Shown one piece after another: positions 1 to 64,000 of a DNA stretch of 64,000 nt (positions are counted from its first letter, which is position 1; each line of letters begins with the position of its first letter). Origin of the DNA: an uncultured delta proteobacterium (GTDB lineage Bacteria; Desulfobacterota; Desulfobacteria; Desulfobacterales; SG8-13); NCBI GenBank assembly GCA_963848135.1, contig CAWKCK010000017.1, forward strand, positions 186,001 through 250,000, in the 5' to 3' direction. Under the pieces are notes generated by a model that saw only the letters and a list, made by a program, of their open reading frames with translations, was not told the origin of the DNA and made no database searches. Both the position numbers and the translations under genes were made by a program.

Positions 1-2
1 GC

Positions 3-1115
3 GGAGCAGCCTATCTGGCCCGCCTGCTGGACACCGTCCCTTTGGCCGTCAATGCTCAGCATTACGCAAAAATCGTGCACGACAAGGCCAAGCTGAGACA
101 ACTGATCCGGAAGGCCAGCGACATTACCCGCCGTTGTTTCGAAGACCGTGGAGAAGTAGACGCTGTCATCGACTTTGCCGAAGCATCGATCTTTGAAATT
201 TCAGAAAACAAAACCCATAAGTCCTTTCATCCTCTCAGTAAGATGATCGAAGACAATATCGATCGGCTGGAAGAACGCCAAGGCAACAAATCTCTGATTA
301 CGGGAGTTTCGACAGGCTTCTCACTTTTAGACCATAAAACCTCCGGCCTGCAAAATTCCGACCTTATCATTCTGGCTGCCCGCCCCGGAATGGGGAAAAC
401 CGCCTTCGCCCTCAACATCGCCCGCAATGCCGCTATAGATGCCGGTGTTCCGATCGCCCTGTTCTCGCTTGAAATGTCCAAGGAACAGTTGTCCATGCGG
501 ATGCTCAGTAGTGAAGCACGAATTGACTCCACACGCTTGAGGAGCGGATTCATCAGTCAGGAGGATTGGATGAGGATTACCGAAGCGGCCAGCGAACTCT
601 CGAACACACCGATTTTCATTGACGATTCACCGGTACTGACAGCCATGGATATCCGCGCCAAGGCGCGCCGACTGAAGTTGGATAAAAATATCGGTATGGT
701 CATTATCGATTATATCCAGCTGATGCAGGGCCGGCAATCTGCAGAACGCCGCGAGTTGGAAATCTCTGAAATTTCCCGCGGGTTGAAGGCGCTGGCAAAG
801 GAACTCAACATCCCGGTCGTCGCCCTTTCCCAACTCAACCGGATGCTCGAACAGCGCAGCGACAAGCGACCACAACTCTCGGACTTACGAGAATCGGGGG
901 CACTGGAGCAGGATGCCGATGTTGTCGCATTCATCTACCGGGATGAAGTGTATAACAAGGATGAAAATAATCCCAACAAAGGCAAAGCCGAGATAATCAT
1001 CTCCAAGCAGCGTAACGGACCCATCGGTACGATTCCTCTCGTCTTTCTTAACGCGTATACCCGTTTTGAAAATCCAGCCGATGAGGACATGACCGCGCCG
1101 TATCCGGAACAATAA
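3..1115 (+). CDS. dnaB: Replicative DNA helicase, 5' end outside the window
   Basis: Walker A AARPGMGKT, IIDYIQLM, LSQLNR, DLRESGALEQDAD, KQRNGP. The frame is open from the window edge (GAAYLARLLDTVP...). Confidence 0.97.
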   Translation, partial: GAAYLARLLDTVPLAVNAQHYAKIVHDKAKLRQLIRKASDITRRCFEDRGEVDAVIDFAEASIFEISENKTHKSFHPLSKMIEDNIDRLEERQGNKSLITGVSTGFSLLDHKTSGLQNSDLIILAARPGMGKTAFALNIARNAAIDAGVPIALFSLEMSKEQLSMRMLSSEARIDSTRLRSGFISQEDWMRITEAASELSNTPIFIDDSPVLTAMDIRAKARRLKLDKNIGMVIIDYIQLMQGRQSAERRELEISEISRGLKALAKELNIPVVALSQLNRMLEQRSDKRPQLSDLRESGALEQDADVVAFIYRDEVYNKDENNPNKGKAEIIISKQRNGPIGTIPLVFLNAYTRFENPADEDMTAPYPEQ

Positions 1116-1273
1116 TCCCAACGGCTAACCCCGATTAATATCGCGTCGTATGTGTGATCTTAAATTCCCGACCCCGATATTCTCCCAGAAAATAGCGGCG
1201 TTTGAAATCGCCTGAGTTTCAATCCGGCTCGAAGCGACAGATTTCGGAATGCGGCTTGACTGTAACGTGACAC

Positions 1274-1302
1274 TTGACCGCGACCGGGTTCAGAATTACG
1301 TT
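1274..1302 (+). promoter_or_regulatory. Putative sigma70 promoter for hflX-suhB
   Basis: TTGACC-17 nt-TACGTT upstream of the hflX start. Confidence 0.35.
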
Positions 1303-1358
1303 CAACCAGGGGAAGAGGACAACAGCCACCTTATGAAGCATGAAACAGCAATAACTGG

Positions 1359-3035
1359 ATGAAAAAGATTTACGGAAATACCGGTGGCCTCAAGGCCAAC
1401 CAGACGCGCAGACTCGAAAAACTCTATCGCCGCCGTGTTCCACCCGATCAAGTCATCACTTTCGAACTTTCCCGAGAAATCAGCAGCCTGTCCCATGAAA
1501 TTCACCGACAGGTGGGTCTTCTCATCGATCGCAGCGGACGGATTCGCTGGGTTATCGTGGGCAATCACCAAAAAATCTTCATACCGGACATCAGCTCCTA
1601 CCGCGTGGCCCCGGGGCGTCTCCGTGGCTTACGGTGCCTGCACACTCACCTGAAAGCTGAGCCACTGACCAAAGATGATCTGAACGATTTAGCCATGTTA
1701 CGGCTCGACATTATGGGGGCCCTCAGTGCCGGTAACGACGGGCATGTTCCACTGATCTACCTGTCCCATATACTACCTGGCGCCACCGCTAAAAAACCCT
1801 ATCAAGTTCTACCACCACTGAAAACCAATGCACTGAATATCGAATGTTTGAGTGTCATCCGGGCCCTCGAGGACGAACTGGCCCAGGTGCGTTCGCTTCA
1901 CAAGGCTGCAGACGGAAAGGAGCGGGCGTTGCTGATCTCCGTTACCAGTAAACCGGCTAAAAGGGCGCGGGATAGTTTGACTGAGCTCAATGAATTGGCC
2001 GTATCCAGCGATATCGAGGTGGTCGGCACGGTCCTGCAGCAACGCAAACATATCGACTCTCGGTTTCTGATGGGTCGGGGAAAAATGGAAGAAATTATTC
2101 TCACTGCTCTTAACCGGGCAGCTTCGATGATCATCTTCGATCAGGAACTCAACTCCTCGCAAATCAGAGCGATCACAGACCAGGTTGACATCAAGGTCAT
2201 CGATCGAACCATGCTTATCCTCGACATTTTTGCCCAACGCGCCCAGTCAAAGGAAGGTAAACTGCAAGTCGAGTTGGCTCAACTCAAATACCTGCTGCCA
2301 CGCCTGGTTGTTAAAAACACGGCCATGTCGCGCCTGACAGGGGGCATCGGAGGGCGGGGTCCTGGTGAAACCAAACTCGAAATTAATCGCCGCCGGGTAC
2401 GTGACCGGATTGTCCAGTTGGAGAAAGCCCTGGTCCTCGTGCGTCGACAGCGCAAACAGCAACGATCTCAACGAAGCAAAAAGCAATTGCCGATCATCTC
2501 CATTGTCGGCTATACCAATGCCGGTAAATCCACGCTTCTCAATACCCTGACAAACAGTCAGGAACTGGTCGAGAACCGTCTTTTTGCAACCCTCGATCCT
2601 TCGAGCCGGCGCCTGCGTTTTCCTCGGGACATCGAGGTCATCATTACGGACACGGTCGGTTTTATCAAGGATCTCCCCCGGGATCTCGTGGTCGCCTTCC
2701 GGGCCACTTTGGAGGAATTGGAAAGCGCCGATCTGCTCCTGCACGTCATCGACATCAGCAATCCCCGCTATATGGACCAGATCAGGTCGGTGGAAAAAAT
2801 CTTGGATGATCTGGAACTCCAAAAACTTCAATCTATCCGGGTGCTGAACAAGCAGGATCTGCTTGAACCGGAAAAATTACGCAATCTGACCCAAAAACTC
2901 GACGGTATTCCGATTTCTGCCAAAACGGAGACCTCATTGATGCCCCTGGTTGTTGAGATGCAGAAACATTTCATTCAACCCGCATATGTGACCGGAAACC
3001 AGAAGGAAAGGAAGGCATCCGATGGAATTGGATAG
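1359..3035 (+). CDS. hflX: GTPase HflX, long form with N-terminal extension
   Basis: ILDIFAQRA, GKLQVELAQL, GGRGPGETKLE, GYTNAGKSTL, LFATLD, DTVGF, NKQD. Confidence 0.96.
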   Translation: MKKIYGNTGGLKANQTRRLEKLYRRRVPPDQVITFELSREISSLSHEIHRQVGLLIDRSGRIRWVIVGNHQKIFIPDISSYRVAPGRLRGLRCLHTHLKAEPLTKDDLNDLAMLRLDIMGALSAGNDGHVPLIYLSHILPGATAKKPYQVLPPLKTNALNIECLSVIRALEDELAQVRSLHKAADGKERALLISVTSKPAKRARDSLTELNELAVSSDIEVVGTVLQQRKHIDSRFLMGRGKMEEIILTALNRAASMIIFDQELNSSQIRAITDQVDIKVIDRTMLILDIFAQRAQSKEGKLQVELAQLKYLLPRLVVKNTAMSRLTGGIGGRGPGETKLEINRRRVRDRIVQLEKALVLVRRQRKQQRSQRSKKQLPIISIVGYTNAGKSTLLNTLTNSQELVENRLFATLDPSSRRLRFPRDIEVIITDTVGFIKDLPRDLVVAFRATLEELESADLLLHVIDISNPRYMDQIRSVEKILDDLELQKLQSIRVLNKQDLLEPEKLRNLTQKLDGIPISAKTETSLMPLVVEMQKHFIQPAYVTGNQKERKASDGIG

Positions 3036-3813
3036 AATCAAGAGTGTCGGTATTGCCGCTGCATATAAGGGGGCTGACGTCCTGCGGTCCAAGTTCGGCA
3101 ATATCTCCCAGACCCGGAAAAAGGGCGTCATCGATCTGGTCACCGAGGCCGATACAGCCTCCGAAGAATGCATATTAAAAATCATACGAACGACGTTCCC
3201 GGATCACAGCATTTTGGCCGAAGAAAGCGGCCAGGACGCCCGTGATGCGTCGCTCGTATGGATCGTAGACCCTTTGGATGGGACTACCAACTTTGCGCAT
3301 CAAATCGGCTGGTACGCGATATCGATCGCATTTGCCGTGGAAGGAAAAGTTGTGGTTGGCATCGTGCTCAATCCTGTGAACGGTGAACTGTTCACGGCCA
3401 CGGTCGGCGACGGTGCGACGTGCAACAATCATCCTATCCGGGTTTCAACGGTTGGCGATTTTTCCGACTGTCTGCTTGTTACCGGTTTCCCTTATAATGT
3501 CAGGGAAAACCTGGAACCGGTCGTTACCCGTTTCACACGTTGTTTGAACGCGGCTCAGGGTATTCGTCGACTGGGATCTGCTGCACTGGATTTGTGCTAT
3601 GTTGCCGGTGGTCGATTTGAAGGATTTTGGGAAGAATATCTGAAACCTTGGGATACCGCGGCGGGAGTGCTGATTGCCAGGGAGGCCGGCGCTCAGGTGA
3701 CCGATTTTTCCGGTCGGCCCCATTCGCTCGCAGGCCGCGAAACCTTGGCCACCAATGGCCGGATCCATGAAGATATGCTGAAATTGCTACAGTTGCCTTT
3801 AACGGATCGGTGA
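3022..3813 (+). CDS. suhB: Inositol monophosphatase family protein
   Basis: DLVTEAD, WIVDPLDGTTNF, RRLGSAALD, WDTAAG. Overlaps the hflX stop. Confidence 0.93.
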   Translation: MELDRIKSVGIAAAYKGADVLRSKFGNISQTRKKGVIDLVTEADTASEECILKIIRTTFPDHSILAEESGQDARDASLVWIVDPLDGTTNFAHQIGWYAISIAFAVEGKVVVGIVLNPVNGELFTATVGDGATCNNHPIRVSTVGDFSDCLLVTGFPYNVRENLEPVVTRFTRCLNAAQGIRRLGSAALDLCYVAGGRFEGFWEEYLKPWDTAAGVLIAREAGAQVTDFSGRPHSLAGRETLATNGRIHEDMLKLLQLPLTDR

Positions 3814-3969
3814 ATCGATGCGGTGGGATATCCGGACTAAAAGTGTGCGAAGTCTCTGAATAGAAAGTTCAAAATAAACTGCACCGGTGACAAACGCCCG
3901 AGGCGCTCCCCGAAAACAGCAGAGATTTTTTGTGACACTCCCGGCGTTCTGCTACCCGCTGGCGATCGC

Positions 3970-5310
3970 CTAAAATTTGCCCGATTGGAGCTTCTGGTGG
4001 AAGAAGTTGATCTGTTTTCGAACGGCTCCATTTTCCTTCATTCTCTTTTCAATGCTGTTTATGGCGTGTAAAACGGTGGCATGATAGCGGTTGAAGCTCC
4101 GGCCGATTGTCTGAAGGGGCGAATCGGTGTGGTGCCGGGCCAGATACATGGCAATCTGCCGCGGCCTTACCAGGCCCTGTTTGCGGGACCGGGAGACAAT
4201 CTCGGCCAGTGAAATTTCGAAATACTTGCAAACCAATTTTTTAACAATATCGATGGTGATCGTATCTCGCTCACGGACGATATTCTTGACAACACTCTCA
4301 GCCAGCGGGATATCTACGGGACAACCGAGAAGGGAGGCCTTAGCGTTTATGCCAATCAGGCCGCTTTCCAGTTGCCGGATATCATCCGTCAACTCCGAGG
4401 CCAGATATTGAATCACCTTCTCCGGGACCTGATAACCCTTCAGCGTTGCCTTGCGTTGCAGGATGCGAACCCTTGTCCTGAAGTTCGGCGCATCGATGGA
4501 CGAAATCAGGCTCGATGAAAGACAAGATCGCAGCTTGTCGTTCAATCTGGGAATCTCAGCCGGACGCGCGCAACTCGAAAATATTATTTTCTTGTCGGCC
4601 TCAAAGAGAGAATCAAGGGTCAAAGAAAGTTCGACCTGGGTGCGCTCTTTACCGCTCAAGTGGTGGACATCCTCCAATAAGAGTACATCGCATCCTTTTC
4701 TGTACTTGCCTTTGAACTCCTCAATGGCATTGCCGCGATAGGCTTGGACCATTTCATTGCTGAAGTCCTCAGCCGTCATGTAGAACACACGTTCTTCGGG
4801 AAACTGAGAGAGGATATGATGACCGATGGCCTGGGTGAGATGGCTCTTTCCCATACCAGTACTGGAAAGGAATAACAGAGAATTCTGCAGGGAACTTTTC
4901 CGGGACGCCAGAGACAGCGCTGCTGAATAAGCAAAGTCATTGTTCCCGCCGACAACATAATGATCGAACGTGAAATCCTTCCGAAGCAAGCGACCGTTGT
5001 GAGGGCGAACAATGACATTGGGCAGTGAAAGCTGCCGGCTCACATCGGGTTGCAGAGCCTTTTCACCGTTACCGTTCGTAACAAGAAATTTCACCTCACA
5101 GGCTTTACCCAAAATTTCAGTAATAGCATCTGAAATATAGGTACCATAATGCGTCTGGACCCTCTTCTTTGAGAACACGTTGGGGCAGGCCAGAACCAGT
5201 TCCCCTTCATCATCCTGATAGCATTTGATAGGCTCAATCCACATTCGAAAACTGTGACAAGGAATCTTGGTCTTAATCGCAGTTTTCACAGAACTCCAGA
5301 CAGTTTCCAT
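3970..5310 (-). CDS. dnaA: DnaA-family protein, divergent paralogue not linked to dnaN
   Basis: Four-domain DnaA layout: domain I (W...W...PN), FTFDHYVVG-NN, STGMGKSHL, LLLEDV, IRQLES, RQIAMYL, RYHATVLHA. Several signature residues are changed. Confidence 0.88.
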   Translation of the reverse strand: METVWSSVKTAIKTKIPCHSFRMWIEPIKCYQDDEGELVLACPNVFSKKRVQTHYGTYISDAITEILGKACEVKFLVTNGNGEKALQPDVSRQLSLPNVIVRPHNGRLLRKDFTFDHYVVGGNNDFAYSAALSLASRKSSLQNSLLFLSSTGMGKSHLTQAIGHHILSQFPEERVFYMTAEDFSNEMVQAYRGNAIEEFKGKYRKGCDVLLLEDVHHLSGKERTQVELSLTLDSLFEADKKIIFSSCARPAEIPRLNDKLRSCLSSSLISSIDAPNFRTRVRILQRKATLKGYQVPEKVIQYLASELTDDIRQLESGLIGINAKASLLGCPVDIPLAESVVKNIVRERDTITIDIVKKLVCKYFEISLAEIVSRSRKQGLVRPRQIAMYLARHHTDSPLQTIGRSFNRYHATVLHAINSIEKRMKENGAVRKQINFFHQKLQSGKF

Positions 5311-5647
5311 AGGGCGCGATACTCAGAATTGTTAGGCTATTGTTAAAGATAGGGTGATTAAGTTTCTGTAATGCCTGACATAATCTCTATAAAACGTTGA
5401 TGTATTACGATTTGGAAGGTTTATATAAGATTTTTTTATCCCCGGAAAAATTGTTACATGCCTCATATCGATATCAGCATGTCGGTGTCAAACCGGATGG
5501 ATAGTGTTTGCGCATTAAATCGCAGATAGTTATCAACAATTTATATTCAACTGTAATTATTATGATTTTATTCAATTCAGCACCCAACCCCCTTGAAACA
5601 CGTAAAATTTTAATGTTAGGATTTCTTTAAGAATTTTAAGCATATCA

Positions 5648-5667
5648 CCGGTTATCGACATAACCGG
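5648..5667. promoter_or_regulatory. Palindromic operator-like site between dnaA-like and uvrA
   Basis: CCGGTTAT-CGAC-ATAACCGG, a perfect 8-bp inverted repeat containing TTATCGACA. Confidence 0.45.
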
Positions 5668-6005
5668 AACAAAAAAGCAATCTCTGTATTTCTTTTATTT
5701 TCTACGTTTTTCTTTAATTTTCGAAAACAACAAACCTTCAACCGCTATTATTTGAATCCGGGTCCGCACTGAAGGCCTGCGCGTTAAAACCGTTTGAAAA
5801 AAACCGGGCGGCCCTGTAGGATACAAAAGTCTTACTGTCATGATTTCGTCCCCTGGCACACTGCAGTGACTGGATGCAGATAGACGCCCGTTAATATGAC
5901 CGGACTTCATCTATACCCGCCGCATGGCCTGGGCAGTCTTGATCACCGGTAGATTCGGCCGTTAGCAACCGGATATCGCCACCAGAAAAACCTTCTACAA
6001 TATAA

Positions 6006-8837
6006 ATGGATTCTGACAAAATAATCATTCGGGGTGCGAGACAGCACAACCTGAAGAACATCAATCTCGATCTTCCGCGCAATAAGCTTATTGTGATCAC
6101 CGGCCTCTCGGGATCGGGAAAATCGACCCTGGCTTTCGACACGCTATATGCTGAGGGACAGCGGAGGTATGTAGAATCGCTGTCCACGTATGCGCGTCAA
6201 TTTCTGGAGCGCATGGAGAAACCGGAGGTGGATCTGATCGAAGGTCTTTCTCCGGCCATTGCCATTGAGCAGAAAACTGCCAGCCACAACCCACGCTCCA
6301 CGGTCGGAACGGTAACTGAAATATATGACTACCTCAGATTGCTCTTCGCGCGGATCGGAACGCCCTACTGCTACCAGTGCGGCCATCCCATCACACCGCA
6401 GTCACTCGATCAGATCGTGGATCGGATTCTATCCCTTCCACAGGGTAGCCGTATCATTATAACTGCTCCCTTGGTGACCGAAGAGAAAGGTGATCATGAA
6501 AAACTTTTTAAACGCCTTCGAAAAGACGGTTTCGCGCGGGTGCGCATTAACGGCGACATTTATGAAATCGAGTCCATCGGTCGATTAGACAAGGGCAAAA
6601 TTTACTCCATCGATGTGGTGGTAGACCGCCTGATTATCAAGGATAACATCCAAAACCGACTGGCCGATTCCCTTGAACTCGCCCTGGCCCTTTCAGATGG
6701 TCAGGTCGCCGTGGACGTTCTGGACGGCAACCCCATTCACTTCAGCGAAAAAGCAACCTGTACCCGGTGTGATATCAGTTATTCTGAATTCACACCGGCC
6801 AGTTTTTCATTTAACTCTCCCCAGGGCGCATGTCTGCGCTGTGACGGATTGGGAACGACAACCGAATTTAATCCGGATCTGATCATACCAAATTCTGAAC
6901 TCTCCTTGCGGGAGGGTACCGTCGTCATCTGGGCCAATCGCAGCACCATGCAATTTATAGAGTTTCTCGACGCCCTGACCGTCCACTACGGTACCGATAT
7001 ATATACTCCATACAAAGATCTTCCGGCACGATTCAAGCAAGTCATCCTCTACGGATCCGGCAAAGAAGAAATTACTTTTTACTTCGAGCGCGGAGACCGC
7101 AGAGTCACTTTTCGCAAACCATTCGAGGGTATAATCCCCAAGCTGAAACGCCGCTACGCGGAAACCGATTCCTATCAGGTCAGGGAAGAAATCAAGCAGT
7201 ACATGGACTTCAGTCCCTGCCCGGATTGCCGCGGGGCCAAGCTCAATCGCGAAAGCCGCTGCGTTAAAATTTCGGGAATGGCGATCCAAGAAATTTCCGC
7301 CCTGTCAATCGGCCAGACCCGCAAGACGCTAAAAGGCTTGAACTTGGAAGGACAACAGGCCTATGTTGCCGATCGGATTCTCAAGGAAATCGATGAACGC
7401 CTCGGATTCCTGGAAAACGTCGGATTGGCATATCTGACGTTGGACCGCACGGCTGCAACCCTCTCCGGGGGCGAAAGCCAGCGAATCAGACTGGCCACAC
7501 AAATCGGCTCGAAGCTCACCGGCGTTCTCTACGTTCTCGATGAACCGAGTATCGGACTTCATCAGCGCGACAACCGGAATCTTTTGCAAACGCTTCTGCA
7601 GATGCGCGATCTGGGCAACACCGTGCTGGTCGTTGAGCACGATGAAGAAACCATACGTGCCGCTGACCTGGTCGTCGACATGGGGCCCGGTGCCGGGGTG
7701 AACGGCGGTCATGTAGTATTCGCCGGTTCTCCCGATGACCTGTTCAAAGACACCGCCTCCCTGACCGGCCAGTATCTATCCGGCCGCAGGAAAATTGCCA
7801 TACCCCGACACCGGCGGAATGGCACTGCGACCAAACTCGTCATCAAAGGCGCCACGGCCAACAATCTGAAGAATATCGACGTCACTTTCCCACTCGGTAC
7901 CTTCATTTGTGTCACCGGCGTTTCCGGGTCCGGGAAATCGACCCTTGTTCTGGAAACCTTGTATAATCTTCTTGCCCAGCGAATTTACCGGGCCCGAATC
8001 CCAGCCGGCCCTCACCGCTCCGTTAACGGGTTGGAGCTGATCGACAAAGTCGTCAATATAGACCAGGCCCCGATAGGAAAAACACCCCGTTCCAACCCGG
8101 GAACCTATACCGGCCTTTTCAATCATATCCGGGATCTTTATGCTCGAACACCGGAGTCCCGCATGCGAGGATACAAGCCCGGCCGGTTCAGCTTCAACGT
8201 CAAAGGTGGTCGTTGTGAATCCTGTCGCGGTGACGGTATCGTTAAAATAGAAATGCATTTTCTACCCGACGTCTATGTCACCTGCGATGTCTGTCGGGGA
8301 CTACGTTACAATCGTGAAACCCTCGAAATTCGGTATAAAGGCAAAAACATTGCCGAGGTGCTGAAAATGACAGTCAACCAGGCGCTGGCCTTTTTCGAGC
8401 GGATCGGCAACATCCGCACCAAATTGCAGACACTGGTCGATGTCGGATTGGGTTACATAAAGCTTGGGCAACAGGCGACGACCCTATCGGGCGGCGAAGC
8501 ACAACGGGTGAAACTGGCGCGGGAACTCAGCAAGAAGGGAACCGGCAATTGCTTCTATATTCTCGATGAACCGACCACCGGTCTGCATGTCGACGACATT
8601 CGCAAACTCCTCGATGTGCTCAACCGTCTGGTGGATGCCGGAAATACGATTGTCGTCATTGAACACAATCTGGATGTTATCAAAACGGCCGATTACATCA
8701 TCGATTTGGGGCCGGAGGGTGGTGACGAAGGGGGGTATGTGGTTGCTTGCGGTCGACCGGAGGAAATCGCCGTCACAGCCGCCTCTCACACCGGCCGTTG
8801 GTTAAAGGGGGTCTTACAGAAAGCCGGGCCCGGCTGA
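6006..8837 (+). CDS. uvrA: Excinuclease ABC subunit A
   Basis: [29 protein letters not shown], two ABC ATPase modules (LSGGE), Zn-finger CxxC pairs; 943 aa. Confidence 0.98.
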
Positions 8838-8859
8838 TGGATCAACCGGGCCCGGCTTT
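8820..8859. terminator. Bidirectional intrinsic terminator between convergent uvrA and atpE
   Basis: AAAGCCGGGCCCGG...CCGGGCCCGGCTTT, a 14-bp perfect stem with A/T ends overlapping the uvrA stop. Confidence 0.75.
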
Positions 8860-8889
8860 AATCTGCTAAATTTTCAGGTGCGTCGTGTC

Positions 8890-9171
8890 TTAACTCGCAA
8901 ACAACGCAGCGATAGAGGCTGCCTGCGGATGCGCGAAGATCAGAATCAGCGATACAACCAGCGCATAGATACAGAGTGATTCGATCAGCGCCAGACCGAT
9001 CAGCATCGTCACCGTAACCTTACCGGAAGACTCGGGGTTCCGGGCGACACCTTCGACCGCTGATTTCAAACCCAAACCCTGTCCAAGGCCGCAACCGAAG
9101 GCTGCGATAGCGATCCCAAATCCAGCTGCCGTGACGCAGGCGATAAAGAACTCAAGTGCTTTTGCTTCCAT
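8890..9171 (-). CDS. atpE: F0F1 ATP synthase subunit c
   Basis: GxGxGxG helix, ARNPE loop, ALIESLCIY ion-binding Glu; AAGGAGG RBS. Confidence 0.96.
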   Translation of the reverse strand: MEAKALEFFIACVTAAGFGIAIAAFGCGLGQGLGLKSAVEGVARNPESSGKVTVTMLIGLALIESLCIYALVVSLILIFAHPQAASIAALFAS

Positions 9172-9269
9172 ACTCTACTCTACCTCCTTGTTAGAATGTT
9201 TAATTCGGCTTCTTCCAATTTATCCCATTAACGGTATAAGATACCGCTTATCCGCGAAAGAAAGGTGAA

Positions 9270-9965
9270 TCAGTGCGCATGTTCCATTGCGCCGGCAAAA
9301 TACATTATCGACAACAAAAAGAACACAAACGCCTGCACGAAGGAAACAAAGATACCCATGGCCATGATCGGCAGGGGCGCAAAAAAGGCACCCGCCAGCA
9401 TGAAAAGAATCATCAGAACCAACTCGTGTCCCATGATGTTGCCGAAAAGACGGAAAGAAAGGGACATGATGCGGGCGACGTGACCGATGAGCTCGATGAC
9501 GAAAATCAGGGGACTCATCCACCAAACTGGACCCAGAAAGTGTTTGATGTATTTGGCGCCGTGGTACTTGATCCCGATATAATGGGTGAAAATAAACACC
9601 GGCAGTGCGCAGGAGAGCGTCGTATTGATGCTGGCGGTGGGTGGGAAAAACCCGGGCAGCAAACCACACAGATTGCATACGGCAATATAAAGAAAAAGGG
9701 TCGCAACGATAGGGAAAAACCAGCGCCCTTCTTCACCGGTAATATCGACCATGAACTCTTCCATCCCCCCGATGACGATTTCAAAAAAATTCTGGCCTTT
9801 GGTGGGAATCATACTGATGCCCTTGGCCGCGATCGCCCCGCAAACGATCAGGAAAATCATGACAAACCAGGTGTAAATAACGTAGGGGTAGGCATGGGCA
9901 AAGTGTGCCGCCCCGGGCCCGAACCACTCGAACACTTTGACGAGAAACAGATAGGGATGTTCCAT
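9270..9965 (-). CDS. atpB: F0F1 ATP synthase subunit a
   Basis: QNFFE, PPTASIN, SLSFRLFGNI (essential Arg), VQAFVF. Confidence 0.96.
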   Translation of the reverse strand: MEHPYLFLVKVFEWFGPGAAHFAHAYPYVIYTWFVMIFLIVCGAIAAKGISMIPTKGQNFFEIVIGGMEEFMVDITGEEGRWFFPIVATLFLYIAVCNLCGLLPGFFPPTASINTTLSCALPVFIFTHYIGIKYHGAKYIKHFLGPVWWMSPLIFVIELIGHVARIMSLSFRLFGNIMGHELVLMILFMLAGAFFAPLPIMAMGIFVSFVQAFVFFLLSIMYFAGAMEHAH

Positions 9966-9967
9966 CC

Positions 9968-10354
9968 TTAGACCGCCTCCTTGAAAATTAATTTTTTAAC
10001 CTCTCGCAGGGTTGCAAGGGTGATGCTGGCAACCACCACGGACAGTCCGAGAACCAGACCGACCGGATTTACAAAGTGCCCTGCAATCAAAACGAAAATA
10101 ATGAAACCGCTTGCGATGAAGCGGATGTAGTACTTGGCCAAAATGGCGTTGGGAGACGCCAGCCGGGATGGGGTGAGAGCTTTCTTGAGGGTTTTGGCCA
10201 GCAGGTGGAAGTTCACTGTGACCAGTAGCCCTCCGAAAATGATCCCTCGGGCGAATTCAGGCGGTGCCGTGATCAGGCCGATGATACTGGCACCTGAAAA
10301 CAGAATCCAGTTAGTGCGGGTGACGAAGGATAAAATTCGTTGTTGTATGTCCAT
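9968..10354 (-). CDS. atpI: ATP synthase subunit I-like membrane protein
   Basis: Four hydrophobic segments, 128 aa, directly upstream of atpB. Confidence 0.75.
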   Translation of the reverse strand: MDIQQRILSFVTRTNWILFSGASIIGLITAPPEFARGIIFGGLLVTVNFHLLAKTLKKALTPSRLASPNAILAKYYIRFIASGFIIFVLIAGHFVNPVGLVLGLSVVVASITLATLREVKKLIFKEAV

Positions 10355-10384
10355 CCGTGAGTTTTCTTCGCCCGGGCAGAAAAA

Positions 10385-10606
10385 TCAGAGTTTTCTGCTT
10401 TTCTTGATGGCAAGTCCGATGTTGCGATAGGCAGCCGCAATGCCCAATCCCAAGCCGATCAGTGTCAGCCAAGGCGTGGTATCGAATACCGATCTGTCTA
10501 GGTAGACCCCTATAGCAAGACCGATGACAATCGAGAGTGACACCGAGAACCCCAGACTGGAATAGTAGGCCAGTTCACGAAAATGGCGTCTGGTTTCACG
10601 CTTCAT
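10385..10606 (-). CDS. AtpZ/AtpI ('gene 1') family protein
   Basis: GLAIGVYLD...TTPWLTLIGLGLGIAAAY pattern, first gene of the atp F0 cluster. Confidence 0.8.
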   Translation of the reverse strand: MKRETRRHFRELAYYSSLGFSVSLSIVIGLAIGVYLDRSVFDTTPWLTLIGLGLGIAAAYRNIGLAIKKSRKL

Positions 10607-10848
10607 GTCAATTTAAACACTCACCAGTAGATGAAAAGGCTCGTCAATGAGCCTCCAAAACGTTAGAGCAACTAACACAGGATTATTCTCAAGTCAATGA
10701 GTATTTGGTTTTTTTTCAGTAGGCACTGATAACATTAAACATCCAAATTTATTATTCTTTTTCCGGTTTGGCGCCTTCCAATCCCCGGTAACCCTTGCTG
10801 CGACGACCGAGGGTTGGATTTTCAGCCGGTGCGTTGGTCGATACGTGG

Positions 10849-11661
10849 TCAACCGGTTAACGCATCGAGCGCGATGCTGACGGCATCAAAGACGGGGCCG
10901 TCAAGGCAGACATGATAATAATGATTTTTCTTGTCTCGGGCGGTGACCGCACATCCCAGGCAGGCACCCATACCACAGGCCATCATGGATTCGATCGATA
11001 CCTGGCAGGCCACTTTGTGGGCATCAATAATGCCAATGACGCAACTGAGCATCTCCAGTGGTCCACAGGCAAAGACGATGTCAGGTGGGCCCCCGGCAAG
11101 GGCGATCTCCACAGGGTGGGTCACAAAACATTGATCCCCTGCGCTGCCGTCATCGGTTGTGGTGTGAACCGACAGACCTGCTGCAGCGAAATCATCCACG
11201 CACAACAACTCATCGCGCCTCCGCCCGCCTAAAAATACACGGCAATCTTCGGCATGAACTCCATCTTTAATGAGATGCTGGGCCAGGTAGACCATGGGCG
11301 CGACCCCCATGCCGCCGGCAACGATGAATATCTTTTTGGCACCAGGCGGTCGCCTAAACGCACTGCCGAGAGGCCCCACAATATCCAGCGTCTCACCCTG
11401 CCTCCGTCCCGCCAGTATATGGGTGCCTTTGCCCACAACCTTGTAAAGCAGTTCGATACCAACGATACGGGTGCCTTGCACAATCGGTTGGTGAATTGAA
11501 AACGGCCGTCGCAATAACGGTTCGACGCCTTCGGATATGCGTAACATAACGAACTGGCCGGGTTTGGCGCGACCAAAACCGCTCGGGCAGCTCAGACCGA
11601 TACGATAGACTTGGGGTCCCACAGCTTCGTTCCAAAGTATTTGCGCTTTCTGCTGAAACAT
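10849..11661 (-). CDS. pyrK: Dihydroorotate dehydrogenase electron transfer subunit
   Basis: PGQFVM, LRRPFSI, GPLG, AGGMGVAP, ACGP, [2Fe-2S] motif MACGMGACLGC...C-DGPVF. Start reset to ATG 11661, just after the pgeF stop. Confidence 0.88.
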   Translation of the reverse strand: MFQQKAQILWNEAVGPQVYRIGLSCPSGFGRAKPGQFVMLRISEGVEPLLRRPFSIHQPIVQGTRIVGIELLYKVVGKGTHILAGRRQGETLDIVGPLGSAFRRPPGAKKIFIVAGGMGVAPMVYLAQHLIKDGVHAEDCRVFLGGRRRDELLCVDDFAAAGLSVHTTTDDGSAGDQCFVTHPVEIALAGGPPDIVFACGPLEMLSCVIGIIDAHKVACQVSIESMMACGMGACLGCAVTARDKKNHYYHVCLDGPVFDAVSIALDALTG

Positions 11662-11675
11662 AATGACGGCTCTTC

Positions 11676-12464
11676 TTATTTCAGGCCGATAACCGCAGCG
11701 AAACGTCCGGTTTTTCCCTCCCCACGATAGGAATAAAAGAGATCGGTTCGGCAGCGGGTGCACAGTTCGCTGGAAAATATATGTTCGCGAACCATACCGG
11801 CCTCCAGAAGCTGGTCGCGGCTCAGGGCCCAGAAGTCAAAGTGGTTATTTGTTGATTTATATTCCCAGTACGGTCGCGGAATTTCACTTCGATAATTGAC
11901 GAACTCCGCACAGCAAGGTCCCAAAGACGGTCCGATAGCGGCGAGCAGGTCTCTTTCCGAAGATCCGAAAGTATCCGCCAGCACCTGAATCGTCATGCCG
12001 ATTATATTGCTAACGCTCCCCCGCCACCCGGAATGGATATTGGCCACGACCTTCCGTACCGGATCATATACCAGGATGGGCTGACAGTCAGCCACCTGAA
12101 TGGCAAGGAATTTACCGGCGCTATTGGTCACCATGGCGTCACCAACTGGCGGCGTTTCCCCTCCCACTTTATCCCGGTAATCCGGCGAGTCAGGCACAAT
12201 GTGCACATCGGTACCATGAACCTGCCGGCAGAAAACCAGTTCGTCCGCCCCCATCGATTTCCGAACCATCCTGCGATTACCTCGAACCCGTCCGGGTTCA
12301 TCACCGACACTGAAACAGGTGTTGAGGCTGCGAAACGGCTCGCGGCTCATGCCCCCCTTACGCGTGAATACGGCATGCTTGATGGATTCGAAATCTTCCA
12401 ACCCCCGGAATTGCAGGCAGGTCAGGCCGTTACGACCGATTTTGACAGAACTGTCTGCGTTCAT
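11676..12464 (-). CDS. pgeF: PgeF/YfiH family protein (purine nucleoside phosphorylase / laccase domain)
   Basis: FTRKGG, QVHG, ADCQPI, HSGWRG, IGPSLGPCC, YSYR. Confidence 0.9.
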   Translation of the reverse strand: MNADSSVKIGRNGLTCLQFRGLEDFESIKHAVFTRKGGMSREPFRSLNTCFSVGDEPGRVRGNRRMVRKSMGADELVFCRQVHGTDVHIVPDSPDYRDKVGGETPPVGDAMVTNSAGKFLAIQVADCQPILVYDPVRKVVANIHSGWRGSVSNIIGMTIQVLADTFGSSERDLLAAIGPSLGPCCAEFVNYRSEIPRPYWEYKSTNNHFDFWALSRDQLLEAGMVREHIFSSELCTRCRTDLFYSYRGEGKTGRFAAVIGLK

Positions 12465-12532
12465 ATTGGCACTCCGGGCAGCTGATCAAGGTTGAAATCT
12501 CCAAAAGTTAGCCGCTGCAGCCGGTCATACGG

Positions 12533-13498
12533 TCAAACGGCTCGAGCCACAGTTAAAATGTCGACGCGCGACGCGCCGCTGCCGCGCAGAACCTTGGCGC
12601 ATTCATTCACCGTGGCACCGGTGGTGTAGATGTCATCGATCAGCAAAATGCGCCGGTCTTTTATCACGGCCGTATTTTTCACCCGGAAGGCGTTCTTTAT
12701 ATTGTCCAGTCGGCCCTTGCGTTTCAAACCGGTCTGAGATGCGGTGCATCGCGTCCGAAAGAGTGCCCCCTTTTCAACAGTGGTGGTCGTAGACACACTT
12801 CCGGTGCCATTAAGCTGCCGTGCGAACGCCTTGGCCAACAAGTATGCCTGATTGAAACCCCGGCGGCGGAAACGTTTGCGATGCAACGGTACCGGCAGGA
12901 CCAGGTCAATGTCGCCGATGTCCCAGAATCTCGAGAAGGTATCCGCCAGCATAGCCCCAAACGGGCCTGCCAGCTGTATCTTGCCGTTGTATTTGAAGCC
13001 GTGTACGAGCGTCAATGTCAGCGGGGTATATACAGCTGCGGCCCGCGCCAACCGAAAATTCTTAGGGTTTTGGAGACACTCCCCGCACACATGGTCGTCG
13101 CCTTCACGACTCTTAAACGGCATGCCGCACACACGGCACAACGGCGATATCACTGGCGACCATCCGACGATGCAATGCGAGCAGACCCACGGGGACAAGG
13201 GCGCCGATGCGGCTGGCGAAACGATGGACCGACTCTCGTCATCGCAGCCGTTACCCATCAAAGCAAAGACGGCTGGGTCGGCAGGGTCTCCTGCGTTTAC
13301 TGGTCTGTTACGGGGGCGATCGACCGACGGCGGGTTGAAAAGCATACCACACCCCATGCATCTGGTCGGTAGAAAGGCCGCCACCAGGGCCTGTATGACG
13401 CGACGAAATCCTGACTGTAAATCTTTGCGTTCCACCGAGAACGCGTTGGTTTTACCAGTCGTTTCATCGGCCGCCCCTGATTCGCCCATCCCCGTCAT
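12533..13498 (-). CDS. comF: ComF family protein (zinc ribbon plus phosphoribosyltransferase); start uncertain
   Basis: Several CxxC pairs, FKYNG, PVPLH..R...RGFNQA, LLIDDIYTTGAT. Confidence 0.85.
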   Translation of the reverse strand: MTGMGESGAADETTGKTNAFSVERKDLQSGFRRVIQALVAAFLPTRCMGCGMLFNPPSVDRPRNRPVNAGDPADPAVFALMGNGCDDESRSIVSPAASAPLSPWVCSHCIVGWSPVISPLCRVCGMPFKSREGDDHVCGECLQNPKNFRLARAAAVYTPLTLTLVHGFKYNGKIQLAGPFGAMLADTFSRFWDIGDIDLVLPVPLHRKRFRRRGFNQAYLLAKAFARQLNGTGSVSTTTTVEKGALFRTRCTASQTGLKRKGRLDNIKNAFRVKNTAVIKDRRILLIDDIYTTGATVNECAKVLRGSGASRVDILTVARAV

Positions 13499-13508
13499 GC
13501 TCCGGTAA

Positions 13509-14735
13509 TCATTTTTTCAACCGTTTGACAATTTCCCCGGCAAACTCCGAGCACAGTACTTCCCGTGCATCCCTGATCTGCCGGGCCAAATCATAGGTGA
13601 CCACACGGTCCCTGACGGTTTCCTGTAGAGCCTTTCGAATCATATCGGCGGCCGCCGTCCAGCTCATATGATCGAGCATCATGGCGCCTGAAAGTATCAA
13701 CGAGCTCGGATTGACTTTGTCCAACCCCGCATATTTGGGTGCCGTGCCATGGGTGGCCTCAAACACGGCACAGTTATCTCCAATGTTGGCGCCGGGCGCC
13801 ATTCCCAGCCCGCCGACCTGGGCAGCGAGGGCGTCCGATATATAGTCACCGTTGAGGTTCGGCGTCGCAATGACATGAAACTCGTCAGGCCGTAGCAGTA
13901 CCTGTTGAAACAGCATGTCGGCAATCCGATCCTTAATGACCACCTTACCCTCTGGTCGCTCGCCCCCGTAACGGTCGTAAAGCTCCGCTTCGGTGAGAGT
14001 TTCGTCCGCAAAACGCTCACGCGCAACCTCATATCCCCATCGACTGAAGGCGCCCTCGGTATATTTCATGATGTTGCCTTTGTGCATCAGGGTGACGCTG
14101 GGCCGGTGGTTTTTAACCGCATGAGCAATAGCGCTGGCAACAAGGCGCTTGGTATTTTTTTCGCTGATCGGTTTAATCCCGATGCCGGGCATCGGTGGCA
14201 GACGGGCACCCATCTTCTGCTCGAGAAACGCGACAACCGCCTCGGCCTCCCGGCTGCCCGACTCCCACTCGATACCCACATACAAATCTTCGGTATTCTC
14301 CCGGAATATCACCATATCGATCTTTTCAGGATGCTTCATGGGACTGGGCACTGTATCGATATATTTCACGGGGCGGACACAGGCATACAAATCGAGTTTC
14401 TTACGGATGGCAACGTTCAGACTGCGGATGCCCTTGCCCACCGGTGTCGTCAACGGCCCTTTGATGGCCACCGCATAGTGTTTGATGGCTTGGAGCGTAT
14501 CCTCCGGCAGCCAGTCGCCTGTTTGCTGCTGCGCCTTCTCTCCGGCCAAAACCTCTTTCCAGGCAATACCGCGCTCGCCGTCATAAGCATGCACCACGGC
14601 AGCGTCGAGGACCATCTGGGTCGCTCGCCAGATATCCGGTCCGGTACCGTCCCCTTCGATGAAGGGAATAACGGGTTGAGCCGGAACATTTATGCTACCA
14701 TCGCTCTGTTTGGTGATTCTGTTCTTTGATTCCAT
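13509..14735 (-). CDS. icd: Isocitrate dehydrogenase, NADP-dependent dimeric type
   Basis: [61 protein letters not shown] at 14735 follows GAAAGG. Confidence 0.96.
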
Positions 14736-14740
14736 GGAAC

Positions 14741-15559
14741 TCAACCTTTCTGGTTCTGAGTTGATGATGCCGGGCTTGCGCCGCGGTCCCGTCGACCCGT
14801 AGCGGAACGCGGAATACCGGTATCGCGGTATTGGCGGTAAATCTCGTACATTGTTACCGCCGCCGCAACAGACGCATTCAGGGAAACTACCGGTCCCTGC
14901 TGCGGAATAGTCAGCAGATAATCACAGTTCTGCTTCACCAGGGGTCTGATCCCGCACTCCTCTCCACCGATAACCATCGCCACCATGCCTGTCAAATCCG
15001 TATCGTAAACCGAATGACCGCGGTTCTGGTCCATCCCGTACACCCACCAGCCGTTTGATTTCAGAGCCTTGATTCCCGTGACAAGATTCGTCACCTCAAC
15101 CAGGTGGATATGCTCCAAAGCGCCGGCCGAAGCCTTTGAGACGGCAGGTGTCGGTCCGGCAGCGCGGTTTTTGGGAATAATGACGGCTTCAGCGCCGACA
15201 CCCAGCGCTGTCCGGATGATGGCTCCCAAGTTGTGAGGATCCACAATGCTGTCAAGCAATACCAAGAGACGCCCCGCCGTTGCCGTTCGATGGGTGGCAA
15301 TAAGGCTGGATAGATGCATAAAGGGGATCGGACCCACCCGTGCCACCACACCCTGGTGCTGCCTCTGTTCGGCCCATCGGTTCAGTTGGGCGTCAGGGAC
15401 CCACTGCACAGATATGTTCATTGACGCGGCACTGGATTCAATGGCCTGCAATTTTCTGGAAGCACTCTTGCGCGACAGGTAAATCCCGCTGAACTTTCTC
15501 CGGCCTGCTCTGAGGGCTTCCTCTACAGGATGAATGCCATATAAGATCTCGTCTTTCAT
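14741..15559 (-). CDS. rlmB: 23S rRNA (Gm2251) methyltransferase, TrmH family
   Basis: [41 protein letters not shown]. Confidence 0.9.
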
Positions 15560-15587
15560 CACGTCTTTACGGTGTTTCGGCTGGCAG

Positions 15588-16229
15588 TCAGGAAGATGCA
15601 TCACCGCCTTGTGTTCTATCGGAATCGATAATTGCGGACATCGCCGCGACGGCCTCGCTCAAGCGGTTGTTGATGAGGATATGATGGTAAGTTTCTCTTT
15701 GAGTCATTTCCCTTTTGGCGTTTGCCAGCCGTTGTTCGATGTCCTCAAGACTGTCGGTGCCCCGTTTAAGCAGCCGCGCCCTAAGCGCCGCAGCAGATGG
15801 CGGCATGATAAATATGGTCACGCTGTCCGGATAGCGCTTCAGAATCTGCTGAGCACCCTGAACGTCGATGTCCAGCAACACGTCGCTACCACTGCTGAGC
15901 GACTCATCGATAAAATCGGCCGAGGTACCGTAGTAATTTCCATGTACCTGGGCCCATTCGGCCCACGCACCTTTCTGAATTCCCGCCAGAAAATCATCCT
16001 TTGAAACGAAGTAATAGTCAATCCCATTTTTTTCTTCACCCCTGGGGCTGCGGGTGGTGTAGGACACCGAGTACTTGAGATCGGGCATCCGTTCCAGCAC
16101 GGCCCTGCAAATAGTCGATTTACCGGCTCCGGACGGCGCCGAAATCACATAGAGTCGGCCGCAGGCGGGTGGCGTCTTTCGACCGGTACCGCTACAGGGG
16201 TTGGGGTCAAAGGTCTTTTCCGCTTTCAT
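15588..16229 (-). CDS. gmk: Guanylate kinase
   Basis: SAPSGAGKSTI, SVSYTTRSPR, GNYYGT, LDIDVQG. Confidence 0.96.
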   Translation of the reverse strand: MKAEKTFDPNPCSGTGRKTPPACGRLYVISAPSGAGKSTICRAVLERMPDLKYSVSYTTRSPRGEEKNGIDYYFVSKDDFLAGIQKGAWAEWAQVHGNYYGTSADFIDESLSSGSDVLLDIDVQGAQQILKRYPDSVTIFIMPPSAAALRARLLKRGTDSLEDIEQRLANAKREMTQRETYHHILINNRLSEAVAAMSAIIDSDRTQGGDASS

Positions 16230-16235
16230 TCCGGC

Positions 16236-16490
16236 TTAACTCGTTTCCTTTAGGGTTGTAAAGCGCTGGGATATGGTTTCAGCCTGAATCGCGGAAAGCA
16301 CGATGTGGTTGCTATCGAGTACGATAATGGACCGCGTGCGGCGCCCGTGGGTTGCATCGATCAACCGCTTGTCATCCCGGGCCTCGTCCCTTAGTCTTTT
16401 CATCGGTGCCGAGTTCGGCGACACAATGGAAACGACACGGTCGGCAACCACCGTACTGCCAAACCCGATATTGAGAAGTAATTGTTCCAT
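16236..16490 (-). CDS. RemA/DUF370 family protein
   Basis: [26 protein letters not shown]; between yicC and gmk; GGAGA RBS before ATG 16490. Confidence 0.88.
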
Positions 16491-16498
16491 TTGTTTCT

Positions 16499-16703
16499 CC
16501 GTTGGCCGGTTGAGCCCGTTGCGCCTGTTTGGCCCGTGCACGGCCTCAACGGGCAGAGGATTGAGTGAGATCTATCGTTGAACATTTCGGTCAGATTTCG
16601 GAAATCAACCGCTGGCGTTCTAAGAGCCCACACCATAAACAGTTGTCAAATTAAACCGGCTGAACAGACTCAACGGGCCTAACCGGTGCAACCGGCTAAA
16701 CCG
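16499..16703. repeat. Two opposed arrays of degenerate 9-bp tandem repeats flanking about 110 bp
   Basis: Right arm (+, 16653-16703): AAACCGGCT GAACAGACT CAACGGGCC TAACCGGTG CAACCGGCT AAACCG. Left arm (-, 16499-16540): GCACGGGCC AAACAGGCG CAACGGGCT CAACCGGC CAACGG. Confidence 0.7.
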
Positions 16704-17585
16704 CTACTCAACGTTCTGCACCTGCTCTCTTATTTTCTCTAGCTCCGATTTTATCTCGACCACCAGGTGGGCCACCACCGATTTGTCGGTCTTTGAACCG
16801 ATAGTGTTGAATTCGCGATTGAGTTCCTGGAGCAGAAAATTCAATTTCCGGCCGCCAGGCGATTCATTGCCCATAATCGTACGAAATTGATCGATATGGC
16901 TGGCGGCGCGCACGATCTCTTCCGTAATGTCACTTCGTTCGGCCAAAATGGCGGCCTCCTGGGCCACTCGTCCGGCATCGATTTCGACAATCCCGTGAGT
17001 GAGTGAAGCAATGCGCTCTCTTAATCGGTCGCGGTAAAGCGCCAACAGGCCGCTGGATTCCTCCTTGATACTTATCAGGTGGCGAGAAATGGCGTCGATT
17101 CTCTGGATGATATCCCTGGCAATGTATTCGCCTTCCTTTTGCCGCATGCCGTCAAGATCGATGAGTGCCCGGCACAGGCACTCATCGATAGTGGGCCAGT
17201 TTGAGGTGGTGTCATCTTCGGGTTCTACCGGCTTTATCACGTCTCTGAGGCTGATGAGTTGTTCAATTGTTACCGGTGTCTCAATATTTAACAATTGCTT
17301 GAGATCCGACAGTGCCTGATAGTAGGCTGCTGCTCTATTTGCATCCACCTCATAGGCGACGGTATCTCCAGATAGTTCTTTGACCTGCAGATTAACGTCG
17401 ATGCGTCCCCGATCGACCGTCTCTTTCACGCGGCTTTTTATCTTTTCTTCCATAGCGTTGCAATTGGGCGGAAGACGCAACACAATATCCAAATATCGGC
17501 TATTGTAGGATCGAATTTCAACGGATACTGACACAGCTTCACCTGTGTTTTCGGTCCGGGCATATGCGGTCATGCTCTTTATCAT
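16704..17585 (-). CDS. yicC: YicC/YloC family endoribonuclease
   Basis: MIKSMTAY, EIRSYNSRY, DITEEIVR, GRKLNFLLQELNREFNTIGSK, EKIREQVQNVE. Confidence 0.95.
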   Translation of the reverse strand: MIKSMTAYARTENTGEAVSVSVEIRSYNSRYLDIVLRLPPNCNAMEEKIKSRVKETVDRGRIDVNLQVKELSGDTVAYEVDANRAAAYYQALSDLKQLLNIETPVTIEQLISLRDVIKPVEPEDDTTSNWPTIDECLCRALIDLDGMRQKEGEYIARDIIQRIDAISRHLISIKEESSGLLALYRDRLRERIASLTHGIVEIDAGRVAQEAAILAERSDITEEIVRAASHIDQFRTIMGNESPGGRKLNFLLQELNREFNTIGSKTDKSVVAHLVVEIKSELEKIREQVQNVE

Positions 17586-18118
17586 CAGGCGTTGTCCCGT
17601 TTTAAGTCATTAATGTATTTTTTCCTCACCAGCGCCAAAAAGTCATGCATGCGGGAATCAGCGTAGTCAGGATAGGTCCATTCCAGAGTATGAAACGCCC
17701 CGTTTCTGTAAATCAATGTGAGGTCGGCATATATGTCGCGACCGATATAGATACGATGGGCAAAGTTCTTTCCGGTAGCCAGGACAAACCGCTCCCGCAG
17801 CAAATAACCAGGATCGATATTGACAGACCGCTTTCCGCTGAAGGTGTATTCGTCCTCTATGGCATTGGTCTGTTGTTTGATATCGGCCAGATCATTCTGT
17901 TGTATCAGGGTGGCGAAGACCAGCATCCGCCGGTAAAGAGGGGTCCCCATTTCGGGCTCATAATAGTCGGTAAAACAGAAGTCGAACCAGGGGCTGACAA
18001 TATCGAGGGCACCGAAACATTGAACGAGTCTGTCGGTGATCGGAGAAACCAGTTCCTGCTGGTTCATAAATAGGCCGATGACAAGCTTGGCCGCTAAAGG
18101 CGGTCGGGGCAGGCTCAT
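17585..18118 (-). CDS. DUF4416-like protein
   Basis: TDYYEPEMG, RSVNIDPGY, LATGKNFAHRIY, WTYPDY; overlaps both neighbours. Confidence 0.75.
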   Translation of the reverse strand: MSLPRPPLAAKLVIGLFMNQQELVSPITDRLVQCFGALDIVSPWFDFCFTDYYEPEMGTPLYRRMLVFATLIQQNDLADIKQQTNAIEDEYTFSGKRSVNIDPGYLLRERFVLATGKNFAHRIYIGRDIYADLTLIYRNGAFHTLEWTYPDYADSRMHDFLALVRKKYINDLKRDNA

Positions 18119-18288
18119 GAATCCAGAGGCTTAGCCTCTTCAATCAACATTATTGGTATGTCGTCCTTGATTTCGTATAACAATCGGCAACTGTGACAAA
18201 TCAAGCCATTTTGTGTTTCATTCAACTCGATATCGCCTTTGCATTTCGGGCATGCCAGTATTTCGAGGAGCTCCTTGCTGATGGCCAT
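18115..18288 (-). CDS. Trm112/YcaR-like protein
   Basis: LLEILACPKCKG...LICHSC..LYEIKDDIPIML. Confidence 0.9.
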   Translation of the reverse strand: MAISKELLEILACPKCKGDIELNETQNGLICHSCRLLYEIKDDIPIMLIEEAKPLDS

Positions 18289-18341
18289 GAACGCTGTCCT
18301 CCATTCGGTGTTCGTCACCCTGATATCGCAATCGCAATTTA

Positions 18342-19526
18342 TCAGTTCTGCTGTTCGGTTTCTGGTAAAATTTCCTGACGGTTGGATGAAAGCCAGCGGG
18401 AAATTTCATCTTTGATGGCTTTGTCCATTTCCAGAAAAGAAAATGATATCCCGATACCGTATTTGCGGACACTATATTTTTTGACCCTGACGACCGAACC
18501 GATAATGACGAGCGGGGCATCCTTACGGGTCGGAATGTTGACCTGCACGCGGGTCCCGATGGGGATTGAAAATTCATTCTCAAACAGAATTCCACCGATA
18601 CAGATATTCTTACCCTTGGCCGGCTGGGTTTCGCCATCATCGAAGCCGAGTTCGCGTATCATGACATTTTTATTGAGGTCGATCCGCAAATAACGCCGTT
18701 TGTCTTCTGAAAAATACGATACGTTGTCTTTCCCCGATCCCTTAGCCCGGTAAAGAGCCTGGTCAGCGCATTTCATCAAGTCGGGCGTATTTGAGGCGTT
18801 AAACGGATAGGACGCCAGCCCGCCGCTGATTGTCAACCGGATCCTGTTTCCTTTGTACCTTATTTCGGTGGCAGCCACCCGTTGGCGAATTCGTTCCCCC
18901 AGCACCATGGCATTGACCTTGTCCGTTTCGGGCAGTATGAGCACGATCTCTTCACCCCCGTAACGGGTCGCAATATCTTCCGACCTCTTCTCGGACAGTA
19001 TGATCTGAGCGACATGCTGGAGAACTTTGTCGCCCGCCAAATGACCGAATGAGTCATTGATATGTTTGAAATCGTCCAAATCGAAAAAAAGGACAGACAG
19101 GTCGAGATTGTGACGCCGGGCCCGGTTAATTTCCCTCTCAATGGTTTCGTCGAAGAATTGTCGATTAAAGAGATTGGTCAGACTGTCGTATCGGGACGCC
19201 TTGACGGTTTTCTCGAAAATATGAATTTCGACGACTTTAGGGTTCTTGAGGGATTTGTGAATAGAGCAGAAATAGTCGCAGATGGCTGTTCGCAAGCTGA
19301 CCTTGCGGCCCAGGACATCGTTGAGCTCGTAAAAATGTTCCAGGATGTCTTGCCAGCACTGTTCGGCTTCATCCGGTTCAATAACCAGATTAGTCAATAC
19401 ATGAAAGAGGATCGGGTAAACCTCCTGGCCACCGTTGTCAACGAGGAGGCTGAGCTCTTTGATCAACCGGCCTTCATTCTTGTACCGATCGAGGCACTTC
19501 AACACGGAATCCCTGATCTGTTCCAT
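18342..19526 (-). CDS. Diguanylate cyclase with C-terminal PilZ domain
   Basis: DSLTNLFNR, DLDDFKHINDSFGHLAGD, RSED I-site, RYGGEEI; then RRYLR and NICIGG PilZ-like motifs. Confidence 0.9.
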   Translation of the reverse strand: MEQIRDSVLKCLDRYKNEGRLIKELSLLVDNGGQEVYPILFHVLTNLVIEPDEAEQCWQDILEHFYELNDVLGRKVSLRTAICDYFCSIHKSLKNPKVVEIHIFEKTVKASRYDSLTNLFNRQFFDETIEREINRARRHNLDLSVLFFDLDDFKHINDSFGHLAGDKVLQHVAQIILSEKRSEDIATRYGGEEIVLILPETDKVNAMVLGERIRQRVAATEIRYKGNRIRLTISGGLASYPFNASNTPDLMKCADQALYRAKGSGKDNVSYFSEDKRRYLRIDLNKNVMIRELGFDDGETQPAKGKNICIGGILFENEFSIPIGTRVQVNIPTRKDAPLVIIGSVVRVKKYSVRKYGIGISFSFLEMDKAIKDEISRWLSSNRQEILPETEQQN

Positions 19527-19737
19527 TTAAAACCTCCCTGATCTGGTTTAGAGCCGGCAGTTGCGGCAATGATCGTAAAGGTCGGTGCCGGGAAGGCGCG
19601 GTGCCACTCGTATTCGACAAGCATTTTTCCATAACATGCATCTATTTGAATCGCAAGGGATTTGGAGCGTATGCCCGTGGGGGCCATAGTCACAAAACGT
19701 CCCGATATCATCATTGCGTTTCAATGCCCTTTTACCA

Positions 19738-19802
19738 ATCGAACCAATGACCTTCGGCAAAGCCGCAAGAATGCCTTGCAAACCGCTCCATGCAGTCTTT
19801 TA
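19738..19802. repeat. Copy 1 of a 65-bp dispersed intergenic element
   Basis: Aligns without gaps to 45742-45806 at 51/65 positions (hand count). Confidence 0.75.
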
Positions 19803-20172
19803 AACCAGTATTACAGTTAAAACGTCGCGCATTGAAAATAGTATTCTAAAGGAATGTTTACCGACCTGACCGGTTGGAATCGGTTTCCCATTCGGCTGTA
19901 GGTTCCCCATGAATACCGGTTATTTATTTAATAAATTTTTTAATAAAATAATCAACGCCGCATATCGTGAGTAACTTCTGGAACTGTCATACTTTGGGAA
20001 TCTTACCAACAAAGCTGGGGGTATACCGATGATGATAATTTTGTTACATATGAATGTCGCCTAAATATCTATTCATCGTCACATTATGCGGTATCCAGCG
20101 ATCCCGTCGCTCCTGCCGCCTGTCAGCCTTCGCCAAAGGAGGGTAATAATCGCTGCTGCCTCTAAGACAGGG

Positions 20173-21483
20173 ATGATCGCCCCACCTGAAAACCGCGCCT
20201 TTCAGGTTTACGACCTTCTCTGGAAAATCGCCTTACCGTTTCTCAAACATAACAGGCGACTGGCGGACGGATTCAGTCAACGCCTCTTTATTAGCTCCCT
20301 ACCGGAACCGGCAGATATCTGGATCCAGGCAGCCTCGGTCGGTGAAGCCTTCCTGGCGGTAGATCTGGTGAAATGCCTACGTCCCGATCGTGACGTATCA
20401 GTTCTTTTAACGACGAACACTTTGCAGGGAAAAAGTATTTTCGATCAATCCGCACCAGAATTCCGTGCAAATACCCGCATCATCCAGACGCAATCCGCCT
20501 ACTTTCCCTTTGACCGACCGACAGTCATGCACCGAGCTGTTCAGCACATCCGTCCCATTCTTATGATTTTGCTGGAAGCCGAATTGTGGCCGGCCCACCT
20601 GGCGACGCTAAAGAACGCGGGGACGCCGATCGTGGTCGTCAACGGTCGCCTGTCTGCTAAAAGTTTGAAACGTTACAGTCATTTTTCTTCGCTGTGGCAC
20701 CGGATGGCACCGGATAAGGTTCTGGCCATATCAGAGGCCGATGCGCAACGTTTTGCCTGCCTGTGTGGCCAAGATCGGGTCGAGGTCATGCATAACCTGA
20801 AATTTGATCGGCTCGCCTTTCAATCCCCGCCTGCCGAATCGTCCAATCCTCTCACGAAAATATTTGCACCGAAAGCGAAAATTCTCGTTTTCGGTTCGGT
20901 CAGGCAGGAGGAAGAAGACGATATCAGCAATATCCTAAACCGCATTCGAAGCGTTCAGCCCGAAGCGGTGCTGTGCCTTTTCCCCCGTCATGCTCAGCGC
21001 CTGAATACCTGGTCTGCCATTTTAGACCGGCAGGGCCATCCCTGGATGCTGAGATCCCATATCGTTAGCGCCGCCGCACCGGGCTCGGTCATACTTTGGG
21101 ACACCTATGGCGAACTGGTGCATGCCTATGAACTCTGTCACGCCGCTTTCGTCGGTGGCAGCCTCGCCCCGTTGGGAGGTCAGAATTTTCTTGAAGCAAT
21201 GGCCAGCGGCGTTGTACCTGTCATCGGTCCGCATTGGGATAATTTTGCCTGGGTCGGAAAAGAGGTTGTCGCGGCAGAACTGGTCCGGGTTGCGACCGAT
21301 TGGCGCCAGACGGCAGCCCTACTGACCGTAGCATTAAAAGCGAAACCTGAAAGGGATAAAGTGCGGAAAAAAGCCCTGCGATTCGTCAAGGACCGCCAGG
21401 GGGGCAGAGTGAGCGCTTGCCGGCTGATCGAAGGATATCTTAAGAACGCGTCGCCAAATCGAACGTCAGGTGCCACTCAATGA
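20173..21483 (+). CDS. waaA: Kdo transferase paralogue 1; start uncertain (20086 or 20173)
   Basis: WIQAASVGE, YFPFD, LEAELWP, VNGRLS, NLKFD, FVGGSL..GGQNFLE. Confidence 0.85.
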   Translation: MIAPPENRAFQVYDLLWKIALPFLKHNRRLADGFSQRLFISSLPEPADIWIQAASVGEAFLAVDLVKCLRPDRDVSVLLTTNTLQGKSIFDQSAPEFRANTRIIQTQSAYFPFDRPTVMHRAVQHIRPILMILLEAELWPAHLATLKNAGTPIVVVNGRLSAKSLKRYSHFSSLWHRMAPDKVLAISEADAQRFACLCGQDRVEVMHNLKFDRLAFQSPPAESSNPLTKIFAPKAKILVFGSVRQEEEDDISNILNRIRSVQPEAVLCLFPRHAQRLNTWSAILDRQGHPWMLRSHIVSAAAPGSVILWDTYGELVHAYELCHAAFVGGSLAPLGGQNFLEAMASGVVPVIGPHWDNFAWVGKEVVAAELVRVATDWRQTAALLTVALKAKPERDKVRKKALRFVKDRQGGRVSACRLIEGYLKNASPNRTSGATQ

Positions 21484-21556
21484 CCTCCGGCAAAGCGGGG
21501 GGATCTGATGATTATAATCGGGCCGAGAATTCGAACCGAAAGATGGTAGAGGATTG

Positions 21557-22918
21557 ATGATCTGGTTGTACAATACCGTGCTGGCAACTCTGCTCCTGTT
21601 TGGCCTACCCGTATTGATTCCCTATATGGTCTTGTCGTCCAAGAGACGGCCGATTCTGCTTCAGCGACTCGGAATCGTGCCTCCCCGCCCCACCATTTAT
21701 CGGAAGACCAAACCAGAAAAGCCAATCTGGGTTCATGCCCTATCGGTCGGTGAGGTATTGGCCGCAATCCCGCTGCTCGAAGCACTCCGGCATCACTTTA
21801 CTGACCGACCCATTGTTCTCTCCGCTTCCACCCGTACGGGCCACACCATCGCGCTTGAGAAACTCGGGTCTCTGGTGGATGTGGTCTTTCTCTTCCCTTA
21901 TGACCTGAGCTTTGCCATTAACCGCGTTGTTGCCTGCATTCATCCGTCTATGGTGGTCATGATCGAAACAGACATCTGGCCGAATTTTCTTTTTACGATG
22001 AAACGCCAAGGCGTGCCGGTCATGCTTGCCAATGCCAAGCTTTCGCATAGATCTTTCTCCGGGTATCGACGTTTAGGCAATTTTGCCAAGAAACTCTTCA
22101 CCTGTTTCTCAGCCCTTTGCTGCCAGAGTCGCGCTGACGCCGAGCGATTCAGACAACTCGGCATCCCTGAGGATATCTTATCGGTGACAGGGAACATCAA
22201 GTTCGACCAGGATGAAACACCCCTGACGGCCAGCGAGGTCACCGCCCTGCGCAAATCATTGGGCCTAAGCCGTCAGCAATCGGTCTGGGTGGCAGGCAGC
22301 ACCCATGAAGGGGAAGAAGCGGTGATTCAGAAAGCCTTTGTGTTGCTCAAAAAAAAGAACCCCGATTTGATGTTGGTTGTCGCCCCGCGCGACCCCGAAA
22401 GATCCGAATCGGTGGACCGGATATTTCGTGCGGCCGGATTCAATGTCGATACGCTGTCAGACTTGGTGGGCGGCCGTGTTTCGCAGGCGCCTGCCGATGT
22501 CATCGTCATCGATACCCTCGGTATGTTGAAAAGACTGTATGCACTGGCCGATGTCGCCCTGGTCGGCGGGAGCCTGATCCCAATCCGCGGCATCGGTGGG
22601 CACAACCCTCTCGAACCGGCCGCATTCGCCAAGCCGATCCTGTTTGGACCTCATATGCACAACTTCAGAGAGATCGCCAACATGCTGACCGCAGCTGGGG
22701 GCGCCATTCAGGTGGGCGATACCAATGCACTTGACGCCACCGTCAATGACCTTCTCGGCGATCGTCACCGCGCCCGGCAGATAGGACAGAACGCCCATGA
22801 AATATTCAATGCCAACAAGGGGGCCGTAACAAAAACCATGGCGATCATCACCGGCCGGATGGTATCGGAACCTGAGCAACAGGGCGGTACTACCACCGAC
22901 CTGCCGCAGGGGATTTGA
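21557..22918 (+). CDS. waaA: Kdo transferase paralogue 2, canonical motifs
   Basis: WVHALSVGE, FPYD, ETDIWPN, GNIKFD, AGSTHEGEE, APR.PER, GGHNPLEPA. Confidence 0.92.
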   Translation: MIWLYNTVLATLLLFGLPVLIPYMVLSSKRRPILLQRLGIVPPRPTIYRKTKPEKPIWVHALSVGEVLAAIPLLEALRHHFTDRPIVLSASTRTGHTIALEKLGSLVDVVFLFPYDLSFAINRVVACIHPSMVVMIETDIWPNFLFTMKRQGVPVMLANAKLSHRSFSGYRRLGNFAKKLFTCFSALCCQSRADAERFRQLGIPEDILSVTGNIKFDQDETPLTASEVTALRKSLGLSRQQSVWVAGSTHEGEEAVIQKAFVLLKKKNPDLMLVVAPRDPERSESVDRIFRAAGFNVDTLSDLVGGRVSQAPADVIVIDTLGMLKRLYALADVALVGGSLIPIRGIGGHNPLEPAAFAKPILFGPHMHNFREIANMLTAAGGAIQVGDTNALDATVNDLLGDRHRARQIGQNAHEIFNANKGAVTKTMAIITGRMVSEPEQQGGTTTDLPQGI

Positions 22919-22931
22919 GATCCACAGCCGA

Positions 22932-22960
22932 TTGACTTTTATCTGTTTTTAACCTAATCT
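22932..22960 (+). promoter_or_regulatory. Putative sigma70 promoter for lpxL
   Basis: TTGACT-17 nt-TAATCT, 45 nt before the ATG. Confidence 0.5.
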
Positions 22961-23005
22961 CGGCCAGTTAACCTCGGTCATCTATCATTCCCATGACAAA
23001 TCGAT

Positions 23006-23905
23006 ATGGATACATTGAACGACACCGCATTTCGCATCATTGAAAAATTTTTTTACCTACTCGGTCGCGTTCCCCGCAGACATGCACGCCATTTGAGTGA
23101 AATGCTCAGCCGCCTGTGGTTTCTCACAGATTTCAGGCACCGACGCGTGGCACTGGACAACCTGACCCGGGCGTTCGGCGATGAAAAGAGTCCGGCAGAA
23201 ATCGAAAGCATTGCCCGCCGGGTATATAGGAACCTCATCCTTGTTCTGTTCGAAATCGGATGGAGCCTGCATCTGCGCCCGGAAGAATTCGACAATTATT
23301 TTAAAATCAAGAATAGGTTTTCAGGCAACGCGGATAAGGGGGTATTGATTCTGACCGGCCATGTGGGCAACTGGGAAATGATGCCCATCGTTTCGGCCAT
23401 CGCCGAACATACGGCCAATGTCCTCTATCGACCGATGGACTATGGACCCCTTGAACGATTCTTCGCCCAAAACCGTACGCGCTTCGGCGCCAAATTGGTA
23501 TCCAAGGACCGCGCGCTGCTTAAGGTATTCAAGGCCCTAAAACGGCAGGAGTCGGTGGTCATGCTGCTGGATCAAAACGTCGGCTGGCACAAAGGCGTAT
23601 TTGTCGATTTCTTTGGACGACGCGCCTGCACCAGCTATGGGCTGGCCTTCATCGCCCTGAAGACCGGCGCACCGGTTGTACCCGTCTTCGTTGTGCGCGA
23701 TGCAGACGGGGTCGGTTTCACGGCCGAAATCGGCCCCGAGATTTCCCTCCTAAAAACCGGGGACCACCAGAAAGACCTGGAGGAAAACACTCAACGCTAC
23801 AACGACGCCCTGGAAGCCATTATTCGGCGACACCCCGATCAATGGTTCTGGGTGCACAGACGCTGGAAGACACGGCCCTACAGCCCTTGGCCGAGAGACA
23901 TGTAA
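23006..23905 (+). CDS. lpxL: Lipid A late acyltransferase, LpxL/HtrB family
   Basis: TGHVGNWE, LLDQN, VDFFG, PDQWFWVHRRWK. Confidence 0.88.
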   Translation: MDTLNDTAFRIIEKFFYLLGRVPRRHARHLSEMLSRLWFLTDFRHRRVALDNLTRAFGDEKSPAEIESIARRVYRNLILVLFEIGWSLHLRPEEFDNYFKIKNRFSGNADKGVLILTGHVGNWEMMPIVSAIAEHTANVLYRPMDYGPLERFFAQNRTRFGAKLVSKDRALLKVFKALKRQESVVMLLDQNVGWHKGVFVDFFGRRACTSYGLAFIALKTGAPVVPVFVVRDADGVGFTAEIGPEISLLKTGDHQKDLEENTQRYNDALEAIIRRHPDQWFWVHRRWKTRPYSPWPRDM

Positions 23906-24141
23906 CGGGGGAGGCGCATCGGCCTCAAGGCTGAATCGATTATAAATGCTTTGCTGTGTTCATTCTCCGGCTATCACGAAATGGGCCTGTCGGCCGACCA
24001 TCCGGCCGATCCAAGGCCAAAGCACTGCCGCTAAGACAAACAGGTGCATTCGCATGTATTTAACAGAAACACACCATCACATTATAATCATAGCGACAAT
24101 ACCCGCGGTTAGCGGCCACCCCGGTAACCACCCTGTTTAAA

Positions 24142-25206
24142 ATGAACCGCATTCTCATTATTCGTCCGAGCGCCATCGGCGATATCGTTATGGCCTCTCC
24201 GATGATTCGCGTTTTGCGGAAGGCAATGCCCCGGGCATACATTGCCTGGCTGGCAGATGAATCGGTGCGCGGCATCATGGATCATCATCCAGACTTGAAC
24301 GAAATCATTTACTGGTCGAAAGAACGCTGGCGAAGACTGGCCAAATCTATGCGGTTCACGAACCTGATACCCGAAGTCAGGGAATTTTCCACGATTCTTA
24401 AAAAACGACGATTCGACCTGGCGATCGATGCCCAGGGCCTGCTCAGAAGCCGTCTTCTCGCATGGCTTTCCGATGCGGCAGAACGCATCGGTCTCGATTC
24501 GCGGGAACCCGGCCGGTTCCTCATGACCCAGATCGTCTCACGCGGTGAAGACAAACGACCAATGAGTTCAGAATATCTTCAACTCATGCGCGCTCTCGGG
24601 CTCGAACCGGAGAGTTTTGCTCCGGAGATCGTTTTATCCCAAGAAGATCGACAGAGCGCCAAAAACAAGCTTTCCGCTCTGAAAATCGACAATCGTTTCG
24701 TCTTGATCTGCCCCTTTACCACCCGGCCACACAAACACTGGCTTCCAGAACGCTGGGCCGAGATGGCCAATTACCTTGCCGCGCAATTTGACCTGCCGGT
24801 TCTGATGCTGGGTTCAATACGCGATACAAATGCCGGTCACCGCATACGGGCGCAGGCCAATGTCCCCATCTTTGACCTTATCGGCCAGACAACCCTTGCA
24901 GAGGCCGCCGCCATCGTCGCAAGGGCCGCGCTGGTTATCGGCGTCGATACCGGAATGACCCATATGGGTACGGCTTTCAAACGGCCAACGATTGCCCTTT
25001 TCGGTGCGACGTGTCCGTACCTGAACACCCCCAGTCCCGACACCGTCGTCTTATACCTCCCGCAAACCTGCTCCCCCTGTAAACGCAAACCCACCTGCAA
25101 GGGGCGGTACGATTGCATGGGCGCCATTACCGTCAAACAGGCCGCCAGGGCCGCCCACAACCTTTTGGAAACCAATGCCAGAAGACATTCACATCCTACA
25201 TATTGA
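24142..25206 (+). CDS. GT9 heptosyltransferase, WaaC/WaaF-like
   Basis: RPSAIGDIV, FDLAIDAQG, HKHW..E, GVDTGMTH, IALFG. Confidence 0.88.
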   Translation: MNRILIIRPSAIGDIVMASPMIRVLRKAMPRAYIAWLADESVRGIMDHHPDLNEIIYWSKERWRRLAKSMRFTNLIPEVREFSTILKKRRFDLAIDAQGLLRSRLLAWLSDAAERIGLDSREPGRFLMTQIVSRGEDKRPMSSEYLQLMRALGLEPESFAPEIVLSQEDRQSAKNKLSALKIDNRFVLICPFTTRPHKHWLPERWAEMANYLAAQFDLPVLMLGSIRDTNAGHRIRAQANVPIFDLIGQTTLAEAAAIVARAALVIGVDTGMTHMGTAFKRPTIALFGATCPYLNTPSPDTVVLYLPQTCSPCKRKPTCKGRYDCMGAITVKQAARAAHNLLETNARRHSHPTY

Positions 25207-26296
25207 AACCGGCCGCCACCTTTACGGCGGGGGTCTTCAGGTATTATACCTGATGAGGGGACTCGCTCAGAATGGCTGTCGCAACACCCTTGTCTGCCCT
25301 TCCGGAAGTGATATCGCAAAAGCCGCGCCACCGGGGGCACAAATTTTCAGGGTTCCTGTGAGAGGCGAATTGGACGCATTGTTCTTACTCCGGTTGTGCC
25401 GTATCATATCCGCAACGCAACCAGACCTTGTGCACGTGCACAGCCGACGGGGAGCGGATGTTTGGGGCGCCGCTGCCGCCTGGTGCACCCATACCCCGGC
25501 AATTATAACCCGCCGGGTGGATAACCCCGAAAGCCCCTATATCGCGCGGATTAAATACCGAATCTACAGCCGTGTCGTGACCATATCCGAAGGTATACGC
25601 CGTGTGCTGCTCGCGGGGGGAATTCCAGCAAAAAAGATCGTGTGCGTACCAAGTGCCGTGGACGCCCAGCGTTTTGGCGGTCCGTGCGCACCAGAATGGT
25701 TCATGGGTGAGTTCGGTCTGAAGCCGGCCCACCGCGCCATTGGAATGATCGCCCAGTTCATTCCCCGCAAAGGGCATCGTCTGTTAATAGAAGCCGCGCC
25801 AAGGATCCTGAAGCGTTTTCCTGAAGCACGCTTTCTCTTTTTCGGTAAAGGGCCGCTCGAAGAAGAACTGCGCCAACGCTGCGCCCGTAACCGTATTGCT
25901 GATCGGGTCATCTTCGCAGGATTTCGCGACGACCTGGAGCGCATCCTTCCCTGCCTGGATATCGTTGTCCACCCTGCACATATGGAAGGATTGGGCGTAT
26001 CACTGTTGCAGGCGGCCGCTGCCGGCGTTCCGATCGTGGCCACACGGGCGGGCGGGATACCCGAAATCGTCGAAAACGGTGCCAACGGTTATCTGATTGA
26101 CAGTGGGGATATTCACGCTATAATAAGCTGCGTGACTGAGCTTCTGTCCGACCCCGTGGCATCGAAACGTCTCGGGACAAACGGCCGGTTAATGGTTTTA
26201 TCGCGGTTCTCTATCGATGCCATGGTTAAAGGTAATCTGGCCGTCTACCTTAAGGTCCTTTCCGAACAGGCTCCTGACGGCCGAATCGGCTTATAG
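25175..26296 (+). CDS. GT4 glycosyltransferase
   Basis: YGGG, VHVHS, KGH, EGLGVSLLQAAAAG.P.VAT.AGG.PE. Confidence 0.88.
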   Translation: MPEDIHILHIETGRHLYGGGLQVLYLMRGLAQNGCRNTLVCPSGSDIAKAAPPGAQIFRVPVRGELDALFLLRLCRIISATQPDLVHVHSRRGADVWGAAAAWCTHTPAIITRRVDNPESPYIARIKYRIYSRVVTISEGIRRVLLAGGIPAKKIVCVPSAVDAQRFGGPCAPEWFMGEFGLKPAHRAIGMIAQFIPRKGHRLLIEAAPRILKRFPEARFLFFGKGPLEEELRQRCARNRIADRVIFAGFRDDLERILPCLDIVVHPAHMEGLGVSLLQAAAAGVPIVATRAGGIPEIVENGANGYLIDSGDIHAIISCVTELLSDPVASKRLGTNGRLMVLSRFSIDAMVKGNLAVYLKVLSEQAPDGRIGL

Positions 26297-26436
26297 CCGG
26301 CGACTGCCGTAACATAGTAACTAATCCGCAATGTTTAAAATGACACTTGCCAGACCCGGTATCTCAGACCCTCCGACTTTGTCTCATGCCTTATCCTTAT
26401 CTTCGTCTTCACAACCGCACAGCAGGGCGTTCGCCT

Positions 26437-27681
26437 GTGAATCACGATAAGTATAATAAATTTAAGAATATACTGCTCAATCCGTACTGGTTGGTGTTTT
26501 CGCTAACCGGTATCTTTTTATTTTTCTTCGCACTCAATCGCGGCGGCACAAACGTCTTTATCTGGGCCTGTGCCTTTTTTTTGTTGATCCATTTGGCATG
26601 GGGCGAATTTACGCTCAATACCCTTTCGCTGTTCTATTGGGTCACCCTTGCGGCTTGCGCAACGCTCATTGTTATTAGTCTTGCCTTTTCCTATGAAATT
26701 ACGCACAAGGACCGGATTTTCAGGCTCGTTAAAATGCTCATTATTATTTTTACGATTCACCTGATCAGTCGAACCGTCTCTACCAGACGGTCCTTCATCA
26801 TATTTGGCGCAGTATTGGCACTTTCTGTGACCTGGCAGTTTGCAGCGCGAACTGTGTTCGGAATGCCCAACGGCACCTGGGAAAATCCGCATTATTTGGC
26901 CAATTTCGTCATTCTGAGCCTGCCGCTTCTTTTTTACTATTCCCGGATGGCCGCCAAACCTTATAATTATTTGTTCTTAGTTTTGATCGTCATGGATATC
27001 GATCCCGTGTTGAAAAACGCTTCCCGCCCGGCATTCTTGGCGCTTGCCGCCAGTACACTGTTTGTCATCACCTTCTTCACTCACAGCCGTTACAGGTATA
27101 TCGGCCTGTTGGCAGTCAGTGGCTGTTTCATCTTTTTAGGCCTGACGAATTACGCCGGTTTTTTCGATTCGCTTAAAGAGTTGGTGGTCAATATATCGAA
27201 CGAAGAAAGGGTCGGCATTTGGAAGTATTCTTTGGAAATGCTTCAGGACAACTCTCTGTGGGCCTGGTTGGTCGGAAACGGACTCGGCAGCACGTATGAT
27301 ATATTACAGAAATATGCGCTTCCTGATCCACTATACGAAGGCATTTCTTTCCCGCACAATTTTTTGATACAAATTCTTTTTGAAAACGGCATTATCGGGT
27401 CGGTTGTGGTTTTCGGTGGGCTAACATTTTTGATGTGCCTGTTCATCAAATTGTCGAATGCAGCGGTTGACGCCTCCGGGCACCTATTCAACAATTGCAT
27501 GATGGCGGTCTTCCTGAATTGCATCATCTTCACCGGTCTGACAGTTGGTTTTTATTCCAAGTACACCTTGTACCCTTTGGGCTTTATTATTGGAATCGCA
27601 TTCGTTCTTGCTGAAACCACTTTATACAAAAGAAATGGTAGGCCGCCTTGGAAAGCGTTAGAATCCTCGCAGACAGCTTGA
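26437..27681 (+). CDS. O-antigen ligase (WaaL) family membrane protein; start uncertain
   Basis: Many TM segments, NPHYLA, SRPAFLA, ERVGIW, GNGLG, PHNFLIQILFENGIIG. Confidence 0.78.
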   Translation: MNHDKYNKFKNILLNPYWLVFSLTGIFLFFFALNRGGTNVFIWACAFFLLIHLAWGEFTLNTLSLFYWVTLAACATLIVISLAFSYEITHKDRIFRLVKMLIIIFTIHLISRTVSTRRSFIIFGAVLALSVTWQFAARTVFGMPNGTWENPHYLANFVILSLPLLFYYSRMAAKPYNYLFLVLIVMDIDPVLKNASRPAFLALAASTLFVITFFTHSRYRYIGLLAVSGCFIFLGLTNYAGFFDSLKELVVNISNEERVGIWKYSLEMLQDNSLWAWLVGNGLGSTYDILQKYALPDPLYEGISFPHNFLIQILFENGIIGSVVVFGGLTFLMCLFIKLSNAAVDASGHLFNNCMMAVFLNCIIFTGLTVGFYSKYTLYPLGFIIGIAFVLAETTLYKRNGRPPWKALESSQTA

Positions 27682-27749
27682 AATCCAATGCGTTGAAAAA
27701 AAATAAAACTGAGAGCCGTTAGATCGGCAAATAACTCCCGTTGCAACCC

Positions 27750-28715
27750 ATGGATCAAAAACCTGTCAGCATCGTCATTCCGAACTATAACGGCGCAACG
27801 ATTCTGAAAACCAATCTTCCCAAGGTCATCAAAGCCGGTCATGGCTATGGCGGCACCTGCGAAATCATTGTCGTCGACGATGCCTCTGCGGACAACAGCG
27901 TCGCGCTGCTCCAACAGTCTTTTGCGCAGGTCAAGCTCGTCCGTCACGATGTCAACCGCGGGTTCGCCGACACAGTGCACACCGGAATTCATGCCGCTTC
28001 CCATGAAATCATCATCCTCTTAAACTCCGATGTCTGGCCATATCCCGATTTCATCTTACCATTGGTAGACGCCCTTTTGAGCGCCAGTGACGTTTTTGCC
28101 GTATCACCGCTCGTTTACGACCCGGAGGGTGAAGTTCAGAGTGTTTCCTGGAATCGGTATGCTTTCGTTCGCGGAACGATAAAAAGTACCGCATGGAATC
28201 TGGAAGATGCCTTGTCGCGCCGGGACAGGGAAGGCCCTTTAAAAAGTCTGTTTGCTTCCGGCGGTTCGATGGCTGTGAAAAAAGATCGCTTTTTTGCTCT
28301 GGACGGTTTTCTGCCAATCTATAAGCCTTTTTATAGTGAGGACATGGATTTGTGTACCCGGGCCTGGATGCATGGCTGGCAGACCCTCTTTGAACCCCGG
28401 AGCCAAGTGGTCCACGATCATGTCGGCACGATCAAACGCTTTTTCCACTCAAAAAAGATCCGCATTACGCGCATACGCAACCGAAACTACTACATGTGGC
28501 TCTATTGTTCCTGGCGGCGGCTAATCCTGTCCCTTATTCCCTGGTCGATACTGCGGTTGTTTTTACGCCTTCTTCGGCTGGATGTCACCTATCCTGTGGC
28601 GCTTTTTAAGAGCCTGGGCAACTTACGGTCGGTCATCGACCTGCGTTCTCAGATTAAACAGGCGCAACCTTTCAAAACTTTGGATCAACTCATAAAAGAA
28701 ATCACACCATCATGA
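27750..28715 (+). CDS. GT2 glycosyltransferase
   Basis: VIPNYNG, VVDDASAD, NRGFA, LLNSD, YSEDMDL. Confidence 0.88.
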   Translation: MDQKPVSIVIPNYNGATILKTNLPKVIKAGHGYGGTCEIIVVDDASADNSVALLQQSFAQVKLVRHDVNRGFADTVHTGIHAASHEIIILLNSDVWPYPDFILPLVDALLSASDVFAVSPLVYDPEGEVQSVSWNRYAFVRGTIKSTAWNLEDALSRRDREGPLKSLFASGGSMAVKKDRFFALDGFLPIYKPFYSEDMDLCTRAWMHGWQTLFEPRSQVVHDHVGTIKRFFHSKKIRITRIRNRNYYMWLYCSWRRLILSLIPWSILRLFLRLLRLDVTYPVALFKSLGNLRSVIDLRSQIKQAQPFKTLDQLIKEITPS

Positions 28716-29698
28716 GCCAGAAAGAAGCGGGCGTCGAATTGAAAACGAGTGCTGTCGGTAGCCAACCGCCCATGGGCTTCCAAAGCGTTACATTTACGGT
28801 ATTCATACCGACGTACAACCGTGCCTACACCCTCGATCGTGCCCTTCAGAGCGTCAGCGAACAGACATTCAGAGATTTCGAAGTTTTGATTATCGATGAT
28901 GGTTCCCGAGACAACACACGCCAGTTGGTAGAGAGCTGGCAAGGACGCAAAATTTTTCCCATTCGATACTTTTGGCAGGAAAACCAGGGCAAGCATGTTG
29001 CTCACAACAACGCTGTCAAGCGCGCGCTCGGTTTTCTTTTTGTTCTCCTCGACTCGGACGATATGCTGCATCCGCGTGCACTCGAACGTCTGAAATATCA
29101 TTGGGAGAGTATTCCGGATAGTAAAAAGAAACACTTTGCCGGTGTCGAAGGCTTATGTGTCTATAGCGACAGCAGTGTAAAAGTGGATCGATTCCCTGAA
29201 GATGTGATGGATGCGACCTATCTTGAAAAAAGAAAGAAGTACAATATAAGAAGCGAAAAAAGACACGCCATGCGAACCGATATCCTGCGCCAGTTTCCTT
29301 ATCCGCAATTCGAGGGTGAACGGCACATACGGGACGACCTGATATGGAAACGCATGTCCCGACATTACAAATTCAGGTATGTCAACGAAGTCATTCAGAT
29401 AATGGAGCACCAGGCCGACGGCCTGACAGCCAACATATTTGCGATACGCATGCAAAATCCTTGCGGTTTCCGGTCCTACTTCTTGGAAGAAATCAATGAT
29501 TTTTCGTTGCTGACCGGATCGTACCAACGGTTCAAGTATCACAGTAAGTTTGTCCGTTATTCCCTTCACTGTGGTATCGGATTCCGGGAGCAGTACAGGG
29601 AAGTGCGCACAAAAGCCATATGGCTGGTCAGCCTGCCGCGGGGTGTCATCGGCTGGCTGAAAGATAAAGTTAGGATGTCCATCAGGCCGGTCAACTAG
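28712..29698 (+). CDS. GT2 glycosyltransferase
   Basis: IPTYNRA, IIDDGSRD, NQGKH.A.N, LDSDD. Confidence 0.88.
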   Translation: MSQKEAGVELKTSAVGSQPPMGFQSVTFTVFIPTYNRAYTLDRALQSVSEQTFRDFEVLIIDDGSRDNTRQLVESWQGRKIFPIRYFWQENQGKHVAHNNAVKRALGFLFVLLDSDDMLHPRALERLKYHWESIPDSKKKHFAGVEGLCVYSDSSVKVDRFPEDVMDATYLEKRKKYNIRSEKRHAMRTDILRQFPYPQFEGERHIRDDLIWKRMSRHYKFRYVNEVIQIMEHQADGLTANIFAIRMQNPCGFRSYFLEEINDFSLLTGSYQRFKYHSKFVRYSLHCGIGFREQYREVRTKAIWLVSLPRGVIGWLKDKVRMSIRPVN

Positions 29699-29772
29699 TT
29701 CCGGAGATGGCCTATCGACATATTCGGGGTTCAAATTACTAATGTAAACAATTCTACCGACTATCGAAGAAA

Positions 29773-30885
29773 ATGCCTGAAACTAAACCACTTATCGCCG
29801 TATTCGTGGCCACCTCCGGCCATAGCGGCGTGGATCGCCTAATCGGTCACCTTGTGCCCGCCATCGCCCGTCGCGGTTTCCCGGTCGACGTTCTTAAAAT
29901 CCATGGACACGGTCCCCACCTGGAAGAAATGCCGTCCGGTGTCAGGCTAATCGATCTGGAAGCCAAACATGTCTATTCGAGTTTTTCGGCTCTCGCCAAC
30001 TACATGAATCAGTGTCAACCCACGGTGATGCTAACCGATAAAGACCGGGTCAACCGCACGGCACTGCTGGCGCGCCGATGGTCGCGGGCACCACTGCGGC
30101 TGATCGTCAGCTCCGGCACCACCATATCCATCGACCTTGCCAATCGTGGTCTTTTCGAACGTTGGTTGCAGAAATATTCTATGCGCTACCTTTACCCCTG
30201 GGCCAACAACATTATTGTAACCTCTACGGGAGTCGCCGATGACATGGCCGCATATACCGGACTGGCGCGCAAGCGGATCCATGTCGTTCCATGCCCGGTC
30301 GTACCAGACGATCTATTTAACAAAAAATTACCCCCGCCGGCCCACCCCTGGTTTCAAGCGGATGAGCCGCCTGTAATTCTTGGTGTCGGCGAACTCGGCC
30401 CGCGCAAAGATTTTGCAACCCTCATGCATGCATTTGCAAAGCTGCGAAAAAAACAGGCCTGCCGGCTGGTCATCATCGGGAAAGGTAAAGACCGCGACCG
30501 CTTGATAGCGACGGCGCAACAGCTGGGCGTCGAAAAAGATGTCGACCTGCCCGGTTTCATACCGAATCCATATCCCTATATGGCGCATGCCGGTTTGCTG
30601 GTAATGACCTCCCGATGGGAAGGCCTCGGCTTTGTACTCATCGAGGCGTTGGCCGTCGGCACCCCGGTCGTGTCGACGGCATGCCCCAGCGGCCCCAGCG
30701 AAATACTGGGGGACGGTCGATACGGGCCTCTCGTGCCTGTCGGAGATGTCGATGCTCTGGCGCATGCCCTGCATGCGACGTTGATGGACCCGCTTCCGGC
30801 CGATATTCTTCAGGAAGCCGCCCGCCCCTATGAAATCGAGAACAGCACGAGCGCCTATCTGGCTGCCATGGGTCTTGAAATATAA
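29773..30885 (+). CDS. GT4 glycosyltransferase
   Basis: SGHSGVDR, KDFATL, NPYPYM, SRWEGLGFVLIEALAVG.PVVST.CPSGP.EI. Confidence 0.88.
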   Translation: MPETKPLIAVFVATSGHSGVDRLIGHLVPAIARRGFPVDVLKIHGHGPHLEEMPSGVRLIDLEAKHVYSSFSALANYMNQCQPTVMLTDKDRVNRTALLARRWSRAPLRLIVSSGTTISIDLANRGLFERWLQKYSMRYLYPWANNIIVTSTGVADDMAAYTGLARKRIHVVPCPVVPDDLFNKKLPPPAHPWFQADEPPVILGVGELGPRKDFATLMHAFAKLRKKQACRLVIIGKGKDRDRLIATAQQLGVEKDVDLPGFIPNPYPYMAHAGLLVMTSRWEGLGFVLIEALAVGTPVVSTACPSGPSEILGDGRYGPLVPVGDVDALAHALHATLMDPLPADILQEAARPYEIENSTSAYLAAMGLEI

Positions 30886-30958
30886 CCAAACGTATGCAAT
30901 GAGCCGTGTTTGACAGGATAAAGCAGTCAACCGCCAGGCAATAGGAATCAAAGAGAGT

Positions 30959-32780
30959 ATGTGCGGCATTATTGGTTTATATAATAAACAAGGAAGCGTC
31001 GAACCTGATAAACTATCGAGGGCAGCCCAAACCCTGGCGCATCGCGGTCCCGACCATAGCGACAGGTTTGTCGACGGCCCGTTCGGTATGGCCCACACGA
31101 GATTGTCGATTATTGATCTTACCGGCGGTGACCAACCATTGTTCGCCCGCAACGGGGAACTGGCCTTGATCGCCAATGGTGAAATATACAATTTCATCGA
31201 ATTGCGCCGGGACTTCAAAAAGCGTGGCCATCGATTTACAACCCATTCGGATTCGGAAGTTATCCTGCATGCATATATGGCGTTCGGCACGGACTTCTTA
31301 AAAGTGCTGAACGGAATGTTCGCCTTTGCTCTTTACGACAAAACAAAACAGCGGCTCATTCTGGCGCGCGACCGGCTTGGAATCAAGCCGCTGTTCCTCG
31401 CTCATCTGTCCACCGGTGTCGCATTTGCATCTGAGTTAAAAGCACTTCTGCGTCTCGATCCGAACACACCTGAAATCAATGCCGCCGGATTGATTGAATA
31501 CATCCAGAACCAGTTCAGCTCGGAACGCAAAACGGTACTCAGAGGTTATGAGCGTGTTTTACCGGGCGAAGCCGTCTGCATCGAACGTGGCCAGGTGATC
31601 AAACGCTGGCAGTACTGGTCGGCACAGATGGTTAAACCGGTAGAAACCGATTTCGAATCTGCCAGAGAAGAATTCGATCGATTGATGGAAACGGTCATGC
31701 AGGAGCACATGCGCTCCGATGTTCCCTTTGGCCTGTTTCTCTCGGGCGGTGTCGACTCGTCGATTCTCTTGGCCCTTCTCAGTCGTTACAAAAACGAACC
31801 GATCCGGACATATTCGATTGGATTTTCCGGCGCGCGCCTAAAAGACGAACTGCCGCAGGCAGAAAGCCTAGCCCGGCACATGGGCAGCCGCCACACATCT
31901 ATCCGACCGGATCCGATCGCCATTTTCCACAGCCTGCCGTATACGATTTGGGCGGCCGATGAATTAATGCGAGATTATGCCAGCCTCCCGACCGCCCTGC
32001 TGGCGGAAGCCGCCGGCAAAGACCTGAAAGTCGTTTTCTCCGGCGAAGGCGGAGACGAAGTGTTTGCCGGATACGGCCGTTACCGGCCATCAAAATTTGA
32101 AAGTTGGTTTAAAGGAATGACAAGGCCAGGAACCGCCGGCTTCAGGACCCGGGGAACTCTGCGAAATCGATGGCCCCGCCGGCTTTTGAATTCGGACCTG
32201 CTGAGCCGAGTGAAAAAAGCCCGCGCACCCTTTGTCAATGCCTGGCATGCCGCCCCCTCCAGCTGGAGCCGATTGCAGCGTATGCAATACGTCGATCTCG
32301 TGACGGCTCTGCCAGACAACCTTCTGGTCAAACAGGACCGCATGCTGATGGGCTGGAGTCTTGAAGGGCGGGTGCCGTTTCTCGATCACCGGGTGGTGGA
32401 ATTCGGATTGGCACTGCCGGATCGCTTGAAAACTGACCGAAACACAGGGCAAAATTTTCCTTAAACGCTGGGCACGTAAATACCTGCCCGACGACCACCT
32501 TTTCGGGCCAAAACTCGGTTTTTACGTGCCGATCGGGGAATGGATCGGGGTCTCCTTTATAAACGCATTGGCGGAGATCCTGCCGAAGCACCCGGCCATT
32601 CAGGCCTGGTTTCGCCCCGAGGGCGTAAGGCAACTTCTTATGACATGCCGTGGCTCACGTCCTGCTATCCGGATGGTCTGGACCTTGCTGCAGTTTGCGA
32701 TTTGGTATCAAATGTTTGTCGATGGACCGGGTGAACGGCCGCCGGTTCGTTTGGATCCGTTGGCATACCTTTCGGCGTGA
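30959..32780 (+). pseudogene. asnB: Asparagine synthase-like glutamine amidotransferase, frameshifted near 32441-32452
   Basis: MCGI, HRGPD, RLSIID, NGEIYN, LSGGVDS, SGEGGDE, EGRVPFLDH. After the stop at 32464, the +1 frame reads GKIFLKRWARKYLP...PKLGFYVPIGEW to 32780. Confidence 0.8.
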
Positions 32781-32896
32781 TGTCCGATATGGATGTCTTC
32801 TCACTTAAACATTGCACCCGGATTCGATCGGTATTTAATTCTGAATAGCGCGACAAAATAAAAATATTATCACAGGACGCTACGAATCGAGCGGAG

Positions 32897-34069
32897 ATGA
32901 CACGCGATTTAAATAGACAGCCCTTATCGGAGAAGAGAGAGAGAACCGAGCGGACCGAACAGCCGAAAATCGCCGTGTTCGTATCATTCTCGGGCATGGG
33001 TGGGGTCGAGCGAATGATCCTTAACCTGTGTGAAGGATTGCTCCAACTTGGCTGCCAGGTGGATCTGCTTGCGGTTAAATCTCAAAGCGTACACCTTAGC
33101 GACCACTTTTCGGCCTCACTTTCCGTACGCAGTCTAACGGCCAATCATACCCTGACCAGCCTGCCGGCGCTGGTCCATTACCTTAAGACCGAGCGTCCGG
33201 ATGCGCTGCTGGCAGCCAAGGATCGTGCCAACCAGATTGCCATAATCGCCAGGAAATTCGCCGGTGTTCCCACCCGGGTCGTGGTTCGGATGGGGACGAC
33301 CGTTTCAGCGGCTCTGGACGGGAAAAATCCGTTGAGGAAAATGGCCTGGTACCTGCCGATGAGGCTACTCTATCGTAAAGCCGATGCGATTATCGCCGTT
33401 TCCCAAGGGGTGGCCCAGGATATGGCACATATCACCGGACTTGGGCAGGCGGCCATAAAGGTTGTCCAGAATCCGGTCATCTCGGATCAGATTTTCGAGC
33501 GGGCCCGGGAACCGGTTTCCCATGCCTGGTTGACCGAACAAAAAGAACCGGTAATTATGGGCATCGGCCGCCTCACTCGGCAAAAAGATTTTCCAACCTT
33601 GATCCGTGCCTTCGCCCGGGTCAGGGCATCCTTGGTCTGCCGCTTGATCATTCTGGGTGAAGGTAACGATCGCAAGAGTCTCGAGGATTTGGCCAAACAA
33701 CTTTCCGTCGAAGCTTTTGTCGACATGCCTGGTTTTGTAAACAATCCGTATGCGTATTTGGCCCGCGCCAGCTTATTTGTGTTGTCATCAGCATGGGAGG
33801 GCTCACCCAACGTCCTGACTGAAGCTCTTGCCCTGGGCGTACCGTCAGTGGCAACCGATTGTCCCAGTGGCCCCAGGGAAATACTGCGTAACGGTGCGAT
33901 AGGCAAACTGGTCCCCGTCGGAGATCCTCGAAATCTGGCTGATGCCATGCGGGAAACCTTAACCAGCCCACCCGATAATGCGCGGTTAAAAAACGCCGTC
34001 CGGGACTACACCGTTGAATCGAGCAGCAGGCGGTATCTCGATATACTGCTCAATCGGAAACCAGGATAA
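32897..34069 (+). CDS. GT4 glycosyltransferase, paralogue of 29773-30885
   Basis: SGMGGVER, GRLTRQKDF, NPYAYL, SAWEGSPNVLTEALALG. Confidence 0.88.
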   Translation: MTRDLNRQPLSEKRERTERTEQPKIAVFVSFSGMGGVERMILNLCEGLLQLGCQVDLLAVKSQSVHLSDHFSASLSVRSLTANHTLTSLPALVHYLKTERPDALLAAKDRANQIAIIARKFAGVPTRVVVRMGTTVSAALDGKNPLRKMAWYLPMRLLYRKADAIIAVSQGVAQDMAHITGLGQAAIKVVQNPVISDQIFERAREPVSHAWLTEQKEPVIMGIGRLTRQKDFPTLIRAFARVRASLVCRLIILGEGNDRKSLEDLAKQLSVEAFVDMPGFVNNPYAYLARASLFVLSSAWEGSPNVLTEALALGVPSVATDCPSGPREILRNGAIGKLVPVGDPRNLADAMRETLTSPPDNARLKNAVRDYTVESSSRRYLDILLNRKPG

Positions 34070-34115
34070 ACGGTTTTTTTTAAAGATCTGAGGGCTTGCT
34101 GAAAGGAGCGATCCG

Positions 34116-34766
34116 TTGCTGCTGTCATTGCGATACAATTTTTTATTCGTTCACATTGCCAAAACCGGTGGGACCAGCATACGCGCAACACTCAACCGTT
34201 ACCGCTGGCGAGATCCGTATTATATACCGGCGGCCATCTGCAGTCGCATCAGCTCATTCACGAGTCATCGCATCGGGTGTAAATTGCCGCGGCATGCAAA
34301 GGTTATTGCAGCCTCCGAAATGCTTCCACGGGAAATCTTTCAGCATCTGTTCAAGTTTGCTTTCGTGCGCAACCCCTGGGATCTTCAAGTCAGCTCTTAT
34401 CACCATATTCGCCGGGAAAGACCGCACCTCATGGCTGGCCATGACGACTTCGAAAGTTTTCTGCGTTATAAACTGGACCCGGTTCGCTCCTATCAGTACC
34501 ACATCGACACCTCCATCGAGTTGCAAAGCGAATATCTGGTTGACCTCAGGGGCAATGTCATCGTCGACTACATTGGACGCTTTGAAAACTTAGAGAGGGA
34601 CTTCCGTGAAGTCTGCCAGCGAATCGGCATTAAATCAGCGCACCTGGTTCACCGGCGCAAAGCCAAGAAAAGAGTTGATTACCGCAGCTATTACAACGAT
34701 AAAACGGCCGAGTTGATCGCTAAACGTTTTAAACGGGATATCGATTTGTTCGACTACAAATTTTAA
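34116..34766 (+). CDS. Sulfotransferase family protein (Sulfotransfer_2-like)
   Basis: FVHIAKTGGTSI (5'-PSB loop), FAFVRNPWD...S.Y (3'-PB), IGRFENL. TTG start after AAGGAG. Confidence 0.8.
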   Translation: MLLSLRYNFLFVHIAKTGGTSIRATLNRYRWRDPYYIPAAICSRISSFTSHRIGCKLPRHAKVIAASEMLPREIFQHLFKFAFVRNPWDLQVSSYHHIRRERPHLMAGHDDFESFLRYKLDPVRSYQYHIDTSIELQSEYLVDLRGNVIVDYIGRFENLERDFREVCQRIGIKSAHLVHRRKAKKRVDYRSYYNDKTAELIAKRFKRDIDLFDYKF

Positions 34767-34892
34767 GCGCCGCTCCCTCGACAATAATATTCGCGTGACC
34801 AAGCCAGACCGGTTTATACCGTTTTTTAAGAATAAATTCCGCCATACCGAAGGATGGAACGTATTTTTGACAACCACTTTAAGCGGATTTTC

Positions 34893-36098
34893 CTATCGCT
34901 TTCGGTCACCCCTCAAGGGGGCCTTTCGATCGTGAAATGGATCTATCGAACCGCCAAGGTGCCTAACGACCTCATTCTCGAATGCCGCCTGGTGGTTTCC
35001 CAGCGACATATCAACACCCATCACCGCCACATCGACCGACCAGGGCATTTGATGGGTCAAGCGAGCGTAATCCTTTTCGGTTGTGCAGACAACCTCGGCG
35101 CCAACCTGATGCGCAACCCGCTGCAGAGCAATCCCATCATCGATCGAATACGGGTAGTGGTCCGCAAACCCTGTGAACCCCGCAAGGTCGCATCCGAGTG
35201 ACTCGAGCGTCTGCCTGAAGCCGTCGTTTCCCGCAATGCCTGAAAAGCCGAACACCGTTCTGCCCTGAAGCCAGTGGAGATCGGTTGCGGTTGTCGATTC
35301 GGACGGCGGTTGCAGGGTTTGCGAGTCGGAAGGTACCCATTTCGAAAGAAAGGGTTTGTGTGAACCGGTGTATACCGGTCTGTTCCCGATGACATGTCGT
35401 AGACGATCAACAGCAACTCGCTCGTCGGATTGGTTTCGAGTGAGTATGAAGATATCACCGCGCTGGAGGGCGGATACCGGTTCTCTGAGGATGCCCCGCG
35501 GCAACAGATGATAATTGCCGAAAGGGCATGCGCTGTCCAACAGGACCAGGTTAAGGTCACGCCACAACTTTAAATGCTGAAAAGCGTCATCGAGCAGGAT
35601 GACATCGGATTGAAACGCCTTAAGCGCGAGACTCCCGGATTCAAATCGGTTACGACCGATAACCACCGGAACACCGATCTGCTGCAATCGCCCGGCCATC
35701 ATCCAGGGTTCGTCTCCCGTTTTCTCGGCGCTCATGTAAAATTTGCGACCATCGCTGACTATTCCGCCCCGTCTTTCTGCGCCCCCTTTATACCCCCTGC
35801 TGATGACCGCGGGCCTGAATCCACGCCGGTGAAGTATTTCCGCCAGAAGGATAGTCATGGGCGTTTTTCCGGTGCCGCCGACGGCAATGTTTCCGACAGA
35901 TATGACTCTGCAGGGAAGCCGCCTGATCTTCAAATATCCGGTTCGGTATCCAAAAGTTCTCAAGCCCACCGCAGCACCGTAAATCCGGGAAAAAATGTTG
36001 AGGCCAGCAGCCAACGGGCTTCTGCCTGCGCCCTGATCCGAGTGCATCACTTTTTCAATATTACGTCTCAAACCGTCCGTCTTCTTTTCGGTTTTCAC
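34893..36098 (-). CDS. lpxK: Tetraacyldisaccharide 4'-kinase
   Basis: SVGNIAVGGTGKTP, SRGY, GDEP, LDDAFQH, LLPRGILREP, FADH, TTEKD. Confidence 0.95.
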   Translation of the reverse strand: MKTEKKTDGLRRNIEKVMHSDQGAGRSPLAAGLNIFSRIYGAAVGLRTFGYRTGYLKIRRLPCRVISVGNIAVGGTGKTPMTILLAEILHRRGFRPAVISRGYKGGAERRGGIVSDGRKFYMSAEKTGDEPWMMAGRLQQIGVPVVIGRNRFESGSLALKAFQSDVILLDDAFQHLKLWRDLNLVLLDSACPFGNYHLLPRGILREPVSALQRGDIFILTRNQSDERVAVDRLRHVIGNRPVYTGSHKPFLSKWVPSDSQTLQPPSESTTATDLHWLQGRTVFGFSGIAGNDGFRQTLESLGCDLAGFTGFADHYPYSIDDGIALQRVAHQVGAEVVCTTEKDYARLTHQMPWSVDVAVMGVDMSLGNHQAAFENEVVRHLGGSIDPFHDRKAPLRGDRKR

Positions 36099-36111
36099 CA
36101 GAACGTACCTA

Positions 36112-37188
36112 TTATTCCGGGTTCAACAGGGTCACCACGCTGGCAGCCACAAAAACGATATTGGTCGTCCATGCGGCAATAATCGGCGGAAGAACACCTC
36201 CGTAACCAAGAGACAGGCAGAAACTGTTCAGTGCCCAGTAGAGGAAGGCCACGCCGATCCCCATGGCGATAATGATAAACAGATTGTCCTTGAATTTCTG
36301 CTTCACGCCGACCCCCAACGCCAGAAGGCATAGTATGATACAGACGAAGGGAAAGGCTATTTTGGCGTGCAGATCGACACGGTACTGGGTCGCGTCGTAG
36401 CCCTCATTTTCAACGGTGTGGATGTAGTCCCAGAGCTCCAGGACATTCATTTCCTCCGACTTTTTGGCGACTCTTTCAAAATCTTCAGGTGAAACCTCCA
36501 TGGTTTCGGCCCATTGCTCGTGGAAGACGATAGTATAGTCACCTGTCTGCGGCGATAAAGTCTGTTCGAGAATATTGTCAAAAATCCACTGGCCATCCGT
36601 GAAGGTTGCTGAAGCCGCATCAACCTGGCGTATGAGGCTGAACTCTTTGTCGAAATAATAGAGGGTAATACCGGAGATCGTCCGGGACGATGGGTTGTAA
36701 TACTTGATATGGGAGATACTGCGGTTGCCCTTGATCCAGATGTTCTTCTCTCTGGATGCCAAGGCTTCTTCCTTTTTAACCTCGTGGGCATATATCTGAT
36801 TGGCCTTGCTGAAGCTAATCGGAACGAGGATGTCGGAAATCACAAAGAGAATCAGCAAAAAGAGGAAACCCAGGGAGAGGAGTGAGCGCAGGAAGAATGT
36901 CATGCTGATGCCGCCACTACGCAAGGCAAGCAATTCGTTGCGCTTGTTCATCAGCCCCAAAGCGATTAGGGCGGACAAAAAGATAGCCAGGGGAAACATT
37001 TGCGCCAGAACAAATGGGATCCGTAACAGAAAAAACAAGCCGACACGCAGAAACGGCACTCCGGATTCGATGAAATCGTCAATCTTTTCGAAGAAATCGA
37101 CGGCCACGAATATGCTGATCACGGTAACCAGAATGATACCGAGCAGCTTGAACATTTCTTGAATGAAATATCGATCGAGAATAAACAT
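36112..37188 (-). CDS. lptG: LPS export permease LptG
   Basis: ILDRY, NELLALRSGG, 3+3 TM layout around a periplasmic domain; follows lptF. Confidence 0.88.
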   Translation of the reverse strand: MFILDRYFIQEMFKLLGIILVTVISIFVAVDFFEKIDDFIESGVPFLRVGLFFLLRIPFVLAQMFPLAIFLSALIALGLMNKRNELLALRSGGISMTFFLRSLLSLGFLFLLILFVISDILVPISFSKANQIYAHEVKKEEALASREKNIWIKGNRSISHIKYYNPSSRTISGITLYYFDKEFSLIRQVDAASATFTDGQWIFDNILEQTLSPQTGDYTIVFHEQWAETMEVSPEDFERVAKKSEEMNVLELWDYIHTVENEGYDATQYRVDLHAKIAFPFVCIILCLLALGVGVKQKFKDNLFIIIAMGIGVAFLYWALNSFCLSLGYGGVLPPIIAAWTTNIVFVAASVVTLLNPE

Positions 37189-37269
37189 GGCGATAGATAA
37201 TCAGTGCGTTTACCGGCCTTGGTCAACAGACGTCCTTGGCCTCTTGATTCACCATCCGCAGAAGGCCGC

Positions 37270-38451
37270 TTAGGACGGTTTGCTGCCCATCCGGCTCATC
37301 GAGTGCCACAAGCGATAGATTGGCGCTGCAATCCGGAAATGTCGCTCCCGGGCCGAGCCAACCAGCAAACACACACCAAGCAATCCCATAACGACATTCG
37401 GTCCCCACATGGCCAATGGCGGCGATACACGCCCGCTTTCACCCAGGACATGCCCCGCGGAGAGCAACAGATAATATATCAAAAAGAAGACCAAACCGAC
37501 TAAAAGGCCGAGTGAAGGGCGTTCAGATTTTGACTGAATGCCGAGGGGAACGGCCAGGATGCCCAACGCAAAACAGGCAAACGGCATGGCAAGTATTTTG
37601 TGGAACCGCACCAACATGTTGTTCCTTTGCCAATGATCACCGGCATCTTTCAGGAATTCGTCCAGCTCCGGCAAGGTCATTTCTTTCCATCTCTTGGTCG
37701 GACTCCCGGAAGTCGCCAGGGCAGTCTTAAGATCGAGACGAATGTCGTACGTCTCGAAGGTCGTCGAATTGGCCGAACGGTTTTCAAGCTGGACCTGGTT
37801 GATCCGCCCGTCGTAGAGTCTAAGGTGATAAATCAAGTCGCCCTCTGCGCTGTACAGCTTTCCCAGCGGCGCCACAACAGTGGTGACGAGATCCTTTTTC
37901 CGTTTGTCTTCAATGAAGACATCAATCAGAAGTTTCTTTTTCATATCGATATCATTGATATACAACATGACATCTTTAAAGCTGTCATTGAATGTCCGCG
38001 CTTTGAGACCGATGTCGAGGTTCTGGGATAGAACTCTTAGGGTGAGATCCCTGATGGCTTGTTCGGCATTCGGCGCCCCGTAGGCGGACATGAAAAACGT
38101 CAACAAATAGCCACTAAGGCAGAATATAAAGACCGGCGGCAGTAATCGGTAGAGACTGAGGCCGCTGGTCTTCATGGCAATGATTTCGTTGTCGCTGGAC
38201 ATCCTCAGAAAGGTCAAAAGAATCGCCATCATCACCGACATCGGAACGACGAACATGAAAAAGAATGGGGTAGATAAAATCAGGATTTTCAGAATGGAGA
38301 AAAGATCGACATTGTAGTTGACGATCAGGTTGGTTATCTTGAGCATCTGCGCCATCAAAAATACAAAAGTAAAAAAAATCAGTGTGACAAGGAAAGGCGC
38401 AAATAGTTCTTTAAAGATATATCGGTTGAGTATAGAGTTAATGATCATCAT
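37270..38451 (-). CDS. lptF: LPS export permease LptF
   Basis: ILNRYIFKE, RMSSDNEIIAMKTSG, AMWGPN. Confidence 0.88.
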   Translation of the reverse strand: MMIINSILNRYIFKELFAPFLVTLIFFTFVFLMAQMLKITNLIVNYNVDLFSILKILILSTPFFFMFVVPMSVMMAILLTFLRMSSDNEIIAMKTSGLSLYRLLPPVFIFCLSGYLLTFFMSAYGAPNAEQAIRDLTLRVLSQNLDIGLKARTFNDSFKDVMLYINDIDMKKKLLIDVFIEDKRKKDLVTTVVAPLGKLYSAEGDLIYHLRLYDGRINQVQLENRSANSTTFETYDIRLDLKTALATSGSPTKRWKEMTLPELDEFLKDAGDHWQRNNMLVRFHKILAMPFACFALGILAVPLGIQSKSERPSLGLLVGLVFFLIYYLLLSAGHVLGESGRVSPPLAMWGPNVVMGLLGVCLLVGSARERHFRIAAPIYRLWHSMSRMGSKPS

Positions 38452-38561
38452 TGTCGCCCAAACATCATAGGCATCTGCCGATAGTCGCTTTTTTCACCAG
38501 AAAGTTACGCATCGGAAAGCCATATCCGCTGGATTTACCGCGCCAGTCGGCGTTCGCCGGA

Positions 38562-40346
38562 TCAGGGCGCGTGATTGTTTTGCGGCCAACCATAGACCGT
38601 ATCATCGCTAAATTGCATCTGGTAGAGCCGGTGGTATTCGCCCCGCAGAGCCAAAAGGTCTTTATGACTACCGGCTTCCTTGATCCGTCCATTAACCAGA
38701 ACAATAATCTTATCGGCATTGAGGATGGTAGACAAACGATGGGCGATGACAAAGGTCGACCGTCCGCGCATGAGATTTTCAAGTGCTTGCTGAACGACCT
38801 TTTCTGCTGCCGTGTCCAGTGACGCCGTGGCTTCATCGAGAATCAGTATTGGCGCATCTTTTAAAATTGCTCGCGCGATGCACAGCCGCTGCTTCTCGCC
38901 TCCCGACAGTCGCGCACCCAGTTCACCGATATAGGTGTCGAATTGTTTGGGAAAATTCAGGATAAAATCATAGGCGAAGGCGGCCTTGGCGGCGGCAGCG
39001 ATCTCGTCATCCGATGCCTCCAGTCGACCGTAGGCGATATTGTTGCGGACGGTGTCATTGAAAAGGATTGGTTCCTGAGTAACGATGGCAATCTGGCGCC
39101 TCAGGGAAGCGATGGAAGCCTTGCGAACATCGACCCCGTCAATGGTGATTGCCCCCTTGGAGACATCGTAGAAGCGCGGAATAAGGTTGACGAGGGACGT
39201 CTTGCCACCGCCGCTCATACCCACGATGGCCAGCACTTGCCCGGGTTCTACCACCAGGTCGACGTCCTGAAGAACCATTTCATCTTCGTATTTGAAAGCC
39301 ACCCGGTCGAAAGCCACCCGATGGGGGCGGATACTGATTTCAACCGGATTGAGATCTTCCGCAATCTCAGATTCGTGCTCGATGACATCAAACACCCGGT
39401 CAGTGGCAGAAAGCCCGCGCTGAAGCGCATTGTTGAATTTACTCAAATCCTTGACCGGTTTGTAAAGCAACAACACCGCCGTTAAGAACGAGAAAAAAGT
39501 TCCAGCGGTATAGGTCCCGGAAATCACACGGGACCCCCCAAACCAGACAATCGCCGCTGCTCCTAAACCCCCGAGGAAGAGATTGATGGGACTGGAAATC
39601 ACCCGGGCCTTGGTTTCTTTCATCTCCAACCGAAACAATTGCCGCGTTTTTTCAAAAAATCGTCTTTTCTCGTGAGGTTCCATTCCAAAGGCCTTGACGA
39701 TTTTGTTGCCAGCAAAGGTTTCGTGCATAAAGGCACTGATGTCAGCCATCGCTTCCTGGCAGCCTGTGCTCGTTCGCCGCACCCGACGTCCGAAAAATAT
39801 AATTGGCAAAAAAGCCACCGGCAGCACTAGGACGGCGAAAGCCGCCAGTTGCCATATCTGGTAGAAGATGACGAAAACCAACCCGACGATTGTGAAACAG
39901 TCGCGCAAGGACCCGGTGATGGTGGTCGAGAGCATATCTTTGACAAAATTGACGTCGTTGATAATGCGCGACATGAGAACGCCAGTGGTTTCTTTGCTGA
40001 AAAAGGACAGCGGGAGGTCGTGAATTCGGTCATAGAGTCGGTTTCTCAGGCGACGGATGATGTCCTGACCGACGAAGCTCATGAAGTAATCCCCATAATA
40101 CATTGCCAGACCGCGGAGAAGATAAAGAACGACGATGGCTGGTGGCAGGAACTTAAGCATCTGGTCGTTTTTATTGATAAATATGTCGTCCAGAACCGGT
40201 TTTACGAGAAAGGCGGCCGTTGAAGTGCCCGCCGCCTCGACCAGCATGCAGACCATGGCCAAGCCGAGTCGGGTTCTATTCTCCTTGACCAGATCGATCA
40301 ATTGATAATGTCGGTATTTTAGAAAACTTTTTTTCACACGTTTCAC
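38562..40346 (-). CDS. msbA: Lipid A flippase ABC transporter
   Basis: TMD plus NBD: GMSGGGKT, LSGGEKQR, LILDEAT, IAHRLST; next to lpxB. Confidence 0.9.
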   Translation of the reverse strand: MKRVKKSFLKYRHYQLIDLVKENRTRLGLAMVCMLVEAAGTSTAAFLVKPVLDDIFINKNDQMLKFLPPAIVVLYLLRGLAMYYGDYFMSFVGQDIIRRLRNRLYDRIHDLPLSFFSKETTGVLMSRIINDVNFVKDMLSTTITGSLRDCFTIVGLVFVIFYQIWQLAAFAVLVLPVAFLPIIFFGRRVRRTSTGCQEAMADISAFMHETFAGNKIVKAFGMEPHEKRRFFEKTRQLFRLEMKETKARVISSPINLFLGGLGAAAIVWFGGSRVISGTYTAGTFFSFLTAVLLLYKPVKDLSKFNNALQRGLSATDRVFDVIEHESEIAEDLNPVEISIRPHRVAFDRVAFKYEDEMVLQDVDLVVEPGQVLAIVGMSGGGKTSLVNLIPRFYDVSKGAITIDGVDVRKASIASLRRQIAIVTQEPILFNDTVRNNIAYGRLEASDDEIAAAAKAAFAYDFILNFPKQFDTYIGELGARLSGGEKQRLCIARAILKDAPILILDEATASLDTAAEKVVQQALENLMRGRSTFVIAHRLSTILNADKIIVLVNGRIKEAGSHKDLLALRGEYHRLYQMQFSDDTVYGWPQNNHAP

Positions 40347-40430
40347 TTCGACTGTTTGCTGTGGAACTGAATGCGGTTGGTTCGAAATTAAGGGCCCTTC
40401 CGGATTTCGGCATGCGACTGCTGTCCATAG

Positions 40431-41570
40431 TTATAACATGGATAGCGCAATCTCCGCCACCCGCATTGAAGCTCCGGAGCCTCCCAACTCTTTCTTGGCC
40501 GCCATCAGGTCTTCTTTTAACTGGGCGAAATTTGTCTGGTCGGCCAGCAGGTTGAATACCTGCTCCGAAATCGCTTCGGCCGAAACCTGATGCTGAACGA
40601 GTTCCGGCACGAGCCGTCGCCCGGCGATCAGATTGATCAGCCCGATGTGGTCAACCCGGACCAACGCCCTGGCCAACCAGAAGCTTATGGGAGATACTTT
40701 GTAGATAATCACCATCGGGGTTCCGGAAATGGCCGCCTGCAGCGTCACGGTTCCGGAGGCGGCCACGACCATGCGGCAGCGCGAAAAAATCCGGGTTACC
40801 GGTTCTGTCGTGAAAGAAACCGAACTGTCCGGCTTTAGTCCGGATACAATCGCGTCCAACATCTCACTGTCGACTGTCGGGGCAATGGAGACGATAAACT
40901 TCAGGCGCGGGTCCCGCTGGCGGATACTGCCGGCCGCCTCGAGCATGACCGGTAAAAGGCGCCTTATCTCCACCTCCCGCGAACCTGGCAAAAGCCCGAT
41001 GACAGATTGCGCTTCAGAACCCGTTTCCAATTGATATTCTTCATGATCGGTGTTGTCGTCGAGCAATGGATGGCCGACAAATGTAACCGGAATATCGTGT
41101 GCCTCGTAAAAATCAGCCTCGAATGGCAGGATGACGGCCATGTGGTCGACCAGTTTGCCAATTTTTTTGACCCGCCCCTGCCGCCAAGCCCAGATCTGGG
41201 GGCTGATATAATAGAGCACCCGAATTCCCTGTTTCTTGGCGGCTTCGGCCACCCGCAGATTGAAATCCGGAAAATCTATAAGGATCAGCAGATCAGGTTT
41301 AAGGCTTTGGAGTAGTTTTTTGGCCACTGCCATAGAGCGGTAAATCACCGGCAGTTTTGATACGACTTCGGTAATACCGACGACGGTAAGCGTTGCCGCA
41401 TCGACGATAATGCGCACCCCGGCTGCAGCAAGGTCTTTGCCGCCGATTCCGCAAAAAAAAATGTCCGGATCGGTCCGCCGCATTTCCCGCACCAGTTTGG
41501 CCCCGTGCTGGTCTCCGGAAGCCTCCCCGGCCACTATCATGACACATTTACGTCCGACAATCGCGTCCAT
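40431..41570 (-). CDS. lpxB: Lipid A disaccharide synthase
   Basis: AGEASGD, IDFPDFN, YISPQIWAWR, FVGHPL, LLPGSR, SGTVTL. Confidence 0.96.
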   Translation of the reverse strand: MDAIVGRKCVMIVAGEASGDQHGAKLVREMRRTDPDIFFCGIGGKDLAAAGVRIIVDAATLTVVGITEVVSKLPVIYRSMAVAKKLLQSLKPDLLILIDFPDFNLRVAEAAKKQGIRVLYYISPQIWAWRQGRVKKIGKLVDHMAVILPFEADFYEAHDIPVTFVGHPLLDDNTDHEEYQLETGSEAQSVIGLLPGSREVEIRRLLPVMLEAAGSIRQRDPRLKFIVSIAPTVDSEMLDAIVSGLKPDSSVSFTTEPVTRIFSRCRMVVAASGTVTLQAAISGTPMVIIYKVSPISFWLARALVRVDHIGLINLIAGRRLVPELVQHQVSAEAISEQVFNLLADQTNFAQLKEDLMAAKKELGGSGASMRVAEIALSML

Positions 41571-41576
41571 GGTTAA

Positions 41577-42548
41577 TTACCGGCCGAGGTATCGATCGAT
41601 TTTGGTGTTGATCTGGCCCATGACGTCCAGGGCAATCCGCAAAGCATCGCGACCCACCCGACCATCGACCTGAGGTTCGCTGCGGTTTCGTACCGTCTGG
41701 ACGAATTCTTTGAGCTCATCCTCAAGCGCATCTCCCGGCGCAAAGGAGAGTTGTTGGATGTCCATACCGGGAATCAGTCCGGGAGAATCATCATCCTTCC
41801 TTCGAATGACGGTGATGCTATGCTCGATAAAATCAACCGAAATGTAACAATCTTTCTGAAACAGGCGAATTTTGCGTTCGTTCTTAATCGATATCCGACT
41901 GGCTGTAACGTTGGCGACACAACCGCTGTCAAATTCGAGGCGGGCATTCGCAATATCGACCTCATTGGATACCACGGGAACACCGGCGGCATGAACACTG
42001 ATCAATTCAGACTGAGCAAAGTTGGAGATGAGATCGATGTCATGAATCATCAGGTCCAGTACGACACTCACATCCGTCGCACGGCCCTTGAACTGGGTGA
42101 GGCGATGCGACTCGATGAACAACGGCCGCTTGAGAATTCCTTTCAGGGCCACAATGGCTTGATTGAACCGTTCGAGGTGACCGACCTGAATGATAAGGTC
42201 CTGGGAGTCCGCTAACGCCACCAGCGCATCGGCCTCCGCCAATGTCGTGGTCATCGGCTTCTCAAGCAAAATGTCTACACCACTTTTCAAAAAATCTCTG
42301 GCCACCGTAAAATGCGCCGACGTCGGCACCACGACACTGACCGCATCGACCCGATCCAGCATATCCGCGTGTTTGTTAAAAGCCGTCGTACCCAATCTGT
42401 CGGCTACCTCCTTGGCGGCGACAGGATCGATGTCTACTATGCCGACAAGGTCCACGTCTTTCATGCGGGCATATTTTTCCGCATGAAATTTTCCCAGATA
42501 GCCCACACCGACGACGCCAACACGAAGTTTCTTTTCATCAGCATTCAT
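41577..42548 (-). CDS. Gfo/Idh/MocA oxidoreductase, GnnA-like (UDP-GlcNAc 3-dehydrogenase candidate)
   Basis: GVGYLG, EKP, GHLERFN, DLMIHDID, ANVTASR; located between lpxA and lpxB. Confidence 0.8.
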   Translation of the reverse strand: MNADEKKLRVGVVGVGYLGKFHAEKYARMKDVDLVGIVDIDPVAAKEVADRLGTTAFNKHADMLDRVDAVSVVVPTSAHFTVARDFLKSGVDILLEKPMTTTLAEADALVALADSQDLIIQVGHLERFNQAIVALKGILKRPLFIESHRLTQFKGRATDVSVVLDLMIHDIDLISNFAQSELISVHAAGVPVVSNEVDIANARLEFDSGCVANVTASRISIKNERKIRLFQKDCYISVDFIEHSITVIRRKDDDSPGLIPGMDIQQLSFAPGDALEDELKEFVQTVRNRSEPQVDGRVGRDALRIALDVMGQINTKIDRYLGR

Positions 42549-42657
42549 ATGTATCTTCCCACGAACCAAAATAGAGGGGTAGATATTGGGCCGACCCATT
42601 GTCGGCAGCAACGCAAAGGATTCTGGTTTTAGTGTGAACGGCGGTTCCTGACGGGCA

Positions 42658-43428
42658 TCATCGGGTAATGCCCCTTTCGGAGGACTTTATGAATTCGATA
42701 AAATTCACCACCTCGGGTATTTGATCGACCTCGGCCTTCACTCTTTCAACAGCTTGATTCTGTGTCAGGCCGATACGGAAGACGATGCGATAGGCTTTCT
42801 TCAATTCAGTGATCGTTTTTCGAGAAAAGCCGTAGCGCTTGAGCCCTACCTGATTGAGACCGTGCAACCGCGCTCTTTCTCCAGAAGCGATCACGTATGG
42901 TGGAATATCCTTAGGAACACCGGTTTTACCGCCGATGAAGGCATATTCACCGACATTCGTAAATTGGTGTACCGCCGAAAGCCCACCGATAGTACAGTGG
43001 TTTCCGATAGTAATGTGACCGGCTAAAGTGGCGTTGTTCGCCATGATAACCTGCCGTCCAAGCCTGCAATCGTGAGCGACGTGGGCGTAATTCATAAGCA
43101 AACATTCCTCACCGATTTCAGTGATGCCACCGCCTGATCTGGTCCCTCTGTGAATCGTGACAAACTCACGGATAATACACCCTTGCCCGATTTTGACGTA
43201 ACTAACTTCTCCCGCAAACTTCAGATCTTGGGGAATGGCACCGATGGCGGCAAACTGAAAGACCCGGCACCTCTGCCCGATGGTTACGTATGGTTCGATC
43301 ACGACATGCGTGCCGATGGTGGTCCCCTTGCCGATAAAAACATTGTCTCCGATGATCGTATAGGGCCCGATTTCAACATCGGATTCTAATTCTGCTTTCG
43401 GGCTGACGATTGCGGTTGGATGTATCAT
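42658..43428 (-). CDS. lpxA: UDP-N-acetylglucosamine acyltransferase
   Basis: IHPTAIV, PQDLKF, IREFVTIHRGT, HVAHDC, LAGH, VHQF. Confidence 0.96.
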   Translation of the reverse strand: MIHPTAIVSPKAELESDVEIGPYTIIGDNVFIGKGTTIGTHVVIEPYVTIGQRCRVFQFAAIGAIPQDLKFAGEVSYVKIGQGCIIREFVTIHRGTRSGGGITEIGEECLLMNYAHVAHDCRLGRQVIMANNATLAGHITIGNHCTIGGLSAVHQFTNVGEYAFIGGKTGVPKDIPPYVIASGERARLHGLNQVGLKRYGFSRKTITELKKAYRIVFRIGLTQNQAVERVKAEVDQIPEVVNFIEFIKSSERGITR

Positions 43429-43871
43429 TGTTTTACTCCCACGGTTGCCATCAACTCCGCCTCGGCCACACGTTTTCCGTCAACCGTAGCTGTTCCTGCC
43501 ATTTTAATGGCATTTTTACGCAATTTCAAAAGCGTTGCTTCCAGAATCAGTTGGTCACCGGGAATGACGGGTTTTCGGAAACGAACCTTGTCCATGGCCA
43601 TAAAATAAAAAATGTACTCATCATCTCCCGGTGGCTGGGAGGTCAGATAAAGTATCCCGCCGGTTTGGGCCATGGCTTCGACAATCAGCACTCCCGGCAT
43701 CACAGGCATCCCAGGGAAGTGTCCCTGAAAGAACGGTTCATTGAATGTCACATTTTTAAGGCCGACAATACGCTTTCCCGGCTCCGATTCTATGATGCGA
43801 TCGATGAGCAAAAACGGGTAGCGGTGCGGCATCAGTTCCAGAATTTTTTGGATATCGTGAACGGTTTCCAT
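43425..43871 (-). CDS. fabZ: 3-hydroxyacyl-ACP dehydratase
   Basis: PHRYPFLLID, KNVTFNEPFFQGHFP, PGVLIVEAMAQ. Confidence 0.97.
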   Translation of the reverse strand: METVHDIQKILELMPHRYPFLLIDRIIESEPGKRIVGLKNVTFNEPFFQGHFPGMPVMPGVLIVEAMAQTGGILYLTSQPPGDDEYIFYFMAMDKVRFRKPVIPGDQLILEATLLKLRKNAIKMAGTATVDGKRVAEAELMATVGVKQ

Positions 43872-44031
43872 GGCGTCCCTCCGATCGGTTCACAGACTGA
43901 AGTAGCCTGCCTTCAGGCATTTCTGTTCGAACGATGCCGCTGCCGCTGTGTGAGTCCGGGTACTTCACGAAATGCTTTTCCCCTGTCCTTCTGATAGACT
44001 TTCATGAAATATTCGGACGAACGACCAACGC

Positions 44032-45063
44032 TCAGTTTTCCTCTCTGGTCAGTCGTTTTATTTCTTTTTCGAGAGCGACAAGCCGCTTCTTAAGTTCGGG
44101 TAACTCCGGCAATACCCGTTGCATCCGGAGCCACTGTCGATGGGGCATCGGTGGTGTAGCGCCGGACATAATATGCCCCGGCTCCACTGATCGACCGATA
44201 CCGGTTCTGGTCCCGACTATACTGTTGTCCCCGATAGTCAAATGGCCGGCGATCCCTGCCTGACCGGCCAGGATAACTTGCCGGCCGATAGAAGTGCTTC
44301 CTGCGATCCCCACCTGCGCCACAATCAGTGTGTTCTCACCGACCGTTACATTGTGAGCAATCTGGACAAGGTTATCGGTCTTGACCCCTTTCTGAATCCA
44401 TGTCTTTCCAAAAGAGCCCCGGTCGATGGTGTTCACCGCGCCGATTTCCACGTCATCATCGATCTGAACGATTCCCAAGTGCGGAATTTTGACATAGGTC
44501 TCGCCGTCCGGCGCAAAGCCATAACCGTCGCTTCCAACCACAGTACCGGCGTGGATGGTGACGCGATCTCCGATCTGGCAACGGGCAAGAATCGAAACGT
44601 TGGGGTGAATGATCACATCGCTGCCGATGTTCACCTCATCGCCGAGGACCACACCGGGATGGATGATGGTACGATCCCCGATGCGAACGTTGTTGCCGAT
44701 AAAGACCATCGGTGCAATAACGGTGGTCGCACCGGGTTTGAACCCCTCACCGATCACCGCCCGGTTGCTGATTCCCTCATAGGGTATCGAAACAGGGTGA
44801 AAAAGTTCGACGACCTTGATGAAAGCCACTTTAGGGTTGCTCACTTGAAGCAGTGTGGGTCCATCAATCTCCACGTGATTCGGTACAATGACAGCACCGG
44901 CGTCTGTATCGCCGAGGTGCTTGATGTATTTGGCACCATCAGCAAAGGTAATTTGATCGGCAGCGGCAGCCTCAAAAGGCGCCACACCGTGAATGCTTTT
45001 GTTCTCATCGCCCCGGATACGTCCACCGACGTGCTCGGCGATGCGGCTCAGCGGCATTTCCAT
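44032..45063 (-). CDS. lpxD: UDP-3-O-acylglucosamine N-acyltransferase
   Basis: Hexapeptide repeats, GSDGYGF, KIPHLG, IDRG, KTDNLVQIAHNV, QVGIAGS. Confidence 0.96.
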   Translation of the reverse strand: MEMPLSRIAEHVGGRIRGDENKSIHGVAPFEAAAADQITFADGAKYIKHLGDTDAGAVIVPNHVEIDGPTLLQVSNPKVAFIKVVELFHPVSIPYEGISNRAVIGEGFKPGATTVIAPMVFIGNNVRIGDRTIIHPGVVLGDEVNIGSDVIIHPNVSILARCQIGDRVTIHAGTVVGSDGYGFAPDGETYVKIPHLGIVQIDDDVEIGAVNTIDRGSFGKTWIQKGVKTDNLVQIAHNVTVGENTLIVAQVGIAGSTSIGRQVILAGQAGIAGHLTIGDNSIVGTRTGIGRSVEPGHIMSGATPPMPHRQWLRMQRVLPELPELKKRLVALEKEIKRLTREEN

Positions 45064-45124
45064 ATTATTCACCCCTCATCGGCTCCGAACCGGCCGTATG
45101 TCTCTCTGTCATAGCCTGAAAAGA

Positions 45125-45673
45125 TCAATCTTTTTTAGACGCTTCGGTGTCACCCTTGGCGTACTTGGCATTGTATTTTTGTATCACCTGATCCGTGAGA
45201 TCAATTGAATTCGGATGGTACAGAACCCCTGGTTTGTCGATGATCAACAAGTAACCCCCAGACTTTCCGATATCTGCGGTCAAGGTCAGAACATCCTTTT
45301 GAATTCTCGTGGTATATTTCTTCTCGATCTCCTTCAGTTCACCGCTGTACTTCTTCCCGAGCTGCTGTAGATCCATCTGTTTGATCTGCAGATCCCGTTG
45401 GCTCTGCTCGCGTTTTTCCTGGCTCATAACCATTGCATTGCGTTCAAACTGCTTTTTCAGTTCTTCGAATTCAGCCCCCCTTTTTTTTAACTCCTCTTCC
45501 ATCCGGCTATATTTTTCTTTTATCAGGGCTCTTGCGGCTTTTCCGGCATCGGATGTTTCGAGCACCCGTTGGCCATCAATGATGCCGATCTTGGCAACAT
45601 CAGCGCTCATGCCGTAGCTCGCAATGGATAGTATAACAGTTAACGTAATGATTATCAGGTTGTATCGTCGCAT
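45125..45673 (-). CDS. skp: Skp/OmpH periplasmic chaperone
   Basis: Signal peptide, KIGIID, coiled coil, VLY...IDLT.QV; between bamA and lpxD. GAGGGAGG RBS before ATG 45673. Confidence 0.9.
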   Translation of the reverse strand: MRRYNLIIITLTVILSIASYGMSADVAKIGIIDGQRVLETSDAGKAARALIKEKYSRMEEELKKRGAEFEELKKQFERNAMVMSQEKREQSQRDLQIKQMDLQQLGKKYSGELKEIEKKYTTRIQKDVLTLTADIGKSGGYLLIIDKPGVLYHPNSIDLTDQVIQKYNAKYAKGDTEASKKD

Positions 45674-45741
45674 CTTTCCTCCCTCATGGCGATTTTGTTT
45701 GGATTCAACATCTGTTAATACGATGGCCGCTGCTGAAAAGC

Positions 45742-45806
45742 ATGGATTCAATCACCTCCGGTGTTGCCGGAGGAATGGCTTGCAAACCGCTCAATGCGGT
45801 CTTTTA
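45742..45806. repeat. Copy 2 of the 65-bp dispersed intergenic element
   Basis: Matches 19738-19802; the last 34 bp differ at only 3 positions. Confidence 0.75.
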
Positions 45807-45904
45807 TTATAACCAGAGTCTCAGGCATTTTTTCACTCCTGGGACTGTCAACCGTTGGGCGTCTCTCCGGCAAAGTTGGGGGCTTTCCGAAGATTGTTAT
45901 CGGG

Positions 45905-48574
45905 TTAGAATGACCCACCGAAATTAAATTCCCAGGCACCGGCAGTTTCACCTTCCTCACGGCCGATCTTGAACCCATACGCCAAAGCAATCGGTCCCAT
46001 CGGGGAATTCCAATTGACACCAGCTCCGATACTTTGACGCAGGGAATCACCGTTGATTTCTTGGGGCTCGGCGCCGGGTTGACTCGAAGCGATAGCCCCG
46101 GTGCTATAAAAGATGAACCCGTCAAGCCCGAATTCGGTGAGCAACGGGTGGATCAACTGGGCCGTGGCATAGCCAAACCGATCACCACCGATCACTTGCC
46201 CCCGTGCATCCCGGGGTTGGATTTCATCCCTGTCATAACCGACGAGGGAATCATACCCCTGCATATAGAACAGCTCATAGTCCGGCAGCACTCCGGAGGA
46301 ATTTTCACCCACATAGCCGGCTTTGGCTCTAAAATGGCCGATGAATTTCGCAATGAGAGGAAAATACCACCCCACCTGCCCGACGTACTTGTTGAAACCG
46401 ATATCGCCACCAAACCCGGCATACTCTGCGGTGAAGCGATGAAGTGCACCTTCGGTGGTAGAAAAAATCCGGTCACGGGTATCGTAGGTCAGAGTGGCCT
46501 CGGTACTCAAGGTGATGATATCTTTATTTCCGACTTGTTCGACGAGTTTCAAAATCGAAGACGGGGCTCTGAGAGGTTCTGTGATATTGATGTTGGCCGA
46601 ATCGTAGTTGAAGCCGATGTTGAGGCGGGTGTCCCTGTAGACCGGGTAACCGAGGAATACGGATCCTCCAATACTGTCCCGATCGTAAGCGTCGTATTCG
46701 CTACGCCAGTTGTACAACCTTATCGTTCCTGATAGCGGAATATCGAACAGCCATGGTTCGGTGAATGACAGCTGATATTGGGAGTTAACGGCACCGATGG
46801 TCCCCGACAGATTGAGAATCTGTCCGCGGCCGAAAAGATTACGCTGAGAGATCGAACCGTTGACGAAAACACTTTCAACATTGCTATACCCGCCCCCGAT
46901 GCTGAACTGGCCGGTTGATTTTTCTTCGACATCGATCGATAGCGCCATCTTATCGTCAGCGCTGCCTTTTACCGTGTTCACCTTAACGTCCTTGAAGTAA
47001 TCGAGGCGATTTAAGTTGCGAATGCTGCGCTTCAATCGGGATCCGCTGGTAAGTCCTTGTTCGTAAACTTCTAACTGGCGCCGGATCACCTTGTCGCGGG
47101 TACTGGAATTACCATTGATGGTGATTTCTTCGAAGTAGACCAAAGGCCCTTTTTGGATTTGGTAGACGATGTCTACCACCAGTTCTTCGGGATTTTCATC
47201 AATGCGCGGTGCAATGTCGGCGTATGCGTATCCGGCATCCGCATACAGATCGCTCAGGGTAATCAAGTCATTGCGGAGCACTGTCCGGTTGTAATACTCT
47301 TCTTTTTTCAAATTGACTTTTTCTAAAAGAACTTCGCTGGGAAAAATCAATTCACCGTCGACACCGACGGTGCCGACCGTATATCGGGGTCCCTCTTCGA
47401 TCTTGATAGTTACATCGATTCCCTTATCGGTAAAAACAACCTGCGGCTCACCGACCTTGGCGCGAATAAAGCCTTGGTTCTGGTAGAACGCCTCCAGGCG
47501 ACCGGAGTCCTGATCGAGATTCTCCATGTTCAAGTCGCCGGAATTGGTGATAAAGGAGAGCCAACTTTTTTCCGAGGTGCTCATCTGCTTTTTCAATTTT
47601 TTGTCCGAGAAGGCCTGGTTGCCCTCAAAACGGATTTTCTCGATCCTCACCTTGTTGCCTTCGTCGATCTCGAAGGTTACGTCGGCCTGGTTGTTTGATT
47701 CCTCCTTTATCTTATACTCTACTTTGACGTTGTGGTAGTTTTTATCTTTGTAAAGCTCTTCGATACGTTGAAGGTTGTTTTGAACGTGAAAAATATTCAA
47801 AATCGACCCGGTTTTCAGGGTAATGTTCTCTTTCATCTCCTTGTCGTCAAAGACCCGATTACCCTCGAAAAGTACGCGGCGAATGGTGGGCTTTTCCTTG
47901 ACGTAAACAATCACCACCTTACCGGCAGGATCATCTTCGGCCTCGATCCGCACATCGTCGAAATAGCCCATCGCATATATCGCCTTTAAATCGTCAGACA
48001 GGCTTTTCACGGAATATATGTCACCGGGGGCGGTTTTGATAATTCGTTTTATGGCATCAGCCTCGATCCGCTTACTTCCTTCGACGCGAATTTCTATGAT
48101 TTTTTTCTGCTCGAATACTACCAGGACAATCTCGCGAGTCAGTTCCCTGACTTTTAGGGGCAGGTTTTCCAGACCCCGACCCGAAACCGAAAATACCCTG
48201 GCCGGGCGAGGATTGAAGGATTCCACCAGCCGGGTATCCAGGCTGAACTGTTGACCGATCAAAGTAAGGCTGCCGATGAGTACGTAATCCGCACTATTTT
48301 CAACGCCCCTGCGTCGCGCATATTCGGGATCTAAAGCCGGCAATCCGGGAACCACGGAACTCTCTGTCGGTTGGATGACCTTGGCGCCCTCGGCAGTCAG
48401 GTTTTGACCGATGACTTTGGGAACCTCGGTCTGCAAATAGGCCAGATTCTCGGCCGCATTGATCTCAAAAGGTAATATCAGGACGGAGACATCTTTTTCC
48501 GCCCCGAGGACGGCAACCGGCAGCGAGCACGCAATGAAGGTGAGGATCAGGTAGATTCTTTTGATCATAACCAT
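45905..48574 (-). CDS. bamA: Outer membrane protein assembly factor BamA with an extra N-terminal domain
   Basis: POTRA repeats (GNSSTRDKVIRR, EKPTI), NLFGRGQ, FTEPW, WNSPMGP, C-terminal Phe. Confidence 0.95.
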   Translation of the reverse strand: MVMIKRIYLILTFIACSLPVAVLGAEKDVSVLILPFEINAAENLAYLQTEVPKVIGQNLTAEGAKVIQPTESSVVPGLPALDPEYARRRGVENSADYVLIGSLTLIGQQFSLDTRLVESFNPRPARVFSVSGRGLENLPLKVRELTREIVLVVFEQKKIIEIRVEGSKRIEADAIKRIIKTAPGDIYSVKSLSDDLKAIYAMGYFDDVRIEAEDDPAGKVVIVYVKEKPTIRRVLFEGNRVFDDKEMKENITLKTGSILNIFHVQNNLQRIEELYKDKNYHNVKVEYKIKEESNNQADVTFEIDEGNKVRIEKIRFEGNQAFSDKKLKKQMSTSEKSWLSFITNSGDLNMENLDQDSGRLEAFYQNQGFIRAKVGEPQVVFTDKGIDVTIKIEEGPRYTVGTVGVDGELIFPSEVLLEKVNLKKEEYYNRTVLRNDLITLSDLYADAGYAYADIAPRIDENPEELVVDIVYQIQKGPLVYFEEITINGNSSTRDKVIRRQLEVYEQGLTSGSRLKRSIRNLNRLDYFKDVKVNTVKGSADDKMALSIDVEEKSTGQFSIGGGYSNVESVFVNGSISQRNLFGRGQILNLSGTIGAVNSQYQLSFTEPWLFDIPLSGTIRLYNWRSEYDAYDRDSIGGSVFLGYPVYRDTRLNIGFNYDSANINITEPLRAPSSILKLVEQVGNKDIITLSTEATLTYDTRDRIFSTTEGALHRFTAEYAGFGGDIGFNKYVGQVGWYFPLIAKFIGHFRAKAGYVGENSSGVLPDYELFYMQGYDSLVGYDRDEIQPRDARGQVIGGDRFGYATAQLIHPLLTEFGLDGFIFYSTGAIASSQPGAEPQEINGDSLRQSIGAGVNWNSPMGPIALAYGFKIGREEGETAGAWEFNFGGSF

Positions 48575-48652
48575 TCACAACCTCGGTGGAAGCGCAGCGG
48601 TAATCGGTTGGGGCGGCATAAGACCAGCCTCGTACAACCCGGCGAGTTGTTG

Positions 48653-49381
48653 TCAGTCGGATTCAACCAGCACCCCATCAATGATTGTCACCTGCCGCGA
48701 CATGAGTCCGGAAAGTTCCCTGTTATGAGTAACGACGACAAGGGTCGTGCGAAGTTCCTGGTTCAACTCCATCAGCAATTCGTGAACCTGAACACTGTTG
48801 CCCTGGTCGAGATTTCCGGTCGGCTCATCGGCCAAGAGTATGGCCGGCTTCAATACCAGGGCCCTGGCCAGTGCAACCCGCTGCTGCTCGCCCCCCGAGA
48901 GTTTGGTAACCCGGTGGTTTAGCCGATCTTTGAGACCGACGCGCACCAGGATGCTCTCGGCGCCTTCGCGGGCGGCAATTTTGCCCCAACCGTTTATCAA
49001 GGCCGGCATCATCGCATTTTCGATCGTACTGAATTCCGGCAGCAAGTGGTGAAACTGGAATACGAAACCAATGGAGGTGTTTCTAAACCGGGCCAGTTTC
49101 TCGTCATTATATTTTAAAATGTCTTGGCCACTAAAGTACAGGTTCCCATGATCTGGCCGGTCAAGGGTCCCCAGTACATGAAGCAGCGTTGATTTTCCGA
49201 TGCCCGAGGCGCCGACGATTGCCACGGTTTCACCCACGCCGATGTCAAAATTAATCCCTTTCAGGATCTCGATGCGGGCACCGCCATGGTTGTAGCTTTT
49301 ATGCAGGTCTCTGACGGCAATAAATGAATCGCCGTCCATAGTCGATGGGCGGTTATCTGGCAAAAAATCTGCATTATCCAT
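48653..49381 (-). CDS. lolD: Lipoprotein-releasing ABC ATPase; alternative start at 49339
   Basis: GASGIGKSTLLH, GFVFQFHHLLPEF, LSGGEQQRVA, ADEPTGNLD. Confidence 0.92.
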   Translation of the reverse strand: MDNADFLPDNRPSTMDGDSFIAVRDLHKSYNHGGARIEILKGINFDIGVGETVAIVGASGIGKSTLLHVLGTLDRPDHGNLYFSGQDILKYNDEKLARFRNTSIGFVFQFHHLLPEFSTIENAMMPALINGWGKIAAREGAESILVRVGLKDRLNHRVTKLSGGEQQRVALARALVLKPAILLADEPTGNLDQGNSVQVHELLMELNQELRTTLVVVTHNRELSGLMSRQVTIIDGVLVESD

Positions 49382-50612
49382 AGCGAATTGCCTCGACGGG
49401 ATCGAGCCTGGAAGCCTGACGCGCCGGATACAGTGTCGCAAGAAAACAGATGACCAGTGCCGCACAAACAATGATGAGCACGTCAAACAGTTCGAGGCGA
49501 ACCGGTAATTTCGTCGTAAAATAGTAAATATCACCGGTGAGTTCGACGATACTATATCGCTTGAGAAGCGCGCAGATCGCCGATCCGGCGAGAACACCCA
49601 TGATCGTACCGATGAGGCCGATAATCATACCCTTGAACACGAAAATTTTGCGAATACTCTTATTCGGGGCACCCATGGCTTTAAGGATGGCGATGTCACG
49701 GGTTTTACCCATGACCATCATTATCAACGTGCTGGCGATGTTGAATGCGGCAACGAGGATGATCAGCGTCAGGATGATGAACATGGCGGTTTTTTCAAGC
49801 TTCAAAGCCGTGAACAAGTTCTGGTTTTTGCGAACCCAATCCCAGGCCCAATATGGAAAACCCAAAGCGGCCACGATCTCATCGGCAATTTCCCTGGCCG
49901 CATAAATATCGCTAACGCGGACTTCGACGGCAGAGACGGCATTTCCCAGGCGCAACAATCTCTGCGCATCCTCCAGTCGGATGTAGGCAAAGGAGCCGTC
50001 AAAATCATACATACCGGATTCAAAGTATCCGGTAACCTGGAACTGTTTCATCGCCGGTACGTGGCCGATGGGCGACAGCATCCCCCGGGGCGAAATAAGA
50101 TAGACAGCATCACCTTTGACAACACCCAGATTGCGGGCCAACTCTCTTCCAAGAACGATTCCAGGGGTTTCAGGATGCCTAACGCCGGTCTCATTTAGCG
50201 GCTCTGGAGGAGGGAAAGATATGTTTTTGAGAGTCTTGATAACACGCCCGGCGCTTTGGGGATCAATTCCCCTCAACACGGCCCCGGACACTCCGTTCGG
50301 CGAGCGCAACATGACCTGTTCATATACGACCGGTGCAGCGGCGACAACACCGTTGACGGACTCGGCATATTTCACAACTTTTTGGTAGTCATTGAAATCG
50401 CCGCCTTGGCGCATGACAACGACGTGGGCCTGGCCGCCCAGAATTCGGGACTTAAGATCCGACTCGAACCCGGACATGACCGCAATCACAACAATGAGCG
50501 CCATGACCCCCACCATGACCCCCGCAGTGGAAAGTATGGTAATCAGAGAGATAAAGGCCTGTTTCTTTTTGGCTCTCAGGTAACGGCCACTAATGAAATA
50601 TTCAAAGGACAT
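49374..50612 (-). CDS. lolE: Lipoprotein-releasing ABC permease LolC/E
   Basis: RYLRAK, GVMALIVVIAVMSGF, LVAAFNI, IAILKAMGA, YPARQASRLDPVEAIRY. Confidence 0.9.
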   Translation of the reverse strand: MSFEYFISGRYLRAKKKQAFISLITILSTAGVMVGVMALIVVIAVMSGFESDLKSRILGGQAHVVVMRQGGDFNDYQKVVKYAESVNGVVAAAPVVYEQVMLRSPNGVSGAVLRGIDPQSAGRVIKTLKNISFPPPEPLNETGVRHPETPGIVLGRELARNLGVVKGDAVYLISPRGMLSPIGHVPAMKQFQVTGYFESGMYDFDGSFAYIRLEDAQRLLRLGNAVSAVEVRVSDIYAAREIADEIVAALGFPYWAWDWVRKNQNLFTALKLEKTAMFIILTLIILVAAFNIASTLIMMVMGKTRDIAILKAMGAPNKSIRKIFVFKGMIIGLIGTIMGVLAGSAICALLKRYSIVELTGDIYYFTTKLPVRLELFDVLIIVCAALVICFLATLYPARQASRLDPVEAIRYG

Positions 50613-50670
50613 AATTACAGACGTCCGTCAAAGGGCAAGTTATCGATCGGTCGAAGTCGCCGCCCATCTT

Positions 50671-52185
50671 CTATCCGAGTGCTTTATCAACGGGCTTCAT
50701 GTGCGGGAAAAGAATCACTTCTCGAATAGATGGTGAATCGGTCAGAAGCATGACAAGACGGTCTATGCCGATACCCTCACCTGCGGTTGGCGGCATTCCG
50801 TATTCCAAGGCCTCGATGTAGTCCTCATCCATTAAGTGGGCCTCCTCATCGCCAGCTTCCCGTCGTGAAACCTGCTGCAAAAACCGCTCCTTCTGATCCG
50901 CCGGATCGTTCAACTCAGAAAAACCATTGGCAATTTCCCGACCGGCGATAAATAGCTCGAACCGATCAGTTAACGATGGTTCCTGCTCGTTCCTTCTGGA
51001 CAACGGGGAGACCTCAACCGGATATCCGACCACAAACGTCGGCTGGATGAGTTTGGGTTCGACCAGCACATCGAATAATTTGGTCAGCACCTTGCCGATG
51101 CGATTGGCTTTGGTTATCTGGATATTGTGATGCTCTGCAAAAGCGAGCAACCCGGGCAGATCATCCAGCAGACCGGTATCGACGCCTCCAATCGTCACCA
51201 GGGCATCCCGCAATGCCACGCGGTGCCACCGTCCGCCAAGTTCAATCGTGTGGCCTTGATAGGGTATGGATGTTGATCCGCAAACCGTCCCCGCCACATT
51301 GGCAAACAGCTGTTCGGTCAAGTCCATCAAATCTTCATAGGTGGCATAGGCCAGATAAAACTCTAACATCGTGAATTCTGGATTATGCTGGGTGGAAACA
51401 CCTTCATTCCTGAAATTACGGTTAATCTCGAAAACTCTTTCAAACCCGCCGACCACAAGGCGCTTAAGATAAAGTTCCGGCGCGATCCGCAGGAAAAGGT
51501 TCATACCCAGCGCATTGTGATATGTTTTAAAGGGTGCCGCTTCAGCGCCGCCGGGTATCGGTTGCATCATCGGAGTTTCGACTTCAAGAAAGTCCTGCTT
51601 GAGGAAGAATTCACGCACGGCCTGAATTATTTGGGACCGTCGGACGAATATATCCCGAACATCGGAATTCATGATCAGATCGATGTAACGCTGTCGATAG
51701 CGCTTTTCAGGATCTTTGAGGCCGTGAAACTTCTCTGGTAATGGACGAATCGACTTGCTGATGAGCTGAAACGTATTAATCGATAACGTCCACTCTCCTG
51801 TTCTGGTTTTGAACATCGACCCTGTCATCCCGATGAAATCACCGATATCGAGCTGTTTGAACAGTTCGAAGGTTTTGTCGCCAATGGTATCTTTTCGCAA
51901 ATAGGCCTGCATCTGGCCGGTCCGGTCTTTGAAACGGATGAAGGCGGTTTTCCCGAACCGGTTAACGGCCATAATTCGACCTGCCGTTACAAATATCGGC
52001 CCAGCATCTCCGTTATCGCCGCCTTCAGTCAATGCCACATCCGGGGCCTGAACACTTTCCATAATTTGCGCCACCGAGTGGAGCACCTTAAAATCATTCG
52101 GATATGGAACGACCTGTTGTTCGAGCAGTTCCTGAACTTTAAAACGTCGCTTCTCGAGTATATCGCTCGTCTTTTCAGTACTCAT
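50671..52185 (-). CDS. lysS: Lysyl-tRNA synthetase, class II
   Basis: RYRQRY, EVETPMM, LRIAPELYLKRL, FRNEG, HNPEFT, GMPPTAGEGIGIDRL. Confidence 0.98.
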   Translation of the reverse strand: MSTEKTSDILEKRRFKVQELLEQQVVPYPNDFKVLHSVAQIMESVQAPDVALTEGGDNGDAGPIFVTAGRIMAVNRFGKTAFIRFKDRTGQMQAYLRKDTIGDKTFELFKQLDIGDFIGMTGSMFKTRTGEWTLSINTFQLISKSIRPLPEKFHGLKDPEKRYRQRYIDLIMNSDVRDIFVRRSQIIQAVREFFLKQDFLEVETPMMQPIPGGAEAAPFKTYHNALGMNLFLRIAPELYLKRLVVGGFERVFEINRNFRNEGVSTQHNPEFTMLEFYLAYATYEDLMDLTEQLFANVAGTVCGSTSIPYQGHTIELGGRWHRVALRDALVTIGGVDTGLLDDLPGLLAFAEHHNIQITKANRIGKVLTKLFDVLVEPKLIQPTFVVGYPVEVSPLSRRNEQEPSLTDRFELFIAGREIANGFSELNDPADQKERFLQQVSRREAGDEEAHLMDEDYIEALEYGMPPTAGEGIGIDRLVMLLTDSPSIREVILFPHMKPVDKALG

Positions 52186-52402
52186 TCGTTAACCGTAGCT
52201 GATAAATCGTCTGATTTCGATGGCATCGATTCGCCCCATGATCTAACCACTTAGCCATACATCTAATTGCTCCCCGCAGCGCAGTCATTTTGCCTGGTCC
52301 GACGCGCCACAATAGAGGCCCACAATTTAGACCCTTTGGATCAATGAAGTTAATTGGAGGGCAAATGGGAACTGCTATCTTATTATTAAGGGAGTGTCAA
52401 GG

Positions 52403-53713
52403 TTAAGTTGGCGGATCAATCCGTTTCAACCAGAGGGAAAAAGTCGTTCCAACTCCTTGTTTGCTGCGAACATCGAGGCGGCTTTCATAGGCTTCGACGA
52501 TGCTGTGCACAATTGAGAGGCCCAGCCCTGTTCCATTCTGCTTGGTTGTGTAAAACGGATCGAATATGGATTGGATCGTGTCTTGGGACATACCACAGCC
52601 GTTATCGGTGATCTCGAAGCAGGCCTGGCGGCCTTTGGAAGGATAGAGCTTTATGTCAATGGTGCCGCTGCCGTCAATGGCCTCGGCAGCGTTGATTAAC
52701 AGATTCCACATCACCTGCCGTAGCTGAACCAGGTCCATTTCTACGAAAAGACCCTGAGCCAATTCTTTGCGCACGAGAATTCTCCCGCGGCAACTGCCAT
52801 CCTTTTCAAACAACTCTACCGTCTCGTTGATTGTCTTATCCAGCGAGATCAATTCAAGCTTACCAGCGGGTGGGCGTGCAAACAGCAGGAAGTTGTTGAC
52901 GAGTGCACTCAGGCGATCGGCTTCGCGCAAAACTATCTGCATCAGGCGGCTGTGATCAGGGTCAAGGTCAACATCATCGCGCAGAATTTGGATCGAACCC
53001 GTCATGGATGCCAGGGGATTCTTGATTTCATGGGCCAATCCGGCAGCCATTTCACCGACAGCCGCCATTTTCTCAACTCTTCTGACCTGGTCCTCCATGG
53101 CCCAAAGCTCCTTCCTGGATCTCCTGGCTTGTTCAGCCAGCAGACTGCTCAAAAAGGCCACGGCAAAGCACCCGAGAATGGTGATCAGGATCTTGTAAAT
53201 TACCTGGTTTATGTCAGCGCCGGTGGCGCCGATACTCTCTTCGAACACGAAAGGCTTTAGAATACCATTGTACTCCGCCAAAACCATTAGAGCGTACTGG
53301 GTGCTGCACAAAAAGGAAATAATCATGCTGCCTTTTCGATAAAGGAGCAGGCTAGAGTAAATTATGACGACAAGATAGAGGAATGAAAAGATACTTGAAA
53401 AATTTCCGGTGACATAGATGAAGAGTGAGACGATAATGGTGTCCAGGCCAATCTGGACATATGCAAAGCGGATTATTTTTTTGACGCGATTGAGCGCCAG
53501 GGTGTAAAGGAACGACAAGAAGAATATGATGGCGATTAACGCGTAGAGGACGAGCAGGCCCGGCGCCAGTGGCGATGAAGAAACGCCCAGTTGCAATACG
53601 ACCGTCGAGCCGAGCAGAAGGGTTGTGAAAAGGACCCGGGCAAACATCAACCACTTCAACCGGAGTCGGATATCACCGTCACTTCTGGAGGCCTTAGAAC
53701 CAGCGTTTCGCAT
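52403..53713 (-). CDS. PilS-like membrane sensor histidine kinase
   Basis: About 6 TM segments, AHEIKNPL, NLLINA, DNGCG, FYTTK..GTGLGL; downstream of pilC. Confidence 0.8.
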   Translation of the reverse strand: MRNAGSKASRSDGDIRLRLKWLMFARVLFTTLLLGSTVVLQLGVSSSPLAPGLLVLYALIAIIFFLSFLYTLALNRVKKIIRFAYVQIGLDTIIVSLFIYVTGNFSSIFSFLYLVVIIYSSLLLYRKGSMIISFLCSTQYALMVLAEYNGILKPFVFEESIGATGADINQVIYKILITILGCFAVAFLSSLLAEQARRSRKELWAMEDQVRRVEKMAAVGEMAAGLAHEIKNPLASMTGSIQILRDDVDLDPDHSRLMQIVLREADRLSALVNNFLLFARPPAGKLELISLDKTINETVELFEKDGSCRGRILVRKELAQGLFVEMDLVQLRQVMWNLLINAAEAIDGSGTIDIKLYPSKGRQACFEITDNGCGMSQDTIQSIFDPFYTTKQNGTGLGLSIVHSIVEAYESRLDVRSKQGVGTTFSLWLKRIDPPT

Positions 53714-53873
53714 GGCAGGGATTACAATGCTTTAATTCTGAAAAGAGGGTTTTCTCGCCGACGACAGGTAGTGCCGGTCCGGTTGGGGGGTCGCCCCGTC
53801 GACGGTTGCTGTTTATTTCACAGTGGTTTATTTCTGTGATGACATCAGGACGGGTTGACCCTCGATTTGTCCG

Positions 53874-55085
53874 TCAACCGCCGATGGTACCCGCCATCTT
53901 GAATATCGGCAGATACATCGCAATAACCAGGCCGCCGATCGTCACGCCCAGAAAAACCAACATGAAAGGTTCAATCAAGGCGGTCAGGTTTTCAACGGCC
54001 TGGTCGACTTCATCGTCGTAGAATATTGCGATTTTCTCCAGCATGGAGTCGAGCGCCCCGGTGGATTCACCGACCGCAATCATCTGGCAAACCATGGCGG
54101 GGAATACCCCGCTTTCCTGAAGGGGATCGGCCATGGTCCGACCTTCGGCTATATCGGCCCGTACAGCGTAAACCGCCTTTTCAATGGTTTTGTTACCGGC
54201 GGTTTTAGCGACAATATCGAGTGCTTCCAATATCGCCACACCGCTGGAAAGCATGGTCCCCATGGTGCGGGTGAATTTCGCCACGGCAACCTTACGGATG
54301 ATCACGCCGAAAATCGGCATTTTCAGTAGCAGATCGTCTATCATCTCGCGTCCCTTTTCGGTCTTGTATGTTTTTCGGAAGGCAAACACGAAAAGGATAA
54401 GTCCGATAACGATCCAGATGATGTTTCTTTTGGTAAAATTGCTGACGTCGATAACCATTTGGGTAAACGCCGGGAGTTTGCTGCCGAAATCGGCAAACAT
54501 ATCCTGGAAAACCGGTATGACGAATACCAGAATGACCGCCAGCACGATGGCAGCAATGATAAGGGTGACAACCGGGTACGTCATTGCGCCTTTGACTTGC
54601 GCCTTTAATTTCGCGGCCTTTTCCATGTAAGTCGACAGACGTCGTAAAATGGTATCCAGGATACCGCCGGCCTCACCGGCGGCAACCATATTCACAAACA
54701 GGTCGTCAAACTGTTTGGGATATTTTTTCAATGATTCCGCAAGCGTCGCGCCCCCTTCAACTGTTTCCTTGATACTTTTCAATATTTTCTTGAAGGTTGC
54801 GTTTTCCTGCTGTGTGTAGAGAATATCCAGACACTGGATAATGGGCAAACCAGCATCAATCATGGTTGAGAACTGTCTGGCAAAAAGAATGATGTCGGTT
54901 TCCTTGACCTTCGGTTGGAGAAACGCAACATTGGCAAAGAGGTCCTTGGGCTTTGGCTTGATCTTCGTCGCTTCGATTTTTGTCCGCCTGAGGTTTGCCC
55001 TGACGACTTCTTCGGAGGACGCCTCCATTTCCCCCTTTTTCTTTTCACCCCGTGCATTCTTACCTTGCCATAGATAAACCGGCAT
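53874..55085 (-). CDS. pilC: Type IV pilus inner-membrane platform protein
   Basis: FARQFSTMIDAGLP, AGEAGG, AMTYP, GESTGALD.ML, MYLPIF. Confidence 0.93.
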   Translation of the reverse strand: MPVYLWQGKNARGEKKKGEMEASSEEVVRANLRRTKIEATKIKPKPKDLFANVAFLQPKVKETDIILFARQFSTMIDAGLPIIQCLDILYTQQENATFKKILKSIKETVEGGATLAESLKKYPKQFDDLFVNMVAAGEAGGILDTILRRLSTYMEKAAKLKAQVKGAMTYPVVTLIIAAIVLAVILVFVIPVFQDMFADFGSKLPAFTQMVIDVSNFTKRNIIWIVIGLILFVFAFRKTYKTEKGREMIDDLLLKMPIFGVIIRKVAVAKFTRTMGTMLSSGVAILEALDIVAKTAGNKTIEKAVYAVRADIAEGRTMADPLQESGVFPAMVCQMIAVGESTGALDSMLEKIAIFYDDEVDQAVENLTALIEPFMLVFLGVTIGGLVIAMYLPIFKMAGTIGG

Positions 55086-55638
55086 GTGCTGAATCCCCTT
55101 TCAAGAACTAAAAAAGCATTTGTGCGTATAGGCTGAATGGGCGATAGGCCATTTACGGCATCCTAAGATCGCCTACAGCATGACAATAACCTATGACCGC
55201 AATCAACCTGAACCTCATATTCTCCCGCTAACCGTAGCGGCACCGGGCATATGACCCACTGGTGACTTCCGGATGAACCGCGGATCGGCATAAAACTTAA
55301 GACTGCAAACGTATAAATTTTGATCTACATTGTATCATAATGTCAATCAGACCACAATAAGATTTGGATATCGCCCAAGCGGCGGAAGTCGGCCGGCGAC
55401 GAGGCCATATCGGATGAAAAATGACGAGACGGCGATTTGATAAAAATTAATGTTAGATCAAGACGACCTTCAAATCATTTTATCGTCCCGTGCCCGCAGC
55501 GGTGATTGCTCCTTGCTGCTTGATTCGCAGCGGGTTATGTGCAACTCTAGATATATTGAATCCGCATTCATCCGCAAAACGATACTGTCGGGTTATCGGA
55601 GCCATTACCCAGTGAAGACCATTGAGGAGAAAACAGCG

Positions 55639-58359
55639 GTGCCAACGCGCAATTCAACCAAGGATTCAGGGCTCACCGTTATCACGACCCATATCAACGC
55701 TGATTTCGATGCCGTTGCATCCATGCTCGCTGCACAAAAACTTTATCCTGAAGCCCTGGTTGTTTTTCCAGGATCGCAGGAAAAGAATTTGCGTGATTTT
55801 TTTGTTAAATCAATGGTTTATCTTTTCAATATGGTGGATATCAAAGACATCGATTTTGACCAAGTCAAGCGGCTGGTCCTGGTTGATACACGCCAGCCGC
55901 ACCGCATCGGAAAACTATCCGATCTGTTGCAACGCCCCGATGTTGAAATCCACACTTACGACCATCATCCAGACAAAAGCAACGATATCAAAGGCGATAA
56001 GGAAGTCGTCCGCTTGACCGGCGCCACGGTGACGATACTCTCCACCATCATCCAGGAAAAGGGAATCGACATCAATCCGGACGAAGCGACGATAATGTGC
56101 CTGGGCCTCTATGAGGATACCGGATCATTCACCTTTCTCTCCACCACTGAGGAAGATTTCAGAGCGGCGGCGTTCCTGCTCTCGCACGGTGCCAACCTGA
56201 ATATCGTGTCGAACATGATGTCCCGGGAAATCAGTCACGATCAGGTCAGCCTTCTCAACGAAATGATTCAATCCTCTACCCGGTATACGATTTCCGGTAT
56301 CGATGTCATTGTCACCGTGGTAACGACTGAAAAATTCGTTCCGGATTTTGCCTTTCTGGTTCACAAAATGGTCAAGATGGAAAACCTGGAAGCCATCTTT
56401 GCCATCGCTCTTATGGAGAACAAGATTTACGTCGTTGCACGCAGCAGGGTATCGGAAGTCGACGCCGGCGCTATACTTGAACACCTCGGCGGTGGGGGCC
56501 ATGCCTTTGCCGCTGCAGCCACAGTTAAGGGCAGAACGCTACCCCAAGTAGAGCATGTACTGGTGGACCTGCTTTACACCAATATTCAATCCCGCCGGCG
56601 GGCGCGCGATCTGATGTCTTCACCGGCCATTGCCATCGCCGCCGATGTCCCCTGCCGAGAGGCCGGCGAGATTATGACACGCTACAACGTCAACGCACTG
56701 CTGGTGACCGAGATCGCCAACGGTGTCGGAAAAACCGAACTGCCGGCCGGCTTCATTACCCGGCAAGTGGTTGAAAAAGCACTTTTTCATAAACTGAACC
56801 ATGTGGCTGTACGAGAATACATGAGTTCTGACCTTGCAACGGTGGGCCCGGAAGCGGAACTCACAGAAATCCAGGAAAAAATCATTGAAAACAAGCAGCG
56901 AATTCTGCCGGTGATTGAAAACGGTAACATCCTGGGTGTCATTACACGTACCGATCTGCTCAACATCCTGGTACGCAAGCACGTTCCTGGAAACGGGGAT
57001 CCACAGGACATCGCCTCTCACAGAGTTAATGCTCGAACCCGTAACATACTAAAATTCATGCAAGAACGTCTCGCGAAAAGAATTTTAAAGATGCTCCGTG
57101 AAATCGGCCGTGTGGCCGATGAAATTGGTGCGTCGGCCTATGTCGTGGGTGGATTTGTGCGCGATCTGTTTTTGTACCGCTCGAACGAGGATATCGATAT
57201 CGTCGTAGAAGGCGATGGAATCGCCTTCGGACGCAAGTATGCCAAGGCGATCGGCGCGCGCATTCATGAGTATGCCAAGTTCGGTACCGCGGTCATCACC
57301 TTCCCGGATGGTTTCAAAATTGATGTGGCCTCCGCCCGTATGGAATATTATAAATTTCCGGCAGCACTGCCGATTGTCGAAATGAGTTCAATCAAGCTCG
57401 ATTTATTCCGCCGGGATTTCACGATCAACACCTTGGCCATCCAGCTAAATGAAAACAACTTTGGAACCCTTATCGATTTCTTTACTGCTCAGAAAGATAT
57501 CAAGGAAAAGACGATCCGGGTTCTGCACAACTTAAGTTTTGTAGAGGATCCCACTCGCGTATTCCGGGCCATCCGTTTTGAACAGCGTTTTAGTTTCACG
57601 ATCGGCAAACTGACGTCCGGCTTGATCGACAACGCTGTTAAAATGGATTTCTTCAAACGCCTGAGTGGCAGAAGGGTTTTCGCTGAACTGCGCCAGATTC
57701 TTGAAGAGGAAAACCCCACGCCGACGCTGATTCGCCTGCATGAATACGACGTATTGAAAGTGATCCACCCATCGATAAATCTGCCCAAAGAGATGATCGC
57801 CCTCTTTAACTCGGTGAAGAAGGTTCTTGCCTGGTATGATTTGCTTTTTCTTGAAGAATCTTATATGAAGTGGGCCGTTTATTTTCTGGCGCTCATTCGC
57901 CCCTGTGACGAAGAGGTGACCGGCGAAATCTGCCGGAGATTCGAAATGGCTCCCCGGCTGCGCAAAATATTTCTCAAGGAACGCTTTGCTGCCGAAAAAT
58001 GCCTGGCTTGGATAGAACGAAATCAGCCGGTCAGAAACAGCGAACTTTACAGTAAACTGTCCGGGTTAAAGACCGAACTGGTCCTCCACATGATGGCATC
58101 GACCGGCCGTGAAGATGTCAAACGCTCTATATCACAGTTTATAACCCATCTGCGATACGTTTGTGTAGATCTGGGGGGCGCAGATCTTAAAAACTTGGGA
58201 ATCAAACCAGGCCCGATTTACCGTGACATCCTGCAGGCTGTTTTAGATGCCAAGCTGGACGAAAAGCTGTCATCAAGAAACGAAGAAATTCAGTTTGCGC
58301 GGCGGTTCCTGAAATTGCATCCCGGTCGTCAGCGAGCGGCCCCTGAAGGGCAACACTGA
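55639..58359 (+). CDS. tRNA nucleotidyltransferase with N-terminal DHH/DHHA1 and CBS domains (A-adding-type architecture)
   Basis: THINADFD, DHH, GGGGHAFAA, CBS pair, then GGFVRD..DIDIV, RRDFTIN, EDPTR..RAIRF. GTG start after GAGGAG. Confidence 0.85.
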   Translation: MPTRNSTKDSGLTVITTHINADFDAVASMLAAQKLYPEALVVFPGSQEKNLRDFFVKSMVYLFNMVDIKDIDFDQVKRLVLVDTRQPHRIGKLSDLLQRPDVEIHTYDHHPDKSNDIKGDKEVVRLTGATVTILSTIIQEKGIDINPDEATIMCLGLYEDTGSFTFLSTTEEDFRAAAFLLSHGANLNIVSNMMSREISHDQVSLLNEMIQSSTRYTISGIDVIVTVVTTEKFVPDFAFLVHKMVKMENLEAIFAIALMENKIYVVARSRVSEVDAGAILEHLGGGGHAFAAAATVKGRTLPQVEHVLVDLLYTNIQSRRRARDLMSSPAIAIAADVPCREAGEIMTRYNVNALLVTEIANGVGKTELPAGFITRQVVEKALFHKLNHVAVREYMSSDLATVGPEAELTEIQEKIIENKQRILPVIENGNILGVITRTDLLNILVRKHVPGNGDPQDIASHRVNARTRNILKFMQERLAKRILKMLREIGRVADEIGASAYVVGGFVRDLFLYRSNEDIDIVVEGDGIAFGRKYAKAIGARIHEYAKFGTAVITFPDGFKIDVASARMEYYKFPAALPIVEMSSIKLDLFRRDFTINTLAIQLNENNFGTLIDFFTAQKDIKEKTIRVLHNLSFVEDPTRVFRAIRFEQRFSFTIGKLTSGLIDNAVKMDFFKRLSGRRVFAELRQILEEENPTPTLIRLHEYDVLKVIHPSINLPKEMIALFNSVKKVLAWYDLLFLEESYMKWAVYFLALIRPCDEEVTGEICRRFEMAPRLRKIFLKERFAAEKCLAWIERNQPVRNSELYSKLSGLKTELVLHMMASTGREDVKRSISQFITHLRYVCVDLGGADLKNLGIKPGPIYRDILQAVLDAKLDEKLSSRNEEIQFARRFLKLHPGRQRAAPEGQH

Positions 58360-58606
58360 CACGGCCGGACGCATTCTAACCGCTTTATCCCTCCTTATAA
58401 GCACGGAACCGACCATAATTCCGTCGAGAGAATCTGGTAGTGACCATCCACGCATGGTTGATGGCACTATCGAGCGTCTTATGAGCAAATAAAATTTATT
58501 CGGCTAAGCGAAGACACAGCCTGAAACCGGAGAGGAACTCGCCCGGTGCACAAAAAGGTCATTTATGGAAGGGCGCTTGGCAGAATATCCTTTAGGGGTG
58601 ACTTAC

Positions 58607-59593
58607 ATGACAGAAAAAAAGCGGATCCTCAGCGGCATGCGACCGACAGGCCCCCTGCATCTCGGCAACCTGTTGGGGGCTCTATCAAACTGGGTGACGA
58701 TGCAGGACAGCTACGACTGTTTCTTCTTCATTGCCGACTGGCACGCCCTTACCAGCGATTACGAAAAAACGGACCGTATCACCGATTACAGCCGGGAGAT
58801 GATGATCGACTGGCTCAGTGCCGGACTGACACCGGAGAAAAGCACGCTGTTCGTCCAGTCCCAGGTAAAAGAACACGCCGAACTCTACCTGCTTCTTTCC
58901 ATGATTACTCCGGTCCCCTGGCTTGAACGCAATCCAACGTATAAAGACCAGATCATTCAGCTGAGCAACAAAGATCTTTCGACTTTTGGATTCCTCGGAT
59001 ATCCGGTTCTTCAGGCCGCGGATATTATCATGTACAAACCAACCGGTGTACCGGTCGGCGTCGACCAGGTTCCCCATGTTGAAATTACCCGTGAAATCGC
59101 CAGGCGATTCAACTTCCTTTACCGGGACGTCTTTCCCGAGCCGGAGGCCATTCTGACCGAAACCCCTAAAATCCTTGGCACGGATAGACGGAAAATGAGC
59201 AAAAGCTACAACAACGCGATTTATCTGTCAGACAATCCGGAAGAGATCGCGTCAAAAGTGTCCCAGATGATCACGGACCCACAGCGGGCACGGCGCAGCG
59301 ACCCCGGGGATCCCGATGTGTGCAATGTTTTTACCTTCCACAAACTCTATACCGATGCGCCGACGGTAATGGAAATTGAATCTCAATGCCGCTCGGCACA
59401 GATCGGTTGCGTGGAGTGCAAGAAGATCATGGCCAAGAACCTTATCCACGCTTTTGAACCCATTCGTGAAAAGCGGCAATACTATGAAAACCGGCAGGAT
59501 CTGGTTGACGATATTATTGAGGAAGGCAATGATCGCGCCCGCCGAATTGCGGAAAAGACCATGGCGGATGTCCGCTCCGCCATGAAAATTTAA
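58607..59593 (+). CDS. trpS: Tryptophanyl-tRNA synthetase
   Basis: SGMRPTG.LHLGN, ADWHALT, YPVLQAADI, VPVG.DQ..H, KMSKS. Confidence 0.97.
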   Translation: MTEKKRILSGMRPTGPLHLGNLLGALSNWVTMQDSYDCFFFIADWHALTSDYEKTDRITDYSREMMIDWLSAGLTPEKSTLFVQSQVKEHAELYLLLSMITPVPWLERNPTYKDQIIQLSNKDLSTFGFLGYPVLQAADIIMYKPTGVPVGVDQVPHVEITREIARRFNFLYRDVFPEPEAILTETPKILGTDRRKMSKSYNNAIYLSDNPEEIASKVSQMITDPQRARRSDPGDPDVCNVFTFHKLYTDAPTVMEIESQCRSAQIGCVECKKIMAKNLIHAFEPIREKRQYYENRQDLVDDIIEEGNDRARRIAEKTMADVRSAMKI

Positions 59594-59660
59594 ACCGGTA
59601 ATAAAGGCACCGCGCACCCCTGTGGGCGGTGCAAACCATCGGATTTTCTACCATCGCTCC

Positions 59661-60380
59661 ATGGAAGTAGATTCTCATAATTACCAGGTCAAATTGACCG
59701 ACATCTTCGAAGGCCCGATGGACCTGCTGGTTCACCTGATCAAGAAGAATGAAGTCGACATTCACGATATACCCATTGCCCTTATCACCAAACAGTATCT
59801 GGAATATCTCGAATGGTTAAAGGCGATGAATATCGACTTTGCCGGCGATTTCCTTGTCATGGCCGCTACACTGGCCCACATCAAGTCGCGGATGCTGCTG
59901 CCGCCAACCGACGACGACGATGGGGATGAAGACCCTCGATTGGAGATCGCGCGACCGCTGGCCGAGTACCTGCAGTTGAAAAATGCGGCCGAAGAACTGG
60001 CCCATAGAGAACTTCTCGGGGAAAGCACATTTGTCCGCCCAAGTGCCGATACCAGTGATCTTGTGAGGCCAGATGAAGAATTCATCAAAATAGGCCTGTT
60101 CGAGCTCATCGATGCTTTTCAGCAAGTATTGAAAAACATATCGCCGGAAGCCCGCCTCGACTTGACGACCGACACCATTTCCGTCAAGGACCGCATTGCA
60201 GAACTTGTCGATCTGTTTGAAACCAACAATAGCTTGACTTTCGAGGAGCTTTTTGCAAACCGCCCCACCAAGAGTGACGTTATCGTCACCTTTCTTGCGG
60301 TGCTGGAAATGGTGAAGCTTTGCCTGGTGCGCTTGGCGCAACATACCCAAACCGGACTCATTCGATTGTTTTACGAATAA
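59661..60380 (+). CDS. scpA: Segregation and condensation protein A
   Basis: FEGPMDLL..LI, FLVMAATL..IKSRMLLP, TFLAVLE. Confidence 0.93.
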   Translation: MEVDSHNYQVKLTDIFEGPMDLLVHLIKKNEVDIHDIPIALITKQYLEYLEWLKAMNIDFAGDFLVMAATLAHIKSRMLLPPTDDDDGDEDPRLEIARPLAEYLQLKNAAEELAHRELLGESTFVRPSADTSDLVRPDEEFIKIGLFELIDAFQQVLKNISPEARLDLTTDTISVKDRIAELVDLFETNNSLTFEELFANRPTKSDVIVTFLAVLEMVKLCLVRLAQHTQTGLIRLFYE

Positions 60381-61120
60381 TGGAAAATATCAAAGGTATT
60401 CTGGAAAGCCTGCTGTTTATCAGCGAAGAACCGTTGACGCTCGAGCGGTTGAAAATCATCCTTGCGCCAATCGCCGCTGGAGACATTCGAGGGGCCCTGA
60501 ACGACCTCATAGAGGAGTATGACACCCGTCGCGGCGGTTTTGTATTGAAGGAGGTCGCCGGCGGTTACCAGTTTCGCACCCGACCGGAGCATACCGAATG
60601 GATAACAAAGCTAATTCAACCAAGACCGCCACGCCTCAGTAAAGCCGCCCTTGAAACGCTGGCGATCATCGCGTACAAACAACCGCTTATCCGCAGTGAT
60701 ATCGAGCATATTCGGGGAGTGGACTGCGGCGGTGTCATCAGGGCCTTGCTGGAACGTAAGCTGGTACGCGTTCTGGGGCGTAAGGAAATCCCGGGGCGCC
60801 CGCTGATTTATGCCACAACCAAGCGGTTCCTGGAAGTTTTCGACCTGAAAGACCTCAAAGACCTGCCGACCCCGAAAGAAATCGATGAAATGGGGCAGGC
60901 ACTGGTAGATCGCTCCGACGTCGTCATTGAAGACGACGACGAAGCGGAGGAATTTCACACCGAAGACGCCGAGGACGGAAACATCGACCTGCCGCATCCA
61001 GACCCAAATGACAGTTCTGAACCGCCAGGTGGCAACCCTGAAACAACGCCCAACCTCCAGTCTATCGAAAACATTGACAGCAACGGCAACGAGAAAGACC
61101 AAAACCCGCAAGTTTCATAA
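60380..61120 (+). CDS. scpB: Segregation and condensation protein B with acidic tail
   Basis: LESLLF, VAGGYQFRT, LSKAALETLAIIAYKQP, IRGV, GRPLIYATT..FL. Confidence 0.95.
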   Translation: MENIKGILESLLFISEEPLTLERLKIILAPIAAGDIRGALNDLIEEYDTRRGGFVLKEVAGGYQFRTRPEHTEWITKLIQPRPPRLSKAALETLAIIAYKQPLIRSDIEHIRGVDCGGVIRALLERKLVRVLGRKEIPGRPLIYATTKRFLEVFDLKDLKDLPTPKEIDEMGQALVDRSDVVIEDDDEAEEFHTEDAEDGNIDLPHPDPNDSSEPPGGNPETTPNLQSIENIDSNGNEKDQNPQVS

Positions 61121-61351
61121 AAGTTTTCAGCGACCGGCCAACAGAAGCGTTGCCGGACAGCATTGAAATGCTTGATGTATTTTCTATTGCATAAATTCAG
61201 ACATTTACAACTACAAATCTCTATCCGCTCAAATTTGTTGAAAAATTTCTTGACTTCGATGTGTATAACCCACTATGTATACCTCGTTTTTTCCATAAAT
61301 ACGGCGCCGACGTCACAATGCTCAAATTACCGAAACCCTTGAGGAGAGTCC

Positions 61352-61627
61352 ATGAATAAATCGGATATGATCAGTGTGCTGAAGGAAGAGGCTGACTTAA
61401 GTCGCAGAGATGCTGAAACAGTCACAGACATATTCTTCGAAGCGATAGAAGAGACACTTTCAAAGGGAGAAAGGGTCGAGATCCGCGGGTTTGGCAGCTT
61501 TACGGTCAACGAATACAGGCCGTACGTCGGCCGCAACCCCAAAACCGGTACCCGCATCCAGGTTCCGGCCAAGAAACTTCCGTTTTTCAAAGTCGGCAAA
61601 GAGTTGAAGGAAAGAGTCGACAGTTAA
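61352..61627 (+). CDS. Integration host factor beta / HU family protein
   Basis: [39 protein letters not shown]. Confidence 0.93.
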
Positions 61628-61635
61628 GCAATTCC

Positions 61636-61710
61636 GGGCGGTTAACTCAGCGGGAGAGTGCTACCTTCACACGGTAGAAGTCACTGGTTCAAATCCAGTA
61701 CCGCCTACCA
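61636..61710 (+). tRNA. tRNA-Val(CAC)
   Basis: Cloverleaf: acceptor GGGCGGT/ACCGCCT, D arm ACTC/GAGT, anticodon arm CTACC-TTCACAC-GGTAG, T arm ACTGG-TTCAAAT-CCAGT, encoded CCA. Confidence 0.96.
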
Positions 61711-61720
61711 GTAAATATAG

Positions 61721-61756
61721 GGGTTTACAAGCATATAAGCTTGTAAATCCTTTTTT
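61721..61756 (+). terminator. Intrinsic terminator after tRNA-Val
   Basis: GGGTTTACAAGC-ATATAA-GCTTGTAAATCC followed by T6. Confidence 0.8.
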
Positions 61757-61831
61757 ATTGGTAGCAAATAAAGATTGGTTCTTGTGAAATGCTTGCTGTA
61801 AAGTTTTTATGGGATTTAAGGTTCTCATTTT

Positions 61832-63157
61832 TTACTTAGTTGTGACCATTTTGTGACCGGTGTCATTGAAAACGGTATTTTCAAGCCGACTGGCAGCCTC
61901 CTGATTCACCTTTTTCATTAGGTGAGCATAAATGTTCCAGGTCACTGTGGGACTCGAATGCCCGAGCTGTGCTTGAATGTATTTTATGTTTTCACCTTGC
62001 TCTATCAGTAGGCTTGCAAATGTGTGCCGTAAATCATGGAATCTGATCCGTTCAATTTTGGCCTCTATAAGTGCCGTATTGAAATAGCGACTGACGACAT
62101 TATTATGATTTAGAGGCTGTCCGGCCTCGTTCGGGAAAATGAGATCAAGATCATTTGGTAGACAGGCCAACTTCCCTTTTTTCAATTCGGCTATCATCGC
62201 CGGTCCCAGGTCAATTTTACGGTTCGATGTTTCGGTTTTTACATCGTACCATTCTTGATTGTTAAAGGTTCTCTGGATATGAACCTGGCTATTTTCCCAA
62301 TCCATATCAGACCATTTCCAACCAAATAGTTCCCCTTGCCGAGCCCCGCTGAAAATTGCCAGCCTAAAAAGCGTATTGTATTTTTGATCCGTAACGGCTT
62401 TGAGCAAGGCATTGATTTTATCGGGAGTTAAAACTTCGATTGTATCCTCTTTCTTGTTCCCTCTTGGCCGTTCAGCATCTGAAAACGGGTTGTAGGAAAG
62501 GTACTTGTGTCTTGCTGCATATTTAAAAATCTGACCCACTGATACCTGAACTTTCCTGATCGTTCCTATCGGCATTTCCTTAGCCTGCCTGTCAGTGATC
62601 CACTTTTCAATCATGGCAATTGTGATTCGATTGATTTTCAAATCTTCAAATTCAGAAAAATGATTGAGAGTGTGACCTTCGTATACGGACCAGGTTGAAG
62701 ATCTTATGTTCGGCTTTTTGTGTTTTAGCCATTCTTTAGCAACCTCGGGAAAAGTTGGAATCTTGGTTTCAGAAATGTAGATCCCCCTTGTAAGTTGATC
62801 CTCGATTTCTCTAAGTTTTTCTTTTGCTTTTTTTAGGGTTGCTCCCTTCTTTAAGGATTTTCGTATCCTTTTCCCCCGATTATCATAATAATCGAGGACA
62901 TAACCGGTGATCAAGATATCGAAAGCGACCTCTTTTCTTGGATCTGCCACCCAATTGACAACATCCGCTGAAATCAATTTCCTATTAAGTTCAACAAAGC
63001 GATAGAAGCGAGGATCAGGCTCAGCCGATGGCACATCAAGAAAGTCCGGATTTTTCATGTTGTTGATTCTTTTTACTAAAACGATCAGAGGCGATGTGGC
63101 GTATGCCCCGGTACGCACGATTAATAATAAATAGCCAAGTGAGATCGGTGTGAGCAA
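61832..63157 (-). CDS. Phage-type tyrosine integrase; N-terminus atypical and start uncertain
   Basis: GARQGE (R), KT, FHDLRH, LGH, IYAH (Y); arm-binding-like segment YVLDYYDNRGKRIRKSL. Confidence 0.9.
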   Translation of the reverse strand: MLTPISLGYLLLIVRTGAYATSPLIVLVKRINNMKNPDFLDVPSAEPDPRFYRFVELNRKLISADVVNWVADPRKEVAFDILITGYVLDYYDNRGKRIRKSLKKGATLKKAKEKLREIEDQLTRGIYISETKIPTFPEVAKEWLKHKKPNIRSSTWSVYEGHTLNHFSEFEDLKINRITIAMIEKWITDRQAKEMPIGTIRKVQVSVGQIFKYAARHKYLSYNPFSDAERPRGNKKEDTIEVLTPDKINALLKAVTDQKYNTLFRLAIFSGARQGELFGWKWSDMDWENSQVHIQRTFNNQEWYDVKTETSNRKIDLGPAMIAELKKGKLACLPNDLDLIFPNEAGQPLNHNNVVSRYFNTALIEAKIERIRFHDLRHTFASLLIEQGENIKYIQAQLGHSSPTVTWNIYAHLMKKVNQEAASRLENTVFNDTGHKMVTTK

Positions 63158-63198
63158 TTGTCGGATATATATTTCACCCTGAACAGGGGCATAGGTAA

Positions 63199-64000
63199 GG
63201 CCAACTGAATAACGTATAAATGCTTGTTAATATTTCTAAATTATGCTATTTCGGTTGCAAAAAGTGCACGGAAAACAAGCCATTTCACCGAAATTCCTTG
63301 CTCCAATGCGCCGGAGATTATGTACAGACACAATGAAAAACAGCTGAAATTTGTCGAGTTTCACCTGCCATTCGGCGGCAAATTACTAGCGGATAATCGC
63401 TGGGTCCGTTTGGCAGAGATGATTCCCTGGCACGAGTTCGAAGAGAAATACTGCCGGAATTTTACCGGCAGCGGTCAAGGACCACCGGCACTTTCAGTGT
63501 GCATGGCCTTGGCGGCACTGATTATTAAAGAGCGTCTGGGGCTCACCGACGAGGAGTGCGTGGAGCAGATCCGGGAGAACCCCTATCTGCAGTATTTTTG
63601 TGGGTTGCAGCAATTTACTACCGAGCAACCCTTTCATCCCACCATGCTAGTGCATTTTCGAAAACGCTTTTCCGTCGATGTTCTCAAGCATGTCAATGAG
63701 GTCATTGTCACCAGGGCCTCTGAGAGCATCAAAGAAGATGATGACGATGATGATCAGCCACAAGGCCCATCCAACAAGGGCAAGCTGGTGCTCGATGCGA
63801 CTTGCGTCCCGGCTGACATCACCTATCCGACTGACTTGAAGCTTCTGAACGCCGCCCGGCAGAAGAGCGAGCAGGTCATCGAGGTGCTGCATAAAAGCCG
63901 TGGTCGAGGTTTTAAGAAGCCTCGAACCTATCGAGTAAAAACCAGAAAAGCCTACCTTGCTGTGGCCAAAAGCAGGAGAGTCGGCGGCCGAAAACTTCGT
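63199..64000 (+). mobile_element. IS5-family insertion sequence, right part outside the window
   Basis: Probable left end GGCCAACTGAATAA preceded by TAA, followed by the transposase ORF. Confidence 0.7.
63320..64000 (+). CDS. IS5-family transposase, 3'-truncated by the window (absent from the ORF track)
   Basis: MYRHNEKQLKFVEFHLPFGGKL..DNRWV..A..IPW, DEECVEQIRENPYLQYFCG, HFRKR, LDATCVPADITYPTD..LLN; GGAG RBS. Confidence 0.88.
   Translation, partial: MYRHNEKQLKFVEFHLPFGGKLLADNRWVRLAEMIPWHEFEEKYCRNFTGSGQGPPALSVCMALAALIIKERLGLTDEECVEQIRENPYLQYFCGLQQFTTEQPFHPTMLVHFRKRFSVDVLKHVNEVIVTRASESIKEDDDDDDQPQGPSNKGKLVLDATCVPADITYPTDLKLLNAARQKSEQVIEVLHKSRGRGFKKPRTYRVKTRKAYLAVAKSRRVGGRKLR

Follow-up and report, generated by a model that had tools for sequence, protein, structure and literature searches.

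The sole DnaA of a Desulfobacterales bacterium has a conserved linker motif that resembles the clamp-binding peptide of Hda

Introduction

Hda is found in proteobacteria that use RIDA and YabA in Firmicutes; to our knowledge, how bacteria without Hda or YabA prevent DnaA from re-firing is largely unknown. The peptides by which client proteins bind the beta clamp include the pentapeptide QL[SD]LF and the hexapeptide QLxLxL. According to PMC3836487, the motif QLSLPL of Escherichia coli Hda and the motif QFKLPL of Caulobacter HdaA are both needed for clamp binding, and Hda requires its arginine finger R153 (cited in PMC3836487). YabA of Bacillus subtilis is described, in the abstract of PMC4705661, as holding DnaA on the sliding clamp during replication.

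Here, we analyse a dnaA gene of an uncultured Desulfobacterales bacterium of the sulfate-reducer type (assembly GCA_963848135.1) whose product contains the sequence QLSLP in the linker ahead of its AAA+ domain. The gene lies in a stretch of 64,000 nucleotides of contig CAWKCK010000017.1, referred to as the window. In the literature covered, to which subscription journals do not belong, we found no paper on a DnaA with a clamp motif of its own.

Results

Identity of the dnaA gene and its arginine-finger position

The four-part DnaA architecture is complete in the encoded protein: domain I, a linker, an AAA+ domain with Walker A and a helix-turn-helix domain IV (Table 1). The NCBIfam equivalog model for DnaA, TIGR00362, is matched with 393.8 bits (cut-off 343.9), and residues 5-440 are covered. 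An earlier note on this DNA had reported QLSLP at residues 93-97 (nt 5034-5020), ahead of the AAA+ domain, which is confirmed by the translation; the motif is 11 residues upstream of the Pfam Bac_DnaA match (109-269). Its statements that domains I and IV are kept and that the gene is situated between suhB and uvrA were likewise correct: DnaA_N and Bac_DnaA_C are both matched by Pfam, and neither dnaN nor recF nor gyrB is found near the locus.

Table 1 Features of the dnaA locus; positions refer to the window
Feature	Position	Strand	Basis
suhB-like neighbour	3022-3813		Inositol_P
dnaA	3970..5310	-	Single open frame, 446 aa; ORF and translation
DnaA domain IV, helix-turn-helix DNA-binding, residues 354-420	4051..4251	-	Pfam Bac_DnaA_C, 89 bits
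AAA+ ATPase domain III core, residues 109-269	4504..4986	-	Pfam Bac_DnaA, 151.8 bits
TGT codon of Cys263, position of E. coli arginine finger Arg285 (box VII)	4522..4524	-	Alignments
Walker A GMGKS, residues 152-156	4843-4857	-	G152, G154 and K155 invariant in alignment A2
Domain II linker, residues 78-108, flexible	4987..5079	-	AF2 model and column entropy
QLSLP, residues 93-97, Hda-type clamp-binding-like motif	5020..5034	-	Sequence and conservation
DnaA domain I, residues 2-64	5119..5307	-	Pfam DnaA_N, 47.5 bits
AT-rich divergent intergenic region dnaA/uvrA, presumed dnaA promoter	5311..6005	.	Sequence and box scan
uvrA neighbour	6006-8837

Inspection of the AAA+ domain unexpectedly revealed a cysteine at the position of the arginine finger. 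Cys263 is opposite E. coli Arg285 in an ungapped BLASTP stretch (query 220-279, E. coli K-12 DnaA 242-301), and the alignment with B. subtilis DnaA (8btg) pairs RSC of the window protein with RSR. Lys259 is opposite E. coli Arg281 and, at the same alignment offset, Arg312 is opposite the sensor-2 residue Arg334. This column was inspected in 594 DnaAs, which have R in 553 and C in 33 cases; all 14 sequences of the window's genus have Cys. The box VII arginine finger is lacking, but it is conserved for its function and does not define homology; membership in the DnaA family is left intact by Cys263. Outside subscription journals, which our coverage excluded, no paper on a natural DnaA without arginine finger was found.

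A single DnaA, encoded far from the skew origin

Searches of the window's genome (98.65% complete, 18 contigs) with the protein, with PF00308 and with PF08299 gave a single DnaA match, the runners-up being at E = 0.05 (PF00308) and E = 0.13 (PF08299). A DnaA match was present in 40 of the 41 relatives searched and was the only one in 37 of these 40.

The GC-skew origin of the chromosome is at dnaN-gyrB on contig C3, and dnaA is encoded far away on another contig, C17. The skew of C3 turns from -0.0196 to +0.0206 at 432-440 kb; dnaN, with gyrB adjoining, is located at 439.9 kb, and C3 is the only contig above 100 kb that has an interior skew minimum. On C17 the skew on either side of dnaA is -0.022 and -0.026, without a switch. 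DnaA boxes were also tried as a guide to the origin. The whole genome was scanned for the consensus TTATCCACA with at most one mismatch, which gave 1369 sites (0.23 per kb) and not more than 3 sites in any 600-bp window, with 2 sites near dnaN and 2 upstream of dnaA. The latter, TTATCAACA at 5530 and TTATCGACA at 5652, each with one mismatch, lie in the intergenic region 5311..6005 at a density that is not above the genome-wide value and are given as description only. Since the scan pointed to no region, placing the origin by boxes was dropped and GC skew was used instead.

The separation of dnaA from dnaN seems not to be peculiar to this genome. Across the 41 relatives searched, matches to the two genes are listed side by side in one case, on contig C151 of G026, and there the dnaA-like and the dnaN-like match are divergent, each with 30% identity; wherever close orthologues of both genes are listed they are on separate contigs. 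Therefore, a dnaA away from dnaN seems to be the normal state of the lineage.

The earlier note had proposed a DnaA paralogue that, instead of being the initiator, might regulate another, primary DnaA in a clamp-coupled manner or sense replication as a transcription factor. This could explain why the gene is neither beside dnaN, recF and gyrB nor at the skew origin, and also the cysteine at the arginine-finger position, a change that, according to PMC5742627, would severely impair the ATP-dependent activation of the origin in E. coli. However, neither a second DnaA nor Hda nor any further match to Bac_DnaA or Bac_DnaA_C was found in the 98.65%-complete genome on 18 contigs; a canonical dnaA next to dnaN was likewise sought there without success. 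The orthologues are single-copy in most relatives, the position of the gene seems normal for the lineage, and the supposed paralogue is itself the sole DnaA, above the equivalog cut-off. A regulator would thus have no primary DnaA to act on, and we consider a paralogue in any of these roles very improbable. The note had named a gene that is the only dnaA and sits at oriC as evidence against its proposal; the first is the case, but the gene lies away from the skew origin. We regard this dnaA as the one and only replication initiator gene of the chromosome, with domains I, III and IV intact, a status that rests on the single copy and on the lack of any other candidate in a genome of this completeness.

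Conservation of the motif in a variable linker

A single QLxLP in a single protein is unremarkable; it is its conservation that, from the alignments, exceeds chance. We counted as strict motif Q[LMFIVWY]x[LIFMV]P within the 45 residues preceding the AAA+ domain and defined clans by a tree on domains III-IV only, from which the motif was thus excluded. Left out of the tree were near-duplicates (L010, L011, L014-L022, L026), 80 dense Desulfobacterales loci (L148-L227), one locus with no DnaA frame (L253) and paralogue-like or cut frames (L265-L267). The tree splits the DnaAs of the phylum into two clans (SH-aLRT support 100). In one of them, comprising Desulfobacterales, Desulfarculales and others, 51 of 71 rows have the motif, where 1.1 would be expected from shuffling the same 45 residues; in the other clan it is found in none of 55 rows. 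The columns of the 71-row clan hold Q in 49, L in 38, any residue, L in 44 and P in 46 rows, followed by a sixth column with N (12), G (12), L (9) and D (7), in which the window protein has N. About half of the 20 clan rows that lack the strict motif have weakened forms (QQPLP, QMSFF, QLPLQ) and some have none.

In further samples, the motif is present in 27 of 29 orthologues from the order, in 115 of the 119 closest homologues in the databases and in 96 of 115 homologues of the Desulfarculales type. Of 80 named Desulfobacterales loci, 70 have it and 5 more read QLPLL. Among representatives of all public data at 50% identity, taken by rank, it declines from 17/50 to 3/50 and then 1/50. Cultured relatives with the motif include Desulfoferula mesophila and Dethiosulfatarculus sandiegensis. 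The 80 Desulfobacterales loci, whose motifs were tallied jointly, include MAGs labelled Desulfatibacillum and Desulfosarcina.

The position of the motif is also largely constant. In 117 of 134 motif-bearing sequences, Q precedes the F of the anchor FTFD by exactly 20 residues, and a second, semi-conserved patch, G-R-x-L (positions -7, -6 and -4), follows directly. The four motif columns have an entropy of 1.9-2.4 bits and the linker columns outside the motif about 3.4-3.9 bits, in sequences that share just 35-45% identity overall. The check proposed in the earlier note, conservation within the otherwise variable domain II, thus came out in favour of the motif, which is kept in orthologues while the rest of the linker drifts. 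The near-invariant Q93 of alignment A2 (67 rows, input for the fold and co-fold below) was set aside as circular, because its rows were picked by eye from motif-bearing lineages.

Could the motif be functionless, a chance match retained through shared ancestry? Relatives are non-independent samples, and a lone QLxLP means little: in the 55 motif-less DnaAs, with 24,731 residues in all, 14 matches to the slightly wider Q[LMFIVWY]x[LIFMV][PF] were counted. Of these occurrences, however, none falls within the 45 residues before the AAA+ domain, the flanking linker has drifted at an overall identity at which the motif columns have not, and the excess over the shuffled sequences is large. We therefore regard a functionless chance match as very improbable. 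The pattern of conservation argues that Q-L-x-L-P is kept by selection across a large clan of Desulfobacterota DnaAs that includes Desulfobacterales, Desulfarculales and further families.

Hda, YabA and other clamp-motif proteins

The earlier note had called the motif Hda-type, and five of six positions are indeed shared with QLSLPL as given for E. coli Hda in the source cited above. A search for hda itself, which the note had suggested, was negative: the window's genome has no Hda and no match to the YabA family, and the cut-off of TIGR03420 (Hda) is passed by none of 301 genomes of the phylum. The window DnaA scores 75.7 bits on this model (cut-off 194.8). Short Hda-like proteins (134-159 bits) were detected in 13 genomes of the phylum, in three families and in the motif-less clan alone. 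Of the corresponding DnaAs, 11 were examined, and all are without the motif and belong to that clan; 44 of the 55 motif-less rows are without any Hda-like protein. The complementarity of motif and Hda-like proteins rests on three families and is statistically non-independent. A descent of Hda from a motif-type DnaA was considered and dropped, because the DnaAs of the motif clan fit the Hda model less well (E about 1e-18 to 1e-30) than the motif-less ones (about 1e-30 to 1e-36).

Clamp-type motifs are present in other proteins of the same genome. They are QLLLPF in Pol IV, at a distance of 21 residues from the end of the protein, QLSLF in a second Y-family polymerase and QLGLF close to the C-terminus of MutS. 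DnaA agrees with the pattern of beta-clamp clients in Q1, in hydrophobic residues at positions 2 and 4, in P5, in the flexible segment and in conservation; position 6, which is hydrophobic in the hexapeptide, is N.

Predicted structure of the linker and co-fold with DnaN

In the AF2 model of DnaA (mean pLDDT 85.8), domain I consists of helices and strands (pLDDT 75-90), and residues 78-114 are without secondary structure; the ten-residue blocks 81-90, 91-100 and 101-110 have pLDDT values of 40, 55 and 67. Co-folding of DnaA residues 78-128 with two copies of DnaN from the same genome, the complex prediction called for in the earlier note, gave a score of 0.59 (runs 0.57, 0.63 and 0.59), the best of three controls reaching 0.01. 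The pLDDT of the partner was at least 42 and the runs shared at least 72% of contacts. Of 157 solved complexes, 116 come up to the mark applied, as do 2 of 215 mismatched pairs; scores up to 0.60 were obtained by 18 of the 157 solved complexes and by both passing mismatched pairs. The score of 0.59 is graded 'weak support' and not taken as proof. Since clamp-peptide complexes are abundant among solved structures, the score may reflect likeness to these.

These data bear on the question whether Q-L-x-L-P is a conserved linker motif with a different job, its likeness to a clamp hook being coincidental. It might contact the replicative helicase or its loader, the AAA+ domain in cis or, in the DnaA filament, the protomer next to it; it might also be a site that a protease or an adaptor recognises. 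The spacing to the AAA+ domain, needless for a free hook, is nearly fixed and could mean joint work with that domain, the G-R-x-L patch hints that the motif belongs to a longer unit connected with domain III, and the grade of the DnaN co-fold is low. The L that closes the Hda hexapeptide has not been kept, and this column is unconserved. Furthermore, domain II may share in DnaB recruitment in E. coli, as a review has it (PMC5448010). On the other hand, the four conserved positions are precisely those of the Pol IV, Y-family polymerase and MutS hooks, AF2 leaves the segment unpacked (pLDDT 40-55), the co-fold is far above all three controls (<=0.01) and no result points to another partner. We consider a different job conceivable but less likely than clamp binding.

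Discussion

A built-in, Hda-type beta-clamp hook on the initiator is the most likely role of Q-L-x-L-P, a reading to which we give about even chances. From what was observed directly, the identity and single copy of the gene, the position and conservation of the motif, the lack of Hda and YabA matches and the like motifs on other clients, we infer clamp binding and its regulatory consequence. Once clamp loading has followed initiation, the linker motif would let DnaA bind straight to DnaN, and the activity of the initiator would be tied to replication in progress with neither Hda nor YabA as a separate adaptor. The DnaA/Hda hybrid of the earlier note, if taken to mean a catalytic role like that of Hda, has become less attractive for the window's genus: the Hda-like catalytic mechanism cannot simply be transferred, because the genus has Cys at the arginine finger. 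For the same reason we prefer, in this genus, a YabA-like outcome in which clamps behind the fork capture DnaA to hydrolysis in trans that an arginine finger would drive as in Hda. Where clan members retain the Arg finger, clamp-bound DnaA could play the part of Hda.

It is tempting to speculate that, in a large branch of the Desulfobacterota, DnaA docks on the DNA-loaded clamp in a one-protein version of the Hda/YabA shut-off, and that the window's genus also gave up the arginine finger, its control being exerted by clamp capture and not by ATP hydrolysis between protomers; this wider picture is tentative and in our opinion rather unlikely to hold in full. An initiator-clamp link of such a direct kind is so far undescribed in the literature covered, and the motif hints at it. 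If true, a clamp hook borne by DnaA would be a simple answer to the question of re-firing in a large group of sulfate reducers that matter ecologically, and the link between clamp and DnaA inactivation would have been made in at least three ways: by Hda, by YabA and intrinsically. That a sole DnaA has lost its arginine finger also calls into question how widely the E. coli model of ATP-dependent origin activation holds.

Compared to canonical DnaA (E. coli; B. subtilis, PDB 8btg; Thermotoga maritima, 2z4r), the window protein has the same four-part architecture with Walker A. It is 30% identical to E. coli DnaA over the full length and matches B. subtilis DnaA (8btg) with 277 bits. In the alignments, the linkers of E. 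coli and B. subtilis DnaA are without such a motif, and the window gene, unlike canonical dnaA genes, is not beside dnaN. With Pol IV, the second Y-family polymerase and MutS of its own genome it shares Q-L-x-L-[PF] in terminal or flexible segments; theirs is at or near the C-terminus, whereas that of DnaA is internal, between two folded domains.

Hda and HdaA have a Q-L-x-L-P-type peptide just N-terminal to a DnaA-type AAA+ module. QLSLPN of the window protein differs from QLSLPL, as quoted for E. coli Hda, in the sixth position, where L is not kept. Hda is without domains I and IV, whereas the window DnaA has both. The motif of DnaA is internal, 20 residues before the anchor, and that of the phylum's Hda-like proteins N-terminal, about 10 residues before it. 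Hda, as cited above, depends on R153, where the window DnaA has Cys. YabA is a separate adaptor that binds DnaA and DnaN, whereas the hook proposed here would be part of DnaA itself; the proposed outcome, DnaA held on the sliding clamp without Hda-type catalysis, would be the one described for YabA (PMC4705661).

Location and identity of the gene

The gene encodes a DnaA by its equivalog model (NCBIfam TIGR00362, cut-off 343.9 bits, score 393.8 bits), and with the Hda model it stays below the cut-off (75.7 versus 194.8 bits). Its place between suhB and uvrA and the peptide QLSLP at residues 93-97 are exactly as the earlier note had read them from the sequence. The C-terminal part of dnaB, encoding the replicative helicase, lies about 3 kb from dnaA, with the genes for an HflX-like GTPase and suhB in between. 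The spacer separating the divergent dnaA and uvrA holds two DnaA-box-like sites with one mismatch each, a count that is not above the genome-wide rate.

Coordinates of the features discussed (positions in the window unless a contig, C, of the source genome is given)
Feature	Position	Strand	Remark
dnaA	3970-5310	-	single open frame, 446 codons
DnaA_N	residues 2-64 of DnaA		Pfam
QLSLP	residues 93-97, nt 5034-5020	-	translation
Bac_DnaA	residues 109-269 of DnaA		Pfam
Bac_DnaA_C	residues 354-420 of DnaA		Pfam
Cys263 codon TGT	4522-4524	-	one base from CGT
DnaB, C-terminal part	3-1115	+	DnaB_C, 378.6 bits
HflX-like GTPase	1359-3035		between dnaB part and dnaA
suhB-like	3022-3813		inositol-monophosphatase family; flanks dnaA
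dnaA/uvrA spacer	5311-6005		695 bp, AT-rich
DnaA-box-like site	5530		TTATCAACA
DnaA-box-like site	5652		TTATCGACA
uvrA	6006-8837		flanks dnaA on the other side
dnaN	C3:439905-441020		gyrB directly after
Pol IV homologue	C5:383003-383449	-	QLLLPF, 21 residues from the end
Second Y-family polymerase	C18:662519-662959	+	QLSLF
MutS	C2:309707-312289	-	QLGLF near the C-terminus

The only DnaA, away from the putative origin

The earlier note called the protein a paralogue, possibly with a regulatory role, and proposed to look for a canonical dnaA beside dnaN. Searches of the source genome (6.03 Mb, 18 contigs, 98.65% completeness) with the window protein, PF00308 and PF08299 each found the window gene alone; no second DnaA appeared, the next best matches having E = 0.05 and E = 0.13, and it is nearly certain that this is the only DnaA of the genome. 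A DnaA match was present in 40 of 41 related genomes, the source genome included, and was single in 37 of these 40. The protein is therefore the initiator of its lineage and not a second copy, and the reading as a paralogue and regulator is not supported. No match to the family of the adaptor YabA was found in the source genome. Some lineages have two or three DnaA-like genes with frames of 342-585 codons (family f43, for example genomes G053, G127 and G188, and families f70/f80); in f43, Desulfarculales by the source names of homologues, the DnaA-like copy that was fetched carries the motif.

On contig C3, where recF is absent between dnaN and gyrB, the GC skew changes from -0.0196 to +0.0206 at 439 kb, and the cumulative skew has its minimum at 432-440 kb; among the contigs longer than 100 kb only C3 has an interior minimum. 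On C17, the contig of the window (186001-250000), the skew stays negative to either side of dnaA (-0.022 and -0.026), which places the gene within a replichore, with some 190 kb or more to a contig end. Since a scan for E. coli-type DnaA boxes found no cluster anywhere in the source genome, it is from skew only that we infer an origin at dnaN-gyrB, on a different contig from dnaA. An only dnaA sitting at oriC had been named as one case against the regulator reading: the gene is indeed the only one, but it does not lie at the skew origin. In the relatives, close dnaA and dnaN orthologues are on separate contigs where both are listed, and the one adjacent pair listed (genome G026, contig C151) consists of divergent dnaA-like and dnaN-like genes, both 30% identical. 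The 280-bp spacer upstream of dnaN is AT-rich and contains repeated TTGTCAA-like words.

A conserved motif in a variable linker

Of 29 orthologues taken from the genus, family and order of the source genome, 27 have the strict motif, Q[LMFIVWY]x[LIFMV]P before the AAA+ domain, at the aligned place (exceptions QLPLQ and QRQLP). It is also found in 70 of 80 named loci that come from MAGs of Desulfobacterales type and are 58-79% identical (QLPLL in five more), and in 115 of the 119 closest database homologues, in a linker that is otherwise variable. Conservation among orthologues, which the earlier note had left to be checked, is thus borne out. The phylum was sampled with 301 genomes of 90% completeness or more; 293 of them have a DnaA match, and DnaAs were fetched from a selection of families. 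The tree (128 rows, IQ-TREE quick search, LG+G4) was calculated from domains III-IV only, so that the motif itself had no influence on the topology. It has two clans, one with 55 rows (SH-aLRT 100) and one with 71, and two rows unresolved; the strict motif is present in 51/71 rows of the latter versus 0/55 of the former, and shuffled 45-residue stretches gave a mean of 1.1/71. Counted from the FTFD anchor at the start of domain III, columns -20, -19, -17 and -16 of the 71-row clan have Q in 49, L in 38, L in 44 and P in 46 rows, with entropies of 1.9-2.4 bits versus 3.4-3.9 bits in neighbouring linker columns. The strict motif is missing from 20 rows of this clan; about half of them have weakened forms (QQPLP, QMSFF, QPVLP, QLMLM) and some have none. 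The clan is wider than Desulfobacterales: the source names for homologues of a distant member include Desulfarculus, Desulfoferula mesophila and Dethiosulfatarculus sandiegensis, and 96/115 of these homologues carry the motif. Among public-protein representatives (one per 50% identity) the motif thins out fast, with 17 carriers in the best 50, 3 in the next 50 and one in the last 50, which marks it as a feature of the clan with scattered look-alikes elsewhere. Altogether, QLxLP in the DnaA linker is likely a selected short linear motif.

What the motif might do

Three other proteins of the source genome, the Pol IV homologue, the second Y-family polymerase and MutS, carry peptides of the form Q-L-x-L-[PF]; this, then, is how the hook, the short peptide that binds the beta sliding clamp (DnaN), looks in this genome. 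AlphaFold2 (67-row alignment) gave a confident model of DnaA (mean pLDDT 85.8) in which residues 78-114 have no secondary structure, with pLDDT of 40 at 81-90 and 55 at 91-100; such a low-pLDDT linker is the usual setting for a short linear motif. A predicted complex with DnaN had been suggested as a check of clamp docking. The co-fold, run with alignments for both partners (two DnaN chains and DnaA 78-128), scored 0.59 (runs 0.57, 0.63, 0.59), and the highest of its three controls scored 0.01; the pLDDT of the partner did not fall below 42 and contact agreement between runs was at least 72%, without a contact listing. The mark was reached by 116/157 solved complexes and 2/215 mismatches, but scores up to 0.60 comprise only 18/157 solved complexes and both of these mismatches, and solved structures include many clamp-peptide complexes. 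Because of this calibration of the tool, the co-fold supports docking weakly. The sixth position of the hexapeptide is neither hydrophobic in the window DnaA nor conserved in the clan, which counts against a hook. Q stands exactly 20 residues before FTFD in 117 of 134 motif-bearing sequences, and this fixed spacing, together with a G-R-x-L patch right after QLxLP, suggests instead that the segment is a unit tied to domain III. Binding of the beta clamp is still the best single explanation, a putative one whose chances we consider to be even.

None of the 301 phylum genomes has an Hda above the cut-off. Short Hda-like frames (243-307 codons; 134-159 bits on TIGR03420, below the cut-off) occur in 13 genomes of three families (f53, f87, f81), and the ten proteins read (L108-L117) start with MQQIFDFP, MQLVFDFP, MIQLILPL, MDQMLLPL and similar, hook-like peptides that precede the AAA+ anchor by about 10 residues. 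The DnaAs fetched from 11 of these 13 genomes all lack the linker motif (0/11) and fall into the motif-less clan, and 0/71 rows of the motif clan come from a genome with a short Hda-like protein. The comparison takes in the short frames, not the additional, longer DnaA-like matches of some genomes. As far as sequences from three families can tell, this is as expected if linker motif and separate Hda were alternatives. In the motif-less clan, 44/55 rows have neither. In the public DnaA-like representative P0186 (697 aa) the N-terminus MSAGNQLQLF runs straight into the LNPN anchor of the AAA+ module, an N-terminal hook-like peptide on a long DnaA relative.

A cysteine at the arginine-finger position

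Arg285 of E. coli DnaA is the AAA+ arginine finger. In a BLASTP alignment with the K-12 protein, ungapped over query 220-279 (subject 242-301), Cys263 stands opposite Arg285 and Lys259 opposite Arg281; Arg312 is opposite the sensor-2 Arg334, and B. subtilis DnaA (8btg) has RSR where the window protein has RSC. Of 594 aligned DnaAs, 553 have R at this place and 33 have C. Cys is present in 14/14 sequences of the window's genus and in a few other Desulfobacterales; Arg is retained in the remaining genera of the family. Independent assemblies share the Cys, and it is therefore not a sequence error. The conserved Arg two residues upstream (LRSCLS) might substitute for the finger. With Cys at this position, the DnaA of this genus is not simply an Hda-like arginine-finger donor; if the hook works, capture of DnaA on the clamp would be the more economical model.

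Comparison with known clamp binders

A full-text literature search outside the subscription journals found no description of a DnaA that carries a clamp-binding motif itself, nor of a natural DnaA that lacks the arginine finger; a 2017 review notes that information on motifs in domain II is scarce (PMC5448010). Clamp binding by DnaA-related proteins is described in PMC3836487 for E. coli Hda via QLSLPL and for Caulobacter HdaA via QFKLPL, both just before the AAA+ module. The QLSLPN of the window DnaA equals the Hda hexapeptide, as given there, in five of six positions.
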